Source: a virus
Lineage: Duplodnaviria > Caudoviricetes
Length of the DNA: 31,514 nucleotides
Strand: one strand, 5' to 3'
Virus record (IMG/VR): IMGVR_UViG_3300040971_000031
Coordinates: 1 to 31,514 of that record
In this document: positions 1 through 31,514 of the stretch, piece after piece
Position numbering within the stretch: the stretch's first letter is position 1
Layout of the letters: each line of letters begins with the position of its first letter
Notes under the pieces: generated by a model
Database searches by the model: none
Seen by the model: the letters and a program-made list of their open reading frames with translations, nothing else
Told to the model about the DNA's origin: nothing
Made by a program: the position numbers and the translations under genes

Positions 1-17
1 CCACGAGTGTCAACCAA

Positions 18-188
18 ATGGATCTTTTCAACATCTACGTCCACGCTGACGCAAAAGAGCACCTTTGCACGACCATGGCCGACAGCCCGGAAGAGGCCCT
101 TGATTTTGTGCGTGGTAACGACTGGGTCAGGGGGCAGCTTTCGGACGGGGCATGGGCGGAGATGGCTGAGGAGGTGGGGGAATGGTGA
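18..188 (+). CDS. hypothetical phage protein (56 aa, may extend past the window start)
   Basis: Manual translation MDLFNIYVHADAKEHLCTTM...EVGEW*; its stop overlaps the start of the next ORF; not in the ORF track. Confidence 0.55.
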   Translation: MDLFNIYVHADAKEHLCTTMADSPEEALDFVRGNDWVRGQLSDGAWAEMAEEVGEW

Positions 189-433
189 AAATTGCGACCA
201 TCGCAGGCGGACCTGACAACACGATTGAGAGGATTCAAAGCATGAAAGAACTTGACCGAGCATTGGCTTATTTACCCTTCACGATGCCGTTCGATGACGC
301 CATTTTTTCTGCGGTTCCACTTCGCCAACATTCTACCCATCTCGTCTCCCGCAACTCTCACCGCACCAAGGGCCGCAAATTCGCCAGCCAGAAATCCCGG
401 GCGAACCGGCGGAAGGCGAGGGCGAAGAAATGA
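182..433 (+). CDS. hypothetical phage protein with basic C-terminus
   Basis: GAGGAGG upstream; ATGA coupling to the next ORF. Confidence 0.6.
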   Translation: MVKIATIAGGPDNTIERIQSMKELDRALAYLPFTMPFDDAIFSAVPLRQHSTHLVSRNSHRTKGRKFASQKSRANRRKARAKK

Positions 434-681
434 GCGCTTGGCAAATGTACGCAGTAACCGCGCTGGCGTGGATCGGAGCGTTGCAAGTCGGCTGGTGGAC
501 GAGGATCGCAGTTACCGACGTTTGCCGCATCATCGACCACTGGTCCATGGATCGCGCCATGAACAAGGTCGGCGCGGCCATCTACGATCACGAACTAGCC
601 CTGCACGGCGATGACCACGAGGCGTTTGGATACGCGCTGTGGATCACCATGAGCGGTATTAGGCCTTGGAGGGAAAGATGA
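430..681 (+). CDS. hypothetical protein with N-terminal hydrophobic segment
   Basis: ATGA overlaps at both ends. Confidence 0.6.
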   Translation: MSAWQMYAVTALAWIGALQVGWWTRIAVTDVCRIIDHWSMDRAMNKVGAAIYDHELALHGDDHEAFGYALWITMSGIRPWRER

Positions 682-908
682 AACCACAAACCGAATGGAT
701 GCTGAATGAACTCAGGCGCGGACGTCGCATGACTTCCCTGGACGCACTGCGCGAGGGAGGAATCTCACGTGCAGCCGCTCGGGTTATCGAGTTGCGCGAC
801 CTCGGATACCGGGTCGAAACGACCCTAATCAAGGTTCAAAAAGGGAATGGAGAGACGGCCCGCGTTGCTGAATATTACCTCCGTACCGACCAAGGAACGC
901 CGGCATGA
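678..908 (+). CDS. helix-turn-helix DNA-binding protein (winged HTH, HTH_39-like)
   Basis: MTSLDALREGGISRAAARVIELRDLGYRVET pattern typical of phage HTH proteins; ATG at 678 overlaps the previous stop. Confidence 0.75.
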   Translation: MKPQTEWMLNELRRGRRMTSLDALREGGISRAAARVIELRDLGYRVETTLIKVQKGNGETARVAEYYLRTDQGTPA

Positions 909-1300
909 TCTCCATACTTGTCAAATCTGACAACTCTGCGCCGGTGAAAATCAAACTTTCAGACTCGCAACAACCGGCGATGTATCGCGTCGAGATCAAC
1001 CGCAGGCGCCAGAATAAGGCCGGCCAGAGGGAATCCATCTACTCCCAGGAGGACGTGCTGGGGATGATCTGCGATGCGCTTGAGTGGGACATTGAGCGCA
1101 TTGATTTCGAGCCTGAGCCCCCTGTGAAAATTCCGCGTGGCACTCGCGTTGTCGCCGTCTCGCTCGATGATGATTTGATGCCAAGGCGCCGGAAGACGTC
1201 GACTGTGTCAAAGCCGTTTCTGGATTTCAGAGGTGTGTGGCGGGTGTTTGTTCTCGGGGAGGATAAGGCGGTGGAACTTTCAAAGGTGGTGGTGGAATGA
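905..1300 (+). CDS. hypothetical phage protein
   Basis: 131-aa ORF, ATGA coupled at both ends. Confidence 0.65.
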   Translation: MISILVKSDNSAPVKIKLSDSQQPAMYRVEINRRRQNKAGQRESIYSQEDVLGMICDALEWDIERIDFEPEPPVKIPRGTRVVAVSLDDDLMPRRRKTSTVSKPFLDFRGVWRVFVLGEDKAVELSKVVVE

Positions 1301-1407
1301 CGGCGAAGCAGATACTTCAACGCTCCATCGTGCAACGTCAAGCTTGGCTCATGCACCGGGCCTGCCCGAGGTTCTGGCAGGAGTTGTTTGAGGAGTGGAC
1401 CCAATGA
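1297..1407 (+). CDS. small hypothetical protein (36 aa)
   Basis: MTAKQILQRSIVQRQAWLMHRACPRFWQELFEEWTQ*; fills the gap exactly with ATGA overlaps at both ends. Confidence 0.55.
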   Translation: MTAKQILQRSIVQRQAWLMHRACPRFWQELFEEWTQ

Positions 1408-2441
1408 ATACAGACATCAGGCTCAAAGTCTCGTTCTTGAACCACCGTAAGCGCAAAAAGCTTCAACGCGCGCTTGGGGCGGATGGCGTTCTTGCGTTCA
1501 TAGACCTGATGCTTTCTGCGGCGACGTCAAGGCCAGACGGAATTTTCACTGGTTACGACAGGGAAGACATCACCATCGATGCACAATGGGACGGGGACGT
1601 CGACAAGTTCGTCGACACCCTGATTTCAGTCGGGCTCCTCGATGTGCTCGAATGCGGCACCTTGGCAATCCATGACTGGCAGGATCACAATGGATACGCG
1701 TCAGACGCGGAGGTGCGCAGCGGGGAAGGCAGATTCGGAAACCTCAAAAAGTATTACCCACACCGAGCAAAAGAACTCGAAGCCAAGGGCATCACCACTA
1801 TTTCGGCGGCTGAATATGCGATAATAAAGGCCGAAGAAAGCGGGGCGAGTCGGGCAAGTGTCGGGGGCGAGTCGGGGGCGAGTCGGGGCGACGTCGTACC
1901 CGATCGGTCCCCGTCTCCTCCATCTCCATCTCCATCTCCATCTCCATCTCCAGCTCACGCTCAAGACGCGCGCGCGCGCGTTGATCAAATTCCGGTCCAA
2001 GAGAAAAAATCACCCCTCCCCCCAGGGCCTGCCATCCCCGAGTACAGCATCGAATTTTTGCAGCTCGTCGAACTCTACCCGCGCAAGGAGGGCATTGAGG
2101 ACGCATGGGTCGCGTTCAAGGGCCTAAAGGCCGCGCATGCCTATCCTGGCAACCCGATTGTGCTCCCGGTCCTGGCTCAGTGGGCCAAGTCCGAGCGCTG
2201 GGCGGAGGACGGCGGGAAGTTCGTCCCGTCGCTCAAGAAGTGGCTGCACGGAAAGCGGTGGCAAGACGACCCTCCGAAGGCCAGGGCGCCTGCTTCCCCG
2301 CCACCAGGACAGCAAGCCGAAGCCATGACGAGGTCTGCGGCGGCAGTGATTTCAAAACTCTCGGATGCGAAACGAAAGGCAACGCCAATGCCAGAAAACC
2401 TGAAGCGTCGTTTTGCAAGTGGAGCTGAAAATGAGTCGTAA
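1404..2441 (+). CDS. phage replication initiator (lambda O-like / replisome organizer)
   Basis: N-terminal 'FVDTLISVGLLD...IHDWQDHN' domain, internal iterons, low-complexity linker, C-terminal 'F..LYPRK...FVPSLKKWL.GKRWQD' domain typical of phage initiators. Confidence 0.8.
   Translation: MNTDIRLKVSFLNHRKRKKLQRALGADGVLAFIDLMLSAATSRPDGIFTGYDREDITIDAQWDGDVDKFVDTLISVGLLDVLECGTLAIHDWQDHNGYASDAEVRSGEGRFGNLKKYYPHRAKELEAKGITTISAAEYAIIKAEESGASRASVGGESGASRGDVVPDRSPSPPSPSPSPSPSPAHAQDARARVDQIPVQEKKSPLPPGPAIPEYSIEFLQLVELYPRKEGIEDAWVAFKGLKAAHAYPGNPIVLPVLAQWAKSERWAEDGGKFVPSLKKWLHGKRWQDDPPKARAPASPPPGQQAEAMTRSAAAVISKLSDAKRKATPMPENLKRRFASGAENES
1842..1896 (+). repeat. iterons (GGGGCGAGTCG, ~11-bp period), putative origin inside the initiator gene
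   Basis: Exact copies at 1842, 1864 and 1875; degenerate copies at 1853 and 1885. Confidence 0.7.
1918..1980 (+). repeat. (CTCCAT)5 tandem repeat plus (CG)7 run
   Basis: CTCCAT x5 at 1918-1947 encodes a (PS)n linker; CG x7 at 1967-1980. Confidence 0.9.
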
Positions 2442-2670
2442 ACCGCCCCGCCCAGAGTGCCTAATCGAACCATGCCTATCCTGGCACGGAGACAAATGCG
2501 GGCATGAAGTCTTGTCCGGAAAGGGAACGTGCATCCTCGACGATCCGGAGCGCAGGGAACAAAGGGAAGAGCGCATGAGGCGCAGAGCCATATTTCCAGG
2601 CCATCGAAAAGCAATTTGTGAAAACAGAAAGCTGGTCCGCGCTCGTTGCCCAGCTCCACACTATCAATAA
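2431..2670 (+). CDS. hypothetical Cys-containing protein, probably chimeric at its 3' end
   Basis: GGAG upstream of ATG 2431; 3' part overlaps the helicase remnant in another frame. Confidence 0.5.
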   Translation: MSRKPPRPECLIEPCLSWHGDKCGHEVLSGKGTCILDDPERREQREERMRRRAIFPGHRKAICENRKLVRARCPAPHYQ

Positions 2671-3406
2671 CCTGACCACGCTCATTATCGACCCGATCCA
2701 ACCGCTTTGCGCCATGGACCTGAACATGCCGGAAGCGGCCCAGGCTGTTTGCTCATTTTTGGCCGATCTGGCCGCAGAAATGAACATTGCCGTTATCGTC
2801 GCGCACCACTTCAGAAAGTCAACCGTCACCAACGCAGAAGACGCCAGAAACGCCATTCGAGGGACAGCTGGCCTGGTTGACGGTGTCCGGTCCGTCTACG
2901 CCCTGTGGCAGGCCCCGGAAGGCGACACCAAGAAGTCCTGTAAAAAACTATGCATCCCCATCAAGGAGGACACCCTCGTTTATGGATGCGTGGTGAAGGG
3001 CAACGGACAGAAGCTTTCCGGGGTGCGGAAATTCATTCGTGCAGACCACGGGGCCCTCGTCGACATGACAAATGAGCTCAGGGATTGCGTTGATGATGAC
3101 ACCCTGCTCATAGCCCTAAAAGAGATCATTGCAGAGGCCGCAGAGGACGGGAAGCCATACACCAAGACGGGCGCAAACGGCCTCTATGACCGCAGGGCAG
3201 AGCTACCAGAGCCGCTTTGCCTGATGGCCAGAGGTAAGCTTTGGGAGCTCGCTGAAACGCTCATGGCGTCAGGAGACGTGCGCACATGCTCCGCCAAGGG
3301 CTCAAAAACGGTCAAATGGTTGGACGTGACAGAAGGTCCTTTCGCTGCAGGCGATGGATGTTTTGCCCCTGGATTTTTCTCTGCATCGGAAAAATCTATC
3401 GAATGA
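2579..3406 (+). pseudogene. 5'-truncated RepA/AAA_25 (RecA-like) helicase, C-terminal half
   Basis: Walker B-like LIIDP, IVAHHFRKS, RGTAGLVDGVR and VVKGN motifs present; no Walker A; frame closed by TGA at 2576-2578; possible GTG start at 2618. Confidence 0.7.
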
Positions 3407-3409
3407 ATA

Positions 3410-3690
3410 GAAAAAACCGTTTCCATGATTTTTTGCTTTCCGGAAATTCCACGGTTTCCAAAGAGGGCGGAAACGTACATTTTGTTAATAATTTCAGCGG
3501 GTAAAGTACGTTTCCGAAAAGTTAAAATTTCCGCCCTTTGGAAAGGTTTTAAGTAACTGAAATAACATACGTTTCCGCGTTTCCGAAATTTACCCCCTAC
3601 GGGGGAGTATGTACGTCGGAAACTCAAGTTCCGGCTGTACACTCCATGGTCCCCATTTGTGCGAAACGGAAATCGAAACGAGGAGGATGG
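3410..3690. repeat. AT-rich region with many GTTTCC/GGAAAC repeats in both orientations, putative origin
   Basis: About 10 TTTCC/GGAAA units; perfect inverted repeat CGGAAACGTAC (3468-3478) / GTACGTTTCCG (3506-3516); imperfect inverted repeat 3455-3473 / 3528-3544. Confidence 0.65.
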
Positions 3691-3695
3691 AAAAA

Positions 3696-3896
3696 ATGAA
3701 ATGTGAAAATTGCAAATTTGCAAACCATGATTGTGGTCCAAAAGAAGGCGGAGGGTATTCGTGCAGACGCCATGCTCCTCGGCCACGGCTGAACGGCGAG
3801 ATTGACGTTCAAATGCTTGGAGGCATGATGATTTGTTGGCCAGGCGTGCACCCTGAAGACTGGTGCGGCGAATACCAGCCAAAGGCAAGCGCATGA
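3696..3896 (+). CDS. small Cys-rich phage protein
   Basis: CENCKF...CRRHAP...WP.V..EDWCGE pattern common in phages; GAGGAGG upstream (start could be 3687). Confidence 0.7.
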   Translation: MKCENCKFANHDCGPKEGGGYSCRRHAPRPRLNGEIDVQMLGGMMICWPGVHPEDWCGEYQPKASA

Positions 3897-4249
3897 CCCT
3901 GATCCTCCCCTGGCCACCAAGCACGAACAAGACATGGCGTCGATCCGGAACGCGCATCCACGTTTCGACAAAGACGAAGACCTTCCGCATGGCGGTGGCC
4001 AGCATCGTCATGGCGTCCAGGATGGCGCGCCCAATTACTGGCGCACTGGAGGTACGCGTCACGCTCTGCCCACCGGATTTGCGCAGACGGGATGAAGACA
4101 ACTTCGCAGGCAAGAGCCTGTTTGACGCCATGACCAAGGCAGGCGTTTGGCTCGATGACTCCCAGATCCGGCGCAAGGTTGTCGAGTGGGGTGACGTGGT
4201 CAAGGGCGGGTGTGTGAGAGTGGAGATTTTACCCATGGAGGCAAAGTGA
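3893..4249 (+). CDS. rusA: RusA family Holliday junction resolvase
   Basis: LPWPPSTNKTWR, PPDLRRRDEDN..K...DAM..AGVWLDDSQI. Confidence 0.92.
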   Translation: MTLILPWPPSTNKTWRRSGTRIHVSTKTKTFRMAVASIVMASRMARPITGALEVRVTLCPPDLRRRDEDNFAGKSLFDAMTKAGVWLDDSQIRRKVVEWGDVVKGGCVRVEILPMEAK

Positions 4250-4578
4250 GCGAAAGCCCATATCGTGAAGTCGTGAAGCAGATGGGCGTGGAGATGCAGA
4301 CCGACATGGTGGCCGAAGAAGTCGGTGAGATGCTCTCCGCGCTCTCCAAGTTCAAGCGCGGTCGCGTCAGGCCTATGGAGCTTGCTGGCGAAATCGCAGA
4401 TGTGCGCATCATGCTCGACCAGATTGGACACATCGTCGAGGAGTTGACGGCCGGCACGGTCACCGCGGACAACTTCGAAGTGTGGTGCGAGGAGGTCAGG
4501 CTAGCAAAGATGGAGCGGCTTTGTGGTATGCTGGGCATCAAACAGGGTGCACACGACACCGTGCAGGCAAGACCATGA
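4246..4578 (+). CDS. MazG-like all-alpha NTP pyrophosphohydrolase domain protein
   Basis: EEVGE...GEIADVRIMLDQ acidic motifs; GTG start overlapping the rusA stop. Confidence 0.7.
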   Translation: MSESPYREVVKQMGVEMQTDMVAEEVGEMLSALSKFKRGRVRPMELAGEIADVRIMLDQIGHIVEELTAGTVTADNFEVWCEEVRLAKMERLCGMLGIKQGAHDTVQARP

Positions 4579-4661
4579 CGCAAGCGCTCCACGGCCATCC
4601 TGGCGCGCCCTGTGGACACCTTTGCGCGTCGATGCGGTCGCGTGCGGCATGGCCCGGGCGT

Positions 4662-4733
4662 GGGTCCTCCCCGGAGGCGGCTTGGCAGGGGTCGCCAATG
4701 GCCCGATTCTCGGCTGTGTGTGAAATTTTTCCG
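4662..4733 (+). other. putative lambda-like cos packaging site (cosQ, cosN, I2-like)
   Basis: GGGTCCT at 4662-4668 is identical to lambda cosQ; TTGGC-N7-GCCAA dyad at 4682-4698; GAAATTTTTCCG at 4722-4733 resembles lambda GAAAATTTTCCG at similar spacing; directly upstream of terS. Confidence 0.7.
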
Positions 4734-4744
4734 AAAGTGAGAAA

Positions 4745-5635
4745 ATGAGATCAACCCAAGATGACAGTCCCACCAGCCAGGAATGGCGATGGTGCGAAGA
4801 GGCGAGGCAATTTTCAGACCCCATAGACGGGCAGAAAGAGTGCGTCCGCTATCTGCGCTCAATGGGGTGGGAAAAGGCGAATACGTCCACGTTCGGGCGC
4901 GACGTCCTTTCCGGGAAGATACCCATGTCGTCCCCGGCCGGGTGGAGCCAGAAGCACCTAAACGATTATGCAAGGCTGAAAAAGTGGGCTCCGGCAGCAG
5001 GGTCGCCCGCGCTGACGTATAATCCCGCAAGTGAGCCGTCTTATGCGGAGCGAATGGGTATCGCTCCAGCGCAGCAGGCCGAAACCCAAGAGCGGCCCGT
5101 GTCAGGCATGTCTTATGAGGCCGCAAGGACACGCAAGATGATCGCCGATGCCGAGGATAGGGAGCGCAAAAACCGCGAGGCTGTCGGCCAGTTGGTAGAC
5201 ATCATGCTGGTTGATTATGAGCAGCGAGAGTGGGCGCAAGCAATGCGCATGCACCTGTCGCCTATGGTCAGGGCTACTGCTGACAACGTGCTCGATATTG
5301 TTGGGGGTGAGCGCAAATCGGCCACGGAAATTATCGAGCTGGTCGGCGGTGACGAGGGTAAGGTTGATGATCTGCTTGCTTTCGTTCAGGCTCGAAAGCC
5401 AGAGCTCGTTGCGATGTACAAGCCGTTTCTTTCTGCTGCTCTTGATGCTTTCGCCAGGCAGACATGGTTCACCCCGGAGATGGCCGAGGCATGGAAAGAG
5501 TACATATCGCGTCGGGAAGAATCAGAGCTCGACGACATGAAGGAGCTGATCGCGAGCGTCGGAGGTGATCTCGAGCAGGCGCCGCAGATGCTTGAGCGCT
5601 TTTGCGTCCGGAGGTTCGTCGATGATCAGGGCTGA
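4745..5635 (+). CDS. terS: terminase small subunit (Nu1-like), unusually long
   Basis: Lies between cos and terL; 'YEAARTRKMIADAEDRERKNREAVGQLVD' coiled-coil motif of the Nu1 family. Confidence 0.75.
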   Translation: MRSTQDDSPTSQEWRWCEEARQFSDPIDGQKECVRYLRSMGWEKANTSTFGRDVLSGKIPMSSPAGWSQKHLNDYARLKKWAPAAGSPALTYNPASEPSYAERMGIAPAQQAETQERPVSGMSYEAARTRKMIADAEDRERKNREAVGQLVDIMLVDYEQREWAQAMRMHLSPMVRATADNVLDIVGGERKSATEIIELVGGDEGKVDDLLAFVQARKPELVAMYKPFLSAALDAFARQTWFTPEMAEAWKEYISRREESELDDMKELIASVGGDLEQAPQMLERFCVRRFVDDQG

Positions 5636-7526
5636 CCTGCGTCGTCAGCGGCCTATGTTCCGCGACGGCGCGAAGCAGGCCTTGTTTTCTCGGCCGTGGG
5701 TTTCTACCTCAGATTTCTCCGAGCAACACTTTCTCCTCGTGACAGGCAGCGACAGAGGCAGAAAGTTCCAGCATTCAAAATCACCGTACGCAAAATTGAT
5801 CATGAGCCTGTGGGACCAGCCATGGGTTAGGAAGATTTTTGTTGTCGCTCCAAGCCAGATGACAAAGACGACCATCGCCTATGCCTGTCTTGCTGCGGAG
5901 CTATACCGCGACCCGTCACCGGCTGGCATCGGTATGGGAAACGAGATCAAGCTGCAGCAGATCTTCGAAGAGAAGATCGGTAGGCATTACTTGTGGAGTC
6001 CGACACTTCGTAAGGAACTCGATGCTTCCCCAGCTGCTGCAGCAGTCCAGGCAAATAAAATCTATCTCAAGGGCGGAATCATCTACGGCATGTGGGCTGG
6101 GTCCGAGTCATCCATGTCGTCGATCAGTATGCGCGTCATCGTCATCGACGAGGAGGATGCATATTCCGACAAGGGCGCAGCACAGACCCAGGAAGAGCGC
6201 GCCATCGGTTATCCTGAAGACTCAAAAATCATGCGCGTGTCCAAGCCCCGCGGCACGATGATGGAGTCCTCTATCTGGCGCGACATGCAGCGCCAGGCCC
6301 AGGCCATCTACCAGTGGGAAGCAAAGTGCCCAACTTGCGGCGAGCACCAAATCATGGACAAGGACAATATCGTTCTTGTTCGGCAGGAACGTGACCCTGC
6401 CGTGATCAGACACAAGAGGTTGGCGCGGTACAGGTGCGCAAACTGTGGAGATATGTGGACAGACTCCATGCGCAACAAGGCGGTGGCTGCGGGCCGCGGC
6501 GTGACGACCTCAACCGTTTTGCGTCCAGAGGTTGTTGGCGTCCATCTCCCTGCCTGGCTGTCCCCGCAAATTTCGCTTTCAGCCGTGCTGGCCGCATGGT
6601 TCGAAGCGCACCAGTCCGGCATACCCGACGAAATGGTCAAGTTTGACAACAACTACAAGGCCATGCCGGGGCGCGTCATCGCCCTTGAAACCGACGCCGA
6701 CCGCATCCGGCAGATGGTCACGGACCGCCCGCCCATGGAAGTGCCGGCAGAAGCATGGTGCCTGACCGCAGGCATCGACGTGCAGATGGTCGGCTTTTAT
6801 TTTGTGGTCAGGGCTTGGGCCAGGACCGGCGAATCCTGGCTGGTGCAGCACGGTTTCTTGGACGGATGGGAAGACGTGGACGCACTGCTCGACTCTCGCT
6901 TTCCGGTCGAAGGCCGGGACGATGTTGTCATGCCCCTTTGGCGGGCGGCCATCGACATCGGCGGCTACGAGGAAGCAAAGGACAAGGCGGCCAAGGATGC
7001 CGGATGGAGTCAGACCGAAGAGACAAAGAACTGGCTCTATGAGCGCGAAAGCCGAGATCTAGTTTTTGGCGTCAAGGGCGCGTCTCGCAAGATGGACTGC
7101 GTGGTCAGGGCCTCGCAGATCGGCAAGGACCCGGACGTGCCCAAGCGCTACCAGGACACTCTCACGATCCGTCTGCTCGATACTGGGGCGCTCAAAAGCC
7201 AGATCCAGACACGCATGTGGCGCGGGGCCGAGATGGGCCAGATGTGGCTGCATGCCCAGACCGGCGAGGACTACATCCGGCAGATCTGTGCCGAGCGCCA
7301 GATCATCGGCAAGGACGGACGGATCACTTGGGAGGCGCACGGGGCAAACCATTACCTCGACTGCGAGGCCTACAGCGCAGCATGCGCCCATGTCGATTGG
7401 GCTCCGAACATGCGCCAAAGCCTGCACCAGCCGGACTACAGGCCGACCAGACCCGTCAAAAGACAGCACCAACCGCAGCGAGGCCCCTTGGCCGGGATGC
7501 GGATCAATCCAAATTTCTCAGCATGA
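5622..7526 (+). CDS. terL: terminase large subunit, lambda GpA family
   Basis: SPYAKLIM, Walker A-like PSQMTKTT, Walker B VIVIDEED, CPTC/CANC zinc finger, nuclease GIDVQ...NHYLDC. Confidence 0.95.
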   Translation: MIRADLRRQRPMFRDGAKQALFSRPWVSTSDFSEQHFLLVTGSDRGRKFQHSKSPYAKLIMSLWDQPWVRKIFVVAPSQMTKTTIAYACLAAELYRDPSPAGIGMGNEIKLQQIFEEKIGRHYLWSPTLRKELDASPAAAAVQANKIYLKGGIIYGMWAGSESSMSSISMRVIVIDEEDAYSDKGAAQTQEERAIGYPEDSKIMRVSKPRGTMMESSIWRDMQRQAQAIYQWEAKCPTCGEHQIMDKDNIVLVRQERDPAVIRHKRLARYRCANCGDMWTDSMRNKAVAAGRGVTTSTVLRPEVVGVHLPAWLSPQISLSAVLAAWFEAHQSGIPDEMVKFDNNYKAMPGRVIALETDADRIRQMVTDRPPMEVPAEAWCLTAGIDVQMVGFYFVVRAWARTGESWLVQHGFLDGWEDVDALLDSRFPVEGRDDVVMPLWRAAIDIGGYEEAKDKAAKDAGWSQTEETKNWLYERESRDLVFGVKGASRKMDCVVRASQIGKDPDVPKRYQDTLTIRLLDTGALKSQIQTRMWRGAEMGQMWLHAQTGEDYIRQICAERQIIGKDGRITWEAHGANHYLDCEAYSAACAHVDWAPNMRQSLHQPDYRPTRPVKRQHQPQRGPLAGMRINPNFSA

Positions 7527-7540
7527 AACCAGGAGACGGA

Positions 7541-7774
7541 ATGCGAAAAGACATCGAGGCGCTCAGAAGGATCGTGCAGGTTGTGCTCAACCCCGGACCG
7601 GCAACCTACCACCCGGTGCATGGGGTTACGTGCCCGGTGTGCAAGGCGGGGCTCAAGGGTAGGGAAATGGGGATATCAAAGACCTGCCCTTGGTCTGGCG
7701 GCGCAAGGGAGCGCTATCACACCTGCCCGGTGTGCACTGCGCGGTTCAAGAGCGTCGAGGAATTGGCCGCGTGA
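7541..7774 (+). CDS. zinc-ribbon protein (Ogr/Delta- or NrdR-like C4)
   Basis: CPVC...RERYHTCPVCTARFKSVE; GGAG upstream (alternative start 7523). Confidence 0.7.
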   Translation: MRKDIEALRRIVQVVLNPGPATYHPVHGVTCPVCKAGLKGREMGISKTCPWSGGARERYHTCPVCTARFKSVEELAA

Positions 7775-7787
7775 CAACCTTTCATTT

Positions 7788-7878
7788 TAGGAAATTCCTA
7801 TCATAGGAATGCCGCATATTGCCTTAGTTCTCCGGGTCGGGGATTTGTTGTCCACAAAGTCCCCTACGACCCGGAGAA
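7788..7878 (+). promoter_or_regulatory. overlapping palindromes and a long hairpin covering the gpW RBS
   Basis: TAGGAAATTCCTA (7788-7800), ATTCCTA-tca-TAGGAAT (7794-7810); stem TTCTCCGGGTCG (7828-7839) / CGACCCGGAGAA (7867-7878) with an inner stem. Confidence 0.6.
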
Positions 7879-7881
7879 AAT

Positions 7882-8085
7882 GTGGCCCTTACCGTTTCCC
7901 AGATTGACGCCGCGATTGAAGCGATCCTGAACACTGGCCAGTCCATATCTGCGGACGGGGTCATGTATACCCGCGCCGACCTTGGGAGGCTGCAGGACCT
8001 GCGACGCCAGATCCAGGCCGAGGAAGCCACCTCGACGCACGGCAGTATCTTTTCCAGATCCCTGACCGGAGCGATGCGCAGATGA
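7882..8085 (+). CDS. head-to-tail joining protein, gpW-like
   Basis: IDAAIEAILNTGQS...YTRADLGRL; lies between terL and portal as in lambda. Confidence 0.8.
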   Translation: MALTVSQIDAAIEAILNTGQSISADGVMYTRADLGRLQDLRRQIQAEEATSTHGSIFSRSLTGAMRR

Positions 8086-9593
8086 AACCCTATCTGCGCA
8101 GCCGCCGCCCTGCCCTTGGGCGCACTCCCCGCCGCGACGGCGCTTCCGTCCAGGGCCACCTTTCCACCTGGGTCGAGTCCATTGTCTCGCAGACCATGGC
8201 CGAGACCGCCAAGCTCAAGTCCAGCAACCGAGCCCTTGACCTGTACGTCAACGACGCCATGGGCCACGGACTTCTCGAATCCCTCATCGTCGAAACGGTC
8301 GGAATCGGCCTGACCCCGCAGTTTGCTCCGGACCACGAAGCCCTTGGCCTTGATGCCACATGGGCCGACGAGTTTGGCGCGCAGCTCGGGCGCATCTGGA
8401 ACAACTGGGGCCTCGACTGCCGCAAATGGTGCGACGCCCAGCGCCGCCTTGACATCTACGGACTGCAGCAACTCGCCTACTTTTCCTGGCGTCTGGACGG
8501 CATTGGCCTGTTCCAGATCCGGAGCAAGGCCGGACGCCGCCCGTCCCCGTTGGCAGTGCTGCCTCTTGACCCTGCCCGCCTGGTCACGCCGTCCGGCGCT
8601 TCGGACCTGCCGATTTATGACGGCGTCGAGGTGGACGATGACGGCATGCCCGTCAAGGTGTGGCTAGCCAAGCCATCGGCAATCAAGCGCCTCGGCACTT
8701 CCTATTCAAAATCCGAATGCACCGCCTACGACGTTTGGGACGAAGCTACGGGCCTGCCCAAGATCCTCATGGTCACCGGCGTGCGCAATATCGCCGAGTA
8801 TCGGCAGGACTCCATCATGGGTCCGATGATCGAGGAACTCCGGAACAACCGCGATTTCGTCGGGGCAGCCCTGGTCCGAGCCATGCTCTCCAACCTGTTC
8901 GTGGCGTTCGTTGAAAACGCAGGGGCCAGAGGCGACCTGGACTGGTCGGAGCGCGTGGTCGAACTGGAAAAGGGCACGATCCTCCAGGGCAACAAGCAGG
9001 AGGTCCCGCACTTTTTCAAGCAGGAAGCGCAGCCCCAGGGCTACCGCGAGATGTTTGACAGCATCGTGGACCGCCTCGGCATGTGCACCTCTCGCGGCTC
9101 CGAGAACGTCAGCCGTAAATACCAGGCCAGCTACAGCGCGTCCAAGGCATCCATGGTCAAGGCCCAACAGGTCAACTCCGTGGAGCACATGACGCTCAAC
9201 TCAAATTTCAATCAGCCCATCCTCATGTGGCTGGTCTACGAGCGGGCCATGGCTGGTGCGCTGTCCGTTCCGTCCACGCAGACGCTTTTCAAGGACCTCA
9301 ACGAATTGTCTCGCGCCGACTGGATGCCGCAGCCGATGCCAGAGATCGACCGAGCCAAGAAGGCGAACGCGATCCAGACCGAGCTTGAAACTCACCAGAC
9401 CACCTATGCCGAAGTCTACGCCGAGAAGAGCGCCGACTGGCGCAAGAAGCTCCGGCAGCGGGCCAAGGAAAAAGCGTACATCAAGCAGCTCGAATCCGAG
9501 TTTGAAATCAGCATGGAGCCAGGGGCCGCAGAGCCGATGCAAGCCCCGGCAAACCAGCCCGACGACGAAGGGTCGGACCAGGAAGCACAATGA
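8082..9593 (+). CDS. portal protein, lambda family
   Basis: VGIGLTPQ, CDAQRRLDIYGLQQLA, DGVEVDDDGMP, SYSASKAS motifs; 503 aa. Confidence 0.93.
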   Translation: MKPYLRSRRPALGRTPRRDGASVQGHLSTWVESIVSQTMAETAKLKSSNRALDLYVNDAMGHGLLESLIVETVGIGLTPQFAPDHEALGLDATWADEFGAQLGRIWNNWGLDCRKWCDAQRRLDIYGLQQLAYFSWRLDGIGLFQIRSKAGRRPSPLAVLPLDPARLVTPSGASDLPIYDGVEVDDDGMPVKVWLAKPSAIKRLGTSYSKSECTAYDVWDEATGLPKILMVTGVRNIAEYRQDSIMGPMIEELRNNRDFVGAALVRAMLSNLFVAFVENAGARGDLDWSERVVELEKGTILQGNKQEVPHFFKQEAQPQGYREMFDSIVDRLGMCTSRGSENVSRKYQASYSASKASMVKAQQVNSVEHMTLNSNFNQPILMWLVYERAMAGALSVPSTQTLFKDLNELSRADWMPQPMPEIDRAKKANAIQTELETHQTTYAEVYAEKSADWRKKLRQRAKEKAYIKQLESEFEISMEPGAAEPMQAPANQPDDEGSDQEAQ

Positions 9594-10915
9594 AAAAGAG
9601 AGTCACCAACGCGCTGGCGACGCGCATCTGGGCGCTGACCCCTGCCAAGCTGGACGAGGTGTCGGCGTTTGTCGAGACCCTGTTGCAGGGAGGCCAGAGT
9701 AACTGGGAGGCCGCGTCTTCGCCTGCAGGTCCATCGTCCACAATGTACCAAGTGATGTCCGGCGGCGTGGCGATGATCCGCGTCGAAGGCGTCATCGAGC
9801 GCCGTGCAAACATGGTCGCCAACTTTTCTGGCGGCATGTCCACGCAGATGCTCGCCCAGTCAATCGTTGACGCCGCCTCTGACGAAGATGTCACCGCCAT
9901 CGTGCTCGACATTGACAGCCCCGGCGGCTCCGCTCTGGCCCCTGCCGAAGTTGCGGACGCGATCATGCAGGCCCGCGAGTCCGTGCCGGTTGTCGCCTGG
10001 ACGGGCGGACAGATGTGTAGCGCAGCCTATTGGATCGGCGCAGCCTGTGACGCCGTCGTGGCCATGGACACGTCCGTGGTCGGCTCCATCGGCGTCGCCG
10101 CCGTGCACTATGACCGCAGCGCCGCTGACGCAAAGGACGGAGTGACCCGCACGGTCATGTCCGCCGGGAAGTATAAGCGCATCGCCTCGGATGAAAAGCC
10201 CCTCTCCGACGAGGGCCGCGAATACCTGCAGGCCCAGATCGACCTCTACTACACAAAGTTCGTTGACGCCGTTGCCGCTGGGCGCGGTGTCGAAACCTCC
10301 GTCGTGCTGGAGCGCATGGCGGACGGTCGCGTGTTTATCGGCTCCGAGGCCAAGGAAGCAGGCCTCGTTGACCATATCGGTAATTTTGAACTGGCCCTGG
10401 ATGTCGCCAGGGAATGGAGAAGCACCATGAGCAAAGACAAAGGCGCGCAGGCGCCGACGCAGCTCGCTGGCGTGACCCTGGAGATTTTGACCCAGGAGCG
10501 CCCGGATCTGCTGGCAGAGGCAACGGCCGGCATGATTGCCGCGGCCGGAATTGAAAGCGCAGTCGCGACTGCCGTAACCGCCGAGCGGTCCCGTATCGTC
10601 GAGATCCTCGAAGCCGAGGGCGACCAGGCTGTGACCATGTCCGCCATCAAAGACGGCACGCCGAGCGCCGACGTCTTCAAGGCTTTTTTCCAGGCCGAGA
10701 AGGGGCGCAAGGCCGAGGCCCACGCCAAGCTGCTGGAAGGCCTTGGCGAGACAGCCGGGGCAAATGGCAAGCAGAAGGCCGAGGACGTCCAGACTTTCGA
10801 GACCGTCGTTGCCGGACTGATGGCCGAAGGAAAGACCCGTGGCGCGGCCACCGCCGAAGCCGCAAACAAATATCCCGAACTGCACGCCGACTACGTCGCG
10901 CGCCAGCAGAAGTAG
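9590..10915 (+). CDS. prohead protease, peptidase S49 (gpC-like) with C-terminal scaffold
   Basis: LDIDSPGGS, CSAAYWIG, GSIGV, AGKYK, GLVD motifs. Confidence 0.93.
   Translation: MKKRVTNALATRIWALTPAKLDEVSAFVETLLQGGQSNWEAASSPAGPSSTMYQVMSGGVAMIRVEGVIERRANMVANFSGGMSTQMLAQSIVDAASDEDVTAIVLDIDSPGGSALAPAEVADAIMQARESVPVVAWTGGQMCSAAYWIGAACDAVVAMDTSVVGSIGVAAVHYDRSAADAKDGVTRTVMSAGKYKRIASDEKPLSDEGREYLQAQIDLYYTKFVDAVAAGRGVETSVVLERMADGRVFIGSEAKEAGLVDHIGNFELALDVAREWRSTMSKDKGAQAPTQLAGVTLEILTQERPDLLAEATAGMIAAAGIESAVATAVTAERSRIVEILEAEGDQAVTMSAIKDGTPSADVFKAFFQAEKGRKAEAHAKLLEGLGETAGANGKQKAEDVQTFETVVAGLMAEGKTRGAATAEAANKYPELHADYVARQQK
10427..10915 (+). CDS. nested scaffolding protein (Nu3-like internal start)
   Basis: GGAG at 10416-10419 before the in-frame ATG (MSKDKGAQ...); Ala/Glu-rich helical sequence; same arrangement as lambda C/Nu3. 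Confidence 0.65.
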   Translation: MSKDKGAQAPTQLAGVTLEILTQERPDLLAEATAGMIAAAGIESAVATAVTAERSRIVEILEAEGDQAVTMSAIKDGTPSADVFKAFFQAEKGRKAEAHAKLLEGLGETAGANGKQKAEDVQTFETVVAGLMAEGKTRGAATAEAANKYPELHADYVARQQK

Positions 10916-10924
10916 AGGTGAATC

Positions 10925-11314
10925 ATGCAGTACAATCCCGGAGTTAAGGCGTTTGAGGCTGGCGGCGCTGTCCCGGCCCACACCCTGGTCAAGCTGTCCA
11001 GTGGCAAGGTGGTCGTCAGCACCGCGACATCCACCGACATCCCCATCGGCGTTGCCCTTTATGCCGCTGCCGAAGGTGAGTTGGTCGCAGTCCAGATGCT
11101 CAATGTTGGCGGGACAGTAGAAGTCGTTGCCGCTGGAGCGCTGGCGCAAGGCGCTATCGCCTACGCAGCCGCAGACGGCGAAGTGTCCGCAGTACCCGTC
11201 GCCAATGGCACCTACCGCAAGATCGGAGTTGCCATGGAAGCGGCCACGGCCGACCAGGATGTCATCGAGATCCTGCCCTACGGGTTCGACAACACCACCA
11301 CCGTGTCCGGCTAG
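10925..11314 (+). CDS. capsid decoration/cement protein (DUF2190-like)
   Basis: PIGVA..AAAEGELVAV...IGVAMEAATADQDVIE; immediately upstream of the capsid gene. Confidence 0.8.
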   Translation: MQYNPGVKAFEAGGAVPAHTLVKLSSGKVVVSTATSTDIPIGVALYAAAEGELVAVQMLNVGGTVEVVAAGALAQGAIAYAAADGEVSAVPVANGTYRKIGVAMEAATADQDVIEILPYGFDNTTTVSG

Positions 11315-11360
11315 CGGCCACTGGTAGCGCAACAATCAAGAATATCTGAGGAGATAGACA

Positions 11361-12326
11361 ATGACTAGACCCACCAGCGCAACCACTGTGAGCCGCCCCG
11401 ATCTGGCGGCCGTGGTCTATGAGTACGCACTGGAAGAGAGCCAGTCCCGGTTTATCGGGACGCAGGTGCTTCCCATCTTTGAAACCGCCGAGCAGTCCGG
11501 CGAGTACCCGAGCATCCCCATTGAGGCCATGCTCAAAATGCCCGACACCAAGCGCGCCCCGCGCGGCAAGTACAACCGTGGCGACTGGAACTTCGAAATG
11601 AAGAACTTCAGTTGCAAGGAGAACGGGTGGGAAGAGCCGCTGGATGACAGCGAACTCAAGCTCTACCGCCGTTTTTTTGATGCCGAGGCCGTGGCCACCC
11701 GCCGCGCCGTTGACATCATCCTGCGTGCCCAGGAGTTGCGCATCAAGAACATGCTGTTCAACACCGGCAATTTCTCCGCGCACGGCGTCACCAACGAGTG
11801 GGACGACTACTCCAACGCCACCCCCCTGACCGACATTGCAACCGGCGCCAAGGCCCTGCGCAATGCCACTGGCCTCAATCCGAACTGCCTGGTTATTGGC
11901 CGGTCCGTGTTCGACAACCTCTGTCTGTGTGCGCAGATCGCCAGCAAGGCCCAGTATACCACGCCCATCGAACTGATGCCCTTCGAGCAGAAGAAGCTCG
12001 TGATCGCCACGGCGCTCGGTATCGAAAAGCTCTTGGTCGGCGACGCCGTCTATGACGGGGCCAAAAAGGGACAGGCTTTTTCCGCCACCGACATCTGGGG
12101 CACCGAGTACGGCCTGCTCTGCCGGGTCGCCACCAGCATGGAAGAACTCCGTGAGCCCTGCTTGGGCCGCACGTTCCTTTGGAGCGAGGACAGCGACACC
12201 CCGCTGACCGTCGAGCAGTACCGCGACGAAACGACCCGCAGCGAAGTGTACCGGGCTCGCCAGTACACCGCCGAGCAGTTCGTCTTCACCGGAGCGGGCT
12301 ACCTGCTCAGCAATCTGACCACCTAA
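11361..12326 (+). CDS. major capsid protein (HK97 fold, gpE-like)
   Basis: FIGTQVLP, RAPRG, WDDYSNATPLTDI, PNCLVIG, GAGYLLSN; strong RBS GAGGAG. Confidence 0.9.
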   Translation: MTRPTSATTVSRPDLAAVVYEYALEESQSRFIGTQVLPIFETAEQSGEYPSIPIEAMLKMPDTKRAPRGKYNRGDWNFEMKNFSCKENGWEEPLDDSELKLYRRFFDAEAVATRRAVDIILRAQELRIKNMLFNTGNFSAHGVTNEWDDYSNATPLTDIATGAKALRNATGLNPNCLVIGRSVFDNLCLCAQIASKAQYTTPIELMPFEQKKLVIATALGIEKLLVGDAVYDGAKKGQAFSATDIWGTEYGLLCRVATSMEELREPCLGRTFLWSEDSDTPLTVEQYRDETTRSEVYRARQYTAEQFVFTGAGYLLSNLTT

Positions 12327-12346
12327 CCCGCAACCCCCTTGCGATA

Positions 12347-12381
12347 GACCCCGGCCAGTTTCCTCCTGGCTGGCCGGGGTC
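12347..12381 (+). terminator. 12-bp GC-rich hairpin after the capsid gene (no U-tract)
   Basis: GACCCCGGCCAG / CTGGCCGGGGTC perfect stem. Confidence 0.55.
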
Positions 12382-12397
12382 ACCTTAAAGGAGCATC

Positions 12398-12619
12398 ATG
12401 GCAGATTTCGCGGATCGGGCATCCCATGCAAGCGAGGGCCTCCTCGCAGACGCACTCGCAAAGAGAGCGAGGGAAAGGATGTCAGCTCCAGCCGAATCGG
12501 CACATGAGTGTGAAGAGTGCGGGGACGAGATCCCCGAGGCGAGACGCAAAGCAGTGCCGGGGTGCACGCGGTGCATAGAGTGTCAGATAATCTACGATAG
12601 GAGCCATCCATGGGCATAG
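12398..12619 (+). CDS. TraR/DksA family C4 zinc-finger protein
   Basis: N-terminal DFADRA (DxxDxA) and CEECGDEIPEARRKAVPGCTRCIECQ. Confidence 0.92.
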   Translation: MADFADRASHASEGLLADALAKRARERMSAPAESAHECEECGDEIPEARRKAVPGCTRCIECQIIYDRSHPWA

Positions 12620-12912
12620 TAGCAACCAAGGCCATCAGCGCCGAAAATCAATGGTCGGACGTGTTTGAGCTCCAGGGTGACTCCGGACATATCCCGAGCC
12701 GCCGCGCTCTCGTCAACGCAACCCGCGACGACAGTACCGTAACCCTGCGTCGCTACGCAGCCGCGACCGACGCCGTCGACGCCTACCTGTCGAGCCTCGA
12801 CCTGGACAGCACGATGAGCGCCGTCGAGATCCCTGTCGGCGGGCTCTACCGCGTCGGTGTCGCCACCGGCAACTACGGCGGCACGGCCCTGACGATCACC
12901 GTGGAGCAATAG
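12610..12912 (+). CDS. hypothetical beta-rich virion protein, possible capsid spike base
   Basis: 100 aa; ENQWSD...VTLRR...LYRVGVATGNYGG..LTITVEQ; the function is inferred. Confidence 0.6.
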   Translation: MGIVATKAISAENQWSDVFELQGDSGHIPSRRALVNATRDDSTVTLRRYAAATDAVDAYLSSLDLDSTMSAVEIPVGGLYRVGVATGNYGGTALTITVEQ

Positions 12913-12913
12913 C

Positions 12914-13372
12914 ATGGCATCGGCTGCACATTCGGTTGCGCGGGCTTGTGCGCGAGCTGCTGGCCGGGCGGTCAATGCAGGTTTTGGCGCTGGCTGGCCC
13001 TCCGGCCTCCTCAAGCTCTACCGCTCCACCGACGGGCTGAAAGCCGCTCTCGGCTCTATCGCGTGGAGCGTCACACCGACGATCGCCGCTGACGGCGTAG
13101 CTGCTGGCAATGGGCCAGACATGGGCAGCGTCAACAGGGCGAGTCGGAAGGTGTGTGTGGTGCGGTTTAAGGCGACGAAAGCCTCTGATGGCGTCACCGG
13201 TGACGAGCAGGTCTTTGGGCCGCTCTACCTGCGCAATGGCAACCTGGTCGGCAAGCTGGACGGCGCAGAAGGTGTGATGGCCCACACTTGGGCAATCGGT
13301 GACGAGATAGCGGCAGTGGTTGAGATGACGCCGAGCGGGGTGAGTGTGCAGTTAGTGGGAGGGTTGGAGTAA
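12914..13372 (+). CDS. hypothetical virion protein, possible capsid spike fibre with partial LamG-like domain
   Basis: N-terminal 4-residue repeats AHSV-ARAC-ARAA-GRAV followed by a beta-rich domain. Confidence 0.6.
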   Translation: MASAAHSVARACARAAGRAVNAGFGAGWPSGLLKLYRSTDGLKAALGSIAWSVTPTIAADGVAAGNGPDMGSVNRASRKVCVVRFKATKASDGVTGDEQVFGPLYLRNGNLVGKLDGAEGVMAHTWAIGDEIAAVVEMTPSGVSVQLVGGLE

Positions 13373-15528
13373 TGGCCGAGATAACTACTGCTGCGGCTGG
13401 CAACTGGTCGGCAACGGGCACTTGGACGGGCGGTGTTGTTCCCGGCGTTGGCGACGCGGCCACAATTAACCATGCCGTGACTGTAGACGTTGACACAACC
13501 GTGGGCACTGACGGGGTTGCGGGGACGGCGGCGATAACCGTAAAAACTGGCAAGGCGCTCGTTATAAATGCAAATCTCCGATGTAGGGGCGACCTATTAC
13601 AAGAGCGCGGCAGCACTGTTACGCTCAACGGACCAAACACGCTGTATTTAGACTCGGCCAGTGCAGGAGTTAGCTACCGTTGGACGTGTAACGGTACTGG
13701 GGCAGGCGTTCCCAGGTTTGAAATTAAGGCAGTCGGAGGCCAGCGCGGAACGGTGGAAGGTGAAGGCGGGCGCGGTGGAGATTTTGGGAGGATCGCCCCG
13801 GTTGGCGGCGTTGGTTATTGGTCGGCAATCGATTGGGACGGTGCAATTCTGCGCAATCTTGGCAGCGCATCAGTGACGGGTGTAAATTTTTACATGCATG
13901 ACGCAACATCTTCCGTCAGCATAAAAAAGACACTCGTTGCGGGATGTGGGCAAGTTTATCTCCAAATTAACGACGGTGCCCCTAATTTCATCATAGACGC
14001 AATAGATTTTAGAAGCTGCCTCGCTCCGCTGGCCCTGTATGTGATGGGGAACCAGGACAAGACAACTGGCGTTCGCAAATTAAGCAATGTCACGGTGTAT
14101 AGTGATGGTTCGCGTAGGGACATACAAAATGCGATGCGCGACTTAGAGTATGAAAATATTATTCTGCATAACGGCGGGTTTGTAAATTCTGCAAGCACGT
14201 TGAGGAACAGATTTGCAAAACTTTTTGTTTCTAAAACATACCAACCCACGTGTCTGCAAGTTTTTGGGAAAACCGGCAATATAATTGAAGACGCTATTTT
14301 TACCTCTGACGTTGTTAATTCGCATACAATCACAGACAATAATAGCGATAATGGGCAAGCTGACAACATAGTGCGGCGATGCGTAGCTGACGCATGGAAT
14401 AACGCATCTGGCGATTGGGGAGAGTTTATCGCAAATGCCTACAGTCGCTTTGATGTATATGAAAATATCATCATAAACAGGGGTATTAATCTCTATTCAA
14501 TCGCCTCAACAACGGGTACATGCAGATTTTTTAAGAATACATGCTATAACTGCAACGGGATGAACATAGGCGAGACTGTTGCAAACGCCAATGCCCTGGA
14601 GAAATATTCCTCCAACTTGATGGTCAAGATGCCAAATGGCATGGCGCAGTTGTCTGCTTTTACGTCCCTTGCAAACGCCTCATACATAGATCACAACGCT
14701 TTTTGGGACATGGAGACAGATACAAACCTCGCTCACCCCACGATTGCTGGCAGCCCTCGATCATACATGGGGGCAGAGTCGATGGATGGATGGTTTATTG
14801 ACGATCTTGGCTTTAATGGTACTGCTGGACGTGGCGCTAGTGATGTTTACGCGAACCCCAACTTTGTAGACCCGACCCGCACTGTCAAGACTTGGGCGCA
14901 GCAATATGATAGCGGGATAGTTACAATTCAAGACGTTGGTCGGCTAATGGTCCAGTTTAACGGCTACGACTACAGCGGAATAGCAGTGACGCCAGTCGAA
15001 GGGGCTACGGTTACAAATTGCCTGGAGTGGTTACGTGCGGGTTTCGCGCCCACAAACTCGGCGCTGGTGGGGGCTGGCGAGGGCGGCGTGACTATCGGCG
15101 CGGTCGAGTACGTTTCCGCAGACGAAACTGCCCCCGTCCTCACCTCCCCGTCAGCAACGGCCACAGGCCCAACAACCGCCACGGCAAGCGTAAGCACCGA
15201 TGACGGCAACGGCACGCTCTATTTCCTCGCGTCCACCAACGCCACGGAGTCCGCAGCGACGGTAAAGGCCGCTCTCTCGCAAAGTGTCACGGCAGTCGGT
15301 GAACAGAGTATCGGCCTGTCCGCGCTGGACCCTGTGACGACCTACTATGTGCATTTTGTGCAGATCAATGGGGCAAGCCTTGAATCTGAAGTGGTGAGTT
15401 TTGGACCTTGGAGTACGCCAGACATCTCCATCCCATTGGCATTCTCTGACACCGCCCCGGCTACGCTACTGACTGTACAGGTGTGGAGCAAGGTGCCGAA
15501 GAAAGCCGATGTTGAGGGGCTGTACTGA
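13372..15528 (+). CDS. 718-aa protein: G8-like N-terminus, parallel beta-helix core, FN3/Ig-like C-terminus (putative depolymerase or adhesin)
   Basis: GNWSATGTWTGGVVP..GD start; Asn-rich beta-helix repeats (ENIIIN, KNTCYNC, IDHNAFW, ANPNFVD, IGAVEY); DETAPVLTSP module; low-GC core. Confidence 0.75.
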   Translation: MAEITTAAAGNWSATGTWTGGVVPGVGDAATINHAVTVDVDTTVGTDGVAGTAAITVKTGKALVINANLRCRGDLLQERGSTVTLNGPNTLYLDSASAGVSYRWTCNGTGAGVPRFEIKAVGGQRGTVEGEGGRGGDFGRIAPVGGVGYWSAIDWDGAILRNLGSASVTGVNFYMHDATSSVSIKKTLVAGCGQVYLQINDGAPNFIIDAIDFRSCLAPLALYVMGNQDKTTGVRKLSNVTVYSDGSRRDIQNAMRDLEYENIILHNGGFVNSASTLRNRFAKLFVSKTYQPTCLQVFGKTGNIIEDAIFTSDVVNSHTITDNNSDNGQADNIVRRCVADAWNNASGDWGEFIANAYSRFDVYENIIINRGINLYSIASTTGTCRFFKNTCYNCNGMNIGETVANANALEKYSSNLMVKMPNGMAQLSAFTSLANASYIDHNAFWDMETDTNLAHPTIAGSPRSYMGAESMDGWFIDDLGFNGTAGRGASDVYANPNFVDPTRTVKTWAQQYDSGIVTIQDVGRLMVQFNGYDYSGIAVTPVEGATVTNCLEWLRAGFAPTNSALVGAGEGGVTIGAVEYVSADETAPVLTSPSATATGPTTATASVSTDDGNGTLYFLASTNATESAATVKAALSQSVTAVGEQSIGLSALDPVTTYYVHFVQINGASLESEVVSFGPWSTPDISIPLAFSDTAPATLLTVQVWSKVPKKADVEGLY

Positions 15529-15686
15529 TGGGCTTCTGGCAACCGTGGCTCAAGCCGCATCAGACGTACCTGATTTGGCTACTCCTTGAGGGGCGAGAAG
15601 TGCCAGATAGGTACGAGAAGACTAGGGAAGAGTTGCGCGAGTGGTTTGAGGCAGAAGTAAAAGCGAACGCAGGCAAGTCGGAGTGA
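15528..15686 (+). CDS. small hypothetical protein (52 aa)
   Basis: MGFWQPWLKPHQTYLIWLLLEGREVPDRYEK...; TGATG coupling; not in the ORF track. Confidence 0.55.
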   Translation: MGFWQPWLKPHQTYLIWLLLEGREVPDRYEKTREELREWFEAEVKANAGKSE

Positions 15687-15689
15687 CGC

Positions 15690-16016
15690 ATGAATTTAAG
15701 CGGCCTTGAACAAACGCTAATCGGCGTCCTGACCGGCGGTGGTGGCGCTTGCATCGGATACGTCATCGGGATGCGCGGAAAGATGACAATGGCAGACTGC
15801 CAGCGTTACCAGGGCGCATGCACTGAGCGCGTGCAAGCAAAGATAGACGCCGTGGCCGCTAAATATGCCGAGCTGTGCGCGAGACAGGACCGCGTTGACG
15901 CAAACATAGATGCAAAACTCGACATCCTTTTTCGAATGGTCCGGGCCATAGTCATGCACTTGCCGATTGATGAGCGCACAAAGTCAGAGATCATCAACGA
16001 GAGGGCCGGGAAATGA
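15690..16016 (+). CDS. membrane-anchored coiled-coil protein, possibly lysis-associated
   Basis: N-terminal Gly-rich hydrophobic segment then heptad-like region; directly before the endolysin-like gene. Confidence 0.6.
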   Translation: MNLSGLEQTLIGVLTGGGGACIGYVIGMRGKMTMADCQRYQGACTERVQAKIDAVAAKYAELCARQDRVDANIDAKLDILFRMVRAIVMHLPIDERTKSEIINERAGK

Positions 16017-16486
16017 AGCACACTCTCACCACCATCATCGACCCCGCACTGCGCCTACTCCCGCCCATGATGACCTCTGACCGCGCCAAGGCCATGCTCT
16101 TGGCTATCGGGATGCAGGAGTCGAGGCTCGTACATCGCAAACAGATCAACGGTCCCGCAATGGGACTCTGGCAGTTTGAGCGCGGAGGTGGCGTGGCTGG
16201 TGTGCTTCGGCATCCGGCGACGCAGGGTCACGCGGCGGCGGTATGCTGGCGGCTCGGCAACGCAGGGACCACGGCCAGCGTCTATCATGGTTTGCAGAGC
16301 GACGATGTGCTCGCCGCATGTTTCGCCCGATTGCTGCTTTGGACGCTCCCGGTTCCGCTGCCCGAGAGGGACGATGTAGTCGGTGCCTGGGACCAGTACA
16401 TCGCAGCGTGGCGACCTGGAAAACCGCACCGGCACACGTGGGATGAATTTTACAAGCAGGCTTGGGAGGTGGTGAGTGGGATTTGA
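16013..16486 (+). CDS. putative endolysin (lysozyme-like fold)
   Basis: AMLLAIGMQES (candidate catalytic Glu), GPAMGLWQFE, WRPGKP; adjacent to the holin. Confidence 0.7.
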   Translation: MKHTLTTIIDPALRLLPPMMTSDRAKAMLLAIGMQESRLVHRKQINGPAMGLWQFERGGGVAGVLRHPATQGHAAAVCWRLGNAGTTASVYHGLQSDDVLAACFARLLLWTLPVPLPERDDVVGAWDQYIAAWRPGKPHRHTWDEFYKQAWEVVSGI

Positions 16487-16892
16487 CATAACAGGCCTCG
16501 GCTCCGTCTTCGACTTCGGCTCCAAGCTCATCGACAAGCTCTGGCCCGACAAGTCCGAAGCGGAAAAGGCCAAGCTCAAACTTATCGAGTTGCAACAGGC
16601 CGGAGAGTTCAAGGAGCTTGACGCCAGGTTCGCGGCCATAGTCGCAGAGGCAAATAGCAATGACCCATGGACAAGTCGCGCTCGCCCCTCGTTTATGTAC
16701 GTGATGTACCTGATGATTTTGACTGCAATTCCAATGGGGTTCTTGTTTGCGTTTCGCCCGGATGTGGCCATGGCCGTCACTGCTGGGGTCAAGGGCTGGT
16801 TGCAGGCGATACCGGAAGAAATGTGGTGGCTGTTTGGGGCTGGCTATCTTGGGTACACCGGGAGCCGCACTTTCGAGAAGGTCAAGAAATGA
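16476..16892 (+). CDS. holin (GTA-type 3TM family)
   Basis: LIDKLWPD, EANSNDPWTSRARP, IPEEMWWLFGAGYLGYTGSRTFEK. Confidence 0.88.
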   Translation: MGFDITGLGSVFDFGSKLIDKLWPDKSEAEKAKLKLIELQQAGEFKELDARFAAIVAEANSNDPWTSRARPSFMYVMYLMILTAIPMGFLFAFRPDVAMAVTAGVKGWLQAIPEEMWWLFGAGYLGYTGSRTFEKVKK

Positions 16893-17155
16893 GCACGCTC
16901 ACCAAGGGTTGCACGCTTATATCGTGGCTCGCTGGCCTGCTCAAAATAGTGCTCCCGGAAGAGGGATGTTGTAACGAGCACGATCTTTTTTACGACCAGG
17001 GCGGGTCGCTGCGAACAAAGTTTTTTGCGGATTGGCTCCTTGCCAAATGCGTCATAGCAATCAACGGCGGCTGGCAGGGGTGGGCAAAGGCCGGAGTCGG
17101 TCTGCTGGTGCTCAGTCTCAACCCGTACAGCTATTTCGTGTTTTTCCGGCGTTGA
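16889..17155 (+). CDS. phospholipase A2-like small protein (88 aa)
   Basis: GC...CCNEHDLFYDQGG...FADWLLAKCV matches the PLA2-type CCxxHDxxY motif with a downstream Asp; ATGA-coupled to the holin. Confidence 0.6.
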   Translation: MSTLTKGCTLISWLAGLLKIVLPEEGCCNEHDLFYDQGGSLRTKFFADWLLAKCVIAINGGWQGWAKAGVGLLVLSLNPYSYFVFFRR

Positions 17156-17160
17156 GAAAC

Positions 17161-17330
17161 GTCCAGCCCGTGACCCCGTGCGGAGGTGATCCAAATCTAT
17201 CATGTCGGTGACGTTACCGTAATGATCCTTGTATTACCGGGCACGGGGCTAATTTTCGGAAAATCTCCCCTTGCAGGAGAACTACCCGACGCCCGGGGCG
17301 GCGAGCGTAAAGAAGCGGACCGCCCCAACT
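17161..17330 (+). ncRNA. putative structured non-coding element
   Basis: Stems 17174-17181/17241-17248, 17264-17280 and 17295-17301/17320-17326; contains GGAGGTGATCCA. Confidence 0.4.
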
Positions 17331-17342
17331 TAAAGGAGGCAC

Positions 17343-17480
17343 ATGCACCGACGCAGGAAGCGAATGCAACGAAAGCTCGGATACAACTCATGCAGGGTCG
17401 GCGCGATCATGTGTCAGGAAAAACGGAATTGTAAACGCAAGTACCGCCGGGGCGTGATCCGGCAAAGTGAGGCTGAATGA
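17343..17480 (+). CDS. small highly basic protein (45 aa)
   Basis: Strong RBS AAAGGAGG; MHRRRKRMQRKLGYNSC...; stop overlaps the next ATG. Confidence 0.55.
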   Translation: MHRRRKRMQRKLGYNSCRVGAIMCQEKRNCKRKYRRGVIRQSEAE

Positions 17481-17809
17481 GTATCGCGGATGACGTCAGA
17501 AACATGATTGTCCAGACTGGAACGCTGGTCACCTGGTCAACGCAGGCCGAGCCGTGGAACGCGGTCGCTGATGTCCCCGTGCTCATCACCGACCAGCCCG
17601 AGGGCAAGACAGACGTGTCCGGTCGCAACCAGCGCGTGGTCCAGATCCGGGTCAGCAAGCAGGACGTCCCGGCGATCACATACCGCGACACGATCACGGA
17701 GGCCGACGGCACGGTGTGGACCGTGATCGACGTCAACCGGCTGATCAACGACCGCACCGCCGGAACGTGGCGGGTGATCTGCGAGACAGGCGTGAGGGGC
17801 AAGAAGTGA
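17477..17809 (+). CDS. head-tail joining protein (gpFII-like)
   Basis: Size, position and 'DVPAITYRDTITEADGTVWTV' beta-barrel pattern. Confidence 0.65.
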   Translation: MSIADDVRNMIVQTGTLVTWSTQAEPWNAVADVPVLITDQPEGKTDVSGRNQRVVQIRVSKQDVPAITYRDTITEADGTVWTVIDVNRLINDRTAGTWRVICETGVRGKK

Positions 17810-18531
17810 GCGAGTTTACGCCGGATAGCTACGTCACCACAAGCAAGTTGGTTGAGCGCCAAGTCAACGGCGAGTTCACAATGGTGGTCAAAAAACGTCG
17901 CAACCCCGTCTATTTCGACAAAGCTTTCGGCGTTCGCATGGACGTCCTTGACGGCGGCGGCGAGTACCTGCGGCACCTGGCCAAAAAGTTCCCGACCGAG
18001 TTCAACCGCGCCCTCAAGTCCATCGGATACCAGTTGCGCATCAAGATGCTGACTGCCCTGCGGCAAGGTGGCTCAAGGTCTGCAAAGTGGGATTCAATGT
18101 CTGGGGTGAAGGAGCAGCAGGACGCCAGCATTAAGGGCGGGGAGCGCCTGCGGAAGACACGCGCCCGCTCTTTTTACGGCCAACTCGGAAGAGCTGGAGG
18201 CCAGGCCGGGAAGTCTCCAATTGCTTACGTGGTCAGCAAGGCGGACTCGACGGTCAAGGTAGGGTGGATGTCCTTCCAGTCTCGCAAGCTCGCTGCCCAG
18301 CTGCAGGAGGGCTACGACATCCCGGTCACGACCAAGATGCGAAAACATTTCTTTGCTTCAGGGCTCGGTCTCGACAAGACGACCATCAATGTCCCGGGTC
18401 GCCCGCTCGTCAAGCCCGTATGGGATGATGATGGGAAGGACTTGCTCCGCAAGTTCGAACTACGCATCCACGCCTACGTCCGCGGCTTCTCTGGCAAGAA
18501 CGCAACAGCATACGTGAGGGACAATCTGTGA
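17806..18531 (+). CDS. tail completion / virion morphogenesis protein (gpZ-like)
   Basis: Basic protein with VKVGW...QEG...VPGRPLVKP motif; position; GTG start overlapping the previous stop. Confidence 0.65.
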   Translation: MSEFTPDSYVTTSKLVERQVNGEFTMVVKKRRNPVYFDKAFGVRMDVLDGGGEYLRHLAKKFPTEFNRALKSIGYQLRIKMLTALRQGGSRSAKWDSMSGVKEQQDASIKGGERLRKTRARSFYGQLGRAGGQAGKSPIAYVVSKADSTVKVGWMSFQSRKLAAQLQEGYDIPVTTKMRKHFFASGLGLDKTTINVPGRPLVKPVWDDDGKDLLRKFELRIHAYVRGFSGKNATAYVRDNL

Positions 18532-18995
18532 TTACAAACTCGGATCTGGCGAACAAGTTCAGCGACCACCTTTTGGCAGACGCCACGCTGACGGCAGCAT
18601 GGGTTGCAGACACAGGCGAAGAGCCAACCGTCATCATCGGCGAAGACACGCGTAACATGCCCGGCGCAGATGACGCCCCTTGCATCGTCATCGTCCCCGG
18701 GACGAACCGTGGCGGACAGGAATCGTCCGAGTATGTGTATTCGGTGTCGGTGGACTGGCTGATCTCGGACGATTCCGTCACCGAGTCCGGGCGCTCGAAA
18801 AAATACAACGGGCTGCTCAAGTCGGACAGGCTTGGCGAGGCAATATGGACAAGTCTGTGCGGAGCATCGTCAATCATAGCACTGACAGACAGGACTTTCG
18901 CGGTCGCTGCGCTGGAGCAGTTCCCGCTGTTTTTAGGGATGATGGACATCACAATCAACGTGCCCCAGCTCATCGGGGCGGAAATAACCCTCTAG
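18528..18995 (+). CDS. tail terminator-like protein (gpU-like)
   Basis: Acidic 155-aa protein just upstream of the tail tube gene. Confidence 0.6.
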   Translation: MITNSDLANKFSDHLLADATLTAAWVADTGEEPTVIIGEDTRNMPGADDAPCIVIVPGTNRGGQESSEYVYSVSVDWLISDDSVTESGRSKKYNGLLKSDRLGEAIWTSLCGASSIIALTDRTFAVAALEQFPLFLGMMDITINVPQLIGAEITL

Positions 18996-19005
18996 GAGGT
19001 GCCCC

Positions 19006-19959
19006 ATGGCACAAGCACGCGGCTACAAGAGTCAGCTTTTCATCGATTTTGAAACGACGTTTGGGCAGGACCCGGCGTCACCAAATGGCTTGCTCGTCCC
19101 GATCAATTCGTGGGACGTCAAGGCGGATCAGAGTCTTACGACCCCGCAGACAATTACCGGCAACCGCAACCCCGTGGAGCCGATTCGCGGGAACCTTTCC
19201 GTTGGTGGCAACGCCGTTGTCCCCCTGGATTACATCGCAATGGGCTGGTGGCTGCGGGCCATATTCGGCGCTCCGACCACCACCGGTGCCGGGCCGTACG
19301 TGCATACGTTTAAGCCCGGCGACACACAGCCGTCCATGGTCGCGGTCAAGAAAGAGGTGGTCGGAGCTACGAGTTATTACACCAAGCAGAACGGCATCAA
19401 GGTTTCGACCCTGGGTATCGAGATCGGCGGCGACGGCGAGCAGGTCGCCAGCCTCGGAATCGTCGGCGCGAACGAGGCGATGACCAATACGACCGCATAC
19501 GACGCAACGCCCGCGACGGTCGACTTCGCGCGGGCCCAGAAGCCGCACTGCAGCATCAAGGAAGGGGGCTCGACGATCGCTATCGTGACCCAGGGTAATC
19601 TGAACCTGAACTTTGGCCTGGACACCAGCCAGTACGTCATCGGCGGGGGCGGGATCTTGGGCGACATCCCCGAGGGAATCCTGTCCGTCGAGGGAAGTTA
19701 TATCGCGTTGTTCTCGGATCTGACATTGGCCACCAAGGCCTATAACGGCACCGAGTCGAGCCTGGAAATCACCTGGTCGTTCGGCACGAATTCGCTCGTG
19801 CTGAACGTGCCCGAACTGCAGTACAAGCGCGCCGGAAGGCCGATCAGCGGCCCTGCAGGCGTCATGCAGCAGCTCGATTTCGCGGGCTATTTCGGGAACA
19901 ACGCCGACTCTGCTGCGATCAAGGCCGTGCTGACCAACAGCACTGCGAGCTACGCATAA
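19006..19959 (+). CDS. major tail tube protein
   Basis: MAQARG, ETTFGQDP, GPYVHTF, PISGPAGV motifs of siphophage tube proteins; RBS AGGAGG. Confidence 0.85.
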   Translation: MAQARGYKSQLFIDFETTFGQDPASPNGLLVPINSWDVKADQSLTTPQTITGNRNPVEPIRGNLSVGGNAVVPLDYIAMGWWLRAIFGAPTTTGAGPYVHTFKPGDTQPSMVAVKKEVVGATSYYTKQNGIKVSTLGIEIGGDGEQVASLGIVGANEAMTNTTAYDATPATVDFARAQKPHCSIKEGGSTIAIVTQGNLNLNFGLDTSQYVIGGGGILGDIPEGILSVEGSYIALFSDLTLATKAYNGTESSLEITWSFGTNSLVLNVPELQYKRAGRPISGPAGVMQQLDFAGYFGNNADSAAIKAVLTNSTASYA

Positions 19960-20037
19960 CCATCACCCTCGGGCGGTGGCGGATGCGGTGGCGGTAGTCG
20001 CTCCCCGTCCCATCGTCCGGATCATAGGAGCGACACC

Positions 20038-20337
20038 ATGTTTGAAATCACACTGCCCGAAAGCGGCAAGGCGCATCCGCTCAAATCGTTGACCAGGACG
20101 CAGGTCAAAGAGGTCCAGGCACTGACTGTCCCGCTCATGTCCGGGGATCTGTCCGCGACCGAGTACCAGGACAAGGTCATAGGCATGGCCTACCCCGAGC
20201 TGACGCCTGAAGTCCTGGACACTTGGGCCGGAGCTGACGCAGCGCACCTTGCGCGAGTAACCGCGGACTACTCCATCCTTGGCCCGGCATCCGTAAAAAA
20301 CTCCTTGAGGTCTGGCGATGGCACGGCGACGGCCTGA
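20038..20337 (+). CDS. tail assembly chaperone (gpG-like)
   Basis: Between tube and tape measure genes; slippery A AAA AAC near the 3' end. Confidence 0.75.
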   Translation: MFEITLPESGKAHPLKSLTRTQVKEVQALTVPLMSGDLSATEYQDKVIGMAYPELTPEVLDTWAGADAAHLARVTADYSILGPASVKNSLRSGDGTATA

Positions 20338-20624
20338 CCTATTGCCAGGCCTGTATCAAGGCCGCGAAACAGTCCGGCAAGGCGCTGGATTGCGGTGCGT
20401 GCGAAGCGCGGTGCCCAGAGCTTGCCCCGGACAACGAGCCAGCTTGGAGCCTCTGGGCGACGATCCAGACGCAATGGCGAGTCGGCATGTCCGGCCCGGT
20501 CGGACTGGACTACCCTGCCGTGTGGCTGGTGGCAGAAGCCATGGGCGTCGAGATGCACGCCGCTAATTTGGGCAGGACCAGGGTGCTTGAACGCGAGGCC
20601 CTTGAACACATGAGGAAAGCATGA
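20295..20624 (+). CDS. tail assembly chaperone gpT-like (DUF1799-like), made by -1 frameshift
   Basis: The -1 frame reads KLLEVWRWHGD...TQWRVGMSGPVGLDY...HMRKA*; no proper start of its own; stop overlaps the tape measure ATG. Confidence 0.8.
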   Translation, partial: KKLLEVWRWHGDGLTYCQACIKAAKQSGKALDCGACEARCPELAPDNEPAWSLWATIQTQWRVGMSGPVGLDYPAVWLVAEAMGVEMHAANLGRTRVLEREALEHMRKA

Positions 20625-22699
20625 GCACTGCAACGACCCAGATCATTATCAGCGGCAAGGACCAGCTTTCAAGCGTCGTGGCTGATGCTGGACGGCGGAT
20701 GGGCACGGAAATGGAGGGCATGCGCAGGCAGGTCCTGACTGTGAACACGGCCCTTGCCGGTTTTGCCGGGTATTTTACCGGAGGGGCTCTGGCCGCTGGA
20801 GGGTCAGAGCTTTTGAGGGTCGCTGCCAGCTTCGAAAAAATGGAGGTCTCGCTTCAGACGATTACCGGGTCGGCTGCGGCAGCAGAGCAGGCGATGTCGT
20901 GGATTACAGACTTCACAGCTACGACGCCGTTTCAGCTTGAAGAGGTCGCAAATGGTTTCAGAAAGCTGACGGCGTACGGGATGGACGCCGTCGAGGTCAT
21001 GCCTTTGCTCGGCGATACCGCAGCGGCGATGGGGAAGTCTCTCGACCAGGCGGTAGAGATGTTCGCGGACGCCGCGACCGGTGAGTTTGAACGACTAAAA
21101 GAGTTTGGCGTCCGGGCAAAGCAGGAAGGCGACAAGGTTACGTTCTCCTGGCAGGAAAACGGACAGCAAATGGTTGCCACTTCGGCAAAGACACAAGAGG
21201 GCATCACCAATGCCCTCGGCGGTGTTTTCGACAGGTTCGAGGGCAGCATGATTGCCCAGTCGAAGACGTGGGAGGGCATGACTTCAAACATGGCCGACCA
21301 ATGGACGCTCTGGAAAAAGGAAGTGATGGACAGCGGCCCATTTGAATTCCTCAAAGAGTCAATGTCCGATTTTACAGAGACCTTCCAGACCGAAACCGGA
21401 AAAATGCAGCTCAAAGAATGGGCTCACGGAACGTCTGAAGCCATTCTATCCACGTTTGAAACCGCATCCTATGCGGTAGAGGCCCTCGCCTTCCCCATAA
21501 ATGGAATAAAGGGTGCATTCAACGCCCTCAAGTTGGGGATTGTCGAAATAGAAGAGCTGGCGCTCGATATGTACATGGGCCTCTATGACTTTCTGCCTAG
21601 CTCGGTAAGTCTGACAAGCAACCAGATCAGGGCGATGCGGGAAACCATCGCGCAGACCAGGGCTGAAGCGACCGCAGGCATGGACGCGGTTGGCGAAAAT
21701 ACAAAGTTCATCAACAACATGTTTATTGAGCTTCGGAAAAACATAGACAAGGCCAGGACAGAAAGCGCCAAGGTTACTCCAGGTGCGGCCAGTAAGGTTT
21801 TCGGCGATCCGACTTCCCCGTCGTCTGGAGGGACATCTTCGTCTGGCGCGGCAAAAGAATCAAAGGCCCGCGAAAAGGCCTATGAAAAAATGATCACGGA
21901 CGGCAAGAAGGCCGCCGAGACTCTCGACAAGTACTGGGACGATTACGAGTCGAGACGAGTTTCCGCCATTGTGGACGGCACAGCCGCGAGAGTGTCCGCC
22001 GTTGCCGTCGAGCGCGATGCCATAGACGAGCTGACAACATGGGGCGCATATTCCGCCCAGGCCATGGAAGACACGGTATCGACCGCGTTCCAAGGCATGG
22101 GTGACGCCATTGTCGATTTCGCCATGACCGGGAAGATGGAGTTCTCCGACTTCGCTGACTCGATAATCCGGGACATGATGCGCATCGTCGTGCAGCAGCA
22201 GATCGTCGGGCCACTGGCTTCAGGCGCTGGTGACTTCTTGTCTGGCCTGTTCTCGGGGCCTTCGTCCGCAGCAGGAACCGCTGGCGTAGCCGGGACCCTG
22301 TCCAGCTTGATGTCCCGCAGCGCCAAGGGCAACGTCTTCTCTGGTCCTGGCATCTCCGCCTTTTCCAACTCCATCGTGACGCAGCCCACGCAGTTCTGGG
22401 CCAAGGGCGGGCACCTCATGGGCGAGGCTGGCCCGGAGGCAATCATGCCCTTGAAGCGCGGCCCTGACGGCGTCCTGGGCGTCTCCGGTGGTGGTGGGAA
22501 CTTTGTCGTCAACATCATCGAATCACCCGGCAACGGTGGCAAGACGCAGTCCCGGCAGGAAAACGGGGTTAACATCCTTGATGTCATGGTCGAGCAGATC
22601 AAATCGTCCATCGCCTCCGACATCAACCGGGGCTCCGGCGTCGTGCCGCAGGCAATCACCAAATCTTACGGGCTCAGTCGCGCCCCAGGAGCATACTGA
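20621..22699 (+). CDS. tape measure protein
   Basis: FTATTPFQLEEV, GEFERLKEFG, C-terminal AKGNVF...MGEAGPEAIMPL; 692 aa. Confidence 0.95.
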   Translation: MSTATTQIIISGKDQLSSVVADAGRRMGTEMEGMRRQVLTVNTALAGFAGYFTGGALAAGGSELLRVAASFEKMEVSLQTITGSAAAAEQAMSWITDFTATTPFQLEEVANGFRKLTAYGMDAVEVMPLLGDTAAAMGKSLDQAVEMFADAATGEFERLKEFGVRAKQEGDKVTFSWQENGQQMVATSAKTQEGITNALGGVFDRFEGSMIAQSKTWEGMTSNMADQWTLWKKEVMDSGPFEFLKESMSDFTETFQTETGKMQLKEWAHGTSEAILSTFETASYAVEALAFPINGIKGAFNALKLGIVEIEELALDMYMGLYDFLPSSVSLTSNQIRAMRETIAQTRAEATAGMDAVGENTKFINNMFIELRKNIDKARTESAKVTPGAASKVFGDPTSPSSGGTSSSGAAKESKAREKAYEKMITDGKKAAETLDKYWDDYESRRVSAIVDGTAARVSAVAVERDAIDELTTWGAYSAQAMEDTVSTAFQGMGDAIVDFAMTGKMEFSDFADSIIRDMMRIVVQQQIVGPLASGAGDFLSGLFSGPSSAAGTAGVAGTLSSLMSRSAKGNVFSGPGISAFSNSIVTQPTQFWAKGGHLMGEAGPEAIMPLKRGPDGVLGVSGGGGNFVVNIIESPGNGGKTQSRQENGVNILDVMVEQIKSSIASDINRGSGVVPQAITKSYGLSRAPGAY

Positions 22700-23064
22700 T
22701 GGCAACATGGCCCGCATCACTCCCCTCCCCGCTCGTTGACGGCTACGGCATCGAGCCGGTTGACCAGGCTGTCGCAACCGACATGGAGGTCGGCACGCAG
22801 CGCGTCAGGCGTAGATCCTTCGCACAGGTGGACACGGTGCGCTTTGCGGTCAACCTGTCGGACGCTCAAATGGCTACGTTCCGGACGTGGCTCTACAATC
22901 CAGGCGAGGCCGACGGTGGGGCCGGGTGGTTCGACATTTCGTTGTGGGTCGGCAAGGGCGTGGCAACAGCGGTTGAGGCCAGGTTCAAAGGGACGCCCAA
23001 ATGGGACATGACCGGCAATCACAGGTGGCTTGTTACCGGCCAGCTTGAGGTGCGCTATGCCTGA
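22699..23064 (+). CDS. distal tail protein (gpM-like)
   Basis: MATWPASLP, TDMEVG..RVRRR, GAGWF; follows the tape measure gene. Confidence 0.75.
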   Translation: MATWPASLPSPLVDGYGIEPVDQAVATDMEVGTQRVRRRSFAQVDTVRFAVNLSDAQMATFRTWLYNPGEADGGAGWFDISLWVGKGVATAVEARFKGTPKWDMTGNHRWLVTGQLEVRYA

Positions 23065-23581
23065 TGCAACGCTCTCCGAAGCGCTCAAAGAAGCATACGC
23101 CAGCGCCCCGCGTGGCATCGTCGTATATCACACGCTCGAAATCCGGCATCCCTCATTCACGACTCCAATCCGGATCGTGCGGGACCGTGCCGACCTGACC
23201 GCGTTTCTTGAAGCGGACGCACCGGAAGACCCTGGCGCAGAGGTCACGTTTGTTGGCTACGCCTTCGACTTCCTCAAGCCGGAGATTTCGTCCACGGGCG
23301 TGCCACAGATGACGATCACTATCGACAACGTGTCCCGGCTTATCACGGCGGCAATCGAGAATGCCACGGCGACCACGGACGTGATCGAAAGCACGTACCG
23401 CGAGTATCTAAGCAACGACCTGACGGGTCCGCAGAATGATCCGCCAATTCACATGGAGATCATGACCGTGTCCTGCACAGTGTTCCAGATTAGCGCCGTG
23501 GCAGGGTTCCCCGACCTCATCAACCGTAAGTTTCCGACTCTTGAATACACCGCCGAAGAATTTCCGGGGCTGGTGTCATGA
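23057..23581 (+). CDS. tail tip protein (DUF1833 / gpL-equivalent)
   Basis: HTLEIRHP, ITIDNV, YREYLSNDL, FPGL. Confidence 0.8.
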   Translation: MPDATLSEALKEAYASAPRGIVVYHTLEIRHPSFTTPIRIVRDRADLTAFLEADAPEDPGAEVTFVGYAFDFLKPEISSTGVPQMTITIDNVSRLITAAIENATATTDVIESTYREYLSNDLTGPQNDPPIHMEIMTVSCTVFQISAVAGFPDLINRKFPTLEYTAEEFPGLVS

Positions 23582-23979
23582 GCGAGTTTGCCCAGTATAT
23601 CGACATCCCCTACGAACGAGGGGCACAGGGTCCAGACCGTTACGACTGCGCAGGGTTGGTTCGTCAGATCCAACAGGCCCACTTCGGCATCCCCATGCCA
23701 GAGGTCATCGCCCCGGATTATGATGACGGCATGGAGATGGTCGGGCTCATCCGCACGCAGGCCGAGGCCCAAGGGTGGCAACTCGTCAACGGCGCTCCGA
23801 AGCATGGCGACATCGTTGTCATCCGCAGGCCGTACCACGTGGGAGTATGGCTTGATATCGACGGCGGAGGAGTGCTGCACGCGATCACCGGGGCCTGTGT
23901 AATCTGGACGCCTGATGCATCGTGGCGGACTTCCGGATTTGGCAGGCGTGAATACTTGAGACACAGGAGCCGCATTTGA
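23578..23979 (+). CDS. NlpC/P60 tail assembly protein (gpK-like)
   Basis: YDCAGLV and HVGV catalytic motifs. Confidence 0.88.
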   Translation: MSEFAQYIDIPYERGAQGPDRYDCAGLVRQIQQAHFGIPMPEVIAPDYDDGMEMVGLIRTQAEAQGWQLVNGAPKHGDIVVIRRPYHVGVWLDIDGGGVLHAITGACVIWTPDASWRTSGFGRREYLRHRSRI

Positions 23980-26654
23980 AAGCAGCGACAGTCATCTATC
24001 ACGAGCATGCCCTTGTGCCGAGCAAGCGCCGCACTGAGCAGGCGACGGGCCAGACCATAGCATCGCTGGACCCCAAGTGGGACCGCCCCTACATCGCATT
24101 GCTCGACGGCAAACCGATCCTTCGACGTGATTGGAATTTGTACGTCGAGAACGGGCGCATCCTCGTTTTCATTGACGCAGAGGCGATCCCTGCTGGTGGT
24201 GGCGGCGGCGGGTCGAACCCGGTGCGGATGATTGCGATGCTGGCCGTGATTGCGATTTCTGCCGGTGTCGCCGGGGCGGTCGCTGGCATGGGCGCTTTTG
24301 CCGTCAACAGCGCGGGCGTTGCGGGAACCGTCCTTGGCATGGGAGGCGCGACGTGGGGGGCAATCGCAGGCGGCGCGGTCATGCTTGTCGGCTCTGCTAT
24401 CGTCAACGCCGTTCTGCCCGCCACACCGCAGTCTATGAGCAACAGGCAGTTGGACACGAAAGCTGCATCCCCTACCTACAGCCTCCAGGCCCAGGGCAAC
24501 AGCGCACGGCTTGAGCAAGCAATCCCTGAGCATTTCGGGCGGCATATCGCCTACCCAGATTTCGCGGCAAATCCGTATCAGGAATACAGCGGCAACGAAC
24601 AGTATTTGTATCAGCTTTTGTGCCTTGGGCGCGGCTATTACGACATCGAGACGATCCGCATCGAAGACACTCCGATCAGCAACTTCGAAGATATCGAATA
24701 TGAAATAGTCCAGCCCAATCAGACAGTGACCATGTTCCCTGCGTCGGTCACGACTTCGCCAGAGGTCAGTGGCCAGGACATGGTTTACAACACCTACTTA
24801 GGACCGTTCGTCGCTAACGCAGCGGACACGCTTGCGAACTACATTGGAATCGACTTCGTCGCCCCGCGTGGCCTGTATTATGCCGAAGACAATGGCTCTC
24901 TGTCCGCCAAGTCCATCGGCGTCGCCGTGGAGGCCCGCGAGATCGACGAGGACGGCGTTGCTATCGGATCATACGTCACCCTCGGGAGCCGTACATACAC
25001 TGCGTCCAGCGCAACGCCGCAACGGTACAGCCTCAAGTTCGCCGTCGCGCCGGGCCGGTACGAAGTCCGCGTCAAGCGCACGTCCACAAAAGACACCAGC
25101 ACCAGGGCAGGGCACGACATCGTCTGGGGTTCTCTCCGGGCCTACCTCAAAGACGACGCGACCTATGGAGACGTGACTCTTATCGCCATGCGCATGAGGG
25201 CCAGTGACCAGCTTTCGAGCATTTCGAGCCGCAAGATCAATGTCATCGCAACGCGGCGCTTGCCAATCTGGAACGGCTCCACGTGGTCAAGCCCAGCGGC
25301 TACGCGGTCCATTGCGTGGGCGCTGGCATACTGCTGCAAGCAGATCGGCCTCACTGACGCACAGATCGACCTCGCCACTTTACTGCAGCTTGATGCGACA
25401 TGGGCCGCACGGGGCGACACCTGCGACGGGCGTATCGACTCCACAATGTCGTTCTGGGAGACATTGACGCGCATCGGGGCCGCAGGCCGGTGCAAGCCGT
25501 ACATGCAGTCTGGGGTGGTCCGGTTCTTCCGCGACCAGGCATCTACCTTGCCTGTTGCCCATTTCGGCGTCAGAAACATCGTCAAGAACTCGCTCTCTAT
25601 CGACTACATCATGCCAAGCCAGGACACGGCAGACGCTGTGTCAGTCTCCTATTTCGACGGGTCGGCATGGAGGCAAAAGCGCGTGCTGGCAAAACTGCCC
25701 GATTCGACAGCGGCGAAGCCTGCCAAGATGGACCTGGCGCTGGTCACCAACCGCGCACAGGCGTTCAAGGAAGGCACTTACCAGGCAGCAAGCAACAGAT
25801 ACCGCCGCAAGGTCATCAAGTTCACAACTGAAATGGAGGGGTTCATCCCGTCATTCGGAGACCTCATTGCAATCCATCACGACATGCCGGGATGGGGCCA
25901 GGGTGGCGATGTGGTCGGCTGGGATGCAGGAACGTCCACGCTCACGCTCTCCGAGCCGCTGACGTGGGAAGAAGGTGAAACGCATTATATCGCGTTCGCG
26001 GCGAAAAACGGCAGCATGGTCGGGCCCTTCGTCGTCACGGCTGGCCTGTCCGAATACCAATGCGTCGTCACAGAGTCCATGATTGATGCCAACGACGATC
26101 CCTGGGAGCCGTACGCAGGCAGCGACTACGAGCGCACGCGCTTTTCGTTTGGATGGGCTGAGACATGGAGCCAAAAGGCCAGAGTGCTGTCTGTCATGCC
26201 CCGGTCCATGGAGCGGGTGGAGATACAGGCAATCAACGAGGATAATAATGTCCATACCGCCGAAGAGGGCCTGATTGTCCCGGTTGCGCCTACAAGCCAG
26301 CTTGCCAATTACACAGCGGCCCCGTCGCTCTCCGGGCTTCTGGCCGTGTCCAGGCCGGATGACGTGGCGACGATGCTTTTGTCTTGGCAACCATCACCTT
26401 GGGCAGACCACTATCTGATCGAGGCAAGCTCGGACGGGACGTCCTGGACGCGGCTTGGGGACACGAGCGCAACCAATTTCACGGCACGCGCCATTTACGG
26501 CAACGCGACCATCCTGCGCGTGGCCGCAGTAGGGACTGCACGCGGCCCGTGGGTCACGGTTAGTTATGGCGACAGCGCGGATTATATGTGGGCGGCTGAT
26601 GACGCCACGCTCATGTGGAACGCGGACGATACAACACTGATGTGGAGATATTAA
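23976..26654 (+). CDS. tail tip / host specificity protein (TipJ family, with gpI-like N-terminus)
   Basis: GNSARLEQAIPEHFGRH.AYPD, GRYEVRVKR, C-terminal FN3-like domain; TTG start overlapping the previous stop. Confidence 0.9.
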   Translation: MKAATVIYHEHALVPSKRRTEQATGQTIASLDPKWDRPYIALLDGKPILRRDWNLYVENGRILVFIDAEAIPAGGGGGGSNPVRMIAMLAVIAISAGVAGAVAGMGAFAVNSAGVAGTVLGMGGATWGAIAGGAVMLVGSAIVNAVLPATPQSMSNRQLDTKAASPTYSLQAQGNSARLEQAIPEHFGRHIAYPDFAANPYQEYSGNEQYLYQLLCLGRGYYDIETIRIEDTPISNFEDIEYEIVQPNQTVTMFPASVTTSPEVSGQDMVYNTYLGPFVANAADTLANYIGIDFVAPRGLYYAEDNGSLSAKSIGVAVEAREIDEDGVAIGSYVTLGSRTYTASSATPQRYSLKFAVAPGRYEVRVKRTSTKDTSTRAGHDIVWGSLRAYLKDDATYGDVTLIAMRMRASDQLSSISSRKINVIATRRLPIWNGSTWSSPAATRSIAWALAYCCKQIGLTDAQIDLATLLQLDATWAARGDTCDGRIDSTMSFWETLTRIGAAGRCKPYMQSGVVRFFRDQASTLPVAHFGVRNIVKNSLSIDYIMPSQDTADAVSVSYFDGSAWRQKRVLAKLPDSTAAKPAKMDLALVTNRAQAFKEGTYQAASNRYRRKVIKFTTEMEGFIPSFGDLIAIHHDMPGWGQGGDVVGWDAGTSTLTLSEPLTWEEGETHYIAFAAKNGSMVGPFVVTAGLSEYQCVVTESMIDANDDPWEPYAGSDYERTRFSFGWAETWSQKARVLSVMPRSMERVEIQAINEDNNVHTAEEGLIVPVAPTSQLANYTAAPSLSGLLAVSRPDDVATMLLSWQPSPWADHYLIEASSDGTSWTRLGDTSATNFTARAIYGNATILRVAAVGTARGPWVTVSYGDSADYMWAADDATLMWNADDTTLMWRY

Positions 26655-26655
26655 A

Positions 26656-27186
26656 ATGGCATTACCAGCAGCAGCAGATTTTACCGGGTCGACGATCACC
26701 GAAGCCCAATTTAAAAGTGCGATAACGGATCTGCGCGACTATATCGCAACAATGGAGACAGTAGCCCCGGGAGTTGTGGCGTTTTACCCCAAGACAACGG
26801 CACCAACTGGATGGATTAAAGCCAACGGCGCGGCTATTTCCCGCGCTACCTATTCCGCGCTCTTTGCCGCCATCGGCGTGGCCTTCGGGCCTGGTGACGG
26901 CTCCACCACGTTCAATGTCCCTGACCTGCGTGGCGAGTTTATTCGTGGGCTTGATGATTCGCGCGGTGTTGATACGGGGCGCACTCTCGGCCCGACAGTA
27001 CAGGCAGACGAGCTGAAGTCTCATACGCACGACATACAAACCCAAATAGAGAATATAATAACGTCTTCGACTTTGATAACACGATCCGACCAGGGGCAAA
27101 GCACAGCGAACAAGGCGACCCAGGCAACAGGTGGCGCCGAAACCCGCCCACGAAACATAGCCCTTCTCGCGTGCATCAAATATTAA
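26656..27186 (+). CDS. short tail fibre protein with tail collar domain
   Basis: APTGWIKANGAAISRATYSALFAAIG...FNVPDLRGEFIRG; ETRPRNIALLACIKY. Confidence 0.9.
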   Translation: MALPAAADFTGSTITEAQFKSAITDLRDYIATMETVAPGVVAFYPKTTAPTGWIKANGAAISRATYSALFAAIGVAFGPGDGSTTFNVPDLRGEFIRGLDDSRGVDTGRTLGPTVQADELKSHTHDIQTQIENIITSSTLITRSDQGQSTANKATQATGGAETRPRNIALLACIKY

Positions 27187-27195
27187 GGAGCGACC

Positions 27196-27801
27196 ATGCA
27201 GATATACCATTACCATCCGACCACTGGCGAGTACCTAGGCGAAGGCACGGCGGACGCATCGCCACTTGAACCCGGCGTTTACCTCATCCCAGCCAACGCA
27301 ACAGCAACAGCTCCGCCCACGGCCATGACCGGCAAGGTTCGCGTTTGGCGCGACGAATGGCAATTTGAAGACGTGCAGGAAAATGAGCAGACCCAAGACC
27401 CAGAGTATGAGCCGTCGCTGGAAGAAGTTAAGGCGCAAAAACTGGCCGCTATCCGCGCAGCCCGCCACGCCGTGGAGTTCGGCGGCATAATGCACGACGG
27501 CGTCATGTACGACTCTGACGCCACCGCCAGGGCGAAATACGGAGAGACGCGAGATGTGTTTGCGCTGATGCCTGAGATGGTCGTGGAGGGATGGAAGGCC
27601 TCAGACGGGCCGGATGGGTTGGGGGTCTACGTCACGATGACCAAGGCGCTTCTTGATGCCCTGACGCTTGCTGGAGCAGCACACGACAAGGCTTGCTTTG
27701 ATTGGGAGAGAGACAGGCAGGCGGAAGTGGCGGCGGCTTTGGCGTTGGAGAATGAGGCAGATGCCAGGGCGGCGGTGGCTGCGGTGAGTGAAGTTTTTTG
27801 A
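27196..27801 (+). CDS. tail fibre assembly protein (Tfa-like N-terminus plus DUF4376-like domain)
   Basis: IYHYHPTTGEYLGEG.AD.SPLEPG.YLIPANAT; KAQKLAAIRAAR...YDSD. Confidence 0.8.
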   Translation: MQIYHYHPTTGEYLGEGTADASPLEPGVYLIPANATATAPPTAMTGKVRVWRDEWQFEDVQENEQTQDPEYEPSLEEVKAQKLAAIRAARHAVEFGGIMHDGVMYDSDATARAKYGETRDVFALMPEMVVEGWKASDGPDGLGVYVTMTKALLDALTLAGAAHDKACFDWERDRQAEVAAALALENEADARAAVAAVSEVF

Positions 27802-27903
27802 CTCACCTTTTGACTCACCTTTTCCGGTGAGCTTGCGCGGCGATGAGGCGGGAAGTATAGCAAATTCGGGGCGCGTGGAGGCCAGCAAAAGCGCTCTCCG
27901 TGT

Positions 27904-27949
27904 TTCCTAATCCCGGTTAGCCCATGTTCGAGTCATGGTGGGGGCACCA
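27904..27949 (+). other. att core: 3' half of tRNA-Arg(CCT), not a complete tRNA
   Basis: Anticodon loop TTCCTAA, T-arm CCATG-TTCGAGT-CATGG, acceptor 3' strand TGGGGGC-A-CCA; no 5' half upstream. Confidence 0.85.
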
Positions 27950-27957
27950 AAAAGGGC

Positions 27958-28002
27958 AAAGGCTTCAGCATCTTGCAGGGTGTCGGAAGCCTTTTTCTTT
28001 TT
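27958..28002. terminator. hairpin with T-tract after the tRNA fragment, possibly bidirectional
   Basis: AAAGGCTTC (27958-27966) / GAAGCCTTT (27986-27994) followed by TTCTTTTT. Confidence 0.6.
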
Positions 28003-29066
28003 CATGTTGCCCATTGACTCACCTTTTGACTCACCTTTTTATTTACAAACAGGGTTTCGACCACCTTCTCGGTTGTCTGATATACGCCCAGGGACCGCAG
28101 ATAGATTTCCGTTGTCCCCGGGCTTTCATGGCACAGCAGCTGCTGTATCTCGGACACGGCATGCCCGGCCCGGTAGAGCTTCACGGCCACCATGTGCCTG
28201 ATACCATGATAGCCAAACGGCTTTACCCCGGCCGCCTCGCACAAATAGCCCATGAGGTGGTGCCAGTCCTCTATCATCTCGCCATTGGCTTGATTGCATA
28301 TCACCCGGTCATCGTCCTTCTTCCTGGTCGATTTGGCCTTCCAGAGCCGGAGCGCCTGCACGGCATCATCCGGCAGGCTGATCCAGTACCAGCGCCATGA
28401 CCCGTTGCGCCCCTTGCGGTTGCCGATGCGCACCTTGGAGCCGGAGAGGTCCACGTCACCCCAGGTAAGCCGGTGGACTTCGGTGCGACGGCATGCCGTG
28501 TAATAGAGCAAGAGCAACATGAGCCTGATCTGCTGATCCTGGTGATGGTCGTAGACCTTCCAGAAGTCGGTTTCTGATGGCACATACTTGACGCCCTTCT
28601 CTTCCGAGTAGTCCTTGATTGAGCGGAACGGGTTCTTTGGCGGGAGGCCCAAGACCTCAACTCCCCAACTCCACGCCTCTACCAGGTGCCTTTTGGACCT
28701 GTTGGCCCGGTGCCCGCTGATGGTTTTGGCCTGGCCGTTCAGGTGCGCCAGGCACATCTTCTGTGTGAGCTTGTCGACCGGTGTGGCAGGGCTCACGTCC
28801 TTAAAAAAGCGCCTGAAACAGAGGCGCTTTTCGTCTATGCTTTCCAGCCCTCGGGCGGCGTAGTCGTCAATTCTTGCGTCGAGCCATTCACCACAGGTCG
28901 TTCCTGGATGTGACGCGACGGGGGCCTTTTTGGCCTCCCACGCCAGCGCATCTTTTTTCGAGGGGAATGACTTCTCCTTTCGGCGCGTCGAGCCGTCCGG
29001 CATGGTCAACGTGATCCGCCCGTACCAGACTTCCCTCCCCTTCCTGTCCTTTCGTTTGGTCGGCAT
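28002..29066 (-). CDS. int: tyrosine integrase
   Basis: Catalytic R (TACRRTE), HxxR (YHGIRH), H (LLCHES), Y (TEIYL); AGGAGG before ATG 29066. Confidence 0.95.
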   Translation of the reverse strand: MPTKRKDRKGREVWYGRITLTMPDGSTRRKEKSFPSKKDALAWEAKKAPVASHPGTTCGEWLDARIDDYAARGLESIDEKRLCFRRFFKDVSPATPVDKLTQKMCLAHLNGQAKTISGHRANRSKRHLVEAWSWGVEVLGLPPKNPFRSIKDYSEEKGVKYVPSETDFWKVYDHHQDQQIRLMLLLLYYTACRRTEVHRLTWGDVDLSGSKVRIGNRKGRNGSWRWYWISLPDDAVQALRLWKAKSTRKKDDDRVICNQANGEMIEDWHHLMGYLCEAAGVKPFGYHGIRHMVAVKLYRAGHAVSEIQQLLCHESPGTTEIYLRSLGVYQTTEKVVETLFVNKKVSQKVSQWAT

Positions 29067-29247
29067 GCATCCTCCTAATCGCCTCAACTATGAGTTTTTC
29101 ATAGAACACGGTGCGCTTTTTTGAGATCCGCACGCCGCCGAATTTGCCAGGATTGGTTACCAACTGGTGCTTGGGGAGTCCAAGCATTTGTGCAGCCTCG
29201 GCAGCAGTCAGGCCGCGCCCAAGGGTTTCGACGCATGGCGTGTTCAT
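28888..29247 (-). CDS. excisionase-like HTH protein
   Basis: LTAAEAAQMLGL...GGVRI MerR/Xis-like HTH immediately upstream of int. Confidence 0.7.
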   Translation of the reverse strand: MNTPCVETLGRGLTAAEAAQMLGLPKHQLVTNPGKFGGVRISKKRTVFYEKLIVEAIRRMHADQTKGQEGEGSLVRADHVDHAGRLDAPKGEVIPLEKRCAGVGGQKGPRRVTSRNDLW

Positions 29248-29432
29248 CCCTCCCCCCTGCAATCAGCAATCAGCCGGTCCTTATATGGGCGCTGTTTCTT
29301 ACATGTCTGCTTCTTGTGTGGCCACCACACATTTTTTTCACAATACCAAAAAGACATCTCACTGAGTTCGCTGTATTCCGAATCGAGATTATGGCACTTG
29401 CGGCAACATGCGGGAAGATTATCGAATCGCAT
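29244..29432 (-). CDS. small Cys-rich hypothetical protein
   Basis: CCRKC...WYCEK...CKK; coupled at both ends. Confidence 0.6.
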   Translation of the reverse strand: MRFDNLPACCRKCHNLDSEYSELSEMSFWYCEKNVWWPHKKQTCKKQRPYKDRLIADCRGEG

Positions 29433-29725
29433 CACTCACCTCCCAGCAGCCGGTCCACCTCGGCGCGTGCGTCGGCCTGTATCGCTCGTAAATCCTCGGC
29501 TACTCCGTCCACGTAGTCCTCTCCGTGCCGCGCATACAAGCCAGCCCACGCGACCAATGGGCGGATGTCCTGACAACACTCCCTCTCCCACGCCACCGCC
29601 TCCACCAGCGCGTTGTGACGGGCGAGAAGGGCGTTGTGCTCACCTGCCGTAACAACCTCGCCGCAGTCATAGTTAGGTGTCGAAACCTCGTACCCTTTAT
29701 CGCCGTATGTGATCTTGAAGCGCAT
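29432..29725 (-). CDS. hypothetical phage protein
   Basis: MRFKITYGDKGY...; AGGAG upstream. Confidence 0.6.
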   Translation of the reverse strand: MRFKITYGDKGYEVSTPNYDCGEVVTAGEHNALLARHNALVEAVAWERECCQDIRPLVAWAGLYARHGEDYVDGVAEDLRAIQADARAEVDRLLGGE

Positions 29726-29735
29726 TATGTTTCTC

Positions 29736-30080
29736 CTACCACGGGTTACACTGGCGGCAGCCTTCGGATCCGCATGTACAGTTGCCGTATCCCTCCCCCG
29801 GTTGTCTGGAAGGCTCCCCGGCCAGCGCGGCCAGTGCGTCGAGATATTTTTCTTCAAGTGGAGGATTCGTCCCTCTCACAACTCCTCGCACTCCGCCTCC
29901 TTTCCAGAATTTTGCAATCGGCCTCGCCGCATCCTTCAGCGCGGCAAGCTCGGCCACGATCGCCTCCACCTGGTCCCCGATTCGCTTCATCTGCTCGGCC
30001 TGAGCGTCGTGCCCGGCGCGTTCGTGCTGGGCTTGCAGGCTGCGGATAGTGCGCAGGGCTTCGACTTTGTATTGTGGCAT
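29736..30080 (-). CDS. hypothetical phage protein
   Basis: 114 aa; coupled start; C-terminal CTC..GCRQC. Confidence 0.6.
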   Translation of the reverse strand: MPQYKVEALRTIRSLQAQHERAGHDAQAEQMKRIGDQVEAIVAELAALKDAARPIAKFWKGGGVRGVVRGTNPPLEEKYLDALAALAGEPSRQPGEGYGNCTCGSEGCRQCNPW

Positions 30081-30295
30081 TAGTGTTTTTCCTCCAGGGC
30101 TTCAGACATGAGCGAAAGAAAGTCCTCAAGGACGTAGTCTGCCTTGTATGTTTCTCCGCCCCTTGTCACAATTTGCAACATGCTTCCTATGCCGCCTTTC
30201 GCAACTTGAACGATGTGATCTACGCGCATACAAATTGAGTGCGTTTGCGTGTAGATCATCACAAAACCTTTCGGGATATATGCCGGCCTGCTCAT
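30080..30295 (-). CDS. hypothetical phage protein
   Basis: 71 aa; GGAGG upstream; coupled. Confidence 0.6.
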   Translation of the reverse strand: MSRPAYIPKGFVMIYTQTHSICMRVDHIVQVAKGGIGSMLQIVTRGGETYKADYVLEDFLSLMSEALEEKH

Positions 30296-30489
30296 TCTTC
30301 CTCCAGGGCCTTGCGGGCGGCTTCAAGTTCATCGTCAAAGGCAAGGACACTGGCATCCTCAACGCAGCTAATCAGCATGCGGACCACGCCCTCTAGCCTC
30401 TCAATCCGGGCGCGAAGAGCTGCAAGCTCATCTTCACATTCGCTTGCCGGGAACTCGTTGACCATGTTGCTTTCATATTCATGTGCCAT
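30292..30489 (-). CDS. hypothetical coiled-coil protein
   Basis: MAHEYES...; GGAGGG upstream. Confidence 0.55.
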   Translation of the reverse strand: MAHEYESNMVNEFPASECEDELAALRARIERLEGVVRMLISCVEDASVLAFDDELEAARKALEEE

Positions 30490-30490
30490 C

Positions 30491-30817
30491 TTAAAATCCC
30501 TCCCCAACCAGCGCGGCCATGTCTTCGATAGCATCTTTCAGCGCGCCAAGTTCAACCGTGTTCCAAGATTTCACAACCAGTTTTGCAACGCCTGTGAGGC
30601 GTTCGTGCGCCTCCTCTCTGTCTCCAAAAGAATTATAGGCGTCGTCCAGACTTCTACTCGCCGCATCCTTCAGCGCGGCAAGCTCGGCCTTGAGCCTCTT
30701 CACATCATCCGCGCACAACTCATAATTCCGCTCCATTTGTAGGTTCCCGCGCAGGGCGTAGATTTTGGATTGCGAGCGCAAGAATCGCTCGGTGTCGTGC
30801 TGGTATTTATTCGCCAT
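30491..30817 (-). CDS. hypothetical coiled-coil protein
   Basis: MANKYQHD...; GGAGG upstream. Confidence 0.6.
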   Translation of the reverse strand: MANKYQHDTERFLRSQSKIYALRGNLQMERNYELCADDVKRLKAELAALKDAASRSLDDAYNSFGDREEAHERLTGVAKLVVKSWNTVELGALKDAIEDMAALVGEGF

Positions 30818-31043
30818 AGTTGGCCTCCAATGCTTCTTTTGCAATCTCGCGCATTTCTTGAGGATATGGCGCGTCTTGCCAGTAAAGGTTTGCAATCTTC
30901 TTCAGCGCGTCCCGGTACTTCCGTTTCATTTGCCTCTCTCGCCACGCCTCATCCCACGCGGTGCCGGGAGGGTAGGGGCGGTCGGTGAGGTCTGCTTTGA
31001 GCCAGTGTTTATCATCAGTCTTCGTCCTCCTCGTCTTCGACAT
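30807..31043 (-). CDS. hypothetical protein (start uncertain, could be 30929)
   Basis: YRDALKKIA...EIAKEALE pattern common in small phage proteins. Confidence 0.45.
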   Translation of the reverse strand: MSKTRRTKTDDKHWLKADLTDRPYPPGTAWDEAWRERQMKRKYRDALKKIANLYWQDAPYPQEMREIAKEALEANYGE

Positions 31044-31413
31044 CCTGCCAAATCTCCTCGATCATCAGCAGCACGTGCGCCCGAGCCGCTGGCGTCAGCT
31101 TGGCGATCTTCGCCCATGGCGCGCCGTCCGGATCGTAGTTTATCCAGTCGCCAAGGAAATCGCGCAGGTTGAACCAGAGCTCGCTGTAGGTGAACTGGCA
31201 GAACAGGTGCTCGCGCACGGACTCGCAACAGGCACACGTCTTGTGTGTGCTGACATCCCCGTCGTACAGGTAGCGCTCATCAAGATACGCCTGGCCGGGG
31301 AAGATGGTCCCCCGACACTCGCTGCACCTGTGATGCTTGGCGGCGCGGCGGTGGTTGCTGGCCAGCATAGTGACGTAATCGTCGTTGTCGGTTGAGAAAC
31401 AGGCGCATTCCAT
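31015..31413 (-). CDS. Cys-rich (Zn-binding) phage protein
   Basis: HRCSECRGTI.PG..Y...KTCACC; GAGGAGG upstream. Confidence 0.7.
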   Translation of the reverse strand: MECACFSTDNDDYVTMLASNHRRAAKHHRCSECRGTIFPGQAYLDERYLYDGDVSTHKTCACCESVREHLFCQFTYSELWFNLRDFLGDWINYDPDGAPWAKIAKLTPAARAHVLLMIEEIWQDVEDEEDED

Positions 31414-31514
31414 CAGTATTCAACCTCCTCGATCTGGAAAACTTCGTGACAATGGTCGCACTCAATCTCTTCTCCTTTAAGCTTGTCCCACTGGTTGCTG
31501 AAAATCGGCTCGGA
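31413..31514 (-). CDS. partial hypothetical protein (3' end only)
   Basis: ...SEPIFSNQWDKLKGEEIECDHCHEVFQIEEVEY*; TGATG coupling. Confidence 0.5.
   Translation of the reverse strand, partial: SEPIFSNQWDKLKGEEIECDHCHEVFQIEEVEY

Follow-up and report, generated by a model that had tools for sequence, protein, structure and literature searches.

What is known of how phages attach and swap glycan-cutting and glycan-binding proteins comes mostly from tail spikes that carry a fused anchor at the N-terminus. In the donor-strand complementation of chaperone-usher pili, a peptide of one chain completes the incomplete beta-sandwich of another, and split-domain tags include SpyTag/SpyCatcher and split GFP. 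The RcGTA head spike consists of a pentameric jelly-roll base, Rcc01079, and a head fibre, Rcc01080, the base holding N-terminal residues of the capsule-binding fibre (PMC7296036, PMC10218006), and an N-terminal (I/L)-G repeat of the fibre binds five base subunits (PMC7296036). The capsid turrets of HFTV1 are made of a base hexamer and a head trimer with a deacetylase-like domain (PMC12494034).

The phage locus analyzed here resembles the RcGTA spike in having a gene for a predicted small beta-sandwich protein followed by a lectin-type body with a short variable N-terminal arm, in being accessory and in fitting first attachment to the capsule; the RcGTA fibre, however, is one 325-aa chain, whereas in this locus the lectin-type domain is divided between two chains, the second of which carries the cargo. 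With the HFTV1 turrets it would share a glycan-active enzyme domain on the capsid held via a separate base protein, whereas the turrets present fixed cargo on a trimeric stalk, without a split domain or a shared docking tail. As with pilus donor strands and split tags, we propose that a peptide of one chain completes the incomplete beta-sandwich of another; those systems, however, use Ig-like or barrel folds and are polymer-forming or engineered, whereas the fold here would be a natural ConA/LamG one, with a C-terminal donor common to unrelated enzymes and no covalent bond suggested. A full-text search of the phage literature, covering few subscription papers, found no split LamG domain and no docking by strand complementation. 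The module is real and conserved and, apparently, undescribed; we read it as a form of base-and-fibre virion decoration whose coupling mechanism is likely new. From sequence comparison, structure models and analogy, we lean, with rather more confidence than doubt, toward a strand-complementation plug and socket that hangs swappable, glycan-active cargo on the virion, probably at a head spike.

RESULTS AND DISCUSSION

Gene order and junctions of the locus

The window (the whole stretch of DNA that was analyzed, a 31.5-kb record) stems from a lambda-like long-tailed phage, judging by gene content in family searches, and its virion genes comprise terminase, portal, S49 protease, cement protein, major head protein, tail tube, tape measure and J-like tip protein. 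The head gene is followed on its 3' side by a TraR-type zinc finger, a 100-aa gene, ORF-A, ORF-B, ORF-C and lysis genes, in this order, with the following features:

12398-12619, TraR/DksA-type zinc-finger gene of the late operon, 3' of the capsid gene and 5' of the module
12566..15664, + strand, accessory module, exchangeable, flanked by the TraR-type zinc-finger gene and the lysis genes
12610..12912, + strand, 100-aa small beta-sandwich protein, putative spike base
12914..13372, + strand, ORF-A, 152 aa
12914..12994, + strand, N-terminal arm of ORF-A, residues 1-27, variable; putative anchor in the base protein
12995..13372, + strand, core of ORF-A, the proposed "socket", N-terminal three quarters of a ConA/LamG-type sandwich, ending at the conserved split point
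13372..15528, + strand, ORF-B, 718 aa
13372..15120, + strand, cargo (effector) region of ORF-B, residues 1-583
15121..15423, + strand, spacer module of ORF-B
15424..15528, + strand, 34-aa tail of ORF-B, the proposed "plug", comprising the final strands and the end helix of the ConA/LamG domain (residues at 15424-15525)
15528..15686, + strand, ORF-C, 52 aa, coupled to the tail

None of Pfam, PHROGs and NCBIfam gave a match to ORF-A; ORF-B matched nothing in Pfam or NCBIfam, and in PHROGs had two weak matches only, both of unknown function. ORF-C had no family match; a homologous frame lies directly 3' of the tail in two other loci, L002 and L003, and is shortened in a third, L001. A WQ.WL motif in ORF-C has a similar counterpart in locus L016 behind a different fibre. 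A GC-rich inverted repeat lies at approximately 12349-12380, 5' of the TraR/DksA-type gene, and GC content drops to 42% at 14001-14500, inside the cargo region.

The original prediction had read this locus as a split LamG-like domain with a cargo gene inserted at the split, and had listed short direct matches at the two borders; the core of this interpretation is strongly supported, while the repeats as scars of the insertion are not supported. The ORFs at 12914-13372 (152 aa) and 13372-15528 (718 aa) are present, with the peptide ends that had been quoted for them, and are coupled as claimed, by a TAATG overlap with GGAGG 9 nt 5' of the second ATG. A second assembly of the possible source sample (Logan contig, run X1) covers 12508-16083 with 0 differences, so that the ORF-A stop is not an assembly error, the comparison being one within the same sample rather than with an independent one. 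The border copies of GGTGAGT, at 13339 and 15393, do share a codon phase, and those of TTGGAGTA, at 13364 and 15408, differ in phase. These matches amount to no more than chance, since (i) GGTGAGT has 6 copies in the window, (ii) neither downstream repeat copy is present at the junctions of L001, L002 and L003, and (iii) no contig in the four runs examined joins 13339 to 15393 (runs X5 and X7, with patchy cover, were left out as evidence). The upstream TTGGAGTA is the ribosome-binding site plus stop, and the downstream copies of both repeats fall outside the conserved tail. A target-site-duplicating insertion element was likewise rejected, there being no conserved border repeats in L001-L003 and no joint between the repeats in the four runs.

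Homologues and the conserved split point

A search with ORF-A returned 38 homologues of 146-239 aa among 263 candidates, nearly all stopping at the same residue, and a profile search of 1.8 billion representatives gave 43 matches. When both searches were pooled, 70 of the 78 distinct proteins (a count that takes in a few partial matches) ended no more than 12 residues past the end of the model, and the other 8 extended past the A part. Longer forms were absent from the 3112 candidates of a word-index search, whereas the full profile search did find some. There was no match to ORF-A in 50,697 GenBank phage records or in 400 other genomes sampled from the phylum of G001, no usable match in the Atlas search, no diverged form in a pattern search and scan, and nothing significant in PDB sequence searches with ORF-A, ORF-B and the cargo profile; locus L009, in an unrelated hydrolase, was a chance match. 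The phage of L001 was also found in a genome labelled Syntrophus sp. One sub-group of A proteins (P0026, P0029, P0030, P0032 and P0034) has a different last strand and end, and may pair with a different plug.

The original prediction had pointed to relatives in which the two parts are one ORF or flank different cargo, and both kinds were found. The natural forms make up a series, in which the domain is uninterrupted (P0068), holds cargo within one chain (P0067, P0082 and P0089), or is spread over two genes (the window, L001 and L003) or three (L002), and the same two pieces surround different cargo in unrelated phages (L001-L003, and 19 tail proteins). A tail profile built from split-form tails only matched P0068 with 19.7 bits at residues 168-189, directly after the A part, and matched P0082, P0089 and P0067 after 480-550 inserted residues with 15.3, 14.6 and 14.4 bits, respectively, the best score among 4300 shuffled sequences being 8.7 bits. 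P0063 (5.6 bits) and P0097 (2.6 bits) have a tail-like stretch where the alignment leads one to expect it, with scores within the shuffle range. Between its two pieces, P0068 has approximately 14 residues that the split form lacks. P0065 and P0072, in which A and cargo form one chain, have no tail within the chain, and the same holds for the second of the two A copies in P0089 and for the copy at the C-terminus of P0090; this counts against universality of the arrangement.

The insert of P0082 contains a DD-peptidase-like domain. P0089 (2262 aa) has two A domains, each followed by a different cargo, with a tail that closes the first only, and its first insert resembles that of P0067. In L007 (1388-1777), the ORF after an A gene with a variant end starts with no more than the last, C-terminal third of an ordinary LamG domain (54% to residues 68-163 of P0047; Pfam LamG3 positions 93-151), which is near the part missing from A; the contig stops before any tail position.

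Structure models

The uninterrupted homologue P0068 was modelled with a mean pLDDT of 81, residues 161-180 reaching 92-94 and residues 181-190 reaching 81, so that the tail-equivalent stretch (168-189) is modelled at approximately 81-94, inside the ConA/LamG alignment. Against 48,161 chains, residues 31-188 aligned to ConA/LamG domains with Z 14.4 and rmsd 2.3 over 150 aligned residues, the best match being domain 4 of AbnA (5ho0 and 5hon, Z 14.4); the cyanopodophage Pan3 tailspike (9vyh) gave Z 12.3, and Foldseek returned 20 matches at E<=1e-3. The domain aligns over its whole length with the ConA/LamG type (Laminin_G_3, PF13385), from which it differs in its length of about 160 aa versus about 190 and in being split in most members; the PF13385 profile itself had no match at E<=1 in ORF-A or ORF-B and none at E<=0.5 in P0068 or P0063.

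ORF-A modelled alone, a comparison between two different proteins rather than one protein with and without its tail, reached pLDDT 70, with residues 1-48 mostly below 50, and had no Foldseek match at E<=1e-3; its best alignment, to LamG and pentraxin domains, gave Z 5.6 over 72 aligned residues. A complete fold of ORF-A by itself, which would have spoken against the original prediction, was therefore not obtained, the model being only partial. The last strand of LamG domains lies within a sheet, next to the first strand, which would explain the disordered start of ORF-A in a model without the tail.

Profiles and models together show the homology of ORF-A and tail with one uninterrupted ConA/LamG domain. 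By this homology and these models, ORF-A is an acceptor without the strands that the tail would supply as donor, as in a strand-complementation pair. On the same grounds we consider re-assembly of ORF-A and tail in trans highly probable, and the split ConA/LamG domain probably serves as a coupling and not as a sugar binder.

Upstream gene and place on the particle

We propose the following mechanism: (i) cargo would first have entered a loop of the domain, the whole remaining a single chain, as in forms like P0067, P0082 and P0089; (ii) a stop and a restart would then have separated the chains; (iii) through TAATG coupling, ORF-A and ORF-B would be made together, and the tail would complete the sandwich in trans; (iv) the N-terminal arm of ORF-A would bind the small beta-sandwich protein encoded upstream, in the way that the RcGTA fibre attaches to its pentameric base; and (v) the cargo would bind or trim host capsule or other surface glycans at first attachment. 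A gene of any kind would, on gaining the tail, encode displayed cargo, and swapping would use the conserved ORF-A, spacer and tail DNA as homology. For trans re-assembly, display through arm and base, and a location on the head rather than the tail, all three taken together, the balance tips modestly in favor.

All six A-bearing loci that were read (the window, L001-L004 and L007) have a gene for 96-127 aa 5' of A. The Atlas model of the 100-aa product in the window (pTM 0.75) has TM 0.57-0.71 to beta-sandwich proteins, including 0.70-0.71 to unnamed, mostly viral clusters of 94-100 aa; a XepA cluster (0.87) is only a lead. The gene had no named family in Pfam, PHROGs or NCBIfam and no named spike base among its structure matches. 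The module has no sequence match to Rcc01079 or Rcc01080, and the (I/L)-G repeat of RcGTA is absent from the arms of the ORF-A family, which show other hydrophobic patterns of several types. The upstream gene comes in three types, one in the window, L004 and L016, one in L002, L003 and L007, and one in L001, and the arm of A, variable across 39 homologues, tracks these types in seven loci. In P0073, the L001-type upstream gene is fused to an A domain (41% identity over 126 aa). These observations suggest the 100-aa protein as a putative spike base that would anchor the module on the particle.

The RcGTA-like order of base then fibre and the occurrence of the module in both long- and short-tailed phages make the head the best-founded location, and by this analogy the module probably sits there. 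The same strand-complementation tether could instead hold the complex on the neck, tail or baseplate, as might be read from the position of the L001 and L002 modules behind tail-fibre or fibre-assembly genes and from an upstream gene without a named spike-base match. On the other hand, the module of the window follows the capsid gene with only the TraR-type gene between, a small beta-sandwich gene followed by an arm-bearing fibre is the order of the RcGTA head spike, and the module occurs both with the long non-contractile tail of the window's phage and with the tail-tubular, short-tail genes of G004, which has another head-protein family; a site away from the head is in our judgment unlikely, while deserving serious attention. 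PF17212, tried as a marker of short tails, had no match anywhere, controls included, and was discarded.

In L016 (4947-6590), a homologue (61%) of the 100-aa gene is followed by a gene for a 434-aa fibre with a similar arm and another body, which looks like an unsplit alternative at the same slot, with the LamG-type end intact.

Gene coupling and the site of action

Rather than meeting as separate chains, ORF-A and ORF-B could be joined by a programmed frameshift at TAATG, the domain then closing in cis as in P0067 and P0082. The identical -1 overlap in the window and L001-L004 and the existence of one-chain forms agree with this; yet a ribosome-binding site lies at a good distance in the junction while a standard slippery heptamer is absent, L007 has another spacing, L002 carries the tail on a third gene, and among diverged A proteins the end sequences vary widely although the structural point at which they stop is the same, all of which leaves the frameshift improbable.

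We hold it to be just as improbable that the complex forms and acts as a soluble or cell-associated moron product on host glycans at lysis or in the lysogen. The module does lie just 5' of lysis genes in the window, L001 and L003, it is accessory, and several cargoes are enzymes; against this, its genes are coupled within the late operon, scans found no promoter or terminator of its own above chance level, and for a soluble enzyme there would be no need of a base gene or of a conserved socket that bears a variable arm.

Mobility and selection

In a near-identical relative (run X6, one contig), 730 other bases replace the 3099 of 12566-15664, between flanks that are 98-99% alike, with 6 differing letters over 12000-12565 and 9 over 15665-16080. 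The unit that comes and goes is therefore 12566-15664, larger than the stretch between the short repeats. The L001-L003 loci (7-12 kb) resemble the window in DNA only in ORF-A, spacer and tail (78-87%). L004 combines the window's upstream genes and arm type with an L001-type cargo start, and cargo has therefore been swapped independently of the other parts. As a whole, the module passes between phages that are not related, and a phage can lose it in one piece.

Purifying selection acts on ORF-A and tail alike, as estimated from coding-sequence comparison: dN/dS was 0.09-0.26 for the tail (6 pairs from 4 loci) and 0.14-0.25 for the ORF-A core (10 pairs from 5 loci), the pairs not being independent in either set, and the variable columns at first, second and third codon positions numbered 6/4/19 in the tail and 34/20/79 in A. 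That ORF-A and tail are left over from an ancient insertion and persist as recombination arms through which cargo is exchanged, their proteins staying apart, would agree with DNA likeness confined to these pieces and with a module dispensable in the run X6 relative, but is similarly improbable given that the changes are mostly silent and that the tail stands in frame at the C-terminus in 19 of 19 proteins (a count biased by the tail search that found them).

Tail, spacer and cargo variety

The gene that follows and overlaps the ORF-A homologue of L001, L002 and L003 encodes a different cargo, and in L001 and L003 it ends with the same tail. A search with the last 40 residues of ORF-B, limited to proteins of 394-1257 aa, found the tail in 19 proteins of 22 candidates, the query included; these tails are identical at 28-34 of the 34 positions, a range that the search itself biases upward. 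A and tail were seen on the same DNA in only 4 distinct phages. A DNA pattern for the tail had four matches in viral contigs, three of them known loci and the fourth, L014, a chance match on the opposite strand of a large gene.

The cargo parts of the 19 proteins fall into 8 groups with no BLAST link between them: the window's own group (6 proteins), a LamG3-led group (7), a SASA esterase (1), two separate BNR_4 proteins matching alpha-rhamnosidase NF052497 (best E 1e-36), a DUF2341 protein (1), a metallophosphoesterase (1), and one protein without a family match, which we take from a motif to resemble a zinc carboxypeptidase. The window's cargo is a putative beta-helix; searches of Pfam, NCBIfam and PDB sequences gave no match for it, and its group showed only weak matches, to G8 in P0053 (E 0.029) and DUF5123 in P0050 (E 0.02). 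Between cargo and tail, the cargo proteins have 0-2 spacer modules, presumably Ig/FN3-like from their pattern, and the spacer is 84-87% alike at the DNA level in the window, L001 and L002.

The module may be described in broader terms as natural split-domain tagging, in which a 34-residue C-terminal plug would make capsid-displayed cargo of any protein by completing a LamG socket, the socket in turn would fit interchangeable capsid bases through its arm, and base, socket, spacer and cargo would assort independently across long- and short-tailed phages; we give this generalization an even chance. It would extend to L002, where a small adaptor with a plug may link one more cargo to the chain, and to L007, where a different LamG domain, cut down to its C-terminal third, may provide the missing strands. 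The family would represent another route of attachment, with intermediates still present, by which cargo entered a loop of a lectin fold and fission then gave socket and plug; it would account for a set of unannotated virion enzymes, and the 34-aa motif would allow such enzymes to be recognized. If the pair binds tightly, it would make a new natural tag-and-catcher pair for protein display.

The three-gene form of L002 (6387-9364) encodes an 826-aa cargo with another C-terminal domain and carries the tail on a separate 166-aa gene, possibly an adaptor, which consists of a short N-terminal peptide, spacer and tail; this cargo is close to that of L003, which bears the tail itself.
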